A DNA stretch of 61,246 bases from Planctomycetota bacterium. GTDB taxonomy: Bacteria; Planctomycetota; GCA-002687715; DRQF01. The DNA lies in the NCBI GenBank assembly GCA_036479435.1, contig JAZGFI010000145.1, positions 1 through 61,246 of the forward strand, given 5' to 3'. The position numbers were made by a program, and so were the translations under genes. Positions within the stretch are counted from its first letter, which is position 1; each line of letters begins with the position of its first letter. The notes under the pieces are model-generated. The model saw only the letters and a program-made list of their open reading frames with translations, was not told where the DNA came from and ran no database searches. Positions 1-61,246 of this stretch are shown here, piece after piece.

Positions 1-100
1 ATCACTTAGCGAACCCGTCTAACGAGGAGCCGGATGCGTCAATCGCGCACGTCCGGATCTGTGGGGGGCTGGGGAGAAAAATCTCCCTGGTCTACCCGAC
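1..100 (+). mobile_element. 3' end of a group II intron (domain V 27-59, domain VI 63-97 with bulged A94, terminal AC at 99-100); the rest lies outside the window
   Basis: GAGCCGGATGCG-TCAATCG-CGCACGTCCGGATC folds as DV with the AGC catalytic triad and AC bulge. GGGGGGCTGGGGAGA-AAAA-TCTCCCTGGTCT(A)CCC folds as DVI with a single bulged A 7 nt from the end. The sequence ends in the canonical ...CTACCCGAC. Confidence 0.9.
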
Positions 101-161
101 GACTAAATTCTCCCGCTTTTTTAGGTCTGACCTAAAAAAGCGGGAGAATTTAGTCTGACGC
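101..161. repeat. Perfect 27-bp inverted repeat (101-127/129-155) built from GTCWGAC-core repeat units with a 28-bp period
   Basis: gactaaattctcccgcttttttaggtc-t-gacctaaaaaagcgggagaatttagtc. GTCTGAC cores at 125-131 and 153-159, half core (gac) at 101-103. Confidence 0.9.
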
Positions 162-1459
162 CGTGATGCAAATTGGTCGCCGCCAAAATAGCTTGCGAAC
201 TTCAGCACCGTCCCGTCGCCATTGAGGCGCGCGATGAAGGCGTCCTGCCATTTGGATAGCGAGGTCAGAACTCCGGGCGTCCCAGTCGTAGGGGGAATAT
301 CAAAGTGGCCCTGTCGCCCGCGCCCATTGATGGGCTGGAAAGCCGGCGTAAATCCGATGCTGGTGGCTGAGTGCGAAGTTTCGGCGGACGGGGGAACCGG
401 CAGCGCGCCGATCTGGAGAACTTGGGACAGCGCCAGATTTGGAAAGTCCGCAGACTCGCTGCCCGGAAAGTCGTCCGACGACGTGTGACCCGCGACAATG
501 ACGTCGCCGTTCGTGGGATCGACGGCCAGGGCGAGGCCCCGGTCATGCCCGTAGTTGACGTAGGGCTAGGGGAAATGATGGGGCTCGTTGATCGCCGTCG
601 GCCAGGCAAAGGAAGGAAGATTCGGGGGCAGAGGGACCGTGGACCGGGCATGGCTTAAAGGCGAGTCACTTGGGGACAGTTGGATGTCACCGGTGTCGGG
701 ATTCCAGACTTGTCGCCCGCCGCCCAGCCGCGTGATGAACTCGAAAGACGGTGGCGTGGTTGTATGGTCGATCTTGGCAAAAAAAGCGTCGGGGTTCTGT
801 CCGCCGAAAATCACCTGGAAGGGCTGTTGTCCGCCGGGTGCCGTCACCGGGAATCGCTGCTTGGAATGCGCGTGGCCCGTGACGTAAACGAACTGGCCTG
901 CAACTGCGATGTCGTAGATGTAATCCGTTCCAACCCGGCCGGAGAAAAAGTGGCCCAGCACACTTTCGGATCGATAATCAGGGTTCGTTGAGGGTCGTAC
1001 GAGCCAAGCACAAACCCGAACACACCGGCTTTCATTTCTCGAAATTCGCAAGCGACGAGTTCTTTTTTGCCGGCGACGATCTGCCAGGCGACCGGCGCTC
1101 GATCGATCAGAGTAACCTCGCCGATCTTCAACTCGATGTTGCCACTGCCGGCGATCGTTGCCCCAAAAGAAACTCAGGCGCGTGCGGCTTTTTCCATGGA
1201 CTCGGACCGTTGCCGCCTCCGAGGTATCGATGAACCGCAATCCGAGAACCTTGTTCTCAAGGGTCCCTTGCTTAAACCCGATGGCTACCGCGTCCGGTCG
1301 CATCGCAACTTCGACTCCAAGGCCGTGGGCAACGTGGGTGAAGGAGGGATGTGCCGTCCCAAAATTTGGGGAGAAAACTAGATCGACTCCCTCGGGCCTG
1401 CGCCAAGGAAGCGCTGGCGAGACAAAGAGGTAGTAAAAGGGCTCTTAGTTGATTCTCAA
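162..1459 (-). pseudogene. Decayed secreted SBBP beta-propeller / DUF7948-type protein
   Basis: Fragments spread over several frames: signal peptide (QLRALLLPLCLASASLAQA), FSPNFG...FFWGNDRRQW, PVAWQ...GFVLGSYDPQRTLIIDP, and SBBP repeats (IAVAGQFVYVTG, DAFFAKI, DRGLALAVDPTNGDVIVAGHTSSDDFP, DAFIARLNGDGTVLKFASYFGG). Frameshifts near 1395, 1145 and 945-949, an in-frame TAG at 566-568, and a 3' end that runs into the repeat/intron. Confidence 0.8.
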
Positions 1460-1545
1460 GTATGACGGCCAGGGCGCTTAGCTCTGGGGGGGGCCGAGAA
1501 TTCTAGCACCTCAGCTCCAAAGAGCGAGAACATCGTGGGGTATCG

Positions 1546-2697
1546 TTAGATGTTGCGGAAGATGGCGAGGGTCTCGACCTGGTCGCCGTAAGGGAAAAGC
1601 GCCACCGGTGTCAGCGACGAGAGGGTCATGGCGCGTGAGTCGATCAGGCGTTTAGCGTCGCGAAGGAAAGACTCGAAACCGCAGGCAACGAGGACCAAGA
1701 CTTCGGGAGGCTGTCTGATAATGGTCTTCATGACTTCCGGGTCCAAGCCCTTACGAGCGGGGTCGGCGACGACCACGTCGGCCGCAGCGATCGCCGAAGC
1801 GGCATCGGCGGCGGGCCCCATGTGAACCTGGGATTTTTCTTGTAGCAAGGCTGGCAGCGCTGCAAGGCTCTTCTCTAAACCTTGGATCGCGGCGCGAGAG
1901 TGTTCGTTGAAGACGATCGACGAAGCGTCCTCAATGAGGTTCAGACCAATACCGCCTACCCCACAATAAAGCTCGAGGATGCGAGCCTTCGCCGGCACCT
2001 CCTCATTAATGTGCTCGACGATGCGGTCGAAGAGAATCGGATTGGCCTGCGAAAAAGCCGCGGGATGAAAATGGACTTCGGCGTCGAGAATTTTGTCGGC
2101 CGTGAACTCCACCCCTTTCATCAGTTGCCAGTGAGGTCCAAGTATAGAATTGCTGCGTTCGGGTTGGCCGTTCCACCACAAACTCGTGACCTCGCTGTCC
2201 ATCTCTTTCTCGAAGGCCGCGAACAGTGATTCCGAACTCTTCGGCGAATCATCGTTAGTGACGATGGTGACCTGAAGCCCGGGAAGCCGAGCCGGCACGA
2301 GGACTTGGAGGTATCGCACGAGGCCGCGATGGGGGCCGTCGACGTAGGGGCTCAACTTGCAGCGTCGCATCGCAGATCTCAGCGCGGCGGCACAACGATT
2401 GATTTTTTCGTGTTGGACGCCACAACGCGGGATGTCGGCGATGCGATGGCTGTTGGATTGAAACACGCCAATCTTCGGCGAGTTGCTTCGGCCTCGCACC
2501 GCCAAGCGCGCCCGATGACGATAGCCCACAGCGTCGCCGCTCAGGACCTTAAGTGGGCCCACCAGGCCAGCGCTATGCGCGAGGTCTCGGAGGGCCTTGA
2601 GTTTCTCCCCCGGAATCCCAGACTCGCCCCAATGGGGGCAGCCGGGGCAGGGCGGGCGATGGGGGCAATCCCTCGTTTCCGGCCTCGGACTAGTCAC
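1546..2697 (-). CDS. RNA (uracil-C5)-methyltransferase, RlmD/TrmA family, without TRAM domain
   Basis: CPHRPPCPGC Fe-S motif, YRHRARL, AFSQAN, LELYCGVGGIG SAM motif, DPARKG, LVAC, LFPY..VET. GTG start at 2697 overlaps the upstream stop (GTGA). Confidence 0.85.
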   Translation of the reverse strand: MTSPRPETRDCPHRPPCPGCPHWGESGIPGEKLKALRDLAHSAGLVGPLKVLSGDAVGYRHRARLAVRGRSNSPKIGVFQSNSHRIADIPRCGVQHEKINRCAAALRSAMRRCKLSPYVDGPHRGLVRYLQVLVPARLPGLQVTIVTNDDSPKSSESLFAAFEKEMDSEVTSLWWNGQPERSNSILGPHWQLMKGVEFTADKILDAEVHFHPAAFSQANPILFDRIVEHINEEVPAKARILELYCGVGGIGLNLIEDASSIVFNEHSRAAIQGLEKSLAALPALLQEKSQVHMGPAADAASAIAAADVVVADPARKGLDPEVMKTIIRQPPEVLVLVACGFESFLRDAKRLIDSRAMTLSSLTPVALFPYGDQVETLAIFRNI

Positions 2698-3059
2698 GAG
2701 GCCTCGCCTCGGCCTGACAGGGTAAAGGCGATGGCGAACTGGAACAAAAACATGATGAGATAAAGCACCGTGAAGAAGGGCTTCATGGTTTTGTGGCGGA
2801 AGAGTTTCATCCCGATCAGCGCGGCGGGTGTCGCTCCCAGGGCGGACATCGTGTGCAGAGCCAGCTCCGGGACTCGCCAGCCCCTCCTTTTTGCCTGCCA
2901 CTTGTCCCAACCCCAGAGCAAAAAAGCGCTCAGGTTGGCCGAAACCAGCCAGGCCGGGGCCCAGTGCCAATCCAGGCCCCAAACGAAGAACGCCAATCCT
3001 AGGAGGGAGGGAATTCCGAAAAGGAGGAGGTGGAAACGGAAAGGTGATCTCTTCTTCAT
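2694..3059 (-). CDS. DUF1294 family membrane protein
   Basis: WGWDKWQAKRRGWRVPELALH...G...FRHKT.K signature and hydrophobic helices. Confidence 0.85.
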   Translation of the reverse strand: MKKRSPFRFHLLLFGIPSLLGLAFFVWGLDWHWAPAWLVSANLSAFLLWGWDKWQAKRRGWRVPELALHTMSALGATPAALIGMKLFRHKTMKPFFTVLYLIMFLFQFAIAFTLSGRGEAS

Positions 3060-3162
3060 AGGGTTCTCAGCCTGACAACGTGACCTCTGTTTGGCAAGCG
3101 CGCGTGAAATCGAGCGCTGCTCTCAGTAGATTGTGGCGACCGTTGCGGGAGATTGGACAAAG

Positions 3163-5052
3163 ATGTGTGGTATTGCGGGCTATCGTCGCTTTGACGGAGA
3201 AGCGGCCAATCGTGATCATCTGGTCGCGATGTGCGATGCGATCTTGCATCGTGGCCCGGATTCCGCCGGTTACTTGGTTGAAAAAGGTGATGCGCACGGC
3301 ATGCGCCGCCTTTCCATCATCGACGTTGCCGGCAGCGACCAACCGCTTCATACCGCCGACGGGAAATTGTCGATCGTCTATAACGGCGAGTCCTACAACT
3401 TTGCCGAGAAGCGGCGAGAGCTGGAAGCCGAGGGGGTCGTCTTTCACACCGACGGCGACACCGAAACGGTCTTACAGCTCTACGCTCGCCACGGCGAGGC
3501 TTGCGTCCAGCACCTCCGCGGCATGTACGCTTTTTGCATCCTCGACCGTCGCCGCGACAAGCTCTTCTTCGCTCGTGACCGCATCGGAAAAAAACCCCTC
3601 TACTACTTTTTCGACGGCAAGATCTTTATCTACGGTTCTGAGTTGAAGTCGATCCTCGTGGCCATGCAGCGCTTAGGTCTGGCGCGACCTGAAGTTAACC
3701 GCGAAGCCATCAGCATTTACATGGGCTACGGCTACATCCCGGCTCCGCTGACCATCTTCGAAGGCATCAAGAAACTGCCACCGGGCCACACGCTTTCGCT
3801 CGAGAAAACCTCACTGCGTACGACTCGTTACTGGCAGTACAGTTTGGAAGCCAATGAAGAGATGTCAGAGGACCAACATCTCGATGCCTTCCGGTCGGCG
3901 CTCGAAGATTCGGTGAGGATGCGTCTGATCTCAGATGTTCCCTTGGGGGCCTACCTCTCGGGCGGAATCGATTCGTCGACGGTCGTGGGGATCATGTCCC
4001 GCGTATCTTCGACGCCGGTCAAGACGTTTTCTATCGGGTTCGAGGACGCGAGTTTCGACGAGTTGCCCTACGCCCGCATGGTTGCAGAGCATCTGGGTAC
4101 CGAACACCACGAGGAAGTCGTGCGGCCGGACGCCGACGAGATCATCGAAGATCTCGTGCGGCATTTTGACGAGCCTTTCGCAGACTCGTCGGCGATACCG
4201 ACCTACTACGTTTCCAAAATGGCCCGGCGTCACGTAACCTGTGTTCTGAGCGGGGACGGCGGCGACGAGCTTTTCGCCGGATACTCGCGCTACCGCGCGA
4301 ACGAAGCTCAAGGGTGGCTGGGAACCTTGCCGCTCCCCTTGCGAAAAGTCCTGTTTGGGATGCCGGCGCGCCTGTTGCCAGCGGGTGCCTACGGCCAGGG
4401 CCGTCTGTTCAACCTCGCCTTGGCCGACGACCCGCGCTACATTCATCAGTTAACCAGCGGCCTCGCGGATTGGCACCGAGAACTCTACCGCCCTGAGTTT
4501 GCCGGCGATCTTAAGACCACGGATCCCTCCGGACCGTTTCTAAACAAGATGGCCGAAGTCGCCGATCTCGATCCCATCGCGCGAAAGATGTTCGCGGACT
4601 TTCACCTTTACCTCCCCGCGGACATCATGGTCAAAGTTGACCGCATGAGCATGATGGTCTCACTCGAGGCCCGCGCTCCTTTGTTGGATCACGTCGTCTG
4701 CGAAGTCGCGGGGCGCATTCCGATGTCACTCAAGATCAAAAACGGCGAGAGCAAGTACCTGCTTAAGCGCTTGGCAAGGCAGCTGGTGCCCTCGACCGCC
4801 ATTGATCGCAAAAAGCAGGGTTTCGCAGTCCCGGTTTCGCGCTGGTTCAACGAAGCCTGGGCCGACCGCACCGACGAACTGCTCGCGTCCGTCGCGTCCG
4901 CAGAGCGCGGTGTCTTTAGAGAAGACAGCATCAAACGAATCAAAGACGAACACCGCCGCGGACGGCGCGACCACAGTCAGTTGATGTGGTCCCTGATGAT
5001 GCTGGAGCTGTGGTTTCGCCAGTATGTTGACGATAAGGCCTACGGGAACTAG
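3163..5052 (+). CDS. asnB: Asparagine synthase (glutamine-hydrolysing) family amidotransferase
   Basis: N-terminal MCGIAG, HRGPD, RRLSIID, YNGE, ARDRIGKKPLYY, LSGGIDS, SGDGGDELFAGY, KVDRMSM..SLEARAPLLD, KKQGF. Confidence 0.93.
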   Translation: MCGIAGYRRFDGEAANRDHLVAMCDAILHRGPDSAGYLVEKGDAHGMRRLSIIDVAGSDQPLHTADGKLSIVYNGESYNFAEKRRELEAEGVVFHTDGDTETVLQLYARHGEACVQHLRGMYAFCILDRRRDKLFFARDRIGKKPLYYFFDGKIFIYGSELKSILVAMQRLGLARPEVNREAISIYMGYGYIPAPLTIFEGIKKLPPGHTLSLEKTSLRTTRYWQYSLEANEEMSEDQHLDAFRSALEDSVRMRLISDVPLGAYLSGGIDSSTVVGIMSRVSSTPVKTFSIGFEDASFDELPYARMVAEHLGTEHHEEVVRPDADEIIEDLVRHFDEPFADSSAIPTYYVSKMARRHVTCVLSGDGGDELFAGYSRYRANEAQGWLGTLPLPLRKVLFGMPARLLPAGAYGQGRLFNLALADDPRYIHQLTSGLADWHRELYRPEFAGDLKTTDPSGPFLNKMAEVADLDPIARKMFADFHLYLPADIMVKVDRMSMMVSLEARAPLLDHVVCEVAGRIPMSLKIKNGESKYLLKRLARQLVPSTAIDRKKQGFAVPVSRWFNEAWADRTDELLASVASAERGVFREDSIKRIKDEHRRGRRDHSQLMWSLMMLELWFRQYVDDKAYGN

Positions 5053-7284
5053 ATGTACCGGCGCTCCGTCTTCATCTCTGCTCTGCGGTCGGCTTTGATC
5101 TTGGTCTCGATCTTAGTCGGCACCCCCTTGCGAGCTCAGCAGGCAGCGACCATTGATCTCGTGGCCGAAACGCAACGGCTTATGCAAGAGACCGCCGCGG
5201 ACCTCGCGGGATTCCCGCGTCTGCTGATGAAGCGCACCGATGTCGCTCCCGTCATTGACGGGCAGCTGGGCGATGCCGTGTGGCAAGATGCCCCCGCTAT
5301 TGGCGCACTAACGCAAGTCGACCCAATCGAAGGCGCGGCACCGACCGAGAAGACCGTCGTGCGTCTGCTCTACGACCGCGACCACATCTACGTCGCTATT
5401 CGTTGCTTTGATAGCGAACCCGATTTGATCATTGCGACGCAGATGGTCCGCGACGCCAACCTCGACCCGGATGACCGCGTCGAGATGGTCTTTGACACTT
5501 TTCTCGATCGCCGCAACGCATTCTTCTTTCAGATTAACGCCGTGGGAGCCAAGGGCGACGCGCTCATCGAAAACAGCGGCAACTTCAATAAACAATGGGA
5601 CGGTCTTTGGCACGGCAAGGCGGCGAGGGACGACAAAGGCTGGACGGCCGAGATCGCCTTGCCCTTTCAAACGATTTCTTTTGATCCCAAAAACACAACC
5701 TGGGGATTCAATTTTGAGCGCTTCATTCGTCGCAAAAACGAGAAGTGCCAATGGTCGTCGCCGACCCGTAACACGGGCTTGTTTCAAATCGGCGAGGCCG
5801 GCCTTTTAGAGGCCATTCAGGATATCGAACAGGGGCTTGGCTTGGAGTTTCGGCCCTTTTTATCGCTGACCTACCGCAGTGATCAGATCAATGACCGCGA
5901 TAGTTTGGAATTCGATCCCGGCGCCGACATCTTCTACAAGATCACACCGGAGCTGACCGCGGCCTTCACCGTCAACACGGATTTTGCTGAAGCTGAAGTT
6001 GACGAGCGGCGCGTCAACTTGGGCCGCGTGCCCTTGTTCTTTCCGGAAAAGCGCGACTTTTTTCTGCAGGACGCGGGGATTTTCGCCTTCGGCGGGATTC
6101 GGAGCGATCCGCTTCCCTTCTTTTCCCGACGTATCGGTCGTGGGCGCCGAGGCATGCCGGTCGACATTATTGCCGGGGCCAAGCTCACCGGCCGAGTGCG
6201 AGACCTCAACATCGGCCTCTTGGACGTTCAGCTCGCGGCACAGGATGACATTGAGGCCACCAACGTGGCGGTGGGGCGGCTCTCGCTGAATGTCCTGGAA
6301 GAATCGACAGTCGGCATCATCGCGACCACCGGCAATCCTCGCGGCAACGACGAGAACCATCTGATTGGCGCTGATTTTAGTTTTCGAAATTCCAGCTTTC
6401 TCGGCGACCAGGTCGTCACCGCCAACGCTTGGGTGCAAAAGACTTTCAGCGAAGAGCTCAGTGGCGATGATTATGCCTACGGACTTCGCTTCGCCTTGCC
6501 CAACGACATCTGGAACTTTAGCGCAGGGGCCTCCGAGGTTCGGGCCAACTACAATCCGGCCTTGGGATTCACTCGCCGATTCGGTCGTAGTATCCGCGAG
6601 TACTTTTTCCGTGCGCGCTACCGCTTGAGGCCGCAGGGACGAATTCGGACTTTGGATTTCGGGATCAGCGGATTTCTGATCACAGACCTCGATCACAAAC
6701 TCGAGACCGGAACTCTGACTTTTCGCTTTTTGGAGTTAGAGACCAACGCCGAAGATCGGGTCGAGCTGCGCTACCAAGTTCGTGGCGAGTACCTCGAAAG
6801 CCCCTTTGAGATCAGCCGTGGTGTTGTCATCCCGCGGGGTCACTACGGGTTCAGCCGTTTCGAATTGGAGTTTTCAAGCTCACCCGCTCGGCCCATCAGC
6901 ATCGCGACGGAAATAAGCATCGGTGGCTTTTACGACGGCACGCGACTGGATATCGGCCTTGAGTTGGAGTGGCGAGCATCAAAGCACTTCTTCATGTCAC
7001 TGGAATACGAGCAAAATCAAATCAAGCTGCCGCAAGGTGACTTCACTACGCGCATTTTTCGCGCTCGCTTCAACTACTACTTCACGCCGGATGTGTCGTG
7101 GACGAATTTCATTCAGTACGACAACGTCTCTGACCTTGCGGGCATCAACAGCCGGTTACGGTGGATCATCGAGCCGGGACGTGAGCTCTTCGCCGTTGTG
7201 AATCAGGGATTCATAGTCGATCACGGTCTTGAATCGGCGAGTACAGAAATCTCGCTTAAGATTGGCTGGAACTTCCGCTTCTGA
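5053..7284 (+). CDS. Carbohydrate-binding family 9-like / DUF5916 outer-membrane protein
   Basis: Signal peptide, PVIDGQLGDAVW, YDRDHIYVA, GWTAEIALPF, TWGFNF.R, TVNTDFAEAEVD, FFPEKRDFFL, FFSRRIG, and a C-terminal aromatic beta-signal (WNFRF). Confidence 0.82.
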   Translation: MYRRSVFISALRSALILVSILVGTPLRAQQAATIDLVAETQRLMQETAADLAGFPRLLMKRTDVAPVIDGQLGDAVWQDAPAIGALTQVDPIEGAAPTEKTVVRLLYDRDHIYVAIRCFDSEPDLIIATQMVRDANLDPDDRVEMVFDTFLDRRNAFFFQINAVGAKGDALIENSGNFNKQWDGLWHGKAARDDKGWTAEIALPFQTISFDPKNTTWGFNFERFIRRKNEKCQWSSPTRNTGLFQIGEAGLLEAIQDIEQGLGLEFRPFLSLTYRSDQINDRDSLEFDPGADIFYKITPELTAAFTVNTDFAEAEVDERRVNLGRVPLFFPEKRDFFLQDAGIFAFGGIRSDPLPFFSRRIGRGRRGMPVDIIAGAKLTGRVRDLNIGLLDVQLAAQDDIEATNVAVGRLSLNVLEESTVGIIATTGNPRGNDENHLIGADFSFRNSSFLGDQVVTANAWVQKTFSEELSGDDYAYGLRFALPNDIWNFSAGASEVRANYNPALGFTRRFGRSIREYFFRARYRLRPQGRIRTLDFGISGFLITDLDHKLETGTLTFRFLELETNAEDRVELRYQVRGEYLESPFEISRGVVIPRGHYGFSRFELEFSSSPARPISIATEISIGGFYDGTRLDIGLELEWRASKHFFMSLEYEQNQIKLPQGDFTTRIFRARFNYYFTPDVSWTNFIQYDNVSDLAGINSRLRWIIEPGRELFAVVNQGFIVDHGLESASTEISLKIGWNFRF

Positions 7285-7586
7285 CCCCCAGCTTCTCAGC
7301 GCTTTTCTAGCCAACTCTTGCGCCGAGCAATGGCTAGGCGATGTCCCGTCCCTTGGGCAGCTCAAAGCTCAAGTGGTAGGGATGGACTCGAGTCTGCGGG
7401 CGCCGATCAAACAACGCGCGGGATCAAGCCAGAGTTGAGAGCAGGCCTCGCGCTTCAAGGGCCCTCATCGAAAACGGCCGCGGGCAGGCACAAAGGAGTA
7501 GCGAATCTTCGTGGCCGGCCGAGCATCATTGTCGATGCGCCAAGACGCAGTTAATCGAAGTCGCGAAAGTGAGCAGGCTCAATTTC

Positions 7587-8450
7587 TTACTTCGCTTTCA
7601 GCTGGCCGGGAATGAGCGTGAGGGCTTTGGTGGCGTACCAGGGGAAATACACGGGTCGGATGATCGACTCGTTTGCTTTCGAGGCCGTCATCATTTCCTT
7701 GGCGGCGGCAATTGTGGTGGCATCCAAGACGACGAAGAACTTGCCCGGATACTTGTCGCCAAAACGCCCGGCTAAGAGCACCTTGTCATCGTCCCAGAGT
7801 TTGCTGAATCCACTAAATCCGCGGCCGAGAACTTCATGGCTGGAGGAACTTCTGGACCAGATGAACTCCAATAGGACATAGGGACGGACATAGCCTCTGC
7901 CTCCGCCAGATTTCTTGGTCCCAGCGACGTGCCAATCATTGACCTTGCGTAATGCCCTCAGGCACTGAACCGGAACCAACTCAAACTTGAACATTCCGGC
8001 CAAGACTCCGGGGTCGCTGGCCGCCAAAGTCTGCGCCTTCTCAAGTTTGGGCGTGTCAAAGATGAAGATGCCGCGATCTTCAAGATTCGGGCGACCTTCG
8101 TCGTAGGGGCCGGCTAGTAACAAGTCGCCAGCACCCGCCATCCTCTTCATGTTTGAAAAGTGCCCGCTCCCCGCGTTTTTTCGGGCCTTGTCGCTGAGGG
8201 AGTCGCTTAGCGGCCCGGTTCTTAAGTAGCAGAAGTAAAAGTCGTCGTAGACCTCGGCACTCGGTTTGATGTCGGTTGATTTTGGTGATGGTGAGTTGTC
8301 CTCAAAAGTCGTGCCCGGCTTCGAATCGGGCGAACTTGTCGGCGGAGACTCCACGGCGCCGCGCTTGCGGTCTGGGGTCGGCGACTCTTTGCAAGCGGTG
8401 CCGCCAAGAGCAGCGGCCATCAAAAACATTGCGACGAGGAGGCGAGGCAT
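7587..8450 (-). CDS. Lipoprotein with YciI-like domain(s)
   Basis: Lipobox GTAC, Pro/Ser linker, HFSNM...LLAGP...RGIFIF...A...SDPGV.AG.F YciI pattern, and a second degenerate copy (VLLAGRF...FFVVL). Confidence 0.65.
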   Translation of the reverse strand: MPRLLVAMFLMAAALGGTACKESPTPDRKRGAVESPPTSSPDSKPGTTFEDNSPSPKSTDIKPSAEVYDDFYFCYLRTGPLSDSLSDKARKNAGSGHFSNMKRMAGAGDLLLAGPYDEGRPNLEDRGIFIFDTPKLEKAQTLAASDPGVLAGMFKFELVPVQCLRALRKVNDWHVAGTKKSGGGRGYVRPYVLLEFIWSRSSSSHEVLGRGFSGFSKLWDDDKVLLAGRFGDKYPGKFFVVLDATTIAAAKEMMTASKANESIIRPVYFPWYATKALTLIPGQLKAK

Positions 8451-8762
8451 GGGGGCGAATCTCCGCAGTCCTTAGGGCCGGTATCATCTTGAGACTACCC
8501 CAAGCCGGCTCCGGGTGGGTGGTTTCGAACCTTCCAGCCCCCAAGCCAGCGCCCATTTGCCGCAAACTGGGTTCCCCATCCGGGTTCTGGTGCCCGGGAA
8601 TTCCCCCAAACGCCGCATTTTCATTCAGGTCCGAGCGGAATCTGTGCCGAATCAGGTTGTGTATGGTCCGGATTTGGGCCCACCGTGCCGGACCGATCTG
8701 CGCCCTCAGGGAACGCCCTGGAGCCGGGTTTCCAGTCATTCAGAACTCAAGGGAAAGCCTAA

Positions 8763-11700
8763 ATGCTGCGTATTAATGGCCGCTTGTTGCGGACTGCCAG
8801 CCTCTCATTCGCCCTCATCGTCACGCTGACTCTCGCCGCCTGTAGTGGTGGTGGCTCCAATGCCGGAGCCGGCGATGGATCGACCGTTATCTCGGCTTCC
8901 GTAACGGGAGTGTCGGGAGCACCGGATGGCGTGGTCAACCAGTCATCTTCTGGCGGCGTGTTCATCGGCGTTCTGTTTGAAACTTCGGTGAGCATAACCG
9001 ATACCGTGATCTTGACGTTTACCGATCCGACCGGTCAGGTCGTGATTTTTGAGGCTCCGGCCCCCGAAGGCGGCGGGACGGAGAGCGTCGGTCCGATCGA
9101 CCTGTCGTTGCTAACGGACGGCTTCATCGAGCTCGAAGGCGTCATCCGCACTGAGGTTGGCGTGCTCGGCGTACCCAATGACCTCGGCGGCATCGACCTC
9201 GACCAGACTGGCCCCGGCATCCCCGATGCCGTGCGGGTTCCGGCGACTTCCGGCGTCCCCGCGGATACGGTGTCGCAGCTGACTGAGAACAACGTCGAGC
9301 TCTTGATCGACTTTATCTCCGGATTCTTGGGCGACGAAACGATCCAAGTCGAGTTTCGCGATGGTTCGACCACCATCATCGCTCCCGCAGCGCAGCCTTC
9401 GGCCGGGTCGACCTCGATCTCGCTTGCGGGCTTAGACCTCGCGAGTCTGATTGACGGCAGTATCGAGGTCATCGTGACCCTGAGCGATCCCAGCGGCAAC
9501 TCCACGGTCGTCAACGGCAATCAAATCCTAAAAGACACATTTGTTCCTGAACTGCAAACGGCGTTCATTCCCGCCGGTAACGACAACCCCCAAGATACCG
9601 TGACCTCGTTGACGGAGGGCGTGGTGCGGATTGATGTTGACGTGCCGACGACGGCCGTCGCTGGCGATACCGTTCGCATTACCATCGATGGCGCGAGTGG
9701 TCCCATCATTCTGCCGACCTTGGCCGCCCCGGATGGCGGCGGCTCGCTTAGTTTCGAGAACGTCGATCTGAGCGGCGAAGCAGACGGCCAGATCGACTAT
9801 TCGGTTGAGGTTTTCGATGCGATCGGCAACCGCTTCGATCTTTCGAAGAACGCCCTTAAGGACACACTTGTTGGGCTGGCGATGACGTCCGAAGTGCCCG
9901 CAGGCACTGACAACGCGGTCAACGCGATTTCGGCGCTTTCGGCTGACGAGGTTTACCTCGACGTGCTGCTCAACTTAGATGTCGAGACCGGTGACGCGAT
10001 CCTGATCGTATACACCGACGGCAACGGCACCACCACTGATTTCAGCGCCACCGCTCCGAGCGACCTCAGTACTCCGGTTCGCTTTGGTCCCGTCGACGCA
10101 CAAACTTTGATCGACGGCCTGATCTCGATCACGGTGACGGTGCAAGATTCGGTGGGCAACACTTCGCCGCCGCTAAGCGGACAAGCTACTAAGGACACGA
10201 TCGCTCCCAACCCGCCGACGGCGGCGATCGTCCCGCAGACCGCCAACAACCCCGCCGGCTTTGTCAACGCGATGACGACGGGGTCGGTCACGATCGAGAT
10301 TAACTACCCCGAGGTTTACGAAAGCGGTTCCACGGCGCTGGTTGCCATCTCAGATGGCACGTCGACGATCGACCTTCAGGATGTCACCCCGACATCCGGC
10401 ACGACGATGACGATCCCCAACGTCGATCTCAGCGCCTTTGTAGAGGGCGCTCTGACGATTAGGGCTTGGGTTAGAGATTCGGCCGGCAACAACTCAAGCG
10501 CCACGGTAGGCAGCGCCACCAAGGACGTCAGCGTCGTCGCCGTGACGGCGGTGACGCTTCCCCAGGGAACCGGCAACCCGGCGGGATTCGTGAACTCCAA
10601 CTCCCAAGGCGCCGTAGACTTTTCGTTTACGATGCCGGCTGGCGCTCTGGCGACCGACGTCGTTGAGTCTTTCGCCACGGTTGGAGCTTCCACGATTGCC
10701 CTGGCGCCGACGATGGCTCCGCAGGGCGGTGCTGTGTTCACCTTAGGCGGACAAAACCTCGCCGGCCTTTCGGATGGCCTATTCGCGATTAGCGGCACCG
10801 TCATCGACGTTGCGGGTAATACCGCCAGTTTCGGGCCGTTTACCGGCTTTGAGAAAGACAGCACGGCCCCTGGCGCTGTGACCGGACTCAGTGTTGCAGC
10901 CGGAGCGAGCAACAACCAAAACGAAGTCAACCTCAGCAACGTTGCGCTGACTTTCTTCGATATCATCTGGCCGAGTGGCCTTGCGGGTAACGAACAAGGC
11001 TTCATCGAACTTCTGAGTAGTGGCGGAGGCACTTTGACTCTCGGACCCATCGCGGTGCCGACGAATGGGGGCAGCGCGCAAATCGGGCCCTTTGACCTAA
11101 CCACACTCCCAGACGGGACGATTGCCGCCGTCGTCAATATTGATGACCCCGCGGGCAACCGTAGCCCCTTCACCGCCCCGACCTTTACGAAAGACACCAA
11201 CAGCGTCGTGGCCCCGAGCAGCGCCTTCGTGCAGGGGTCCGGCGTCAATGCTCAAGACGTCATTAACTCCTTTACAGTTAACGGCGTGGTTTGCGAAATC
11301 AGCCTGCCGGCGACTTACATCGGCACGGAATCAGTGTTCGTCATTCTCTCTGACATCTCCAACCCCAATGTCCAGTCGGCGCCGCAGTTGGCTCCAAATG
11401 GCGGCGGCACGATGGCCTTTACTGGCATCGATGTGAGCAGTCTTGACGACGGGCCGATCGCACTCAGCATCTCTATCGACGATGGCTCGGGGCCGATCGT
11501 ATTCGCCGGTGATCCGGCGACCAAAGACACGACCTTGTCATCGGCACCCAGTGCGATCAATGTCGCGATGACGGCGCAGAACCCACTGAACTTTGTCAAC
11601 GCCACCACGGCGGGCGCAGCTACTATCAGTGTTCAGATTCCGGCAGACTACGACGGGACCGAGTCGATCTCGGTCACCATCAACGACAGCGTGAGTCCTT

Positions 11701-14700
11701 TAGTCGTGACGGCGACTCAGATCAGCCCGGTGGGGCCGGCCCTAGCCACCTTCACCGGCGTCAATATTTCCGCTCTCAATGACGGAAACTTGGCCTTGTT
11801 CTTCAACGTCACGGATTCCAATGGCAACCAAGTGAGCTTCAACGGCACGTCGGCGCTCAAAGACGTCGTGCTGCCCGACGGCCCGAACAACCTTGGTGTC
11901 GCTGCTGGCGCACAGAACGCCATCAACGTGATCAACGAATTCAACTTGACGGCGACCGAGCTCGACATTGATTGGGCCAACACGCTTATCGGGGACGAGA
12001 TCGTCGACATCACGATGACCTCGAACAACGGCGGCAACCTGAGCCTCAGCCCTTCGGCTCCGGCCGGTGGTGGTATCGTCAACGCCACGGGGATCAACTC
12101 GACTCCGCTCGCGGACGGGACGATCTCCATTGTCATGACCTTGACCGACCCAGCGGGCAACGTTCGCGTAACCAACGGGACCCCTGCGACCAAGGATTCG
12201 ACCGATTCCTCGGACGCGACCTCGGTCTTTGTCGCGATGGGAAGCAGCAACCCCCAAGGGTTCATCAACGCCGCCAATGTTGGTGCGGTCACGGTGACGA
12301 TTGCTTTTGATCCCAATGCTGATCCGGCGGACACCGTTACGGTCAAGTTCACTGACGACATGGCGCTGACCATCGCTCCAGCCACCGCGGGGAGTCCGAA
12401 CCCCGGGGGCACGATCAACCTTGGCACCTTCAACTTGACGGCTCTAGACGACGGCTTCATTGTTATCGAGGTCACAGTCGAAGATGCGCTCGGCAACACG
12501 ACGACGCTGATCGACATGCTGACCGTCAAAGACGTTGTCGCTCCGACGACCCCGAGCATGGCCCAAGTGCCCCAAGGCAGCGACAATCCCGAAGACACCG
12601 TCAATGCTCTTACGGAAGGTGCGGTTACGGCCGAGGTGGTGATTCCCGGCGACTACGCTGGAGACGAAAACGTCTTCTTTCGGTTCACGCAAGGTCCAAC
12701 AACCATCGATTCGACGGGCTTTGTCGCCACCGCGACTGGCCTGAGCACCGAAAACAACATCAACTTGACGGCCCTCGCCGACGGGGCCATCGGTCTCGAC
12801 GTCGTCGTGACCGATCCGGCCGGAAACATCACGACCTTAAGTGGCGATACGGTCACCAAAGACACCGTCCTTCCGGTCGCGAACAATAGCCTCAGCATTG
12901 ACCCGGGTGCCAACAACGACCTTGACGTCGTCAACATCGCCTCCGTTGGCGGTGCAAGATTCACCCTCGCTTGGGACGCCTCCCTCGCCGGTGATGAATC
13001 CGTGACCTTTGCCTTGACCAGCAGCGGTGGCGGCAGCATCGTCGTCGGCCCGGTCACGCCGACGGCCGGCGCGAGCATCTCGGAAGGCCCCTTCGATCTG
13101 AGTGGGCTCAGCGACGGCGTTCTGACCATCGAGATCAGAATCGAAGACCCGGCCGGCAACATCGCCACGGCGACCGTGATGGGGGCGATCTATGATATCA
13201 CGGCTCCTGCCTCGGCGACCGCGGCTGAAATCGCTTCCGGTGCGAACAACGCGGCCGACATCGTCAACTTGGCGAGTCAGGGAGCGGCTGAAGTCTCGCT
13301 GACTTTCCCCAATCCTTCGGACGCCAACGATACTTACGAGATCTCGATCAGCGATGTCGCATCGACCAATGTGCTGAGCTCGGGAACACTCAATCCTCCG
13401 GCTCTTGGCGGAACCCTGGCGATCTCGAGTTTCGTCCTGAGCGGCCTGCTCGAGGGCAACCTGAATGTCGTCGTTACCGTGACCGATGCCGCGCGTAACC
13501 CGAGCGTCTTTGTCGGCGATACCGCCTTGAAGGACACCATCGTACCGGCGACCATCACTTCGGCTCAGGTCGCGATGACCGCGAATAACCCGATTCATTG
13601 GATCAACGAAGACACGATGTCGTCAGCGACCGTGACGGTTGACACCCCGACGACCTATGACGCGAACCATCAGCTGTTCGTTCAGGTGTCTGACGGAACC
13701 AACATGACGACAGAAACGGCAGCGCAGAGCCCTAGCGGTGGTGGCGCAACCGATCAGTTGACCTATGCCGGAATCAACGCGGCGGCACTTGCAGACGGAG
13801 TTTCCAATATCCTGATCAGCGTTCGCGTTGTGGATGGAGCCGGAAACCAGATGACCTACGCCGGTCTTGTGGCATCGAAGGACATTGTTGATCCCGATCT
13901 GCCCACGGCCTTCGTCGTGGCCTCCGGTGCCAGTAACGCCCAGGATGTTGTCAACGAGAACAACCAGGGGGTGATTTCAACGATCATCACCTGGGGTGCG
14001 GCGCAAGAAACCGACGAGGACGCGGTCCTGACCGCTTCGAGTTCCGGCGGGGGCACTCCGTTTGTCTCCGCGTCTTTCAATCCGTCGGCCGCGGCTGCTG
14101 CCGACACCTTGGCGAACTTTGACGGGACGGCGATCAACGACGGCAACCTAACGCTGGCGCTGTTGATCACGGACCCTGCGGGCAATGTCAGCAACTTCAG
14201 CGTTACCAATGCTACGAAAGATGCGACCGACCCGGACGCACCCTCGGCCGCCCACGTTGCGGTTGGTGCGACCAACCCCATCGACGGCATCGACCCGAAC
14301 AACAATGCTTCCGCTACGGTAACGGTGGATCTGCCGAACACGCTGCTCAACACGGATACGGTATTTGTGGTTCTGAGCGACGGAGTGTCGAGCACCACGC
14401 CTACCGCGATTCAGAGCCCGACCGGCGGCGTCATCGAAACCCTCACCTTCAACGGCATCGACGCCACGAGTCTCAACGAGGGTCTCATCGACGTTTTGAT
14501 AACGCTGCGTGATTCCCTCGGAAACGAACGGGTGTTCTCCGGTACCCAAGCGACGAAGTCACTGACCACCCCGGACCCGGTGACGGCGGCTAACGTCGCG
14601 GCGATTGCGATGACGAACCCCGTTGACTGGATCAACTCGGCCTCGGCATCGTCTTTTAGTGTTGACGTCCTATCGCCAGCGACCTATCTCGGAAGCGAAT

Positions 14701-17700
14701 CCGTGGTGGTCACCATTTCCGACGGCACCAACATGGTGGTGTCGGGAGCGGTGCTCGCGCCCGCTGGCGGTGGCACGATGACCTTCACGAGTCTGAACGC
14801 AGCTGCCGTTAGCCTCGCGGACTCATTGGCTTTGGTGATTACCGTTGACGTAACGGATGGCGCGGGCAACAGCGCTAGTTTTGGTCCCTTCAGCGCCATG
14901 AAGGACACCGTCGACCCTGATATGCCGCAAGCGCTTAACGTCAAGGCTTCCGCCGGCGTCAACGCGATCGACTTCATCGATTCTGACAACGTCGCCGCGA
15001 CCGTGCTTTCGGTGCAGTGGGGCGCCAGTCAGGAGACGACGGATTCGGCAACGGTGGCGGTGACGAGCACCGCTTCCGCTACTTCAGCTTCGCTTTCGCC
15101 CAGCGCGGCCGGAGCGACCGATGACTTTGCGTCCTTCGACACCTCGGCCCTGGCCGATTCGAGCGCGGGTGGCGTTGGCTTGGTGATCACGGTGACCGAC
15201 CTCGCCGGGAACACGTCGACCTTCAACGGCACTTCGGCGACGAAGGATACGACTGCGCCGGATGCCGCGACGGCAGCGATCGTCACTGCGAACTTGCCCG
15301 CGCAGGCTCAGAATGTCATCAACTCGACGAATGCGACGGCAGTCGAACTGCAGGTGACCCTGCCCGCCACGACCGATGCGAACGACACAGTAAGCGTCAC
15401 CTTGACGGACGGGGGTTCGGCGGTGGCGACCACCGCGACGATCGCGGGCGGTAACACGACCACGACTTTTGCGACAATCGATGTCTCGGGGGCGGGCTTC
15501 AATCTGTCGGATGGCAGTCTCGCCGTCGCGGTGGTGTTGACGGATGAACATGGCAACACCATGACTTACCCGATCGCAACTCCGGTGCTCCTGGATACGG
15601 TCGATCCCGCACCGGCGAGTACGGCAATCATTGCGTCTGGCGCCAACAACCCGGCTGATTTCATCAACATCGCGTCGGAATCGACGGTTTCGGTCGACGT
15701 CGGGACTCCGGCGAGCTACACCGGAGTCGAAATGGTCACGGTCGTCCTCAGTGACGGCGCGAACATGACGACGCCGGCAACGATGGCGGCCAATGGCGGC
15801 GCTGAAACTCTGACATTCACGGGCATTGACACCTCGTCGCTAAACGAGGGTGCCATTAGCATCTTGGTGGACGTCGTGGATTCAGCCCAGAACTCGGCGA
15901 CGCAGTTCTCAGGATCGGGGACAAAAGACGTTGGCGCACCCGATCTCACTAAAGCTGAGATCCCGGCCAATATTAGCAACCCGCTCAACCTGATCGGCCC
16001 CGACGTGGAGACCGCGGTGACCTTGCGGGCCACTTTCAGTACCGCCTCGGTCAACACCGACACTTTTGTGATGGCGCTGACTGACGGCTCGACCACCATC
16101 AACATCCCGGCGACGATGGCAACTAGCGGAGCCGGAAACGTCGATCAAACGAATCAGGATCTGAGTAGCCTGGCGGATGGTGATGTCACGATGACGGTGA
16201 CGGCAACTGACCTCGCCGGCAACCAAACCGTCGTCACTGCGGACTTGCAGAAGTTCAGCAAACTCGACGTCGCCCGAGTGGTCTTGGCGGCGAACAAAGA
16301 CGACGACACGGTGACGTCGTACCTCTTTGATACGACGGACGGAACCTTGTTCCCAACCGGCTTTCGGGTCGTCGGCGACGAGCCCGTTGATTTGGCGCTG
16401 GCCGAGTCCGGCGGGTTTTTGTTTGTGGCCAACCAGGCCTCGGACAACATCTCAGCCTTCACGGTTAATCGCCAAGAGGCGCTTTTGATCGAGATTGCGG
16501 GCAGTCCTTTTGCGGCTGGTACCGGGGTTTCGGCCCTCGCAGTGGATCGTTCGGCCAGCGTCTTAGCCGCCGCCAACACCACTGCCAACAACATTGAGAT
16601 CTTCACGATCGACGGCTCAGGGGTGCTGGCTTCGGCCGGGACTCATGCCCTGGGAAGTGCCGTGGCCGATGTCACATTTGATCCTTCGGGTCGCTTCGTC
16701 TTTGCCTGTTCGGCGGGGATGTTGCACTCGTGGACGGTTGACCGCAGCAACGGAGCCCTCACCAACGCCGCAACGCAGGCCTTTGGACCGGGTATCTTGC
16801 GCGTCGAGGTTCACCCTTCGGGGCGTTGGGCCTACGTTATCTCGGAGGCGGGAGCGACGATCGATACCTTCGATATTGACCAGGCCTCTGGCGCCTTGTC
16901 GCAGAAGGCACAGATCGCGACCGGAACGACGCCAAGCGAGATCTCAATTACGCCGAACGGTGCGACAGTGTTTGTCTCTAACGTGGGGTCGAACGACACC
17001 TCGATGTACGACGTCAACTCCACGACGGGACTCTTGGTTGCGACGGCCGCGTCGCCGATCTCAACGGGCGGCGTTAGCTCCGCACCCTCGGGTGCCATTG
17101 CCGAGTATGGGAGCGACTGGTTCATCTCCGCGAACACTGGAGATAACGAATTAGAAGTCTTTGGGGTCAACACGGGAGCGGGCACCGCAATGACTGTGTC
17201 CTCCTGGCCGACCCATAGCATGCCGGTGGATGTCGTTCTTCTCCACTCCCAAGGCCCGGCTGGCGTCAGCTTCGATCTTGAGAATGTTTACGTTGCCAAC
17301 CAGGCATCGGGGGATCTGTCTCAGTTCACCCTCAACGATGCGGACGGGACTTTCTCAGCCTTGGCTCCCGAACTCGTAAGTTCGGGAACCGGAGCGGGCA
17401 GCCAGCCCGCGGGCATGGTCATTCACCCCACGGGCGAGTTCCTTTACATCGTGAATGGTGCCGATGATAGCGTTTCGCAGTTTGCGATCGGCCAGGTCAG
17501 TGGCACCGTTAGCTTGGTTAGCTCCTACACGATTCCTACCAACGCCGGCGGAGGCCCGCCGCGCAACCCGGGCGGAATCGCAATGAGTCCGACCGGTTTG
17601 TTCTTGTTCGTGACGAGTAGATCTACGGGTGAGGTCGTGCCTTTCGCGATCGACCCCTCTGATGGCGACCTTGTGGCTGGCACCCCGGTGTCGACCAACG

Positions 17701-18329
17701 GAACCGACCCGACCAAACTGGTGACGTCGACGAGTGGCAAGTTTCTGTATGTGCTGAACTCAGGATCTTCGCAGGTTGAGGCCTTTGGCATCGACCTTGC
17801 GAGCGGTGCTTTGGCATCGGTCGATACCGAGGGTAGTCTAAATACGGCGGCGAACCTTGCCGTGCATCCGAGCGGCAAGTTCCTCTATGTCGTCACGAAC
17901 TTCTTTGGTGTCAAGATCTTCGACGTCGATTCGGCGACCGGAGCCTTGACCTACAACGGGGCCATTGACGCCACGACCGGCAATGGTGCGAACTCGATCA
18001 CCACGAACCCGAGCGGTACTTTTGCCTACGTCGTGAACCGGCAGGATTCCAACGTGAGTTCCTACACGATCAACATTAGCACCGGAGCCTTGTCGCAAGT
18101 GGGAGTTGCAGCATCCGCGCCCATTGGCCCCGATGCTCGCAACATCACCATCGATCCTCTCGGTCGCTACGCCTACGTAACGGACTTCGCACAGTCGGGA
18201 GCGGGAACGATCTACCTGTTTGATATCAATTCGGGTACCGGCGCCTTGACCGCCAACGCGACCCAGCCCACGCAAAGCCTCGCGGGCTTGGGATCCGACA
18301 CGATCGCGATGCGCTTCGTGGTCCAATAA
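8763..18329 (+). CDS. Giant (3188 aa) surface lipoprotein: about 22 tandem Ig-like repeats followed by lactonase (6-phosphogluconolactonase-like) beta-propeller repeats
   Basis: Lipobox LAAC followed by SGGGS. About 110-aa repeats (N..D.VN...DG...D.S.L.DG.....D.AGN...KD) up to about nt 16260. Then repeated HPSG.F/WLYV.N...S.V..F.ID..SG.L blades. Confidence 0.88.
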   Translation: MLRINGRLLRTASLSFALIVTLTLAACSGGGSNAGAGDGSTVISASVTGVSGAPDGVVNQSSSGGVFIGVLFETSVSITDTVILTFTDPTGQVVIFEAPAPEGGGTESVGPIDLSLLTDGFIELEGVIRTEVGVLGVPNDLGGIDLDQTGPGIPDAVRVPATSGVPADTVSQLTENNVELLIDFISGFLGDETIQVEFRDGSTTIIAPAAQPSAGSTSISLAGLDLASLIDGSIEVIVTLSDPSGNSTVVNGNQILKDTFVPELQTAFIPAGNDNPQDTVTSLTEGVVRIDVDVPTTAVAGDTVRITIDGASGPIILPTLAAPDGGGSLSFENVDLSGEADGQIDYSVEVFDAIGNRFDLSKNALKDTLVGLAMTSEVPAGTDNAVNAISALSADEVYLDVLLNLDVETGDAILIVYTDGNGTTTDFSATAPSDLSTPVRFGPVDAQTLIDGLISITVTVQDSVGNTSPPLSGQATKDTIAPNPPTAAIVPQTANNPAGFVNAMTTGSVTIEINYPEVYESGSTALVAISDGTSTIDLQDVTPTSGTTMTIPNVDLSAFVEGALTIRAWVRDSAGNNSSATVGSATKDVSVVAVTAVTLPQGTGNPAGFVNSNSQGAVDFSFTMPAGALATDVVESFATVGASTIALAPTMAPQGGAVFTLGGQNLAGLSDGLFAISGTVIDVAGNTASFGPFTGFEKDSTAPGAVTGLSVAAGASNNQNEVNLSNVALTFFDIIWPSGLAGNEQGFIELLSSGGGTLTLGPIAVPTNGGSAQIGPFDLTTLPDGTIAAVVNIDDPAGNRSPFTAPTFTKDTNSVVAPSSAFVQGSGVNAQDVINSFTVNGVVCEISLPATYIGTESVFVILSDISNPNVQSAPQLAPNGGGTMAFTGIDVSSLDDGPIALSISIDDGSGPIVFAGDPATKDTTLSSAPSAINVAMTAQNPLNFVNATTAGAATISVQIPADYDGTESISVTINDSVSPLVVTATQISPVGPALATFTGVNISALNDGNLALFFNVTDSNGNQVSFNGTSALKDVVLPDGPNNLGVAAGAQNAINVINEFNLTATELDIDWANTLIGDEIVDITMTSNNGGNLSLSPSAPAGGGIVNATGINSTPLADGTISIVMTLTDPAGNVRVTNGTPATKDSTDSSDATSVFVAMGSSNPQGFINAANVGAVTVTIAFDPNADPADTVTVKFTDDMALTIAPATAGSPNPGGTINLGTFNLTALDDGFIVIEVTVEDALGNTTTLIDMLTVKDVVAPTTPSMAQVPQGSDNPEDTVNALTEGAVTAEVVIPGDYAGDENVFFRFTQGPTTIDSTGFVATATGLSTENNINLTALADGAIGLDVVVTDPAGNITTLSGDTVTKDTVLPVANNSLSIDPGANNDLDVVNIASVGGARFTLAWDASLAGDESVTFALTSSGGGSIVVGPVTPTAGASISEGPFDLSGLSDGVLTIEIRIEDPAGNIATATVMGAIYDITAPASATAAEIASGANNAADIVNLASQGAAEVSLTFPNPSDANDTYEISISDVASTNVLSSGTLNPPALGGTLAISSFVLSGLLEGNLNVVVTVTDAARNPSVFVGDTALKDTIVPATITSAQVAMTANNPIHWINEDTMSSATVTVDTPTTYDANHQLFVQVSDGTNMTTETAAQSPSGGGATDQLTYAGINAAALADGVSNILISVRVVDGAGNQMTYAGLVASKDIVDPDLPTAFVVASGASNAQDVVNENNQGVISTIITWGAAQETDEDAVLTASSSGGGTPFVSASFNPSAAAAADTLANFDGTAINDGNLTLALLITDPAGNVSNFSVTNATKDATDPDAPSAAHVAVGATNPIDGIDPNNNASATVTVDLPNTLLNTDTVFVVLSDGVSSTTPTAIQSPTGGVIETLTFNGIDATSLNEGLIDVLITLRDSLGNERVFSGTQATKSLTTPDPVTAANVAAIAMTNPVDWINSASASSFSVDVLSPATYLGSESVVVTISDGTNMVVSGAVLAPAGGGTMTFTSLNAAAVSLADSLALVITVDVTDGAGNSASFGPFSAMKDTVDPDMPQALNVKASAGVNAIDFIDSDNVAATVLSVQWGASQETTDSATVAVTSTASATSASLSPSAAGATDDFASFDTSALADSSAGGVGLVITVTDLAGNTSTFNGTSATKDTTAPDAATAAIVTANLPAQAQNVINSTNATAVELQVTLPATTDANDTVSVTLTDGGSAVATTATIAGGNTTTTFATIDVSGAGFNLSDGSLAVAVVLTDEHGNTMTYPIATPVLLDTVDPAPASTAIIASGANNPADFINIASESTVSVDVGTPASYTGVEMVTVVLSDGANMTTPATMAANGGAETLTFTGIDTSSLNEGAISILVDVVDSAQNSATQFSGSGTKDVGAPDLTKAEIPANISNPLNLIGPDVETAVTLRATFSTASVNTDTFVMALTDGSTTINIPATMATSGAGNVDQTNQDLSSLADGDVTMTVTATDLAGNQTVVTADLQKFSKLDVARVVLAANKDDDTVTSYLFDTTDGTLFPTGFRVVGDEPVDLALAESGGFLFVANQASDNISAFTVNRQEALLIEIAGSPFAAGTGVSALAVDRSASVLAAANTTANNIEIFTIDGSGVLASAGTHALGSAVADVTFDPSGRFVFACSAGMLHSWTVDRSNGALTNAATQAFGPGILRVEVHPSGRWAYVISEAGATIDTFDIDQASGALSQKAQIATGTTPSEISITPNGATVFVSNVGSNDTSMYDVNSTTGLLVATAASPISTGGVSSAPSGAIAEYGSDWFISANTGDNELEVFGVNTGAGTAMTVSSWPTHSMPVDVVLLHSQGPAGVSFDLENVYVANQASGDLSQFTLNDADGTFSALAPELVSSGTGAGSQPAGMVIHPTGEFLYIVNGADDSVSQFAIGQVSGTVSLVSSYTIPTNAGGGPPRNPGGIAMSPTGLFLFVTSRSTGEVVPFAIDPSDGDLVAGTPVSTNGTDPTKLVTSTSGKFLYVLNSGSSQVEAFGIDLASGALASVDTEGSLNTAANLAVHPSGKFLYVVTNFFGVKIFDVDSATGALTYNGAIDATTGNGANSITTNPSGTFAYVVNRQDSNVSSYTINISTGALSQVGVAASAPIGPDARNITIDPLGRYAYVTDFAQSGAGTIYLFDINSGTGALTANATQPTQSLAGLGSDTIAMRFVVQ

Positions 18330-18341
18330 CAAGGCCAATAG

Positions 18342-18377
18342 CGGCGCGGTGTCTAAGGGGTGCCAGGCACCACGCCG
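18342..18377 (+). terminator. GC-rich hairpin downstream of the giant lipoprotein gene, containing the palindrome GGTGCCAGGCACC (18359-18371)
   Basis: cggcgcggtgtct ... aggcaccacgccg can pair with two imperfect positions. It lies between convergent genes and has only a weak T tail. Confidence 0.4.
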
Positions 18378-18447
18378 TCACTTTCCAGTACCACCCTCAG
18401 CGCGGGCCGTGGAGCCTTGTCGGGGAAAAGGGCGACGGGGGGTGGTT

Positions 18448-18499
18448 AAGTGGGAGAAAAGTGTCTGACGAGGAAAAGCGGGAGAATTTAGTCTGACGC
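18448..18499. repeat. Second locus of the GTCTGAC-core 28-bp repeat family
   Basis: aaaagcgggagaatttagtctgacgc is identical to 136-161. GTCTGAC cores at 18463-18469 and 18491-18497 are 28 bp apart. Confidence 0.85.
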
Positions 18500-18511
18500 G
18501 GTATGGCAGGT

Positions 18512-21500
18512 TTACTTTTTTTGGGGCCAGGTGCCTTGGATTTGGCGGGTGTTGAATTTTGATTGCCACTCGCGGGTGAGGGGCGACGCTGTGTCAGGCT
18601 GAGGCGGGTAGTTCTTCATGGCGTGGAAGGGCAGAGGTTTGACCGTCGCGGGGAAGGCCGTGTAGGCGTCCATGTCTTTGCACCAGCCGTCGGCCTTTAG
18701 GAAGAAGGTTCGTTTCCAGCCCTTGGCGAGGGTTGGCAGGCGCGATGCGTCGACTTCTAAGGCGATCTCGTCGCCGTGATTCATCACCACGTAGCGATCG
18801 TCTTGCTTGGCAATGAGCTCGCGCACATCGCCGAAGCGGGTGTAGTTGCCCGCAAGAGTCTTCCAGTCGAATGTGGGGGAGACCCGTTGGTAGTCGTAGA
18901 GCGTGGGATGCCGGCCGTCGGGTGAGTACTCGAGGGGGTAGCCGAGGAAACGCAGTTCAGCGCGATCAAAGGAGATTTGCGTGGTCGTCGTTTCTTGTGC
19001 GGCCACATCCCAGCCGAGGTAGATCCGGTCGATGTAGATTTCAAGATTCGAACGCAAGCGCATCTTGGCCAGAGACTCAAGCGTAAGGTCCGTGATGTCG
19101 AGCGCCATGGTGCGCGACATGCCTGCCGGATATCCAAACTCCTTGAGCGCCGTCTTCCATTTGTTGCCGTCGTGGACGTCGAGACTCAAGGACTCAGCGC
19201 GCACCTTGGCTTGCCATCCGGCAAAGTTGATGTGCGAGTAGGGGTACTCTACCCAGCCGTCGATGAACATGAACAAACGGCTGCTTTCATGCGGCCGATC
19301 GGCGAGGACGGCTTGGGCATCAAAACCGAAGGTCAGTCGGTTTTCTTCCGCAAGATAGCCGACGAAGCGCGCATCGCGGACGAGGCCGCTTTGATACACC
19401 CGGTCGCGCATTGATATCTGCCTAAGAGTGTCCGCGCCTTTGGCATCCCGCGCGTAGCGTGGTGCGTGGTCCTTGCGAAAGGCGAGGCTGCGTCCGTCGG
19501 GAAAGGGAGCGGCCGTCGCCAGTCTTTCATCGGCAAAGACACGGACGTCGGCAGGGTGGGCGACGGCGATCAATGCCAACTCGTCGAGGTAGCAGATCTC
19601 TTCCATCGGCTCGGATATCCGCAACATGAGCTTGCCGTCTTTGGCGGGCAAGTCACCGATACGGACCACTTCGGTCGGGTCCGGCGGTGCGTAGCCATTG
19701 GGGTCGATCAAGAAACCTAGTCCCCCGACGCCCAGAAAGTCGGTCACAAACTCAAACTCGTCTCCCTTCCCGGACCATTTGAAAAGAACCGGGCAGGAGG
19801 AAGCCTTGCGATTGACTTCGACGTATTGGTGGGTCTTGTCGGCTTCGAAGTCCCGCTCGTTCTGCAAGACAAAGTCGGACCAGATGGTTCGGATGTAGTC
19901 TGCGTCGGTTTCAGTTCCCAGCCCAACTTGCAAACGAGGCGGCAGCCCAGCCATGAATCCGTTGGCACTCATGCTGTCGTGGTAGACACGTTTGCTTCCC
20001 GCGGCGACCTCGACTTGCGTGCCGATTCCAAAGTAGTTGCTCCACATGGAGGCGGTGTCGTTGACGCTTTTGCCCCTAAGATCGAGCTTGAGCCAGTGGC
20101 CGAGGCCCTCGCTTTGGTTCAGCGCCATCAGCAGCCCGCCTCCTGACGTCGTCGCCAGCAAGTCCGGGCTACCGTTGTGGTCCAAGTCGAGCGCCAAAAC
20201 GCAGCGCAGATTCGGCGCCAAGCTGAGCGCAGAGCTTGCCGTGAACGCGCCGTCGCGAAAATCGCGGTGAATCTGGAGCTGAGCCAATTCCGTATCCCAG
20301 TGGATTAGGTCAGGGCTTCCGTTCAGATCGACATCGGCGGTGGAGAACAGGTGGTTGCGACCCAAATCTATCGCCGTTTTCGCTCGCAGTGCACCTTGAC
20401 GGGCTGATTCGGGATGTTCATTTTGGACGAACAAGGGGGCGGCGTTGGGGCCGCGCATCAGGATGAGGTCAAGGTCGCGATCTTGGTCAAAATCTTGCAC
20501 CAAGGCGGCGAGGGCCGGGCCGCTACCGCCGATCTTGAGTCCGAAAGGATTGGCGTGGTAACGCCATAGCCGGTCGTTGCTCAGCAAACGGTTGGGCGCG
20601 CCATCGTTGAACTCTAGAATATCGACGTCGCCGTCGCGATCCCAATCGAATACCAACAAGGCGGCGCTGCGTTTAGCGTCACCACCGAAACCAGCCTGCT
20701 CGGCGATATCGGTGAAACTTCCCTCACCGTCGCTATCGTCTTGATAGATCGTCGGGCGGTTGTTGTTGAACAAGTGATTGGGTGCACCCGCGAAGTCGCC
20801 AGGGAACTGCATGGCGTTTTTGGCGAGGGTTCCGACGGCAGGCAGTGGACAAAAACCGGCACTCAAGATGTCGAGGTCGCCGTCGTGATCCGCGTCCACA
20901 ATCTGGGCAAAAAGAGTTAGGGTATCGCCGCCTCCGAGGCTTGTGTCGAGACGAAACTTGCCCTTGTCATTCATAAAGAGCAGGTCGGGCCCCGCACCGT
21001 AGACAAAAAGGTCAGGGTCGCCGTCATGGTCGACATCGCCGAAAACCCCGCTGACCGCAATGAAGTCGCTATCTTTCGGTCGGAGCAGTCCCACTTCGTC
21101 CGTGATGTCTTCAACGCCGCCATTTTTGAAGCGAAAGAGGCGCCCCGCTCCCTCACCGGTCGCCTGGTAGATCTCAACCGTGCCGTCGCCTTCAAGGTCG
21201 TGAATAGCCATTCCTCCGGCGAGACCTCGGGCTACTTCTTCCAGCAAAAACTTACGAAGATCCGTTCCGGCGGCTGCGCGCCGGCCCCAGGGAAATACCG
21301 GCGCCGCTTTGGCGCCGACGAGCTCGGTGGGGGGCGCGAATCTCAAAGCCGCAAGCGCCGGTCGTGCTGCCTTTTCTACCTTGGCATCGCCGAAAGGAGT
21401 GAGCACGCGAATCGCGGACGCATAGCGACCCATGAAGTTGTAAAAGAGGCTGAGCTTTTTGCCGACTTCGGGTTCAGAGCCGCTATAGAGCTTGAAGATA

Positions 21501-22147
21501 TCACCGGCGATCTTCGCGTTCTTCGCGTCTTTTGCGCGGCGAAATTCCTTCGAGATCCCGTACCAGGCGCTGGCAAAGTGTGGCTCGTAGGCCACTGCCT
21601 CTTGCAGCAGATCAAGCGCCTCTTGTCGTTGCGGGGTTTCCAGCTTCAGCTTGGATTGCCCCAGTCGGTAAAGGACATCGGGATCTTTCGGCCTCAGGTC
21701 ATGGGCATCTTTGAAGCAGTCGTGAACTAAGGCGGCATCTTCTCCGATGTAATCTAAAAGAACCCCAAGGACGTAGGGGATGTGCGGAAGATCTTGCCGC
21801 AGGGGCTGGCACTCTTCGAGGATCTGACGGCAGCGAGCGTAGTCGGCTTCGATGCGTCGTGGCAGCTTCTCGGTCGTGTTGAGGAGAGCTATCGCCAAGT
21901 TGACCCGTCCCTCGACGGCATCTGGAGCTTGTTTGACTAGGCGTTCAAAGACCTCGCGGGCCGCTCCGGTTTTTCCCATGTCCATGAGGGCTAGCCCCTC
22001 GTTGTTGAGCGCGCTCGCTTCTTCCCAATTCAAAAGCGGCAGCTTTGGTTCCGGGTCACTATAGTCGGAACAGGCCATAGCGAATGACAAAGAAAGAGCG
22101 AGGACGCCGTGGCGGAGGAAGCGGGATCTCGACAGCTGGTCAAACAT
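18512..22147 (-). CDS. TPR + FG-GAP/VCBS + ASPIC/UnbV (CRTAC1-like) lipoprotein
   Basis: Lipobox AMAC, N-terminal TPR helices, repeated D.D.DGD.D FG-GAP motifs, GHWLKLDLRG..N..GIG.QVEV (UnbV), then SSCPVLFKW and E..YLD C-terminal domain. Confidence 0.88.
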   Translation of the reverse strand: MFDQLSRSRFLRHGVLALSLSFAMACSDYSDPEPKLPLLNWEEASALNNEGLALMDMGKTGAAREVFERLVKQAPDAVEGRVNLAIALLNTTEKLPRRIEADYARCRQILEECQPLRQDLPHIPYVLGVLLDYIGEDAALVHDCFKDAHDLRPKDPDVLYRLGQSKLKLETPQRQEALDLLQEAVAYEPHFASAWYGISKEFRRAKDAKNAKIAGDIFKLYSGSEPEVGKKLSLFYNFMGRYASAIRVLTPFGDAKVEKAARPALAALRFAPPTELVGAKAAPVFPWGRRAAAGTDLRKFLLEEVARGLAGGMAIHDLEGDGTVEIYQATGEGAGRLFRFKNGGVEDITDEVGLLRPKDSDFIAVSGVFGDVDHDGDPDLFVYGAGPDLLFMNDKGKFRLDTSLGGGDTLTLFAQIVDADHDGDLDILSAGFCPLPAVGTLAKNAMQFPGDFAGAPNHLFNNNRPTIYQDDSDGEGSFTDIAEQAGFGGDAKRSAALLVFDWDRDGDVDILEFNDGAPNRLLSNDRLWRYHANPFGLKIGGSGPALAALVQDFDQDRDLDLILMRGPNAAPLFVQNEHPESARQGALRAKTAIDLGRNHLFSTADVDLNGSPDLIHWDTELAQLQIHRDFRDGAFTASSALSLAPNLRCVLALDLDHNGSPDLLATTSGGGLLMALNQSEGLGHWLKLDLRGKSVNDTASMWSNYFGIGTQVEVAAGSKRVYHDSMSANGFMAGLPPRLQVGLGTETDADYIRTIWSDFVLQNERDFEADKTHQYVEVNRKASSCPVLFKWSGKGDEFEFVTDFLGVGGLGFLIDPNGYAPPDPTEVVRIGDLPAKDGKLMLRISEPMEEICYLDELALIAVAHPADVRVFADERLATAAPFPDGRSLAFRKDHAPRYARDAKGADTLRQISMRDRVYQSGLVRDARFVGYLAEENRLTFGFDAQAVLADRPHESSRLFMFIDGWVEYPYSHINFAGWQAKVRAESLSLDVHDGNKWKTALKEFGYPAGMSRTMALDITDLTLESLAKMRLRSNLEIYIDRIYLGWDVAAQETTTTQISFDRAELRFLGYPLEYSPDGRHPTLYDYQRVSPTFDWKTLAGNYTRFGDVRELIAKQDDRYVVMNHGDEIALEVDASRLPTLAKGWKRTFFLKADGWCKDMDAYTAFPATVKPLPFHAMKNYPPQPDTASPLTREWQSKFNTRQIQGTWPQKK

Positions 22148-23165
22148 CGTTCTCTCCAAAGGTGCAGAATCCGATTCGCTTCTTGGTCTCGCGAATGCTT
22201 TTCGAAAAACCGTCTGGAGTGCGCTCGCCGACTTTTGGCTGCGGCGGAAAGACCCTCGTCTTTGAGCGCTGGTAGAGTTCGCTGCGAAGATGGGCGGTCA
22301 TGGCATGGCCTTCCCGGCGCTTGCGCTCCCGCCGCAAGGCAGTGACGTCGACGGGGGCAACAACGATGCGCTCGCCGGGGCCGGGACTCGCTTGCGCAAG
22401 GATCCGACCATCGTAGTCGACGACCATGCTGCCGCCCGGCCAAGAAAAGGGCGGATAGTGAGTCAGCTGCGCCCCTTGATTGCAAGCGACCACGTAGGCC
22501 TGGTTTTCGATCGCACGCGTACGGTTGATCAAAGTCCACCAGTCCATCGGTTCAGTGCTGCCCCAAGGGTCCATGTAAGCCGAAATACGGATCATCACTT
22601 CGCATCCGCGCAGCGCGAGCTCGCGGGTGACCTCGGGGAATAGCCAGTCGTAGCAAGTCGCCACGCCCAAACGCCCGATCTCGGTGTCGACGACGGGAAA
22701 GGGGTCTTCGTCATAGCCTTCCAAGTCGTGCGGACTTGCGTGGACTTCCCAGGGAATCCAGGGGTTGGTTTTCCGGTAGCGCGACAAACGTTCGCCCTGT
22801 GGGGAGATCAGCAAAGTTGTGTTGAAGACCGCATCCGGCCAGCGCGGGTCAACTTCTAAAAAACTTCCCGTCTGGAGGAAACAGCCGAGTTTCTTGGCCT
22901 GCGCTGAGAGCCGCTCGATGTGCTCATTCTCGGCCGGTAAGGCCAGTTTTTCGGCCAACTCTTCCGATGTCGCATAAACCGGAGCTGCGTGCGCAAACTC
23001 GGGAAAAACCACCAGCCTCACGTCGTGAAATGGGCGATAGCCGCTGACCGCTTGCTCCATCATCGCGAGCATGCGATCGGTGTTCCTTCGCATTTCAGAC
23101 CGGTTGAGGGGGTTGGGCTGGTCAACTTGGCAGCAGGCGGCGTAAAAAGCAGTTTCGCTCGTCAT
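22140..23165 (-). CDS. Nitrilase-related carbon-nitrogen hydrolase
   Basis: Catalytic triad motifs VFPEF, YRK and TCYDWLFPE; RAIENQAYVV; GGSMVVD. Confidence 0.9.
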   Translation of the reverse strand: MTSETAFYAACCQVDQPNPLNRSEMRRNTDRMLAMMEQAVSGYRPFHDVRLVVFPEFAHAAPVYATSEELAEKLALPAENEHIERLSAQAKKLGCFLQTGSFLEVDPRWPDAVFNTTLLISPQGERLSRYRKTNPWIPWEVHASPHDLEGYDEDPFPVVDTEIGRLGVATCYDWLFPEVTRELALRGCEVMIRISAYMDPWGSTEPMDWWTLINRTRAIENQAYVVACNQGAQLTHYPPFSWPGGSMVVDYDGRILAQASPGPGERIVVAPVDVTALRRERKRREGHAMTAHLRSELYQRSKTRVFPPQPKVGERTPDGFSKSIRETKKRIGFCTFGENDV

Positions 23166-23331
23166 GGAATGGTCCTATCCGGCAGCTAATGCGGCGTCAA
23201 CAATCTCTGCGTCCAATATGTGCCTCGGCGTCAATCTGCTCGACGAAAATCTCTCTCTGCCGAGATTGTGTCTCCGGTCGGCATCTTCCCCTTGATAAAA
23301 CAAGGTCTACGAATGCTAGAAGGAATCCGTC

Positions 23332-24954
23332 ATGGCCAAATATCGAACTCCAGATCCCATCAACGAACCCGTCAAAATCTATGCCCCTGGCAGCCCAGAG
23401 CGGGCGTCATTGATGACGCGATTGGCGGCGATGCAGGAAGAAGACCTCGAGATTCCCCTGAGAATCGGTGGCCTTGACGTCACCACCGGCAAGCTTGGTC
23501 AAGTCCGGCCTCCGCACAACCACCGGTCGGTGGTGGCAACTTTCCATCAAGGAGGCGCCGCCGAGGTTGAAAAAGCCGTCGCCGCCGCCCAAGCCGCCGC
23601 CCCGGCTTGGCGAAAACTGGCCTGGCAGGATCGCGCCGCTATTTTCTTGAAAGCCGCGGACCTTCTGGCTGGCCCCTGGCGCGACACCGTGAACGCGGCG
23701 ACGATGATCGGCCAAAGCAAAAACTGCATGCAAGCCGAGATCGATGCCGCTTGTGAGCTGATCGACTTTCTGCGATTCAACGCTCGCTATGCCCAAGAAA
23801 TCTACGAAGAACAGCCTCGGTCCAGTGCGGGCTGTTGGAATCGTCTCGAAGCTCGTGCGCTCGAGGGATTCGTCTTCGCCGTGACCCCCTTCAACTTCAC
23901 TGCGATTGCCGGCAACCTCTCGTCGGCTCCGGCGATCATGGGCAACACGGTGATCTGGAAGCCCGCTTCGACGGCGCTGCTCTCCGGTTGGTACGTGATG
24001 AAGCTCTTTGAAGCGGCGGGCCTACCACCCGGAGTCATCAACATGGTGACCGGAGGCGGCGCGGCCATCGGAACGCCAGCGATTGCTCATCCCAGTTTGG
24101 CCGGTGTTCACTTCACCGGTTCGACTCGTGTTTTCAACGGGATGTGGGCCGAGATCGGCGGCAACGTCGGGCGTTACAAGACCTACCCGCGCATCGTCGG
24201 AGAAACGGGCGGCAAGGACTTTATTTTCGCCCACCCCAGCGCCGACCGCCAGGCCTTGGCGACCGCTTTGTTGCGGGGTGCTTTTGAGTACCAAGGTCAG
24301 AAATGTTCGGCCGCCAGTCGCGCCTATGTTCCCAAGTCAATGTGGCCCGATGTCAAAGATCGCGTTGCTGCGATGCTCGAACGGGTCAAGGTCGGCCCGG
24401 TCGATGACTTTTCGAACTTCGTCAATGCGGTTATCGACGAGAAGTCCTTCGACAACATTTCGCGCTATATCGACGGTGCCAAGAAGAACTCGTCTTGTAA
24501 GATTGTCGCCGGCGGCGAATCGGACAAAAGCGAGGGATGGTTCGTTCAGCCGACGATTATCGAAACCAGCGACCCCCACGCCGAGAGCATGTGCGAGGAG
24601 ATCTTCGGGCCCGTGCTGACGGTTTATCCCTACGATGACGACAAGTTCGAAGACACCCTGGATCTTTGTGACCGCACCTCGCCCTATGCCCTTACGGGGG
24701 CCGTGTTCGCGCAAGATCGCTATGCAGTTGAACTCGCAAGCGAACGCTTGGTGCATGCAGCTGGCAACTTCTACATCAACGATAAGCCCTCAGGGGCGGT
24801 GGTCGGCCAGCAGCCTTTCGGCGGCAGTCGTGCTTCGGGAACCAATGACAAAGCGGGCAGCAAGCTCAACTTGCTGCGTTGGGTAAGCCCTCGCACCATC
24901 AAAGAGACTTTTGTGCCCGCGACGGACTTCTCCTATCCCTTTTTGGGAGAGTAG
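23332..24954 (+). CDS. pruA: L-glutamate gamma-semialdehyde (1-pyrroline-5-carboxylate) dehydrogenase
   Basis: NEPV..YAPGSPER, EIDAACELIDFLRFN, PFNFTAI, FTGS, GETGGKDF, FEYQGQKCSA, GQQPFGGSRASGTNDKAGS. Confidence 0.95.
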   Translation: MAKYRTPDPINEPVKIYAPGSPERASLMTRLAAMQEEDLEIPLRIGGLDVTTGKLGQVRPPHNHRSVVATFHQGGAAEVEKAVAAAQAAAPAWRKLAWQDRAAIFLKAADLLAGPWRDTVNAATMIGQSKNCMQAEIDAACELIDFLRFNARYAQEIYEEQPRSSAGCWNRLEARALEGFVFAVTPFNFTAIAGNLSSAPAIMGNTVIWKPASTALLSGWYVMKLFEAAGLPPGVINMVTGGGAAIGTPAIAHPSLAGVHFTGSTRVFNGMWAEIGGNVGRYKTYPRIVGETGGKDFIFAHPSADRQALATALLRGAFEYQGQKCSAASRAYVPKSMWPDVKDRVAAMLERVKVGPVDDFSNFVNAVIDEKSFDNISRYIDGAKKNSSCKIVAGGESDKSEGWFVQPTIIETSDPHAESMCEEIFGPVLTVYPYDDDKFEDTLDLCDRTSPYALTGAVFAQDRYAVELASERLVHAAGNFYINDKPSGAVVGQQPFGGSRASGTNDKAGSKLNLLRWVSPRTIKETFVPATDFSYPFLGE

Positions 24955-25022
24955 GCGACGCTCGGTCTAGGCGAAGCTTCGACAGTAAAGACAATGACTC
25001 GTACTCGAACTTGAGAGAGCAG

Positions 25023-25934
25023 ATGCACGAAACGATCGAATTGCACGGAATCCCTATGGATCTCGGTGCCAACCTTCGCGGTGTTGACATGGGGCCGACT
25101 GCCTTGCGGATTGCGGGCTTGGAACGTGCACTGGAGGCGATTGGTTACACCGTCATTGATCGTGACGAGGTCTCCATCCCAAGCCGCGCTCAATTGCCGC
25201 GCGCCGGCGGTTCCGCCAAGTACCTCGACGAGATCGTCGTCGCTTGCGAGCGTCTTTGCGTCGTGGCGCAAGACGCGATGGAGCGCAAGGTCATCCCGAT
25301 CTTCATGGGCGGCGATCATTCCCTTGCCGTCGGCACCATCTCGGGCGTGTCCTCGTATTTTCGTGAGCGAAAAGAGAAACTCGGCGTCATCTGGTTCGAC
25401 GCTCACGCTGACATGAATACTCCCGACTCCTCGCCTTCGGGAAACGTACACGGCATGCCATTGGCAGCCCTGCTCGGAATCGGGCCCAGCACTTTGTGTG
25501 AGATCGGCGGTTTTCGTGAGAAATTCGCGGTGGAGAATACTGTGGTCGTTGGTGCTCGCGATGTAGACGAAAACGAACGCAAGCTCGTCGCCAAGTCGGG
25601 CGTCAAGGTGTTTTCGATGAAGGAAATCGATCAGCTCGGGATGGCCGAGGTCACTCGCCGTTCACTTGAGATCGCGGGTAAGGGTACATCCCGAATCCAC
25701 CTTTCATTCGACATCGACGGCCTTGACCCCTCGGTGGCACCGGGAGTAGGGACTCCGGTGCGCGGCGGTATTAACTTCCGTGAGGCTCATCTGTTCATGG
25801 AGCTCCTGGCGGACTCGGGCAAGATATGCTCTTTGGACGTCGTTGAATTGAATCCGGTGCGCGACGACAAAAATTGCACGGCGGAAGCGGTGATCCATCT
25901 TTTGCAAAGCCTGTTTGGTCGCTCGATTCTCTAA
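25023..25934 (+). CDS. rocF: Arginase
   Basis: GVDMGP.ALR, GGDHS, DAHADMNTP..SPSGNVHGMP, SFDIDGLDP..APGVGTPV.GG, VELNP. Confidence 0.93.
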   Translation: MHETIELHGIPMDLGANLRGVDMGPTALRIAGLERALEAIGYTVIDRDEVSIPSRAQLPRAGGSAKYLDEIVVACERLCVVAQDAMERKVIPIFMGGDHSLAVGTISGVSSYFRERKEKLGVIWFDAHADMNTPDSSPSGNVHGMPLAALLGIGPSTLCEIGGFREKFAVENTVVVGARDVDENERKLVAKSGVKVFSMKEIDQLGMAEVTRRSLEIAGKGTSRIHLSFDIDGLDPSVAPGVGTPVRGGINFREAHLFMELLADSGKICSLDVVELNPVRDDKNCTAEAVIHLLQSLFGRSIL

Positions 25935-26017
25935 GAACCCTGGGTTTTCTTGCGGTCATCAAGTCCCAGCTGATCTAATTCCGATGCGAGTTGGATCGGA
26001 TCGGGATAGGAGTTGTG

Positions 26018-26809
26018 ATGGCAATCGAGCTACTTCAATCAGCGGGCTTACTGCAGGCGGTGCCCGCGACCGCCTTTCCGGCCGAGCCGAAGGCTGATGA
26101 TGATGATGCGGCGCCAGATCTACTGGGTCGTGTACGTGGCGACCGCGTCGAGATCTCGCCGGAGGCCCAAGCACTCTTCGGGCGCGATACCTCGGACGGA
26201 CTCCAATCGGACGATTCCGGTGGCGATGAAGACGCCGCCGCCCTCGGCGATGAGAGCGACCCTGCCGCCGCCGTTTCGGCAGACTCAGATGTGCAATTAA
26301 ATGACGACGAAAAGCGCCAAGTCGAAGAATTGAAGCAACGCGACGCCGAAGTGCGAGCGCACGAGCAGGCACACCTTTCCGCTTTGGGTGGGGAGGGTGG
26401 TGCCGCAAATTATGAGTACACGACGGGGCCCGATGGTCGGCGCTACGCGACCGGCGGGGAAGTGCCAGTCAGTATCGGTGAAGCTCCGAGCGGCAACCCC
26501 CGCGAGACGATCGCTTCGGCTCAGCGGGTTGCGCGAGCCGCTGTCGCTCCGGCGCAACCCTCAGGAGCGGACTTGAGCGCCCGCGCCCGCGCGCTGCAGG
26601 TCGAACGAGAAGCACGGGCGCAACTCCGCGAACAGCAAGAAGAAGCGGCGGAAGAGGCCACCGGAGCGACGGATGAGACTGAGGGAGGAGACGCGGCCGA
26701 CCGTGCCGATCGGGGTGACGAAGCCCAGCCCGCCGAGGCGAAACCCGTTGACAACTCCAAAGTGGCAAATCCCGAACCAATCGACCTGAGTGCCTTCCTT
26801 AAGGCCTAA
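26018..26809 (+). CDS. SprA-related family protein (putative HExxH metalloprotein)
   Basis: DRVEISPEA, LKQRDAEVRAHEQAH, YEYTTGPDGRRYATGGEV, AA.APAQPSGAD. AGGAG RBS upstream of ATG 26018. Confidence 0.8.
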   Translation: MAIELLQSAGLLQAVPATAFPAEPKADDDDAAPDLLGRVRGDRVEISPEAQALFGRDTSDGLQSDDSGGDEDAAALGDESDPAAAVSADSDVQLNDDEKRQVEELKQRDAEVRAHEQAHLSALGGEGGAANYEYTTGPDGRRYATGGEVPVSIGEAPSGNPRETIASAQRVARAAVAPAQPSGADLSARARALQVEREARAQLREQQEEAAEEATGATDETEGGDAADRADRGDEAQPAEAKPVDNSKVANPEPIDLSAFLKA

Positions 26810-27681
26810 GGCCTAATCACGACCTTGCTGATCCCCTGCGGCGGATCAACAAGGCGAAACACGAAGCTGCTCGCCTCCCAAGCTGGCGGAATCCTGATCT
26901 GATCCAGCCTCAAGAGGCGATCTTCGGCGTCGAAGAACTGAACTTGGAAGCGCCCTTCGAAAGTAGCGCCTAACTTCCACCACCGGGTGGCGTCGTCAGC
27001 TTCAGCGGCAGCCGCACGCATGGTTTCATACTGCTTCAGTCGAGTGGGGCAAGCCTCGAGTCGCGTGAAGACCAGCGATGGGATTTGGCCCGACCCTTCC
27101 CAGCGCACCTCGACAAAAGGCGCGAGAGACTTCGACTCGACGAGCAAGTCTTGGGGGTGGCCGATTCCAACCGTCCCCAATATCTGGTTTGCTCCCCACC
27201 AGACTCCAGCCGCAACGACAAGCAGCACTCCTATCGTGGCCGCGATTCTCCACGCGGGCTGAGTAAAACGTTCAGCCGGTTGCTCGGCGATTTCCTTGCG
27301 TTTGGCCTGCACGACGACTTTGCCAGAAGCATCGAGTCCATAGACGGCTTCGACTAGCGAGTTAGAGCTGGTCCGCCGGCTGCGCAGAGTCGAGAACGCC
27401 GACCCCCGAAAGCTTGTCGGCAAGACGCTCATGAATCCATCAAGCGCGTGTTGGATGCGCTCTTCAGGAGCATTCGAATCCTCTTCCCCTACCCAAACCG
27501 CCGCTTCGCTTGGGAGCAAAGAAAAATCGCTATCGTCGAGTTTCAGGTCAAACGAAACTCCCTTTGGCCACGCGGCTTCGCTTAAGGCGACGCGGAGGGC
27601 TCGGTGGAGAGAATCGTCGCGAGGGCAGGGCCCCTCAACGAGGCCTTCGAGGCTCAAGTAGCCCTTGGTGGGTGGCTTCAC
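26806..27681 (-). CDS. Hypothetical single-pass membrane protein
   Basis: 291-aa ORF co-oriented with and 6 bp from the upstream gene, with one TM helix (IAATIGVLLVVAAGVWWG). Confidence 0.6.
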   Translation of the reverse strand: MKPPTKGYLSLEGLVEGPCPRDDSLHRALRVALSEAAWPKGVSFDLKLDDSDFSLLPSEAAVWVGEEDSNAPEERIQHALDGFMSVLPTSFRGSAFSTLRSRRTSSNSLVEAVYGLDASGKVVVQAKRKEIAEQPAERFTQPAWRIAATIGVLLVVAAGVWWGANQILGTVGIGHPQDLLVESKSLAPFVEVRWEGSGQIPSLVFTRLEACPTRLKQYETMRAAAAEADDATRWWKLGATFEGRFQVQFFDAEDRLLRLDQIRIPPAWEASSFVFRLVDPPQGISKVVIRP

Positions 27682-27687
27682 GATGGA

Positions 27688-28239
27688 CTAGCCTTGGTCG
27701 AGGGTGTCGAAGGGAGTCCAATCGCTCATGCCTTCACGCCACACCAAAGTCGTACCAGCGATCGCGCCACTGTTACGCAGTGCCTGCAACGAAGAAGGGC
27801 TTACGGGCCCCGCTCGATGGCCTTGGTCTTCGTAGTACCAGACCGGTTCTTCGCCTTTTATGGGCAAGGCCTCCGCGACGTTGAGTGGCGTCTTGATAGA
27901 GCGGGTGTCGACACCCAGGGCCTGATCGTGGTAGTCGATCCGCCCGAGGACCGACGATTGGAAGTCGCGGTTTTTGAGCTGTTCTTGCTTCAGCCTCTCC
28001 TTCAGCCGTCGCTGCTCGCGATTCGTGTCTTCGATTTCATCTGAAGTATCGGCGACATCGGGCATGAAGAGCAACACGATGAGTCCAATACAAGTGGTCA
28101 AGCCGCCGATAAGTCCCCAGAGCCAGAAAGAGCGCCCCCTGGAGGCCGCCACGGCACCCGTGATGACCGCCATGGTGATGCTGAGGCTCACGCTTTGGTT
28201 GCCGATTGAGATATTGGTCAAGAACAGGTCCGGCGTCAT
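27688..28239 (-). CDS. Membrane protein with coiled coil and C-terminal GYF_2 (DUF4339) domain
   Basis: A.SRGRSFWLWGL TM pair, coiled coil, WYY...G...GPVS...L......G.I...TLVWREGMSDW.P. Confidence 0.82.
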   Translation of the reverse strand: MTPDLFLTNISIGNQSVSLSITMAVITGAVAASRGRSFWLWGLIGGLTTCIGLIVLLFMPDVADTSDEIEDTNREQRRLKERLKQEQLKNRDFQSSVLGRIDYHDQALGVDTRSIKTPLNVAEALPIKGEEPVWYYEDQGHRAGPVSPSSLQALRNSGAIAGTTLVWREGMSDWTPFDTLDQG

Positions 28240-28480
28240 GGGCTGCTTCCTCTCCGATCTACCTTTGCCCTCGGTCTTGTTGGCTAGGGCGGGTGCGTCC
28301 AAGTCTATGAAGTGGACAGGGACCGCCGCCAGGGCTTAGCCCAGGGCTGGAATAGTCGGCATTCGGTCCGTTGCTGAGTTATTTCCCAAGCTTGGCCATC
28401 ATTCACAACTAGCTACCCCAGCGTTTGTTAGATTTTTGACCTTGCCTTTTTGGCCCTCGTAGTATGCAGCGAGTTTCGTC

Positions 28481-30019
28481 ATGGATCGTTACACCCAAGA
28501 GACCTGTCGCTGGTTGGAACTTCGATTCCATCCCGAAATGTTTGCCTACTACGGGCGCGAATACGACCCCTATCAGCCTCTACACGGGGTTGCCGACGGC
28601 GATTGGGGGCCCGCGTCATTCTTGATGGCCTCGCGACTCGCGCGTCTGTTGGCGCAACTGAGAGCCATGAGGCCGTCGAGTTTTTTGGATGTTGGGGGGG
28701 CTGAAGGTTGGGTGGCTCGGATGGTGGGCGAAGAGATTGGCATTCCCAGCGCCTCGGTCGATCTTTCCCATCAAGCGGCGATTCGGGCCCGGGAATTTTC
28801 TCAGGTGCCGGCGGCGGCCGTTGATTCGGCGCGCTTACCCTTCAAAGACGACTCCTTTGACGTCGTGTTTCTCAGCGAGGTCTTAGAGCACCTCGCGAAT
28901 CCGGTGCGCTCATTGTTGGAGTTGCGACGGGTTGCCAAGCGCGCGATCATTGTCACGACTGAGGCCTTCGCGCCGACTGAAGCGGCACGACGAGCGGAAC
29001 TCGATGAACGCGAACTCGAGGCGCACATGGACCGAAGCATCTTCTGTCCTTCGGATTTTGACCTCGTGTTCAAGGGCTACGGCCTGTCCATTGGCAATCA
29101 GTGCAGTGATTTACCGGCGCCTTATCCTCAAACCAATGAAGAAGCCCGCCTCGCCTTGCACCAAGGACTTAGTCATGACGCCTTGGATTGGCCCGCCCAC
29201 GGGATCGTCGTGGTTGCCGACCTCGCCGGACCGCCGCCGGACGCGCGCCCGTTTCTCGCCGAGTCGGTTGACATTGTCGCCAAGTGGTACGCCCCCCTTC
29301 GATGTGAGCCGAAATCGCCTCCATCAAATGATGTGCCCAAGTTCTTGATGGAGCGGCTTCGCTGCCCGGTCACGGGGTCGAGCGACTTTGCCGTTCAAGG
29401 CGATCACCTCGTTGTAGGCGAGCAACGATACCTCGTGGCACAGGGAGCTCCGCGCCTGACGACATCGCCAGGCGAACCCTCTGCGCACACTTTGGAACAG
29501 TGCATCGCTCAGGCGTTTCCGGATGACGCCTCGCAATTGGCTGCTCTTACTGAACTTGCCGAGAAATTGCATTTTGAGTTGCCGAGCCCCGACTTGTCAT
29601 TGGAGTTCTTGAAGGGCTCGATTGAAGGTTGGGATACCACTGAATCTTGCCAAGCGAAGGTCGTTGACGGCGAAGTCGAAGTCGTGGCGCCGGGTGAGGA
29701 CCCGAAACTCATTTCGCCACGCGTCCTGCACAAGATGGCCGATGTCGCCGGATTTGTGATCGAGATCGCGGCTCTTGATTCAGAGCGTGAAGTCGAAGAG
29801 TGTCAACTGTATTGGTACACGCTCGAAAAGCCGGTGTGGTGGGAGTTCGCGTCGGCGGTTCATTCTTATCCCGCCGACGGAAAAACTCATCGCCTTGAGT
29901 TCGAGGTTCCCGACGGATTTGAGACGATTGCGGGTGATGAACTCCTGCAACTGCGGATTGACCCTTTGGTCGGAAAAGGCTGCGCGCGTATCCAGGGCTT
30001 TGAAATCATCCTGAAGTGA
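28481..30019 (+). CDS. Class I SAM-dependent methyltransferase with Trm112-like and C-terminal beta-sandwich domains
   Basis: FLDVGGAEG, D..RLPFKDDSFDVV..SEVLEHL, LRCPVTG...Y.V..G.P.L, QLYW...DGK.H...LRIDP. Confidence 0.8.
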   Translation: MDRYTQETCRWLELRFHPEMFAYYGREYDPYQPLHGVADGDWGPASFLMASRLARLLAQLRAMRPSSFLDVGGAEGWVARMVGEEIGIPSASVDLSHQAAIRAREFSQVPAAAVDSARLPFKDDSFDVVFLSEVLEHLANPVRSLLELRRVAKRAIIVTTEAFAPTEAARRAELDERELEAHMDRSIFCPSDFDLVFKGYGLSIGNQCSDLPAPYPQTNEEARLALHQGLSHDALDWPAHGIVVVADLAGPPPDARPFLAESVDIVAKWYAPLRCEPKSPPSNDVPKFLMERLRCPVTGSSDFAVQGDHLVVGEQRYLVAQGAPRLTTSPGEPSAHTLEQCIAQAFPDDASQLAALTELAEKLHFELPSPDLSLEFLKGSIEGWDTTESCQAKVVDGEVEVVAPGEDPKLISPRVLHKMADVAGFVIEIAALDSEREVEECQLYWYTLEKPVWWEFASAVHSYPADGKTHRLEFEVPDGFETIAGDELLQLRIDPLVGKGCARIQGFEIILK

Positions 30020-30039
30020 GCACAGCTCGATATAGGGCC

Positions 30040-31062
30040 TTAGGGCCTAATCGCACCTTGGTAATTCACGCGCAAGACCGGTTGGTCCTTATCATTCGTG
30101 TAGATGATGATGCGCCCACTTGCGTGCGTGGACTTCCCTTCGGCTTTGAAAGTGATGTAGAGCCGATAGCGCCGGCCCTTTTCGAGTTCTTCCAGCTCCA
30201 ACTTCACACGCGGGTCGCTGCACTGAGCCCGGCTGACGATGAGGTCTTTGTTGCGAAGCTTGACGATGTCGAGTTCCCGCTGAACTTCGTTGCCGCGTGA
30301 AACGCCACCGAAACTGATGCGCCGCGGTGTCACGCGGATGGCTCCCATCACATCAGCGTGGAGCGCAACCGTGGCGAAGGACTTGATGTCATTTTTGACC
30401 GTCACCGAGATCGAAGCGCGAAAGGGCCCGGGCCGGATAGTGGGGTCTAGAGTCACCGCGATATCGTAGCCGTGGGCTTCCTCAGTCTTGCCGAAGGGAG
30501 TTGCCGTGACTTTGGCGAGGGCGTGCGAACTCTTGATCTTTTCAATTTTGAGTTTGAGGCCGGGGCGGATGTGCAAACGGAATTTCTTGGTGATAGAAGT
30601 TCCGGCGTTGACTCGCCCAAAATTGATGTTGCTGGGTTCGAGCCACCAGATTGGAATCGACTTTCCGCGAATGGGAATCAAACAGCGCGTGAACCCGTAG
30701 GAATTCGAATCGATGATGACATGCTTGGAGATCTTGCCGACGACCTGCGAGAGGTCGAGATTCACCTCGAGCTTGCGTTCCTCGCCGGGCTTGATGGTCG
30801 TGGGCGCCATCTCGAGTTTGAGGCAGCCGCAGGTGACGCCGACGCGACGAATCTCGAGCGCTTTTTTGCCCGTGTTCTTGAGCACAAAAGTCTTTTTGGC
30901 CCGGGTGCCCTGGTCGCGGTCGCCGAAATCCCAATGATCTTCGGAGAGTTCAAGCCGTGGCCAGTCTCCCTGCTCTTGGCCGTGTGCATCGCCGCCATAG
31001 CCGAGCCCAAAAAAGACGAGGGTTAGTGCCAGCGTCGTGAGGCGGCAATGATATCTGAGCAT
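30040..31062 (-). CDS. Secreted DUF1573 domain protein with further Ig-like repeats
   Basis: Signal peptide, WDFG...F.LKNTG...L.I..V..TCGC....I.PGE, and repeated P..I.FG.V units. Confidence 0.85.
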   Translation of the reverse strand: MLRYHCRLTTLALTLVFFGLGYGGDAHGQEQGDWPRLELSEDHWDFGDRDQGTRAKKTFVLKNTGKKALEIRRVGVTCGCLKLEMAPTTIKPGEERKLEVNLDLSQVVGKISKHVIIDSNSYGFTRCLIPIRGKSIPIWWLEPSNINFGRVNAGTSITKKFRLHIRPGLKLKIEKIKSSHALAKVTATPFGKTEEAHGYDIAVTLDPTIRPGPFRASISVTVKNDIKSFATVALHADVMGAIRVTPRRISFGGVSRGNEVQRELDIVKLRNKDLIVSRAQCSDPRVKLELEELEKGRRYRLYITFKAEGKSTHASGRIIIYTNDKDQPVLRVNYQGAIRP

Positions 31063-31159
31063 GGCGGATACGAACTCCGAGAAACGGCGGCTTGCTGCAG
31101 ATCCGTTCGACAGCAAAAAATCATAGCATCCGGACCGCGGCTTCTCATGGACTCAAGCC

Positions 31160-31663
31160 TTAGGCATGTTCCTCTGGCGGATCGAAGAGTCTTTTGACGA
31201 CCTTCAGCACGAACATGGATTCGGTACGTTCCACCGCGTGCAAACGCAGCAGTTTCTCGCTCAAAAACTTCTCAAGGCTGGCCACATCGCGTGCGGCGAC
31301 GTGGGCGACGTAGTCGCAGGAACCCATGACTTGAAAGCAGGACAAGACTTCGTCGAAGCGATTGATGGCCTCGACAAACTCGTCTTTGTGGTCATGGGAC
31401 TGTCGCACGAGCCGAATCGTCACCAGGGCCGTGACGTTGCGATCGAGCGCCGTGGCGTCGATTCGGGTGCTGTAGCCCAAGATAACGTGGTTTTTCTCCA
31501 GTCGCCGAACCCGTTCGAGCGTCGCGGATTCACTGAGGCCGACCAGTTTTGCCAGGGCGGCGTTGGAGATACGGGCGTTGTAGAGCATCGCAGAGATGAT
31601 CTTGTGATCGACATCATCCAGGCGATGCGGGATATCGCCTGGGTCGCTTCGGGTCTTACGCAT
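31160..31663 (-). CDS. Lrp/AsnC family transcriptional regulator
   Basis: LDDVDHKII..M..NARISNA.LA..VGLSES..LERVRRLE HTH, and a RAM domain (EV..C..VMG..DY). Confidence 0.92.
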   Translation of the reverse strand: MRKTRSDPGDIPHRLDDVDHKIISAMLYNARISNAALAKLVGLSESATLERVRRLEKNHVILGYSTRIDATALDRNVTALVTIRLVRQSHDHKDEFVEAINRFDEVLSCFQVMGSCDYVAHVAARDVASLEKFLSEKLLRLHAVERTESMFVLKVVKRLFDPPEEHA

Positions 31664-31945
31664 GGTTCTCCTCGACGGGCCGAAGATCGGATAGTCACAT
31701 CGTCTCAACGACCACGGAGCTGCCATACGTCACACAATTGCGGGAAAAAAGTTGGCGCCATAGTGCGATTTCGCGCCATTGTCTCAGGAAGTGGCCTCGC
31801 GGCTGTCTCATCCTGCGGTCCACGGGGTTGCCAACAGTATCATGAGGCGACTTAAGCGGCAGTTTAGGCGGGCAGGGACCAAGCCAGCAGAGGGCCAAGG
31901 ACCATCTCGTTTTCGAAGAGCCGGGCACCCTTCGCCGGAGAGATG

Positions 31946-32386
31946 CTACTTCCCGCGGTTGCGGCCGTACTTGCGGGTTCGGCGAGGCTTGCCGGTGGCT
32001 TTGGCACCTGGTGGTTTTTCCAGCGCGGCCGCGAAGGACTTGAGGCCGTCCAGGACGGCTGCCTTAGCCTTAGGGTTGGGACCTGCGAACTCAAAGCCGC
32101 TCTTGCGAGCTTCGTCCATCTTGCCGTTGAGGGCCTTGCAGGCCACCGGTAGTCGCTTGAACCAAGCATCCATATTCGCAACCCGCTTTTCGACGGCGGC
32201 AAGGGCTTCGCGGGAACTGGCGAGCTCCCGCTCGAGATCGGCGACGCGCTTTGCGAGTTCTTGGTCCTGTGGAACCAGGCCTTCTTGTTCGGCCACGCTC
32301 AGGCTCGGAGACCCGGTGGCCAAACTTGTCGCGAGGCCGAAAATGAGCAGCGCGCAGCCCAGGTAGGTCAAAAGTTTTGCGGTCAT
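31946..32386 (-). CDS. Hypothetical secreted coiled-coil protein
   Basis: Signal peptide, heptad coiled coil (LAKRVADLERELASSREALAAVE), basic tail. Confidence 0.6.
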   Translation of the reverse strand: MTAKLLTYLGCALLIFGLATSLATGSPSLSVAEQEGLVPQDQELAKRVADLERELASSREALAAVEKRVANMDAWFKRLPVACKALNGKMDEARKSGFEFAGPNPKAKAAVLDGLKSFAAALEKPPGAKATGKPRRTRKYGRNRGK

Positions 32387-32594
32387 GGCGTCGACTTCCC
32401 GTTGTGGTCCTCATGGAGCGTCGCGAGAGGGCGACTCCTACTCCGTCATCGACCCCCGGGGCCCGGAATCTTGTGGGAGAAATCCCAGCGGCCGAGAATC
32501 GCCTATCTCTATGGAGATACGAAAGATAACGCAGCGAGGCTGCCGCTTTGGTGTCGACAAGGCCCGGAAGGCTCACGGCAGAAAGCGAAAGGTC

Positions 32595-33011
32595 TTAGAA
32601 GCCGGTCGCCCGGCGCTGTTGGAGGCGCATCGCGGCCTGGCGCTCTTTGACGCGCATGGCCGAGGGCATCGGCAGACCGCGCTGCGAGCGGCGGCGAGCG
32701 AGGCGCTCCTCGTAGGTGAGGGCGGGCTGAGTGTTGTAGGGATTAACCTGACCGTTCTCATCGAGGCCCAAAAAGGACTCTGCGATCTCGAAGGGCGCCA
32801 CGATGATACCGGTGGCCACGTTTACCGCCGAATCTGCGACTGCATTTGCCGTGGCATCGGTGGCATCAATGACGTCGCCAGTGGCGCTGAAAACCTCGCC
32901 AGCGACGGGAACCGTCCCCGCGGAGAGGGTGGCGTTGGTGTCAATCCCGTCACGCGTGGCACAGGCAGATAGCGCCAGGGCCAAGGACAGGACCAAAAAG
33001 CTCGTCTTCAT
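32595..33011 (-). CDS. Hypothetical small lipoprotein
   Basis: MKTSFLVLSLALALSAC lipobox, acidic middle region, Arg-rich C-terminus. Confidence 0.6.
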   Translation of the reverse strand: MKTSFLVLSLALALSACATRDGIDTNATLSAGTVPVAGEVFSATGDVIDATDATANAVADSAVNVATGIIVAPFEIAESFLGLDENGQVNPYNTQPALTYEERLARRRSQRGLPMPSAMRVKERQAAMRLQQRRATGF

Positions 33012-33112
33012 TTTTCCGAAACTCAGCATGGTGGGCAGTTTACCCCTGAGATCGCCAGGCATCAAGCATCGAGGAAATGCTTCGTTTCACGTCAGCTTCG
33101 CTTTACGACCCA

Positions 33113-34147
33113 CTAAAGGCCCACATACCGCTGGTAGAGGCTGCGGGCTTCTCCGGGATCGTCGGTGCCGCGAACGAGGCCCCGGCCGTCTTGGAACACC
33201 GTGATGTGGTGATCGCCGACTTTGAGGGTCAGGGAAAAGCTATTGGACTGTAGCTCGCCAACCTTGGAAAGCCGGGCTTCGTACTCGGCAAGGTCGAGTT
33301 GCTGGCGTTCGCCCGGGATGATTTGAACGGAATTGCGGCCACAGAGTGAGACCGTCTTGGTGGGGCGCCGGTCGTGGAGGTAGCGCAGGTCTTTTTCAGC
33401 GCAGGAGCGGCAGTCTTTGCGAGGTCGAGGGTTATTTTTTCCGATTTCAACCAAGCGAAAGGGCCACAGCTCGAAGGAAAGCAGCGAATTGCGAAGCGAC
33501 TCCAGATCTCCGACGAGATATTTTAGCGCTTCGGTCACCTGCAACGACGCCGTTATCTGGGCCGCGGGGGCGATGATGCCGGCGGTGTCGCAACTCTCTT
33601 GGGTTCCCGGTTCTGGAGGCTCAGGAAAAAGACAGGCGAGGCAAGGCGTCACGCCGGGGCGGATCGTGGCGGTCATGCCACCGGAGGCAAGACAGGCTCC
33701 ATAGATCCACGGTACATCCATCTCAATGGCGAGGTCATTGATCAGGTAGCGAGTTTCAAAACCATCGCTGCCGTCGAGTAGTAAAGAGCAGCCAGCGAAG
33801 AGTTCTTCGGCGTTGGTCGCATTGAAGTCCTTGGCGTGAGCTTCGACCACGACTTTTGCGTTGATGGCCTCAAGTGCTTTGGCGGCGGCAACCGCTTTCG
33901 GCATTCGGAGCGCTGCGTCTTGTTCGCGGTAGAGGCCTTGGCGGTGCAAATTTGACGATTCAACGACGTCGCGGTCGATGGCAACCAAGTGGCCGATGCC
34001 CGCACGAACCAAAATCTCGGCGATCGTGGCCCCGAGAGCTCCCAGACCAACTAGACCAACTTTGGCGGCCGCGAGTTGCTCTTGCCCTTTGCTTCCGATC
34101 GCCGGAAATAGGATCTGCCGCGAATATCGAGTCAGCGAGTCTGACAT
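33113..34147 (-). CDS. ThiF/MoeB family adenylyltransferase
   Basis: RYSRQI, GLGALG, DRDVVE.SNLHRQ, CLAC and CRSC zinc motifs, ESCDTAG, C-terminal LCGRNSVQI domain. Confidence 0.9.
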   Translation of the reverse strand: MSDSLTRYSRQILFPAIGSKGQEQLAAAKVGLVGLGALGATIAEILVRAGIGHLVAIDRDVVESSNLHRQGLYREQDAALRMPKAVAAAKALEAINAKVVVEAHAKDFNATNAEELFAGCSLLLDGSDGFETRYLINDLAIEMDVPWIYGACLASGGMTATIRPGVTPCLACLFPEPPEPGTQESCDTAGIIAPAAQITASLQVTEALKYLVGDLESLRNSLLSFELWPFRLVEIGKNNPRPRKDCRSCAEKDLRYLHDRRPTKTVSLCGRNSVQIIPGERQQLDLAEYEARLSKVGELQSNSFSLTLKVGDHHITVFQDGRGLVRGTDDPGEARSLYQRYVGL

Positions 34148-34269
34148 GGTTGGATCACCCAAGGCCGTAATTCCATGCATTAGTTTTAGCACCTTCGGCC
34201 AGCGCTGGCGAGGGCTTGGGCGAGGCAGTAGAGTGAGTTTCCGAGCCCAGGTACCAGGATCACACATCC

Positions 34270-35304
34270 ATGCCCTCGACAGACGCCCCCAACGGGCCCT
34301 TCAAACCCTTCGCGCTGTTGGCATTCCCGATGTCGTTACCGGGTATTGCCTTTGGGACTCTCGCCACCTTGTTGTTTTATTTGGGCAACGCTGGCTTGGC
34401 CCTTTGCTTTGACTCCGTTGGGAGCGGAGCCGAGGCCGCTTCAATTTTTTTCCTGAATCTGAAATCCTGTCTACTCGGCTTTCATTTGCAGGTCGCCGTC
34501 GGCGGAAGAACTCTGTTCATCTTGCAGTCGATTTGGCTGTTAGCTCTTTGGGGAGTTTTTGGCCCCGCGATTTCGCGCATCCTGGCCCTTCGGCTTAGTC
34601 GCGAGGAGTACCTTGGCTATCGCGCCGCTTTGAAGTTCGGATTTCAACTGGCTCCGAGCGCGTGGCTTTACCCTCTCGTGTTGCTGGGCGTGTTAGCGAT
34701 CCCTGCAATCTTCAATCTTTGTCTCGGCGCCGCCATGCAGATCCCCTACGTGGGGCTTGCCTTTTACCTTCTCTTGCCTCTCGCCTGGGGGGCTAGCATT
34801 TTCGCCGTGGCCTTGATGCTCTCCGCGATTTTCGGTTTTGGGCTGGTCCCGGGGGCCTTGGCCGTTGAGAAAAAGGGGACGCTTGACGCCTGGGGCAAAA
34901 GCCTCAACTACCTGTTTGCACGCCCCCTTCACGTCTTGCTTTACCTCGTGCTGCTCAAGGTCTTCCTCATCGACATTCTGCTGCACTATGTTTTTGAAGT
35001 CCGCATCTTTCGGCGTTGGACCGAACAGACCCTAAAACTTGCAATCTCCAGTGAATCCTTCGATCGCATCACGGCACCAGTAAGCCGAGATTCGGATTCT
35101 TTTGAGAAAGTGGCTCGCTTCGTTTTCGACAGCGTCACCTGTTGCTTCGATTTGCTCAGCGCTGGCTTTGTGGTGTGCTGTTTCTTTGCCGGTTTTGTGG
35201 GGATGTTTCTGATCTTTCGCCGGGACGTCGACGGAATCGACATCAGTGACATCGACATCGAAGATCCCGATCCCGAGTTCCCAGCCAAACCGGTCGAACG
35301 ATAA
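34270..35304 (+). CDS. Hypothetical polytopic membrane protein
   Basis: 344-aa ORF with about 6 hydrophobic helices and an acidic C-tail. Confidence 0.7.
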   Translation: MPSTDAPNGPFKPFALLAFPMSLPGIAFGTLATLLFYLGNAGLALCFDSVGSGAEAASIFFLNLKSCLLGFHLQVAVGGRTLFILQSIWLLALWGVFGPAISRILALRLSREEYLGYRAALKFGFQLAPSAWLYPLVLLGVLAIPAIFNLCLGAAMQIPYVGLAFYLLLPLAWGASIFAVALMLSAIFGFGLVPGALAVEKKGTLDAWGKSLNYLFARPLHVLLYLVLLKVFLIDILLHYVFEVRIFRRWTEQTLKLAISSESFDRITAPVSRDSDSFEKVARFVFDSVTCCFDLLSAGFVVCCFFAGFVGMFLIFRRDVDGIDISDIDIEDPDPEFPAKPVER

Positions 35305-35328
35305 GTCTCGGCAAGACGGCAAGACGGC

Positions 35329-35369
35329 AAAAAAAAGGAGCCGACTCGATCTACCGAGTCGGCTCCTTT
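35329..35369 (-). terminator. Rho-independent terminator (possibly bidirectional)
   Basis: aaaggagccgactcg-atctac-cgagtcggctccttt perfect stem with an A8 run on the left (U-tail for the minus-strand gene ending at 35387). Confidence 0.88.
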
Positions 35370-35386
35370 GATTATAGCCCGCGTTT

Positions 35387-38014
35387 CTACCTGCTGTAGT
35401 TAACGGTGACGTCCGAAACCGAGGGCAGGGGATCGCCGATCGCAGTGACGGGCGGCGGGGGGAAGTTCGTGTTGATCTCGAGCCTAAAGAAGCGGTAGCC
35501 GTTCAGTTGCGAGATATTCGCCAAGGGCACGGCCGCAGACATCAGCGGAACGCCTCCCCCGGTCGTCATCGTCGTGGCAGCAGTGCCCGGGACATCCGGG
35601 TTTTCGGCGAGCCCTCGGACGAAGACCTCGGCCGTACCGGTTAGCCCATTGTCGAAGATCGCCGACGCCGAGGTGTAGTTCGTAGAGATGGAGCCGGTGT
35701 CAATCGGGTCGGAGATAGCGAGACCTGAGACGCTGCCTTGAAACTGGAAGGCGCGCGGCAAGATCTCACCACTGATGATGAGGGAGAGAGCTGAGGTCAG
35801 CAATGCGGAAGCGTTGCTGTCTTCGAGTTGGATGACGCCATCGCCACCCATGCCTCCCGTACCCGCTACACCGCCACCTGATCCGCCGTTACCCCCTCGG
35901 GTCTGCAAGATGTTGGTCATGCCGAAGTTGATGACGTCGAAGGTCTGCATGAGGATGGAGCCGCCCGACCCCCCGCCACCGTTGCCAGTGCCGGGAATGA
36001 CTGCGGCGCCGCCGCCGCCGCCCCGGCAGTTGATCTGAGTTAGAGAGCCCAAGGTGATGGTGCCGCCAGCGGAAATACGGATACCTCCGCCGCCACCACC
36101 GCCCGCACCACCGGGCCGGTCAAAAGCAACGCCAGTGATTACAAAGGCGTCGCCGCCACCACCACCGCCGCTACCGGCAATTCCGAAGGCGATAGGGGTT
36201 ACCGCGGCCGCGGGGTTGGGGCCAACCAAGCCACCAGCAGGTCCCGTACTCGTCGGAGAAAAAGCCAAGCCAGCGGAACTAGCCGCAAAGGTCCAAGTCG
36301 CTGGCGGCACGGGCGTGATGACCATGAAGTTGCCGTCGAAACTAGATGTGGTGGCACCGCCACCACCAGAGGCGTTGGCGATAGGCGCCGTACCGCGTCC
36401 CCCCGGACCACCGGCACCGAAGAGCGGGCTGGTGGCAATGCTGTTGACGCTGTTGCCCGCGACGGTGGAATCGAAGGGGTCGATGTTGGCCCCGCCACCC
36501 GCGGTTCCTGTCAACGAGATCGTGCCGTCGGTATTGGGCGAACCGTCGCCGCCGCGGCCAGCGCCCGGTCCTCCGTAGCCACCGCGCGTGAGCATGGTGG
36601 GAGCGTCGCCCAGGGCTCCGGCCGGTGCGCCATCGCGTCCGTCGCAGCCGAGGACGGTGCCGCCTCCGATGTCGATCGTGCCGGTGGCGCGAATGCGAAC
36701 CGAGAAGTTACTTTCTCCCGGCGGCTCATCGCTGGTGCTGGTAAACGTAACCGTGAACCCCGGCGTCGCACTGGGGTTGATCGAAAGGTCGGTGAAGTTG
36801 AAAGCACCGTCGCTAACTTGCATGCCGTTGATCATGAAGTCTTCGGTGTCGATGATCATTGGCGTCGAGATCAGCCCTGAGCCCAAGACACCCGTGCCGA
36901 CGACGTCGATCGGGAAAGTCGCTTCGACCGTGCCGGTGCCCGCCCAAGAAATGGCTGAACCCTGCGGGATCTCTCCGAGGTTATCGGTGGTGCTGAAGTC
37001 TTCGTTGAAGGTGAACATCTGATCGTCAAGTTGATCAATGACCGTGAACTGAAGTTCGCCGGGCATGGTCGAAAAGATGTTTTGGCCAAGGTCACTGACG
37101 TTGAATAGGCGAAGTTCGTAGACGTCGCCATCGGCCAACTCAGAGGTCGTGGTCAAGGTCAGCCGAGCCACCGAAACGCCGGGGATCGTGCCGAGCTGAT
37201 CAAACTGAACCGCAGCAATGGCCACCGGGATCTCAACGCCCGGGTTTGCCGAAACGTTGAGGATCTGCACGCCGCCGGGGTTGATGGCCTCATTAAAGGC
37301 TGATCCGAGCACCGGTTCGTTGAAGTCGATGATGATGCGCGAAGAACCGGGAACTCCGGCAATGACGGTGGGATCAATCATGGGTGCGGTCGCGTCGAGC
37401 GTCGGTGGGGTGTTGGGGATGGCGATCGGAGGACCCGGTACCGGGTCGACCAGCAGGGGGTTAGCGGGGTCGCAATCGACCACCACAAACTGCGTGCTGA
37501 CGGCCTGTGAGATAGGTTGCCCGCCGATCATGACCACATCGGTGTTGCCGCCCTGCGAGTCCGCGACAAAGATCGCGTAGGTTGCGTTGGGAGCTAACCC
37601 CGCGGAGCAGGGACTTTCGACGTCCAGCGGCGGGAAGGCCGCGAACACGGCGATCTCGTTATTGGCACCTTCGATGGACCAAGTCCCTTGCGCGGGAGCG
37701 GCCGTCGCTACGTCGGCGATGCGAATGCTTCCTACCGCCGGGCCGTCCGCCGGCAAAGACGCGGCCGAGACCGGACCGGCGAAGAAAAAGCGCACGGCCG
37801 AGTTCGGAAAGGCACCGATTGGCGCTACGGGTTGGGTCGACTGACCATTCTGAAAGAGATCGGGGCCGATGCCCGAGACGGTGATGCGGGCGATGACGGC
37901 ATCACCGGCGCCGCCTCCACCACCACCGCCACCACCGCCGCACGCGGCAGCCAGGGTCGCGACGGCGACCAAAAGGCAGCAAAACAAAAGTCGGTTCGGG
38001 GCAGTAAATCTCAT
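35387..38014 (-). CDS. Glycine-rich surface lipoprotein with Ig-like domains (paralogue A, 875 aa)
   Basis: Lipobox AAAC followed by G10, Ig-like segments (IIIDFNEPV, LADGDVYEL...V.DLG.N), Gly-rich GGGGGGG.I.I repeats. AGGAG RBS at 38026-38030. Confidence 0.82.
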   Translation of the reverse strand: MRFTAPNRLLFCCLLVAVATLAAACGGGGGGGGGGAGDAVIARITVSGIGPDLFQNGQSTQPVAPIGAFPNSAVRFFFAGPVSAASLPADGPAVGSIRIADVATAAPAQGTWSIEGANNEIAVFAAFPPLDVESPCSAGLAPNATYAIFVADSQGGNTDVVMIGGQPISQAVSTQFVVVDCDPANPLLVDPVPGPPIAIPNTPPTLDATAPMIDPTVIAGVPGSSRIIIDFNEPVLGSAFNEAINPGGVQILNVSANPGVEIPVAIAAVQFDQLGTIPGVSVARLTLTTTSELADGDVYELRLFNVSDLGQNIFSTMPGELQFTVIDQLDDQMFTFNEDFSTTDNLGEIPQGSAISWAGTGTVEATFPIDVVGTGVLGSGLISTPMIIDTEDFMINGMQVSDGAFNFTDLSINPSATPGFTVTFTSTSDEPPGESNFSVRIRATGTIDIGGGTVLGCDGRDGAPAGALGDAPTMLTRGGYGGPGAGRGGDGSPNTDGTISLTGTAGGGANIDPFDSTVAGNSVNSIATSPLFGAGGPGGRGTAPIANASGGGGATTSSFDGNFMVITPVPPATWTFAASSAGLAFSPTSTGPAGGLVGPNPAAAVTPIAFGIAGSGGGGGGDAFVITGVAFDRPGGAGGGGGGGIRISAGGTITLGSLTQINCRGGGGGAAVIPGTGNGGGGSGGSILMQTFDVINFGMTNILQTRGGNGGSGGGVAGTGGMGGDGVIQLEDSNASALLTSALSLIISGEILPRAFQFQGSVSGLAISDPIDTGSISTNYTSASAIFDNGLTGTAEVFVRGLAENPDVPGTAATTMTTGGGVPLMSAAVPLANISQLNGYRFFRLEINTNFPPPPVTAIGDPLPSVSDVTVNYSR

Positions 38015-38148
38015 CAGCGAAACAACTCCTAAAGGTTGTGGTCCTTCGCTCCTGCGAAGGACCCATGTTCTTTCCTCGCGAAGACTCGCAACGCGAAGGC
38101 GTGGTTTCAGGGGCGGGCAAGCCCCAAGACCAGTGTAAATGCAAGCGA

Positions 38149-38164
38149 CGCAAGTCGGGTGCCA
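38149..38164 (-). promoter_or_regulatory. Sigma54 (-24/-12) promoter for paralogue A
   Basis: Minus strand reads TGGCACCCGACTTGCG, an exact GG-N10-GC spacing matching TGGCAC-N5-TTGC, about 135 bp upstream of the start codon. Confidence 0.72.
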
Positions 38165-38407
38165 ATAAGTCCGCTCGAGCTGAGAGCGATCTAAAGGCCG
38201 AGCGAGCTATGAGCTTAGCGAAAAACGGGCGGGTCTTCGCCCCGGACTTTTTGCGCGCCCGAGCGAATGCGCTCATAGACCCACACCCGCCGGAAACAGG
38301 ATCTATCCCGCGTTCACCTCTTGAACTCAACGTCTCTTTTTCGATCGCCGGGATCTTAATGGATGGCCCCCGACCCCGCAACCACCTTAAAGATGAGATC
38401 GTCGCCG

Positions 38408-38420
38408 TAACATGTTGATT
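38408..38420 (-). promoter_or_regulatory. IHF-like site
   Basis: Minus strand AATCAACATGTTA is a perfect WATCAANNNNTTR match in an AT-rich patch. Confidence 0.4.
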
Positions 38421-38445
38421 TAAAACAGGTTGTGATCGCATCGAT

Positions 38446-40617
38446 TCATGAAGAGTGTCCCTGTCGGCTGTAGCTAACGGTGACGTCCGAAACCGAGGGC
38501 AACAGATCGCCGATCGCGGTGACGGGCGGCGGGGGAAAGTTCGTGTTGATCTCGAGCCTAAAGAAGCGGTAGCCGTTCAGTTGCGAGATGTTCGCCAAGG
38601 TGACGGCCGCCGACATCAGCGGAACGCCTCCGCTGGTCGTCATCGTCGTGGCTGCGGTGCCCGGGACCTCCGGGTTTTCGGCGAGCCCTCGGACGAAGAC
38701 CTCGGCCGTACCGGTTAGCCCATTGTTGAAGATCGCCGACGCCGAGGTGTAGTTCGTAGAGATGGAGCCGGTGTCAATCGGGTCGGAGATGGCGAGACCT
38801 GAGACCTTGCCTAGAAACTGGAAGGCGCGCGGCAAGATCTCATCACTGATGAGGAGGGAGAGAGCGGAGGTCAGCAATGCGGAAGCATTGCTGTCTTCGA
38901 GCTGGATGACGCCATCGCCACCCATGCCTCCGGCACTATCTGTACTGCCGCCCGTTCCTCCGGCACCACCTCGGGTTTGCAAGATGTCGGTCACGCCGAA
39001 TGAGATTTCGTCGAAAGTTTGGATCAGAATGGAGCCTCCCGAGCCTCCGCCGCCCTTGCCCGGAATAACAACGGAACCGCCATCGCCGCCCTGGCAGTTG
39101 AGTTGAACCAAGGAGCCCAGCGTGATGGTGCCTCCAGCGGAAATACGAAGACCACCGCCTCCGCCACCGCCCGCCGCCCCGGGCCGGTCAAAGATCACGG
39201 AACCGGTTATTAAGCTGTCGCCGCCGCCGCCCCCACCCCGCGTGAGCATGGTGGGGGCGGCGCCCAAGCTACCGCCGGGGGCGCCGTCGCGACCGTTGCA
39301 GTCGAGAATCGTGCCGCCTCCGATGTCGATCGTACCGCTGGCGCGAATGCCAACCGAGAAATTACTTTCTCCCGGCAGTTCATCTGTGGTGCTGGTGAAG
39401 GAAAGCGTGAATCCGGGTGTGGCGCTGGGGTTGATGCTGAGGTCAGTGAAGTCGTCGGTGTTGATGACCATCGGCGTCGAAATCAGTCCCGTACCCAAGG
39501 CGCCCGTGCCGACGACGTCGATCGGGAAAGTCGCATCGACCGTGCCGGTGCCAGCCCAAACAATGGCTGAACCCTGTGGGATCTCCGCGAGGTTATCAGT
39601 GGTGCTGAAGTCCTCATTGAAGGTGAACAACTGATCGTCAAGTTGATCAATGACTGTGAACTGGAGTTCGCCGGGTTGGGTCGAAAGCAAGTTTTGGCTG
39701 AAGTCACTGATGTTGAGCAGGCGAATTTCGTAGACGTCGCCGTCGGCCAACTCAGAGGTCGTCGTCAAGGTCAAGCGTGCTAACGAGACGCCGGGGATTG
39801 CGCCGATCTGATGGAATTGGATTGAGGCTATCGCCACCGGAATCTCAACGCCGGGGTTCGCGGAGAGGTTGAGGATTTGTATGCCACCCGGGTTCGATTC
39901 ATCGCTGAAGGAGCTCTCCACGATCGCTTCGTTGAAGTCGATGACGATACGCGAAGCGCTGCCCCCGATGGCGATGGCCGTCGGATCAATCATGGGCGTG
40001 GTGGCGTCGAGCGCCGGCGGCGTGTTGGGAATGATCATCGGAGGCCCTGGAACCGCGTCGAAGAGCAGTGGACTGTCGGGGTCGCAGTCGCCGACCACGA
40101 ACTGCGCACTCGCTGATTGCGAAAGAGGCAGGCCGCCAATCATGACCACGTCTATGTTGCCTCCCTGTGATTTGGGCAGAAAAACCCCGTAGGTTGCATT
40201 CGGAGTGAGCCCTGCGCTGCAAGGGTCTGATAGGTCCATCGGTACGAAAGCAGAAAACACCGCGATGTTGTTGTTGGCGCCTTCGATTGACCATCTGCCT
40301 TGGGCTGGGGCTGAAGTCGCGACATCGGCGATCGTGATGCTTCCGAGTGCCGGACCATCGGCGGGTAAGGACGCCGCGGAAACGGGGCCTAAGAAGAAAA
40401 AGCGAATCTCCGCATTTGGGAAGGCCCCGGGAGGTGTCGAGGGAAGCACGATGAGTCCATCTTGGACGAGATCCTGAGCTATTCCCGAAACGGTGATGCG
40501 GTCGAGGACGGCGTCGCCAGGGCCGAACTGGCGGCCAGAGCTACCTCCGGTACAAGCGGTGGCCAGGGCTAGCAACAGGCAAGCCGCAATCAGTCGGCGC
40601 AGGTCCGTGAATTTCAT
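38446..40617 (-). CDS. Glycine-rich surface lipoprotein (paralogue B, 723 aa), internally deleted duplicate of paralogue A
   Basis: Lipobox ATAC. Collinear with 35387-38014 and nearly identical at the C-terminus, but lacks 14-aa and about 138-aa segments. Confidence 0.82.
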   Translation of the reverse strand: MKFTDLRRLIAACLLLALATACTGGSSGRQFGPGDAVLDRITVSGIAQDLVQDGLIVLPSTPPGAFPNAEIRFFFLGPVSAASLPADGPALGSITIADVATSAPAQGRWSIEGANNNIAVFSAFVPMDLSDPCSAGLTPNATYGVFLPKSQGGNIDVVMIGGLPLSQSASAQFVVGDCDPDSPLLFDAVPGPPMIIPNTPPALDATTPMIDPTAIAIGGSASRIVIDFNEAIVESSFSDESNPGGIQILNLSANPGVEIPVAIASIQFHQIGAIPGVSLARLTLTTTSELADGDVYEIRLLNISDFSQNLLSTQPGELQFTVIDQLDDQLFTFNEDFSTTDNLAEIPQGSAIVWAGTGTVDATFPIDVVGTGALGTGLISTPMVINTDDFTDLSINPSATPGFTLSFTSTTDELPGESNFSVGIRASGTIDIGGGTILDCNGRDGAPGGSLGAAPTMLTRGGGGGGDSLITGSVIFDRPGAAGGGGGGGLRISAGGTITLGSLVQLNCQGGDGGSVVIPGKGGGGSGGSILIQTFDEISFGVTDILQTRGGAGGTGGSTDSAGGMGGDGVIQLEDSNASALLTSALSLLISDEILPRAFQFLGKVSGLAISDPIDTGSISTNYTSASAIFNNGLTGTAEVFVRGLAENPEVPGTAATTMTTSGGVPLMSAAVTLANISQLNGYRFFRLEINTNFPPPPVTAIGDLLPSVSDVTVSYSRQGHSS

Positions 40618-41041
40618 CCGTCAAACATCTCCCAGGTTTTTGGCCATCCCTTCCCAAGGATGACACAGGTTTTTGTTGCGAAGCTTCGTTGGGTTTAGTT
40701 GTCGTCGACGTCAGCAGAAACGACCTTCGATGAGATCGCGGAAAGCGAACTCTGCGATAGTCCAGGGTTTGGACAGCAGGAAAGTCGAGGATCCACTCAG
40801 CCGAGGGGGTCAGTAGACGGAGCCCTGTTAGAAAGCGGTGTTTTATTCTGCATGATGTCTCAGCGGCGCTTGGATATCTCAAAACACTGCAATAGTTCGA
40901 AATGATAACCTGTTTTCGGCCCCGCCGGCCGCCCCAGGCCGGAGACTCTGCGGCGCCTTTTTGTTGCGTCTCCGGGCCTCGCTACGATCCGAGGTTCTGG
41001 AAAGCCCCGGCCCCCATTCGCAGGAGCAAAAGCCCGCCCTC

Positions 41042-43672
41042 ATGACCTCCCCCATGATGCAACAGTGGCACGCCGCCAAAAAACAGCATGAAGACGGATT
41101 GCTGTTTTTCAGAATGGGGGACTTTTACGAGTTCTTTCACCGAGACGCCGAGCGCGCGTCTGAGTTGCTCGGGCTGACGTTGACGGCAAGGTCGAAGGGG
41201 CCGGACTCGATCCCGATGGCGGGGATTCCAGTTAAGACCATGAAGAGCTACGTGCGCAAGCTCGTCGAGCAGGGTGAAAAAGTCGTCATCTGCGAACAGG
41301 TGGAAGATCCGGCGGAAGCCAAGGGGATCGTCGAGCGCCAGATAACGCGCATTATCACTCCGGGCACGATTACCGAGGACGATTCACTCTCTGCCGTCGA
41401 GAATAACTTCCTGCTCTCGATGTCCTTCGTCGAAGATGAAGCAGGGCTAGCTTGGGTCGATCTTTCCACCGGCCAGTTTCAACTGAAATCAGTATCGCAA
41501 TCTCGAGCGCTCGATGAAGTGTTGGCTCTGGATGCGGCCGAGCTGTTGTTGCCTGAGTCCTTGTGGCTCGAAGGCGAAGACTCCGAGGCCCTCCGCGCTG
41601 CGATCTCGGCTCCCGTCACCCCTAGGCCTGATTGGAGTTTTGACCGCGATACCGCAAGTCGCGAATTGAATCGTCACTTCAAGACCAAGAAACTCGATGG
41701 CTTCGGCGTCGACGAAGAGACCCATGCCGCTCTCGGTGCCGCTGGTGCCGCCCTTGAATATCTGTTGGAAACTCAACGGGGGGCCATCGGTCAGCTCAGG
41801 CCTCCTCGCGTGGTCGACGCCGGGCTGCATATGCCCCTCGATCGCGCGACCGCGAGCTCTTTGGAACTCACTAAGACGCTGCGCGACGGCTCCCGCCGCG
41901 GATCCTTGCTGGGGACTCTCGACAAAACCTCCACGGCGATGGGCGCGCGTCTGCTGAAACGTTGGGTTTTGGAACCTTTGGTTTCTCTGCCCGAAATCCA
42001 CCGCCGCCAAGATGCCGTCGCCGAGCTTTTCGACGAACGAGATCGCGCCGACGACCTAAAAGCCACTCTTCGCGACGTCCTTGACCTGGAACGTCTTTCC
42101 GCCCGCGTGGGATGTGGCCGGGCTCATCCGCGTGACTTATCTGCGCTGCGTCAGTCACTGGGCAGGCTCCCGCGGTTTGCGCAGGTGCTCGAATCCTGTG
42201 AAGCGCCGCTGTTGACGGAGCTTCGGACGAACCTCCCCGATCTTTCGGACCTGGCGGCTCAACTCGAGCGAGCCTTGGTCGACGAGCCACCCTTGGCGGT
42301 GACGGAGGGCGGGATCTTTCGCGACGAATACCATGAAGAGCTCTCGGAACTGCGTTCGTTAGGGCAAGAAGGCAAGGGCTTCATCGCGAGTTTTCAGGCT
42401 CGGGAGTGCGAGGCCACCGGTATTGCGAATCTGAAGATCGGGTTCAATCGAGTCTTCGGCTACTACTTGGAGGTCACGAATTCTCAGCGCGACAAAGTCC
42501 CCGAGCGCTACTTGCGCAAGCAGACGCTTAAGAATGCCGAGCGCTACATCACTCCCGAACTGAAGGACTACGAAGACAAAGTTCTGCACGCCGAAGAGCG
42601 TGGCAAAAAACTCGAACACGAGTTGTTCACAGAGTTGCGCGCCGTCACCGAAAAGCGACTTGGCGATCTTCAGCGCACTGCCGACATCGTCGCGATCGCT
42701 GACGTTCTGCAATCGATGGCGCGCCTCGCCAAAGATGCGGGATGGGTGCGGCCAGAAGTCGACGACGGCAAGACCTTCGAAATTGAAGAAGGCTGCCATC
42801 CCGTCGTTTCGCGCCAAAGTAACGACGATCCCTTCGTGCCGAACGATCTCGATCTTTCCAAAGACCGCCGGATGATGTTGATCACCGGCCCCAACATGGC
42901 CGGAAAGTCGACCTATATCCGCCAAGTTGCGTTGATTGCCCTTATGGCGCAGATGGGCTCTTTCGTGCCGGCGAGGCGGGCGCGTTTGGGGGTCGTGGAT
43001 CGCGTCTTTACCCGAGTTGGGGCCAGTGACGATTTGGCACACGGGAGTTCGACTTTCATGGTCGAGATGCTCGAAGTCGCCAACATCCTGAACAATGCCA
43101 CTGACCGAAGTCTGGTGATCCTCGACGAAGTCGGTCGTGGCACCAGCACTTGCGATGGCCTCTCCTTGGCCTGGGCCATCACGGAGGGCCTTGCGCGGGA
43201 TACTCGTTGCAAGACCCTTTTCGCGACGCACTACCACGAACTTACTGAGATCGCGCATCGGCTTGACGGGGTGGTGAATTACAACGTCGCCGTACGCGAG
43301 TGGGGTGACGAGATTGTCTTTTTGCATCGCATCGTCGAGGGGGGAACGGACAAGAGTTACGGCATTCACGTCGCTCGCTTGGCTGGCATCCCCAGCGAGA
43401 TTCTCAAGGCGGCGCGAGAACGGCTCGATGAACTTGAGGCTCGTGACGAGGCCGTCCTCAACGCCGCTCGCGCCTTAGTCGATGGCGAAGAACAGTTGTC
43501 TCTTTTCGCGGAGCCGACCCTGGCTTCGCCCGCCCCAGTTGCGAGCTTAGTTCCGCCGGTACCGACCGTCCCTAATCCCATTCTCGAAAAACTTGCCGCT
43601 TTTGATCCTGATTCCAGCACGCCCCTCGAGGCGCTCGCTTTCCTCGCAGAGCTACGCAAGAGCCTCCCCTAG
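41042..43672 (+). CDS. mutS: DNA mismatch repair protein MutS
   Basis: SPMMQQW, FFRMGDFYEFF, ITPGT, GFNRVFGYY, TGPNMAGKSTY, TRVGASDDL..G.STFMVEM, LDEVGRGTST, FATHYHEL, SYGIHVARLAG. Confidence 0.97.
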   Translation: MTSPMMQQWHAAKKQHEDGLLFFRMGDFYEFFHRDAERASELLGLTLTARSKGPDSIPMAGIPVKTMKSYVRKLVEQGEKVVICEQVEDPAEAKGIVERQITRIITPGTITEDDSLSAVENNFLLSMSFVEDEAGLAWVDLSTGQFQLKSVSQSRALDEVLALDAAELLLPESLWLEGEDSEALRAAISAPVTPRPDWSFDRDTASRELNRHFKTKKLDGFGVDEETHAALGAAGAALEYLLETQRGAIGQLRPPRVVDAGLHMPLDRATASSLELTKTLRDGSRRGSLLGTLDKTSTAMGARLLKRWVLEPLVSLPEIHRRQDAVAELFDERDRADDLKATLRDVLDLERLSARVGCGRAHPRDLSALRQSLGRLPRFAQVLESCEAPLLTELRTNLPDLSDLAAQLERALVDEPPLAVTEGGIFRDEYHEELSELRSLGQEGKGFIASFQARECEATGIANLKIGFNRVFGYYLEVTNSQRDKVPERYLRKQTLKNAERYITPELKDYEDKVLHAEERGKKLEHELFTELRAVTEKRLGDLQRTADIVAIADVLQSMARLAKDAGWVRPEVDDGKTFEIEEGCHPVVSRQSNDDPFVPNDLDLSKDRRMMLITGPNMAGKSTYIRQVALIALMAQMGSFVPARRARLGVVDRVFTRVGASDDLAHGSSTFMVEMLEVANILNNATDRSLVILDEVGRGTSTCDGLSLAWAITEGLARDTRCKTLFATHYHELTEIAHRLDGVVNYNVAVREWGDEIVFLHRIVEGGTDKSYGIHVARLAGIPSEILKAARERLDELEARDEAVLNAARALVDGEEQLSLFAEPTLASPAPVASLVPPVPTVPNPILEKLAAFDPDSSTPLEALAFLAELRKSLP

Positions 43673-43687
43673 CCTCTTAGCTCGCGC

Positions 43688-44764
43688 CTAACGGTCGCTC
43701 GATTCAAACACGATGATGCCTATCGAAGTGAAGACCGCGATCGGCAACCAGGCCCCCAGCAAAGGGCTGATGATGTCTCCTTGTCCGCCCAGTCGAACAA
43801 ATATCTGCGTGGTGGCAAAATAGGCCAGAGACAAGATCAAGCACGCGCTGAGGCCCGCGAAGACGTTGCGCCGCGACCCGCGCATGACGAAAGGCAGGCC
43901 GATCAAGAGCAAGACAAAGCAGGTAAAAGGATAGGCGACATGGGCGTGCATCTCGGTGGCGATGCGATGATCATCCTGCCGCCGATCGTGTTGGAGCCGA
44001 AGTTCATTGAAACTCATGCGCCGGATGCGTCGCCGCTCGGGCAACAGATCCAGGAGTTGAAGATCTGATATGGCTTCGAATCGGGTGGTTGCGGGGCTTC
44101 GACTTGGGTGGTCATCGGGATTCGTGCACACTCCCCGAAACTGACCTCGTGGCTTCCCTTCGTGCCAGGTCAAAAGATCGAAGTTGAGGTTTGTGGAGCC
44201 CTGTTTCGTTTGCAAGTGGACATCGCGTAGCTCTTTGGTCTCGCGATTCCAGGTTCGAAAAATGACGACGTTGTCGAAGGAATCCCGAATCAAGCCCATG
44301 CGGTCATCGATGGGGTTCTCGCTGCCGCGCAAGCGCCTCGCGACGAGGTCCATCTCTTCAAGATGCCGAGGAATGTACTGCTCTTTGACCGCAGCGAGAC
44401 CGAGGGCGGCCACGGCCGTCGCCACAAACAATGGGGCCGTCACGCGCAATCGGCTGACGCCCACAACGTACATGGGCACGAGCTCGTTGTTGCGGTTTAG
44501 ATGGTGCAGGGTGTACATCGCGCCAAAAAGAAGCGCGTAGGGCCCCAATAGCACCATGATTTCTGGCAAATGGAGAACGTAGTAACGAAAAAATCCCTGG
44601 GCGAGATTCTGCCCCACGGCCCCGAAAGATTCGCGCGCCTTCGCGATGTAGCGGATATGCGTAAGAAAGTGGACGATCAGGTAAAGGCCAACCATGAAGA
44701 CGATGGTTGATCCCACGGCGACGCCGAAAATTCGAAAGACGTATCGATCGAGAGTCTTCAACAC
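43688..44764 (-). CDS. lptG: LptF/LptG family permease (LptG-like)
   Basis: KTLDRYV, L.RNNEL......GVS..R...P, 3+3 TM helices around a periplasmic domain, GAWLP. Confidence 0.8.
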   Translation of the reverse strand: MLKTLDRYVFRIFGVAVGSTIVFMVGLYLIVHFLTHIRYIAKARESFGAVGQNLAQGFFRYYVLHLPEIMVLLGPYALLFGAMYTLHHLNRNNELVPMYVVGVSRLRVTAPLFVATAVAALGLAAVKEQYIPRHLEEMDLVARRLRGSENPIDDRMGLIRDSFDNVVIFRTWNRETKELRDVHLQTKQGSTNLNFDLLTWHEGKPRGQFRGVCTNPDDHPSRSPATTRFEAISDLQLLDLLPERRRIRRMSFNELRLQHDRRQDDHRIATEMHAHVAYPFTCFVLLLIGLPFVMRGSRRNVFAGLSACLILSLAYFATTQIFVRLGGQGDIISPLLGAWLPIAVFTSIGIIVFESSDR

Positions 44765-44765
44765 T

Positions 44766-45842
44766 CTAGCCCCTCAGGGCGCGGCCCAAAGTGAACAGCG
44801 TGGCAATCGCGATGAGCGAGTTGCCAATCCATAGTGCCAACCACACCGGCAAGGTGCCGCTGCGCGCGAGCCCCATGCCCATGAACATGGGAGCGTAGCC
44901 CAGGATGAGCACAATCAAAAACCCGATGCCGAAACAAAGGGCGCGGTTGGACTGGCGTAACACCACGCCCAAAGGAGCGCCGAGGAGGGCAAACAGAAAC
45001 ACCGAGAAGGCCGTCGCCGCGCGGCGGTGAAGCTCGGCGAGGTTTTCGCGCCGTTCCTCTAGCTCCGGGTCTCGCTGCGAACGAGTGAGCAGTTCCTCGT
45101 AGCTTCGATGGCTAACTTTGCGCCGCGGTGGCCCCCGATCGCTGAGTGCGCCCAAGTCGAGCGTCACCATGAGCATTTCCGAAGCGAGCTGGTCGGAGCG
45201 CCGAAATCCCTTCAACTCCAATTCGAGTTGGCCGCGCGCGACCTGGAGTCGGGGGATCGCCTCGTGAGCGCGCGTGATCACCGGGCCCGAAGGCCTAAGC
45301 TCCGTGACCACAACATCCCGCAGGACGCGGTAGCCTTCGGCGTCCTTGCCGCTTTCAGCCCATTCGCAGATAAACTTGGAATCTTCGATGCGCCGATTGT
45401 CCTCGGCGAGCATCGCTTCGAGACTCTCGGCCAAGTATTGACGTCCAATGCGTCTTTGGGCGTAGTCGGCGCCGGGCATGACCTCGTCTTGGAGAAAAGC
45501 CAGGGCGAGGGTGCCTACCGCGCCCAATAGGGCGGCGGGTAAAAACAAATGGTAGAGGTGGACGCCGCAGCCGCGCATGGCGGACAACTCACCGTCGCCG
45601 CGAGCGCGAGCGTAGGTCCAAAGAGTGGCGGTGAAAATGCTAAGCGGAATGATCACGTCTAAGCGCGGGATACAAAGGTAGCCTACGATCTGAAAAATCG
45701 TGGTGATCCGTAGCGTGGCGAATCCGGATTTCAGAGTCGTGATCGAAAAGACGAGCATTACGATCAAAGACGCCAACACCGCGAAAGTAAAAGCGGTATT
45801 GAGCACGAGTTCGCGGGTGAGATAACGTTGAAGGATCTTCAA
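44766..45842 (-). CDS. lptF: LptF/LptG family permease (LptF-like)
   Basis: KILQRYL.RE, DGELSAMRGCGV....L..P, ELHRR.A, LGAPLG, ALW.GN. Confidence 0.85.
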   Translation of the reverse strand: MKILQRYLTRELVLNTAFTFAVLASLIVMLVFSITTLKSGFATLRITTIFQIVGYLCIPRLDVIIPLSIFTATLWTYARARGDGELSAMRGCGVHLYHLFLPAALLGAVGTLALAFLQDEVMPGADYAQRRIGRQYLAESLEAMLAEDNRRIEDSKFICEWAESGKDAEGYRVLRDVVVTELRPSGPVITRAHEAIPRLQVARGQLELELKGFRRSDQLASEMLMVTLDLGALSDRGPPRRKVSHRSYEELLTRSQRDPELEERRENLAELHRRAATAFSVFLFALLGAPLGVVLRQSNRALCFGIGFLIVLILGYAPMFMGMGLARSGTLPVWLALWIGNSLIAIATLFTLGRALRG

Positions 45843-45846
45843 CTGT

Positions 45847-47115
45847 CTATTTGAACCGCTTCAGGCCTTCTCGCAAGAGTACCTGGGTCTCGGCTTCATT
45901 CTTCGTGATCTGGGGGTCGGTGTAACCACCGTCCGGGAACTTCAAGTAGGCTTCGATCGTGCCCGTGACGAGCTTGTCGAGCAGCTCATCGACCATCGAC
46001 TTGGCATCGGAGTGTCGACCGTCGCGGATGGCCTTTCGCACTTCGTTCTTGCGGACTCCCATGGCGGCTTGGCTTTTGCCCCACACTCGATCGCGCATGC
46101 TGGTCAGCTCTTCTAAATAGATCGACTCGACTGTGGAGTCGACGCCGTGCAGGGCATCCCAAGCCAAGCGGAACTCGCGGTCTGCGCTTTTTCGTTTGCT
46201 CCAGACCAACTCGTTTACCTTGGCCTCAACCGCGGCCAGCGCTCGGCGCTCCACAGACATCGTGGCGTCGGCCTCGATTTGTTCGAGGATGTCCTCGGCG
46301 TCGGCGAGCTCTGGAGAATTCGGGTACTTGGCGATGAAGGCTTTGGCGGCTTTCATGTTGCCTTCGACGTCGTTCGGTTTGTTGCGTCGGCGATTCTTGA
46401 GCCGAATGAAGTCCTGCTGCGACTGTTGCGCAACTCTTGTGGTCTTGAACTTCATTTTGGTGTCGCCGACGAGCTTGCGGAGCTTTTTGATCTCGCGGCG
46501 TGTTTTCTGCTCCAAGCCCTCGCGCTTTGAGATCGTGGCGATCGTCTTTTCAGCGGCGGCGATGCTGTCGTCGTTGGGGTCGCGTTCGAGCTCAACGCGG
46601 GCGTTTTTGACCAGGGTGTAGTTCGATGCTTTTTTGGGCTCAGAGTTGCTGAAGGCGATCCAGCCGATAAGCCCAAGAATCAATAAGGCCCCGATCGCGA
46701 TTGCGGCCATACCGGCGCCGCCAGCTTTGCTCTCCCAAGTGTCGCGGCGGTAGTGGCTGCGCGACGTGCGCTCGATGTTAGTTTTTTTGCCCCCGCGAGC
46801 CTTACCGCGACCAGCGGCAGCGCGCTTCGGGCCGCCGCCGATGTAAGTCATTCGGATCTCGCCGATTTCGACCGTGTCGCCATTTTGGAAAGTGTGGGAG
46901 TTGACTTGGCTGCCGTTCACCATCGTGCCGGACTTGGTTTCCATGTCGATGAGCTGGAAGCCGCCGCGGACCTTTTTCACCGCAATATGGACGTTCGAGA
47001 TGCCTTCGTCATTGAGGACCAGGTCAGCATCCGGACCAGAGCCGATGGTGAATTCCTCGTCGACGATCTCGTAGATCTTGTCCTGACCGTCTTGAGTGAT
47101 GATCAGTTTGGCCAT
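45847..47115 (-). CDS. FHA-domain (degenerate) membrane protein with helical extracytoplasmic domain
   Basis: FTIGSGPDADLVL....ISNVH...LIDMETKSGTMVNG...GDTVEIG, one TM helix, charged helical C-terminal part. Confidence 0.8.
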   Translation of the reverse strand: MAKLIITQDGQDKIYEIVDEEFTIGSGPDADLVLNDEGISNVHIAVKKVRGGFQLIDMETKSGTMVNGSQVNSHTFQNGDTVEIGEIRMTYIGGGPKRAAAGRGKARGGKKTNIERTSRSHYRRDTWESKAGGAGMAAIAIGALLILGLIGWIAFSNSEPKKASNYTLVKNARVELERDPNDDSIAAAEKTIATISKREGLEQKTRREIKKLRKLVGDTKMKFKTTRVAQQSQQDFIRLKNRRRNKPNDVEGNMKAAKAFIAKYPNSPELADAEDILEQIEADATMSVERRALAAVEAKVNELVWSKRKSADREFRLAWDALHGVDSTVESIYLEELTSMRDRVWGKSQAAMGVRKNEVRKAIRDGRHSDAKSMVDELLDKLVTGTIEAYLKFPDGGYTDPQITKNEAETQVLLREGLKRFK

Positions 47116-47232
47116 GAATCTTCTCTTTTCTTCGAATCGAGGGCTGAATGCGCGTACGAGTCTCTAGCTCAAAAACCAGAGCCGTCGCGCAGATTGTGAC
47201 GAGATCTAAGCTGGGATCAACGGTTTCAGAGC

Positions 47233-49941
47233 TTAGTTCTTTTGTTGGAGGGTTCTCAGGCCGCCTTTTGGCAGGCCGCGGCGTTCGCGCTCTTCGTCGC
47301 TGTACTCGGTTCTCGAGAAATTTTGGGTCCAATTGCGTCCATCTTGGCCGGAGCCCAAAAGGAGCCAGCTTCGGCCCAAGATGTTGCGATGGTGTCCCGA
47401 GGAGGTAATCCAGCCCTCGTGGGCACTACGCGGGTCAGAGCCGCCAGCGTGGATATTCTCGGACCCGCCCGAACCGAAAAAGCCAACCCAACGCATGCGA
47501 TCGAAGGGGGTCTTTTTTTCCTTCACGGTGGGGTTTTCGTGCGCAAAAAAGCCCTGGACCGACATGTCGTGAGAGTGCATGCGCGCACATTCGACGAGGC
47601 GATCATTGAGTTGAACGGCGTGCCGCCCCATGAGCATGCGGTACTGATTGGTGATCGCGACCTGTTGCCGCTCGATTCCCTTGGCGATGCTCTTTTTCTT
47701 GTCGTTGTCGGCGATCCACAAGAATGAGGTATCGATGCGCAGGCGCTCTTTTTTGGAGTTCGCGAAAGTCTGAATGCTGACCTCGCCCTTGGCGGGCAGG
47801 AAACTCAAAAAGACCGGGTCGGCGGCTCCACGACCAATGCCAATGTCATCGAGTTCGAGATTATACTCAGCCAAAAGCTGCACTGATTTTAGGAAATCAG
47901 CTCCGACACTCGCCTTTGCCTTCGATGCCCACAGCTCGCGGATGGGCTTCACCCGAATCTTGATTTCGCGATTGGCAGTCGCGTGGCGTGACGCTGCATC
48001 GCCGCCAACGCCCCGGTAAGGATAGGGGTAGGCCTGCTCGTCAAAGATCAACTCGAGGGCGTGATGGCGCAGTGTCTCGAGCTCTTCGCGCATTGCGGCG
48101 AGCTTGGCGAGCTTTTGAAAAACAGGTTGGACCTCGAGTTTCTTCAATAGCGACGCCTTCGCTTCCAACAATCCGCGGTGAAAAGACGATGCCGCTCGCG
48201 GCCCCATGGAGCGCAAGACGATGTAAGCCTCTCGGCGAACCTTCGGATCAGAGTGCGCCAGTAGTGGCACGTTCTTGTCGATCGTGGCCTGGGCGTCGAC
48301 GCGCGCGACGTTGCGGGCGGTTAGATACTCTTTACCGATCCACACGAAGCCCTGTCTTGGTTTCTCAATTCCCATCGCGTCGGCGAGGGCTAGCTGAGCC
48401 TTGGGTTTTAGGCTCGCCATGTTCTTCTCGCCGCGCCGGATCATTGCGTGGCCGCGCGATTTTTTTCCAGTCAAGATGGCAAAAACCCCGGCGTCGATGG
48501 CGTCGGCGCCTTCGGGCTTCGACTTCGTTATGAGCGAAAGGATCGCCTCGTCGCTCAGTTCACTCCAGTCTTTGATCAGTTCGTTCTCGCCGTTGTAGAA
48601 GGCAAACTTCCCCTCGCGGTAACCGGCGCAATCAACGCGCTTGCCTCCCGTGACGGGAATACCCGTGAAAGAACGCGCATCTGCGGCGACCAAAGTCGAG
48701 ATCGTGTTTTGCATGCGCCGCAGGTGTTTTGACAATCGCAGCCGACGTTTGACGACGACCGCTTCGTGAGCCGAGACTTCCGCGCGGGCGACGAGGTGCA
48801 CCATCGATTCGTAGATGATCGTCGCTCCGGCGTAGTCGCGATTGCGAAAAGCCGCGGCGGCTTGGGGCCGGAGCCTGCCGAAGTCCGCTTTGGCCTCGTC
48901 GGGCGTTCCGGGCGAAACTTTGTTTGGCACTCCGCCAGCGGTGTTGGTGCGGTCGCGCAGGTCGTTACTGCGGTTTGAGTTTGAGACGGACTCTTCGTCG
49001 GTTCGCCTAGCTTCAGTGTCGCCGCGCGCGACGACGTCCCTTCCTTTGAGGAAGGCCTCAAGGTCGTTTCTGGCCTCACTGCCTGCGGGGAACTGACTGA
49101 TCTTTTCAACCAAGAATCCGCGCGCGTACTCCGTGCGGCCCGCCCGGCGTTGCTCCGCGAACTCCTCACGAGTCTTCTTCGCGCTTCGGCTCATCTTTTT
49201 CTTGAGCAACTTGCGAAGAGTTGTCGCGATCCCATTCTCGCGCAGCTCGAATGCCGTGATGGCAGACTGGGCGGCGATGAAATTGTCCTGTACCAAGTGA
49301 CCCTCGACTTCGAGCTTGACGGCTTTTAACAGCTGAATACGCCGTTGGGTCTTGCGTCGTTCCTCAGGGTTGAGAGGGAGGCGGCGGTTTGCCAGCTCTT
49401 CACCCTCGTCGCGCATGGCGGCTTCGCCGGTATCGCGCTCGTTGTCTAACAGCGCGTTTTTTGTGCCGGTCTTTGAGCCCTGGTTGTCGCCAGCTTGGCT
49501 GCGCAAGGAGTCGGGTCGGAACATCCAGGCAAAGATCGCCAATAAGAGGGCGATGCCGATCGCAAAAGGGACGTTGCTTTTTTTCTTGCGCGCATCGACA
49601 CGCTGTCGGTTTTCCCGGGAACTGTCGCCACGCGGGCCGCCGGCCGCGGTGTCGATGGCTTCATCGACGTGCAAGATGATGTCGCCCAGCTTGAGGACGT
49701 CTCCCCGGCCTAGCGTCTCGACGACCTCGAGGGTCTCCCCGTTCAATTCGGTGCCGTTGCTTGAACCGAGGTCCTCGGCCAACAGATTCTCGCCCACTTG
49801 AGTGATTCTTAGATGCTGCCGCGAGACACCAACCGCTTCTAAGGCCAGGTCACAGCTCGCGTCGCGGCCGACCGTCGTGACCTCTTTGACCAAGTCGTAT
49901 CCCGAGCGGCCGGTTTCGTCTTCAATAATGAGCTTGCGCAT
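47233..49941 (-). CDS. FHA + TM + large helical region + C-terminal CAP (SCP) domain protein
   Basis: TVGRDASCD...VSRQH...DLGSSNGT.LNG FHA, TM (VPFAIGIALLLAIFAWMF), and CAP motifs TNQYR...A.MHS.DM....FFAH, ENI, W.TSSGHHRNIL, WTQNF. The start was placed at MRKLII because the longer ATG overlaps the predicted transcription start. Confidence 0.85.
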   Translation of the reverse strand: MRKLIIEDETGRSGYDLVKEVTTVGRDASCDLALEAVGVSRQHLRITQVGENLLAEDLGSSNGTELNGETLEVVETLGRGDVLKLGDIILHVDEAIDTAAGGPRGDSSRENRQRVDARKKKSNVPFAIGIALLLAIFAWMFRPDSLRSQAGDNQGSKTGTKNALLDNERDTGEAAMRDEGEELANRRLPLNPEERRKTQRRIQLLKAVKLEVEGHLVQDNFIAAQSAITAFELRENGIATTLRKLLKKKMSRSAKKTREEFAEQRRAGRTEYARGFLVEKISQFPAGSEARNDLEAFLKGRDVVARGDTEARRTDEESVSNSNRSNDLRDRTNTAGGVPNKVSPGTPDEAKADFGRLRPQAAAAFRNRDYAGATIIYESMVHLVARAEVSAHEAVVVKRRLRLSKHLRRMQNTISTLVAADARSFTGIPVTGGKRVDCAGYREGKFAFYNGENELIKDWSELSDEAILSLITKSKPEGADAIDAGVFAILTGKKSRGHAMIRRGEKNMASLKPKAQLALADAMGIEKPRQGFVWIGKEYLTARNVARVDAQATIDKNVPLLAHSDPKVRREAYIVLRSMGPRAASSFHRGLLEAKASLLKKLEVQPVFQKLAKLAAMREELETLRHHALELIFDEQAYPYPYRGVGGDAASRHATANREIKIRVKPIRELWASKAKASVGADFLKSVQLLAEYNLELDDIGIGRGAADPVFLSFLPAKGEVSIQTFANSKKERLRIDTSFLWIADNDKKKSIAKGIERQQVAITNQYRMLMGRHAVQLNDRLVECARMHSHDMSVQGFFAHENPTVKEKKTPFDRMRWVGFFGSGGSENIHAGGSDPRSAHEGWITSSGHHRNILGRSWLLLGSGQDGRNWTQNFSRTEYSDEERERRGLPKGGLRTLQQKN

Positions 49942-49974
49942 GTGGGTCTCTGAACCTTGGAACATCTGGACTCA

Positions 49975-49990
49975 TGCAAAGGGCGTGCCC
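49975..49990 (-). promoter_or_regulatory. Sigma54 (-24/-12) promoter for the FHA-CAP / FHA / lptF / lptG unit
   Basis: Minus strand GGGCACGCCCTTTGCA has GG-N10-GC spacing and one mismatch to TGGCACG-N4-TTGCW. Confidence 0.78.
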
Positions 49991-50027
49991 CAGCTTGCAA
50001 CACTCAAGACGTACAGAAAGGTAGATA

Positions 50028-50040
50028 ATTCAATGATTTA
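50028..50040. promoter_or_regulatory. IHF-like site between UAS and sigma54 box
   Basis: ATTCAATGATTTA (+) and AATCATTGAATTA (-) each have one mismatch to WATCAANNNNTTR, in an AT-rich island. Confidence 0.5.
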
Positions 50041-50072
50041 GGACTAAATCGTTCTGTCGCCATCCGGCGAGT

Positions 50073-50092
50073 TTGTAAAGCCCTTTTGACAA
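50073..50092. promoter_or_regulatory. Candidate upstream activator sequence for the adjacent sigma54 activator
   Basis: Imperfect palindrome TTGTAAAG-CCCT-TTTGACAA (TGT-N12-ACA), about 110-130 bp upstream of the predicted +1. Confidence 0.55.
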
Positions 50093-50132
50093 GATGAGAG
50101 GCAGCCCCCACGTGGGCTTGCGAAACACGATA

Positions 50133-52277
50133 TTAGCGCCCCTGAGCCTTACCTCGCTTGATGTAGGGAGTGAGCCCGAAAATCTTGATCTTGCCGTCCA
50201 AGGTGGGGCGCGAAATTCCCAGGGCCTTGGCCGCAGTGGCTTTCTTCCATCCGTTTTCTTCGAGCGCCTTCAAGATGATCTCGCGCTCTTTTTGGTGTGC
50301 CGTCAGCTTGACGATGTCTTTCCAAAGATGCGTGTCGCCGCTATCGCTGGAACTGACTAGCTCTCCCGCGGTCACGTCTTTTGAAAAGTCATCTTTGCTG
50401 ATGATCTCGCCTCCGATCGCGCAGGCTCGCTGCACCTCGTTCTCGAGTTCGCGTACGTTGCCGGGCCAATGGTATTGGAGCAGGTGTTTTAGTGCGAGGC
50501 TGTCGATGCTCTTTTTGGCCTTCTTCTGCTTTTTGGCGAACAACTCCAAGAAAAACTCGACCAGTTTTGGGATGTCCTCGAGGCGTTCGCGGAGCGGCGG
50601 CATCTCGATGCCGATGACGTTGATTCGATAGTAGAGATCTTCGCGGAACCCTCCGGCCGCTACGGCCGCGCGCAAATCGCGGTTGGTGGCGGTGACAAAA
50701 CGAACATCAACCTTGATCGTCTCGTGGCCTCCGACGGGCCGAAACTCTTGCTCTTGCAGCACGCGCAAGAGTTTCTTTTGGATGTCGAGGCTGATGTCGC
50801 CGATTTCGTCCAAAAACAGCGTTCCCTTATCGGCTCGTTGCAAGAGCCCCGTCTTGTCACGATCCGCTCCGGTGAAGGCCCCTTTTTTGTAGCCGAACAA
50901 CTCGCTCTCAAGCAAAGTCTCGGGTATGGCGGCGCAGTTTTCTTTCACGAAGGTGTTCTTGCTGCGCTCGCTATTGATGTGAATGGCGCGGGCAATCAGC
51001 TCTTTCCCGGTTCCACTTTCACCGGTAACCAGAATGGGCACGTCGGATGGGATCACCCGCTCGAGTAACTGGAAGATCTCCATCATGCGCGGGCTGTCGC
51101 CGATGATGAAGTCGTAGTCGAACTCAAAGTCGGCTTTTTTGGGTGCGTGGCTTCGAAATGACTCGACGTCGATTTCCTGCTCACGGATTTTTGTGTTCAG
51201 AACTGAATTGAGTTCGTCGATCTCCTGACTGCGCTGGCGTAATTCGCCTTCGGCCTTTTTGTTGCGCTCATAGAGCCTCGCGTTCTCGATGGCGATCGCC
51301 GCTTGATCGGTAAAGGCCTCGATGAACTCGAATTCGACTCCGGTAAAGGCGCCGCTGCGAAAACGGTGATCGAGATAGATAAGGCCAATCGTGCGCCCGC
51401 GAACGCGAAACGGCAGGCACAAAACGCTGCGTAGCTTGAGCATCCCCACGCTCTCGAAGGCGCTGAATCTGCGATCGTTTTGCGCGGATGAAGAAACGAC
51501 GGGTTGACCGGTTTTGAGGACTTCGTCCACCAAGGATCGGCTGAATTTCATGTCGGCTTTGGTGACCGACTCTTGGTCGAAGTTGCGGGCTAACTTGACT
51601 TTCGGGGCCGTGTTGTCGTCGACGAGAATCAAAAAGCCGCGTTCCGCGTCCGTAAGCTGAATGACCGCGTCCATGATGAGGGTCAGGCAGCGCTTGAGGT
51701 CCAATTCGGAGTTGAGCGCCTTGGTCACTTCCATCAAGCGCACGGCGTTGGTGGGCATGGAGAAGGCGCGACGCGGGAACAAGCGCTCCGTGATCTCGAC
51801 GATAACTCTCTCAAGTTCAACGAGGCCACGTTCATCGCCGTAGTGCTTGCGGAACTCGACGAGAACTTTTTCGAGTTCTTCGCTCAATGCGCCCCTGGTT
51901 CCGCCGCCGCTGCGCGCCGAAATGACCACCTCGCGCTGTGCGGTAGGGGTGACTTCGTCAATTCCCGGCTCGAGCGACTCGGTAACTTCATCCGGGGCCT
52001 CCCCGACCCAGATCGGAACGTGGCCGATCTCAACACAGTCTCCGGATTTGAGGATCTTCTGCGAGACTTCTTCGCCGTTGACGCGCGTTCCGTTTTGGCT
52101 GCTCAGATCGATGAGCTTCCAACCCTTGTCGAGTTTCTCGAGTCTACAGTGATGTTGGGAAACAAAGCGTGACCCGATGCGAAGATCGTTGTCTTCGTTG
52201 CGGCCCATCGTCACCGCGTCTCCGGCGAAGGAGAACTGTTGACGGATTCCGCTTACCTCGACCACAAGATGGAGCAT
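50133..52277 (-). CDS. Sigma54-dependent transcriptional activator, FHA-GAF-AAA+-HTH
   Basis: FHA (MGRNEDND..VSQHH..SQNGT), GAF (AERGFLIL...RSVLCLP...IGLIYLD), GESGTGKE, ESELFG..KGAFTGA, FLDEIG, FREDLYYR, WPGNVRELEN, C-terminal Fis-type HTH. Confidence 0.93.
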   Translation of the reverse strand: MLHLVVEVSGIRQQFSFAGDAVTMGRNEDNDLRIGSRFVSQHHCRLEKLDKGWKLIDLSSQNGTRVNGEEVSQKILKSGDCVEIGHVPIWVGEAPDEVTESLEPGIDEVTPTAQREVVISARSGGGTRGALSEELEKVLVEFRKHYGDERGLVELERVIVEITERLFPRRAFSMPTNAVRLMEVTKALNSELDLKRCLTLIMDAVIQLTDAERGFLILVDDNTAPKVKLARNFDQESVTKADMKFSRSLVDEVLKTGQPVVSSSAQNDRRFSAFESVGMLKLRSVLCLPFRVRGRTIGLIYLDHRFRSGAFTGVEFEFIEAFTDQAAIAIENARLYERNKKAEGELRQRSQEIDELNSVLNTKIREQEIDVESFRSHAPKKADFEFDYDFIIGDSPRMMEIFQLLERVIPSDVPILVTGESGTGKELIARAIHINSERSKNTFVKENCAAIPETLLESELFGYKKGAFTGADRDKTGLLQRADKGTLFLDEIGDISLDIQKKLLRVLQEQEFRPVGGHETIKVDVRFVTATNRDLRAAVAAGGFREDLYYRINVIGIEMPPLRERLEDIPKLVEFFLELFAKKQKKAKKSIDSLALKHLLQYHWPGNVRELENEVQRACAIGGEIISKDDFSKDVTAGELVSSSDSGDTHLWKDIVKLTAHQKEREIILKALEENGWKKATAAKALGISRPTLDGKIKIFGLTPYIKRGKAQGR

Positions 52278-52393
52278 GCATTCCTCATAGATAGGTAACG
52301 GGTGCGCATCAGTCTCGACGCGCCATGATCATGAACCATGAACTTGACTTGGTGGCGTCGCGTGGATCATCGCGTTCGATTCTCGATTCTCGA

Positions 52394-54532
52394 TCAGTAG
52401 AGCGGTTCGAGCCCAGCGTAGCGAAGGATAAATTTCTTTCGTTCTCCGCTGTCGAATTCGATCGTAACGCGGGCGTCACCACCGCGCCCCGCAATTCCCT
52501 GAATTGTGCCGGGACCGAAGCTCCGGTGTTGAATACGGCTGCCTTTGCGGATTTGGAGGTCATCTTCCATTTCGTATTCGATCTGGCGATCCAGATCTGG
52601 CGCCATCTCGCCCCCCACGTCATCAATGACCTCGGTCAATTCTTCGGGGATTTCAGTGAGGAACACCGAGGGCAGGCTGAAAGCTTGGCGGCCAAACCGA
52701 GTGCGGGCTTGGGTCGTCAACAAGGTGACGCTTTCCATTCCGCGGGTCAGACCGACGTAAAACAGCCGCCGCTCTTCCTCTTGATCCGTACGACCGTCGG
52801 GGCGTTGGTGCGGGAAAAGTTCCGCGTCGAGCCCCATCATGATGACGTGTCGATACTCGAGTCCCTTCGCGGCGTGAACCGTCATGAGAACGACTTTGTC
52901 TTCTTCAACTTGATAGCCGTCCGTGTCGGTGTACAGCGAGATCTCTTCCAAAAACCCGCTCAATCCGCGTGAGCTCGGATTCATTTCGTAGTCGCGAGCG
53001 AAGCCGATGAGTTGCTCGAGGTTGCCGAAGGGATCGAGTCCGTCTGCTTTTTCCTTGAGGTGAGTTTCGTAGCCGGTCCGGTCGAGCACGCTTCGCAACA
53101 AACCAGCGATCGCGCCGCCTAGGTCCGCGCGAAGCTCTTCACTCAGCGCCGCGAACTGCCGGAGTGCCGCCGACGCGCGTTTGCTGAGTCCCGCACCCAA
53201 GTTTGGACTGCGCAAGAAGGCTCCGAGTGACAGTCCGGCTGACCTTGCGGCCTCTTCGGTTCGGTCGAGGGTCTTTTGGCCCAACCCGCGCGGCGGGAAA
53301 TTGATGATCCGCATGAGCGAGACACGGTCGTGTTCGTTGGCGAGAAAACGGAGCCAAGCGAGTGCGTCCTTCACTTCTTTGCGCTTGAAGAACTCCAGGC
53401 CGTGAACGACTTGGTAGGGGATGTTCGCCATCATCAGCGCCCGTTCGACGGGTAGTGACAGCGAATTGAGACGGTAGAAAACCGCGATGTCGCGCCGATT
53501 TTCACCCTGCGCTTGCAAGGTCTGGATGCGTTCCACGATCGCGCGGGCTTCCTCTGAATCGTCACTCAAGCGGCGCACGACAATCGGTGGCCCGTCGGGT
53601 TTCTCGGACCACAGCTCTTTTTCGCCGTGCTTCGAGTTGAAACGAATGACGGCGGAGGCCGCGCGAAGGATGTTGTTGACGCTGCGGTAGTTTTGTTCCA
53701 GGCGCACGACCTTGGCGTCGGGATAGTGCTTTTCGAAATCGAGGATGTAGTTGATGTCGGCGCCGCGCCAAGTGTAGATGCACTGGTCGGGGTCGCCAGT
53801 GACACAAATGTTGCGGTGTCCATCGCCCAATAATTTCGTCAGTCGATACTGGGCGAAGTTGACGTCCTGGTACTCATCGACGAGCAGATACTGGAAATAA
53901 TCTTGGACGCGGGCGCATAAGTCCGGATGAGTTTCGAGCAGGTAGACACTTTTGGAAATCAGATCGTCAAAGTCGAAGGCGCCGCTTTCACGCAAAAGAT
54001 CTTCATAGCGCCGGTAGATCTTGACGGCGTCTTCTTCCCATTGGCTCAGCGCCTCTTCCTCAGCCGCGTCGGGGGCGATCAGGCGGCTTTTCCAGGAACT
54101 GATGTAATCGAGGACCGCGCGCGCACCATAGGCGGTCTTATCGAGCACCAGTGCCTTGACGCAGGCTTTGATGGCGCTTTCAGAGTCGCTGCGGTCGTAA
54201 AGCGAGAAAGTTTCGGGGCGATCCAGACGACTTGCTTCGCCCCGCAAAAACTTCGAGCCGAAGGCGTGGAAGGTCGAAACCTCGGCGCCGCCCCCGCCAA
54301 TCAGGTCTTGCACGCGCTCCCGCATCTCTTTGGCCGCCTTGTTGGTAAAGGTGACGGCCAGTATCGTCTCCGGCGGTATGCCGAGTTCCACCAAGCGGGC
54401 GATGCGCCGCGTGATCACGCGCGTTTTTCCCGAACCGGCGCCCGCAATGACGAGCAGCGGACCTTCGGTGGTCGTAACCGCTGTGTGCTGCGCGGAATTC
54501 AGTCCGTCGGTGATGGAGCTTGCAGGGTTCAT
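52394..54532 (-). CDS. pcrA: ATP-dependent DNA helicase UvrD/PcrA
   Basis: AGAGSGKTRV, TFTNKAA.EM, VDEYQD, GDPDQCIY.WRGA, LEQNYRS, MTVHAAKGLEY, EERRLFYVG.TR, Tudor-like C-terminus (H.SFG.G). Confidence 0.93.
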   Translation of the reverse strand: MNPASSITDGLNSAQHTAVTTTEGPLLVIAGAGSGKTRVITRRIARLVELGIPPETILAVTFTNKAAKEMRERVQDLIGGGGAEVSTFHAFGSKFLRGEASRLDRPETFSLYDRSDSESAIKACVKALVLDKTAYGARAVLDYISSWKSRLIAPDAAEEEALSQWEEDAVKIYRRYEDLLRESGAFDFDDLISKSVYLLETHPDLCARVQDYFQYLLVDEYQDVNFAQYRLTKLLGDGHRNICVTGDPDQCIYTWRGADINYILDFEKHYPDAKVVRLEQNYRSVNNILRAASAVIRFNSKHGEKELWSEKPDGPPIVVRRLSDDSEEARAIVERIQTLQAQGENRRDIAVFYRLNSLSLPVERALMMANIPYQVVHGLEFFKRKEVKDALAWLRFLANEHDRVSLMRIINFPPRGLGQKTLDRTEEAARSAGLSLGAFLRSPNLGAGLSKRASAALRQFAALSEELRADLGGAIAGLLRSVLDRTGYETHLKEKADGLDPFGNLEQLIGFARDYEMNPSSRGLSGFLEEISLYTDTDGYQVEEDKVVLMTVHAAKGLEYRHVIMMGLDAELFPHQRPDGRTDQEEERRLFYVGLTRGMESVTLLTTQARTRFGRQAFSLPSVFLTEIPEELTEVIDDVGGEMAPDLDRQIEYEMEDDLQIRKGSRIQHRSFGPGTIQGIAGRGGDARVTIEFDSGERKKFILRYAGLEPLY

Positions 54533-54555
54533 GGAGAGGGGAGTGTAATTCCGAG

Positions 54556-54963
54556 ATGAAAGTGGTCAAGGCCGTCGGTACCGACCTTGTGGAGGTCGCC
54601 CGCATCGCACGCGCTCTCGAGCGCTACCAAGAGCGCTTCAAAGATCGGCTCTTTAGTGACGAAGAGCGTACCTACTGTGACGCGAAAAAGACGCCAGCAG
54701 TCCATTACGCCGGCCGATTTGCCGCCAAAGAAGCGGTTATCAAGGTACTCGGCGCGGGGTTCACCGCGGGCATCGCTCTGACGGCTGGGGGCAGTTTTCG
54801 CGAAGTCGTAGTGGAGCGGCAGTCCAGCGGACAGCCCCTAATCCGCCTGGAAGGACAACTTGCCGCCATGGCGGTCGAACGAGGTATCTCTGAGATCATG
54901 ATTTCTATCACCCACACGCATCAGCAGGCCATGGCTTTTGCGATTGGCCAGGGCCCCGCATGA
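54556..54963 (+). CDS. acpS: Holo-[acyl-carrier-protein] synthase
   Basis: GTDLVEV.RI, AGRFAAKEA.IK, G.P.I, ISITH....A.A. Confidence 0.93.
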   Translation: MKVVKAVGTDLVEVARIARALERYQERFKDRLFSDEERTYCDAKKTPAVHYAGRFAAKEAVIKVLGAGFTAGIALTAGGSFREVVVERQSSGQPLIRLEGQLAAMAVERGISEIMISITHTHQQAMAFAIGQGPA

Positions 54964-55562
54964 GCGACTGGATGATTCTTCCCCCGGTGGCGGCGCTCAT
55001 CGGCTGGTTTACGAACTTCATCGCCGTTCGGATGATTTTCCGTCCGCGGCGCCCGATCGGGTTTTTGGGACTGAAGATCCAAGGCTTGCTGCCGAAACGG
55101 CGCCATGAGTTCGCGGAGAACATCGCCTCGACCATCGAGGAGCACCTGTTTTCCGCCGAGGACGTTCAAAAGGCGATCAGCCACCCCGATGTGAAGACCG
55201 ACATCTTGGAGCTGGTGCGCAAGCGAATCGATCGCTTTATCGAAGAAAAACTCATCGGCGGCAATCCGATGATCGGCGCCTTTATCCAGGGCTCCTTCGC
55301 CGAGAAGATGAAGGCGAGTTTGGTTCAGGAGGTAAGCGGCCTCTTTGATGAGGGCGCGGGCATGATCGGTGAGGGCCTCGATCAGCGCTTGGACATGAAG
55401 AAAATCGTTGCCGAGAAGATCGAGTCTTTTGACATGGCGAAGCTTGAGGGCATTGTGCTCGCGGTCGCCAAAAAGGAGCTGCGCGCCATTGAACTTTTGG
55501 GCGCGGTGCTGGGCTTTATCGTGGGCGTCGTGCAGTTGCTCTTGCTCCGGCTGTTGGCCTGA
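54960..55562 (+). CDS. DUF445 family membrane protein
   Basis: IGWFTNFIAVRMIFRP...QGLLPKRR, ELRAIELLGAVLGFIVG; ATGA overlap with acpS. Confidence 0.88.
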   Translation: MSDWMILPPVAALIGWFTNFIAVRMIFRPRRPIGFLGLKIQGLLPKRRHEFAENIASTIEEHLFSAEDVQKAISHPDVKTDILELVRKRIDRFIEEKLIGGNPMIGAFIQGSFAEKMKASLVQEVSGLFDEGAGMIGEGLDQRLDMKKIVAEKIESFDMAKLEGIVLAVAKKELRAIELLGAVLGFIVGVVQLLLLRLLA

Positions 55563-55569
55563 GCTTGAT

Positions 55570-56379
55570 CTAAACTCGAGACTCGCGGTGAAGACGCCCC
55601 GATGCCAGGGGCCGCACATCGATTTCTAAACCCGCCAATCCGGTGGATTCTGCGAGTTGGCGGCAGATGTCTTGGCCCCGATTCCGATCGAGCCGCCCAA
55701 GCTCATCCGCTGCGAGTTCGATCCGGCCCCGGTCGCCGATCTTGCGCATTCGGAAATCTCTGAAACCCAAGGCGCGCAGCTCATCTTCGGCTTGTTCGAC
55801 GAGCTTAAGGTCGGCCGCGGTGACCTTTTGACCGTAGGGGAGGCGAGATGCCAAGCAGGGGGAGGCCGGGTAGTCGGCGGTCTCTAACCCTATTTGCCGC
55901 GAAAGGGCGCGGACTTCTTCCTTGCTTATCCCCACTTCAGCCAAGGGACTCACAACCCCTTGTTCCTCGGCGGCTTTGCGCCCGGCTCGAGCCTCCTTCA
56001 AATCACAGGCGTTGCTGCCGTCGGCGAGGTTTGAGTGGCCGAACTCCGGATGCTCCCGAAGCCGACGAAACAACTCGTCCTTGCAGAAATAACAGCGATT
56101 GGAGGGATTGGCACGGTAGTCCGAGTTCTCGAGTTCGAGCGTCGTCAGCCAGCGATGTCTAAATCCCAGGCTTTTTGCGACGCGTGCCGCCTGGGCTTTT
56201 TGGTGTTGCGACAAAGAGGGCGAGACGCCAGTGACCGCCAAGAATCGGGGCCCGAGCGTGCGCTGCGCAATGGCGGCTAGCAGGCTGGAATCGACACCTC
56301 CGCTGTAGGCGACCACGAGTGGAGTGAGGTCGCGCAAGCGATCTTCCAGAGCGCTCAGTTTGCGGCCCAGATCCGTCAA
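55570..56379 (-). CDS. larE: ATP-dependent sulfur transferase LarE
   Basis: PP-loop AYSGGVDS, N...RCYFCK, DGSN, SPL....KEEVR, SPCLASRLPYG, GF.DFRMR. Confidence 0.9.
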   Translation of the reverse strand: MTDLGRKLSALEDRLRDLTPLVVAYSGGVDSSLLAAIAQRTLGPRFLAVTGVSPSLSQHQKAQAARVAKSLGFRHRWLTTLELENSDYRANPSNRCYFCKDELFRRLREHPEFGHSNLADGSNACDLKEARAGRKAAEEQGVVSPLAEVGISKEEVRALSRQIGLETADYPASPCLASRLPYGQKVTAADLKLVEQAEDELRALGFRDFRMRKIGDRGRIELAADELGRLDRNRGQDICRQLAESTGLAGLEIDVRPLASGRLHRESRV

Positions 56380-56388
56380 GGGAGTACC

Positions 56389-57573
56389 TTAGCCCTCGTA
56401 AGCCGGGAGTCCCGTGACTTTGTGGCCGATGATGAGGGTGTGGATGTCGTGCGTTCCCTCGTAGGTCTTAACTGACTCGATGTTGCACATGTGGCGTCCG
56501 ACAACGTACTCATCGGTGATGCCGTTGGCGCCGAGCATATCGCGGGCTTCGCGAGCGATTTCTAAGGCCCAGTAGCATGCGTTGCGCTTGGCCATCGAAA
56601 CCATGCTCGGGTGCATCTCACCCGAATCTTTCAGGCGGCCCAGTTGCAAGTTCATGAGTTGTGCTTTGGTGATCTCCGTGATCATCTCCGCGAGCTTGCG
56701 TTGGTAAAGCTGGAAGCCCGCGATGGGGCGACCGAACTGAACCCGCGCCTTGCCGTATTGGAGCGCTGCGTCGTAGCAGGCCATCCCGGCCCCCACGACC
56801 CCCCAGGCGATCCCGAAGCGAGCTTGGGTGAGGCAGGAAAGCGGACCCTTCATGTCGATGTCTTCGGTCCCCGGCAAGAGGGCGCTTTTCGGCAACTTGA
56901 CGTCTTGCAGGATCAGTTCGCTGGTGACGCTGGCGCGGAGCGAGAACTTGTTTTTTTGCAGCACGGTCGAGAATCCGGGCGTGTCCGCGGGGACCAAAAA
57001 GCCCATGACCTTGCCTTGGACTTTCGCCCAGACGATGGCGACTTGGGCGATCGATCCGTTCGTAATCCACATCTTGGCGCCGTTGAGCCGCCAGTGGTCC
57101 CCTTTGTCTTCCGCGCGCGTAATCATCCCCGCCGCATGCGAGCCGAAGTCGGGTTCGGTGAGCCCAAAGCAGCCAATGGCCTTACCCTCGGCCATGCTCG
57201 GCAGCCATTCGTCTTTTTGTTCGTCGCTGCCCCAGGCGTAGATCGGATACATACACAGGGCACCCTGCACCGAGGCGAAGGATCTCAGGCCGCTGTCGCC
57301 GCGCTCGAGTTCTTGCATGACCAGGCCGTAGGCGACTGAATTCGCCCCCAAGCAGCCGTAACCCTTGAGCGTGGTCCCGAAAAAGCCCATGTCGGCCATT
57401 TCTGGGATGAGCTCGTCAGGGAAAGTCCCTTCGCGAAAGTGCCCTTCGATGACCGGCGCGACGCGATCAGAAACCCACTGACGAGTCGTGTCGCGCATCA
57501 TGCGCTCTTCTTCGCTGAGGAGCGTGTCGAGCTTCATGAAGTCCGGAGCTTTGTAGGGTTCCATGCTGGGCAT
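56389..57573 (-). CDS. gcdH: Acyl-CoA dehydrogenase, glutaryl-CoA dehydrogenase-like
   Basis: ELERGDSGLRSFASVQ, GCFGLTEPDFGS, NGAKMWITN, SLRASVT, ARFGIAWG, LGANGITDEY, TYEGTHDIH. Confidence 0.8.
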   Translation of the reverse strand: MPSMEPYKAPDFMKLDTLLSEEERMMRDTTRQWVSDRVAPVIEGHFREGTFPDELIPEMADMGFFGTTLKGYGCLGANSVAYGLVMQELERGDSGLRSFASVQGALCMYPIYAWGSDEQKDEWLPSMAEGKAIGCFGLTEPDFGSHAAGMITRAEDKGDHWRLNGAKMWITNGSIAQVAIVWAKVQGKVMGFLVPADTPGFSTVLQKNKFSLRASVTSELILQDVKLPKSALLPGTEDIDMKGPLSCLTQARFGIAWGVVGAGMACYDAALQYGKARVQFGRPIAGFQLYQRKLAEMITEITKAQLMNLQLGRLKDSGEMHPSMVSMAKRNACYWALEIAREARDMLGANGITDEYVVGRHMCNIESVKTYEGTHDIHTLIIGHKVTGLPAYEG

Positions 57574-57675
57574 CCTGTCTAAGTCCGCCGAATTTCCTGA
57601 GAGAAATTGGCGGTTTGAGATTGTTCTGGACGAAATAGTAGCAACCAGCCCGCCCCCGCAATATAGTCCGCCATC

Positions 57676-58911
57676 ATGGTGGTCAAAGTTCTTCTAAAAT
57701 CTCGTAAGGCTAAACCCTTTTGGTTCGGCGAACCCTGGGTGTTCGACGGCTCGGTTGATCGCATCAAAGGCCGGGCTCAGCTCAGCGAAGGTGCCATCGT
57801 TGAGGTCTGTGACGACCGCGGGATCGCGATCGGAAGCGGATTTTACAGCGGAAAAAGCCCGATTAGGGTTCGCATGCTCACGCGTGGAACCGAAGTAATC
57901 AGCGCGGCGTTGATCCGGCGCCGGCTCCAAGAAGCCGTCGCCCTGCGCGAAAAGCAGCTCGAACTAAGGTTGGAATCCTCGGTTTATCGCCTGGTCCACA
58001 GCGAAGGAGACGGCCTGCCCGGGCTTATCGTTGACCGCTGTGGCGATTATTTGGTGCTCAATTTCGACAATGCGGGCATTCGCGTCTTCCGCAAAGAGAT
58101 CGTCGAAACCTTGCAAACGCTCTTGCAACCAAAGGGGCAAATCGAACGTTCGTCGCGGGCAGCGCGCGACCAAGAAGGTCTGACTGTTGAAGAGGGCACC
58201 CTCGCCGGCGAGGCACCCACTGAGCCCGTTGAGGTCATTGAGTGCGGAGTTCGGTATCGAGTGGACATCCTCCACGGCCAAAAGACCGGCTTTTATTGCG
58301 ACCAACGGCTGAATCGCCAGCGGATTCGGACCTACGCCCATGGCCGCAAGGTGCTGGATGCCTTTTCGTATACCGCCGCCTTTGGCATCAACGCTCTTAA
58401 GGCCGGCGCTTTGGAAGTGCTTGCGGTCGATTCTTCCGCTCCGGCCTTGGCGGCGGCCGAGGAGAACGCGGCCCTCAACTCTGTTTCTGGCTTTAGCGTT
58501 GAGCGCGCTAACGTCTTGCGTTTTTTGGATCATGCTCGCAAAGACCCCGCGCAACGCTGGGGTCTCGTGGTGCTCGATCCGCCGAAGCTCGTGCCCAAGC
58601 GCTCGGACCTGCGGCGTGGAATGAAGCTTTATCGCGAGATCAACGCCAAGGGTATTGCCGTGGTCGAAGACGGTGGCTTCCTTGCGACCTGTTCGTGTTC
58701 AGGCTCGGTTTCGGATCACGACTTTGACGTCATGGTGGCCTCGGCCGCCGAGGCGGCTGGCCGCGGCCTGCAACTTTTGGAGAGTGGCGGTGCTGGTCCC
58801 GACCATCCTGCCCGCTTGCCGCACCTGTTGTCGCGTTACCTGAAATTCCGCGTCTATCGCGTCACCGGAACCGTCCCCACTGCGCCCACGGACCCCTTCC
58901 CTTCTCGATAA
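57676..58911 (+). CDS. rlmI: RlmI-like class I SAM-dependent rRNA (m5C) methyltransferase
   Basis: PUA-type N-terminus (PWVF), RLVHSEGDGLPGLIVD, GQKTGFYCDQR.NR, VLDAFSYT, LDPP, TCSCS, PDHP...YLK. Confidence 0.85.
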   Translation: MVVKVLLKSRKAKPFWFGEPWVFDGSVDRIKGRAQLSEGAIVEVCDDRGIAIGSGFYSGKSPIRVRMLTRGTEVISAALIRRRLQEAVALREKQLELRLESSVYRLVHSEGDGLPGLIVDRCGDYLVLNFDNAGIRVFRKEIVETLQTLLQPKGQIERSSRAARDQEGLTVEEGTLAGEAPTEPVEVIECGVRYRVDILHGQKTGFYCDQRLNRQRIRTYAHGRKVLDAFSYTAAFGINALKAGALEVLAVDSSAPALAAAEENAALNSVSGFSVERANVLRFLDHARKDPAQRWGLVVLDPPKLVPKRSDLRRGMKLYREINAKGIAVVEDGGFLATCSCSGSVSDHDFDVMVASAAEAAGRGLQLLESGGAGPDHPARLPHLLSRYLKFRVYRVTGTVPTAPTDPFPSR

Positions 58912-58954
58912 AACGACATTGATAGTGGGGGCAGAGTCACAATGGCGCGCAGCC

Positions 58955-60406
58955 TTAGCGCTTTGGCGTGGCTGGAACGCGCCGTCGCGGCCGTCGCTCT
59001 AAGCCAATCGTGCCCGTGAGATGCTCGTCGCTCTGCGGGCGGTAAAGGGAGACCTTTAGCCGTGACTGGCGGTTGCTAACGGCGCGCGAAATGACGGCCA
59101 TCGCCTGCCTGCGGTCGCGGATCGCGAAACCACCCAGCTGATATAAGTGATCGCCTTTGGCCAAGCCGATTTTTTCGGCGGCTGAGCCCGGCGCAATCCG
59201 GGTCACCGTAACGCCACCTTCAACTCTGGCCCTCGCGCCTTCGCGGGCGCTCAGGGATCGAAACTCGAATCCGATCCATGCAAAAGCGGCTCGGTCGTTT
59301 TGGGTTGGCGGGCTCATCAGCAATTTTACTTGAGCGTATTGCGTCCGTCCTTGGCGTCGGTAATCAACGCGAAAAGTCTGCCCGACTTTGGCTTCGTCGA
59401 TCCGAGTTTGAAAGTCAATCCAGTCGCGGATGCGCACGCCGTCAATGGCCGCGATGATATCGCCGCGCAGCATGCCGGCGCGGGCGCTAGGGCTTCCCGC
59501 TTCGATGCGATTGACGATGGCGCCGATGTTCTCTTTGTGGTGGTCGACTTCGATTCCAGTCCAGGCGTCCTTGACCACCCTTGAGTCCAAAAGCCGGTAC
59601 ACAACTTCGCGCAAGCGACTGACGGGAATGGCGAAACCAATCCCCGGGCCGCGGCTATGAATCGCGACGTTAATACCGATGAGCCGACCGTTGATGTTCA
59701 AAAGCGGTCCGCCGGAGTTTCCGGGGTTAATCACGGCGCTCGTCTGTAGGAAGTCCTCGAACATTTTCTTGCCGCGAAACTCGACCGATCGGTTGCGAGC
59801 GCTGACGATCCCCGTGGTGACGGAGCCTTCGAGTCCAAAGGGATTGCCCATCGCGATCGCCGGTTCACCGAGCATCACGTCATGGCTCGCGGCTAAGGCA
59901 ATGGTGGGGAAGGGGCCTGCGCCCTCTATTTTCAAGATGGCGATGTCGTTGTCGGAATCGCGACCGACCACGCGCGCTTTGAGGTTGCGGCCGTCGGCAA
60001 GCTTCACTTCGATGATGTCGGCTTGCCGGATGACATGGTCGTTGGTCACGACGTAGCCTTTGGCGCTGATGATCACTCCGGAACCAAGCGAGTGGTCTTT
60101 CAGGGTCTTTCGCGTGTTGCGGCGGCGATCTCCGAAATCGAAAAATGCGTCAAGGGGGTGCCGCCCCGAGCGTCGGGCCAAGCGCTTGGTGCGAATATCA
60201 ACCACGGTGGGCAGGGCCCGCTCGACGGCCACTACCACGGGAGTCCGGCGTCGTGCGCGTTCCACCGCGGTCTCGTCTTGCCGTCCAGCGGAGGCGGCGC
60301 TCGCGGGGTTGACCGCAAGCCCTAGGGCTTGAGACGAAACTTGTCCCCAGCTAAGTAGCAACATGATTGAGAGGATGGTTCGCGAGGCAGTCATGACGAA
60401 TTCCAT
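58955..60406 (-). CDS. HtrA/DegQ-like serine protease with two PDZ domains
   Basis: Signal peptide, LGSGVII, TNDHV, DIAILKI, GNPFGL..SVT.GIVSA, INPGNSGGPL, GIGFAIP, two PDZ (GSP.A.AG / GS.A.KIGL). Confidence 0.9.
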   Translation of the reverse strand: MEFVMTASRTILSIMLLLSWGQVSSQALGLAVNPASAASAGRQDETAVERARRRTPVVVAVERALPTVVDIRTKRLARRSGRHPLDAFFDFGDRRRNTRKTLKDHSLGSGVIISAKGYVVTNDHVIRQADIIEVKLADGRNLKARVVGRDSDNDIAILKIEGAGPFPTIALAASHDVMLGEPAIAMGNPFGLEGSVTTGIVSARNRSVEFRGKKMFEDFLQTSAVINPGNSGGPLLNINGRLIGINVAIHSRGPGIGFAIPVSRLREVVYRLLDSRVVKDAWTGIEVDHHKENIGAIVNRIEAGSPSARAGMLRGDIIAAIDGVRIRDWIDFQTRIDEAKVGQTFRVDYRRQGRTQYAQVKLLMSPPTQNDRAAFAWIGFEFRSLSAREGARARVEGGVTVTRIAPGSAAEKIGLAKGDHLYQLGGFAIRDRRQAMAVISRAVSNRQSRLKVSLYRPQSDEHLTGTIGLERRPRRRVPATPKR

Positions 60407-60543
60407 TCTTTTTGATTTGCCGCAGCTAAGGATCGAGATCCGCGCTGGCGCAGCGTTTGCTGGGGAAACATTGTCTCCTGCGGTACTCGCTGGATAACAT
60501 TCGCGCTGAATCTGTCACCATGAGCCTGCGAGTTATGACGACT

Positions 60544-61246
60544 ATGTCTCTTCCAAACTCCGAAAAACCCCGCTTCGGCTCGACTTCGACGCTGGTCTTG
60601 GTCTTTTTACTGTGTGCGGTCGCTTGGGCTTGCCAAAAGCCAAGCGAGGAGCCCTCGAAGCCGGATATCGCCGCCCAAAAAGATCGGCAGGAGCGCTCCG
60701 CGCGCGCCAACCGCCTGCTGATTGAAGCCAAGATGGCAGAACCAGCGGACAAGCCGCTTCGGCTGGGCGATGTCGCACGGGTGTATGGCGACCTTCCGGC
60801 TGGCGCTCAGGCCTTGGTGACGCTCACCGACTGGTATCTACGTCAGCGACCGCCCCAAGTTGGGGCGGCGTGGCAAGAAATCAGACAATTTGCCGAACGC
60901 GATCAATTGCCGGTTGAGCTGGTGACTTCCTATTCTTGCCTCACCCAGTTTGTTCACGACCCCAAGCGCCTTGAAAATCTTAGCCCCGAGCAGATGACCG
61001 AGTACGAGTTAGTCCAAAAAAAGGCGCTCAAGGCCTGGATCACAGCGGCGGATGCGGCGGCCGAGTCCGAACCCTGGGCCAAAGAGTTCGCTGCGATCTT
61101 GGATCGTGGGTCGGCTCATCTTTACGCGAAAAACTGGGCGCGAGCCGATGATATCTGGGCCGCGGCCGACCCCTTGTCTGACCCCATCAGCGTTTCGCAG
61201 AAAGTGTCTTTGCTGATCAGTCGCGCCGATATGTGGCGCCAACGTG
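60544..61246 (+). CDS. Partial hypothetical lipoprotein (helical/TPR-like), runs off the window end
   Basis: Open frame from ATG 60544 (alternatively 60520/60535): MSLPNSEKPRFGSTSTLVLVFLLCAVAWAC-QKPSEE..., with no stop before 61246. Not listed in the ORF track. Confidence 0.7.
   Translation, partial: MSLPNSEKPRFGSTSTLVLVFLLCAVAWACQKPSEEPSKPDIAAQKDRQERSARANRLLIEAKMAEPADKPLRLGDVARVYGDLPAGAQALVTLTDWYLRQRPPQVGAAWQEIRQFAERDQLPVELVTSYSCLTQFVHDPKRLENLSPEQMTEYELVQKKALKAWITAADAAAESEPWAKEFAAILDRGSAHLYAKNWARADDIWAAADPLSDPISVSQKVSLLISRADMWRQR

Follow-up and report, generated by a model that had tools for sequence, protein, structure and literature searches.

A group II intron copied into the TIR palindromes of a Y1 transposase element in a Planctomycetota genome

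The window analyzed here, the 61,246 nucleotides at the start of contig C145 in a 5.47 Mb, 299-contig assembly of a Planctomycetota bacterium (GCA_036479435.1), opens inside the 3′ end of a group II intron, referred to below as intron A. Positions 1..100 (+) hold nucleotides 1932-2031 of its 2031 and are 100% identical to C135:2595-2694. They contain the last codons of an RT/maturase with the stop codon at 7-9 (+), domain V at 27-59 (+) with an AGC triad at 28-30 and a 5-nt loop, and domain VI with its bulged A at 94 (+), seven bases before the intron end. A search of the window with the Rfam model Intron_gpII gave a match at 25-100 (+) with 42.9 bits against a cut-off of 40, in agreement with an earlier note on this DNA that had placed the end of domains V and VI at 100 and the start of a repeat at 101. 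This flank, the 3′ exon, is the inner part of a left TIR arm at 101..124 (+), and its first base, G101, is IBS3 and pairs with a C that is EBS3. The outer part of the same arm, which ends in GCGTCA, belongs upstream of the intron and is found on a different contig, and the contig breaks at position 1 because intron A is a collapsed repeat in the assembly.

Downstream of the left arm, a GTCWGAC core at 125..131 forms the axis of a palindrome where two TIRs meet at their inner units, and is followed by the right TIR arm at 132..164 (-), which carries an empty intron A target on the minus strand at 156|155. Positions 101-155 form an inverted repeat, with a stem pairing 101-126 with 130-155 (z = -11.3), and the intact element, as found in an empty copy, folds into a 46-bp perfect stem with a 3-nt loop (z = -16.6). 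The earlier note had described a GTCWGAC repeat unit with a 28-bp period. Its intact cores at 125-131 and 153-159 are present, the interrupted core would sit at 97-103, 28 bp before the next, and the spacing arises because the TIR has two units; however, a plain 28-bp tandem repeat is not what these cores belong to, and that reading is replaced by the TIR and palindrome structure. The 7-mer GTCWGAC is no commoner in the window than chance (9 matches against 7.96 expected), and the case therefore rests on the junctions found genome-wide. Further into the window, an empty solo TIR, made of the outer arm and a degenerate inner 28-bp unit, lies at 18447..18508 (-). Its GCGTCA|G target, at 18494|18493, is perfect and belongs to the strand that intron A disfavors. 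An unoccupied copy had been proposed at 18463-18499; it is indeed empty, although it is a solo TIR with wider limits (about 18447-18508) and a target on the minus strand.

An arm profile search of the whole genome returned 78 matches, which form 48 clusters; the reversed genome, used as a control, gave none. By a stricter arm rule there are 48 empty arms. There are two Y1 transposase genes, one of which, on C289 (PF01797), is flanked by inverted arms of the intron A target repeat at 21248 (+) and 22382 (-), each composed of an outer unit and a degenerate inner unit 28 bp away. In a related genome, G002, a Y1 gene on its contig C208 likewise lies between two inverted copies of the repeat, so that the inversion around a Y1 gene is directly visible in two genomes. 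A Y1 (HUH tyrosine) transposase element of the TIRYT type has this repeat as its TIR; the dispersed copies are tied to its gene by association, and the family has spread as solo arms and as gene-less perfect palindromes of about 95 bp located just 3′ of genes. These dispersed palindromes would be two TIRs fused at their inner cores. The TIRs next to the transposase gene carry no intron.

This organization resembles that of the TIRtrons or TIRYT elements, which are described in the main text of PMC3733652 as a Y1 gene between long inverted repeats that carry a GGGGWSAS-like motif and are scattered singly, as dimers or in clusters, and which are equated in the relevant part of PMC6006769 with TnpA-Y1 subclass 2.1. 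The GG[CAT]GTCAG of the TIR matches the GGGGWSAS motif at 7 of 8 positions, and the C289 Y1 protein gives a weak C-terminal helix-turn-helix match, to Sigma70_r4_2 at residues 261-290 (E = 0.0024, below cut-off). Assignment to canonical GTAG-tagged or CGTC REP/REPIN sequences was rejected, as the arm end has no GTAG foot and the Y1 protein scores 59.8 bits with NF047646 against a RAYT cut-off of 80. The second Y1 gene (C144:44285-45310; L012) has a repeat family of its own with a GGTGCCWGGCACC core and immediately follows the genes for ATP synthase beta and epsilon; one copy of that core occurs in the window at about 18358-18371, near the solo TIR. Genome k-mer counts also reveal at least two further high-copy repeats, one represented by about 41 copies of a 16-mer, one of them just upstream of the C135 intron, and another with 27 copies of a 20-mer, which resembles a CRISPR repeat.

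The single complete assembled copy of intron A spans C135:664-2694 (2,031 nt) and begins with GTGCG, the GTGYG start that had been expected. The remaining copies are collapsed and visible as contig ends, giving 15 5′ junctions and 14 3′ junctions at which the intron ends are 98-100% identical. Intron A has been copied at least 15 times in this genome, 14 times into one exact spot in the palindrome; both intron ends and some 15 insertions, with the fixed junction GCGTCA|G, are read directly from the contigs. Fourteen of the 15 5′ exons were counted as members of the repeat family, two of them by judgement (C94, with a diverged arm, and C18, with an upstream inverted partner of the C144 3′ flank), and on the 3′ side 13 of 14 exons start with G and agree with the repeat in 9-14 of 14 letters, the C135 flank matching at 5 of 14. 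The proposal that this intron homes into a dispersed intergenic repeat family is borne out by these junctions, and two doubts that accompanied it, that the 5′ exon might not be the missing half of the repeat and that other copies might have unrelated flanks, are answered by the same counts. From their intergenic position the landing sites are expected to be harmless, and the sequences suggest that intron A has been active recently.

Contig ends interrupt every copy except one, as would be the case if a collapsed intron end had been joined to a repeat during assembly, a third doubt that had been raised. This reading is almost certainly wrong. Contigs from four runs of three studies, none flagged as the source of the genome, were compared with the C135 copy: run X3 contains intron A as one contig that begins with the shared GTCA and ends on the last base of the intron, and the same loose contig ends, agreeing with the repeat, occur at 5′ junctions in X3 and X7 and at 3′ junctions in X7, X9 and X10. 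Runs sharing few words were left aside. A related intron, L013, is complete within a 71-kb contig together with both repeat halves, and both sets of junctions are complementary to EBS1 and EBS3. These insertions account for at least 28 contig ends of the assembly. No RNA run contains intron A, the one RNA run sharing 0.07 of its words. The contigs of public runs yielded no empty allele or spliced product, and no joint skipping the C135 intron; such contigs cannot show absence and have no bearing on splicing.

The open reading frame of intron A encodes a 455-aa RT/maturase (TIGR04416, 341 bits against a cut-off of 300) in which Pfam detects RVT_1 only, the endonuclease domain being absent. The RNA is that of a group II intron, with domains V and VI carrying the triad and the bulged A, a 5′ GUGYG and a 3′ AY end. 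A CGC triad is a trait of class C (IIC) introns. The earlier note had argued from the AGC triad that intron A is not of this class, and the 6-bp EBS1, against an IBS1 of 3-4 bp in class C, and the protein tree lead to the same conclusion: the protein is 38% identical to a pSymB protein taken as class C and falls in a separate clade. The geometry of class C insertion was also rejected, since most intron A 5′ exons consist of a stop codon followed by the outer arm only, without an upstream stem-loop; a hairpin upstream of the junction is seen in C18, C94 and C135. In the predicted fold the alpha-prime of intron A lies in a terminal loop of domain Id, and the alignment gives the 5-nt loop of domain V; a terminal-loop alpha-prime and such a loop are given as features of IIE and IIF introns in the part of PMC3753933 that deals with these classes. 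A quick tree of 45 proteins, with one class E reference and none of class F, places the intron A clade as sister to a group containing the class E reference and a second intron of this genome, intron B (joint SH-aLRT 97), with the class D and class C references outside this grouping. This reference is the disrupted intron of pRmeGR4b, which is assigned to class E in the portion of PMC5894124 concerned with it. Intron A is probably a bacterial class E (IIB-like) group II intron without an endonuclease domain, class E being probable rather than proven because the tree has no class F reference.

The pairing of intron A with its target covers seven bases. EBS1, UGACGC, and EBS3, C, are complementary to GCGTCA|G, and the fold of domain I places UGACGC in the Id3 loop and the C in the coordination loop. 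The assignment is supported because the same positions covary with the exon ends in related introns. All 15 5′ exons end in GTCA, 12 as GCGTCA, two as GTGTCA and one as GAGTCA, so that EBS1-IBS1 pairing is perfect in 12, has a wobble in two and a mismatch in one, and the +1 base is G in 13 of 14. The off-family copy on C135 combines a G-U wobble in IBS1 with a mismatch to EBS3. It had been anticipated that the 5′ exon would end in GTCA and complement both EBS1 and EBS2; the first two parts hold, but no consistent EBS2-IBS2 pairing was found, the best contiguous run, whose position varies, being 3-4 bp in 14 of the 15 exons and 5 bp in the remaining one. L013 also lacks EBS2 pairing, and several other relatives of intron A show EBS2 candidates of 5-7 bp. 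Of the 14 5′ junctions for which an ORF was called, 13 have their nearest upstream ORF on the strand of the intron, and 10 of 14 3′ junctions face a convergent ORF downstream. The sense strand upstream of many occupied repeats is markedly C-rich, and the genome-wide skew at four-fold sites on the sense strand is -0.20.

The genome offers many more matches than the intron occupies. There are about 1,620 empty G[CAT]GTCAG sites (1,622), which a crude ORF mask divides into 49 in arms, 237 that are intergenic and 1,336 in coding DNA. With most matching 7-mers in coding DNA and one insertion (C135) outside the family, it might be supposed that intron A inserts at any GCGTCA|G and persists only where the DNA is dispensable, and the section of PMC7306698 on the subject describes hiding in neutral or mobile DNA as a recognized pattern. 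However, 14 insertions lie in family arms, of which 48 are empty, and one lies outside, where there are 237 intergenic non-family sites of the same variants (Fisher p = 9e-10; the mask is crude and the contrast large). Survival alone is on this evidence a very unlikely explanation. Passive amplification, in which a single entry into one TIR element was followed by joint copying of intron and repeat by the Y1 transposase or by recombination, draws on the link between the repeat family and a Y1 transposase gene and appears more improbable still. The intron ends are nearly identical while their host repeats differ, and these hosts comprise three IBS1 variants, solo arms, dimers and shortened or diverged members (C18/C144, C62, C55, C27, C70), the same variants also occurring as empty copies. 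Near-identical introns within diverged repeats whose variants are also found empty indicate separate insertions into repeats that had already diverged.

Occupancy within the family follows the paired sequence. IBS1 is perfect in 12 of 14 occupied family sites and in 8 of 24 empty arms on the favored strand (p = 0.003, post hoc), while against all empty arms the difference is weak (p = 0.06). Among empty arms, perfect IBS1 is found in the 8 of 24 on the favored strand and in 19 of 24 on the other, so that 19 of 27 empty perfect targets lie on the disfavored strand (p = 0.003, post hoc); among solo empty arms alone the strand bias is not significant (8/14, p = 0.18). By a crude codon-skew proxy for replication strand, with each insertion counted on both sides, intron A lies on the leading-strand sequence, equivalent to the lagging-strand template, on 12 of 15 5′-side contigs (p = 0.018) and 10 of 14 3′-side contigs (p = 0.09); for intron B the values are 3 of 3 and 4 of 5. 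These counts suggest that insertions favor the lagging-strand template. The occupancy pattern fits what EBS1-guided, lagging-biased filling would leave, as do the empty targets of the window at 18.5 kb and at 156|155, both on the disfavored strand.

A further reading is that the intron recognizes structure rather than flanking sequence, that is, a DNA hairpin or cruciform or the fork stalling that it causes, in the manner of class C introns at terminators and attC sites. This would accommodate the absence of EBS2 pairing, the strong fold of the intact element, and the fact that inverted dimers contain or adjoin about 11 of 13 occupied family sites, although dimers are expected to be hit more often because each has two targets. 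Terminator-like hairpins also lie about 20 nt upstream of the junction in the off-family copy C135 and in C94. Nevertheless, insertion takes place in the left arm and leaves most of the hairpin on the downstream side, which is not the geometry of class C, solo arms are occupied (C249 and C55, and L013 in G002), and occupancy tracks the sequence of IBS1. We consider recognition of structure unlikely.

The repeat is also occupied by intron B, whose copy on C24 (G000:C24:1947-2, -) is about 1,946 nt long and encodes a protein 40% identical to that of intron A, grouping with the class E reference in the quick tree (SH-aLRT 96). Its three 5′ and four 3′ junctions (7/7 in the repeat; contigs C172, C194, C185, C211, C237 and C247) fall at CCGT|A, on the opposite strand of the same arm and about 10 bp from the intron A site, and its EBS1, ACGGUG, and EBS3, U, fit this site. 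With a second intron on its opposite strand, the repeat is a shared intergenic landing site of introns A and B. The 5′ end of intron B is GAUGCG, one base longer than the usual GUGCG, and the bulged A of domain VI is kept; a degenerate 3′ remnant of this intron lies on C27. The right arm of the window ends exactly at the intron B site, 164|165 (+), and is followed at 165..169 (+) by GATGC, the first five bases of intron B. Such a coincidence has a chance of about 0.001 (post hoc), and 165..169 is possibly the scar of an intron B insertion followed by deletion. Overlapping this end of the arm is a broken convergent ORF at 161..1303 (-), with an in-frame stop at 566-568, a frame that then enters the repeat, and sub-threshold Pfam matches only.

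Relatives of intron A in other genomes show how far this targeting extends. L013 and L124 (G002 and G041, of the same family) encode a protein 73% identical to that of intron A and have the same EBS1 and EBS3 and the site GGCGTCA|G; in G002, 9 of 10 pattern matches are in the repeat family. An intron of Tundrisphaera lichenicola (L049, G042) is 58% identical, belongs to a different subclade and has an EBS1 of UGUCAGA. Three of its four full-length copies are in TCTGAC-core repeats, on the opposite strand of the core, one copy lying in a long repeat cluster and another with a Y1 gene some 90 bp away. The TCTGACCCC-core repeat forms long tandem clusters at G042:C1:327959-328852 and 3455686-3455994, with an intron in the last unit of the first. 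Across the 46 related junctions examined, which are the loci out of 80 with both ends called, less two near-duplicates, the repeat core is present at only three, from two genomes. Lineage-wide repeat targeting was therefore rejected; repeat targeting arose more than once and is not general.

The genome G003 contains a sister TIR family with 45 pattern matches (L202, L213, L218, L230), mostly dimers with variable spacers, and two Y1 homologues; no intact intron was found there, and the flank of the single 3′ intron fragment is unrelated. Searches with Rfam found no introns at the repeat in G003, G004, G007 and G008, genomes that are 81-88% complete. Close relatives of intron A in G006 and G008 (L101, L125, L132, L134, L137) have a different EBS1 and are inserted after GTGCAC, and two 5′ ends among them follow GTGCGC, possibly nested in the start of another intron. 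In Halomonas, an intron at L034:2904 directly abuts the 5′ end of the next in a head-to-tail pair. Further group II introns or fragments of the present genome, on C57, C84, C49, C26, C159, C191, C15 and C121, have flanks unrelated to the repeat.

We consider it quite likely that intron A spreads by endonuclease-independent retrohoming into DNA that is single-stranded at the replication fork, guided by EBS1 and EBS3, with the intron protein also recognizing the TIR flanks. By analogy with RmInt1 and RmInt2, for which this route is described in the pertinent parts of PMC4615759 and PMC5894124, a particle of spliced intron RNA and protein would reverse-splice into single-stranded fork DNA, with the lagging-strand template preferred and nascent DNA serving as primer. 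The homing site coincides with the outer core of the TIR of the resident Y1 element, and as each strand of the palindrome carries a target, one of the two would always be in the favored orientation. Seven paired bases are insufficient to pick the sites, and the protein therefore probably reads, by elimination, further repeat bases at about -10 to -7 and +2 to +10, beyond the paired stretch. A difficulty for this mechanism lies in the dimers, where folding of the single strand would bury the target in the perfect 46-bp stem and should make IBS1 inaccessible. Intron B would act likewise through its own EBS1 and EBS3 on the other strand of the same arm.

The closest precedent is RmInt2, a class D intron of Sinorhizobium meliloti GR4 that homes into the inverted repeats of ISRm17. 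The account of its targets in PMC4615759 places all RmInt2 copies in these repeats, which is said to double the targets and to guarantee one on the lagging strand. Intron A differs in that it groups with class E and is without EBS2-IBS2 pairing, that the target is the TIR of a Y1/HUH element, mainly in gene-less palindromic derivatives, and that two distantly related introns use opposite strands of one arm. It shares with the class E introns S.me.I4 and Cl.be.I2, as characterized in the relevant sections of PMC3753933, PMC5894124 and PMC3552965, an RT/maturase without endonuclease, a IIB-like RNA and the EBS1 and EBS3 contacts; however, the conserved EBS2-IBS2 pairing described in those sections and thought to serve homing is absent from intron A and L013. 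No description of a repeat family as the target of IIE introns was found in those sections.

As in the class C and IIC-attC introns treated in parts of PMC4424553 and PMC7923331, there are many intergenic sites at inverted-repeat DNA and no EBS2, whereas the AGC triad, the length of EBS1, the protein clade and a fixed insertion sequence inside the arm, instead of a position just after a stem-loop, set intron A apart. Host palindromic repeats also serve as landing sites for the insertion sequences that target REP sequences (PMC1525189, in the part on these targets), although those are protein-guided DNA transposons and intron A is an RNA-guided retroelement. The word “intron” is absent from the main text of PMC3733652, which does not describe TIRs as intron homing sites. 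In the literature searched we found no report of a group II intron homing into REP, REPIN, MITE, TIRtron or TIR palindromes, and supplements or the target tables of intron databases could hold a precedent.

According to the relevant passage of PMC4424553, three target strategies are known among these bacterial elements, namely sequence homing sites, terminators and attC sites. It is tempting to see TIRYT or REP-type palindromes as a general fourth class on which class E introns converge repeatedly, on either strand and at different offsets. EBS2 of intron A would then have been replaced by reading of the TIR sequence or hairpin, possibly on single-stranded or nicked DNA made by Y1, in a nested three-tier system of transposase, repeat and introns. 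This wider picture is speculative, and we hold it to be doubtful.

What we describe is a variant of ordinary retrohoming. Particular to it are the link to TIRYT elements in two related genomes, the use of one arm by two introns on opposite strands, the missing EBS2, and an occupancy that follows strand and IBS1. By aiming sequence homing at a dispersed palindrome family, an intron gains intergenic sites by the dozen, on both strands. One such family is used by two introns, and a third lineage has reached a similar core independently. The genome provides a system for asking how seven paired bases without EBS2 select about 60 of over 1,600 matching sites, and it links the spread of introns to the life cycle of Y1-transposase repeats.
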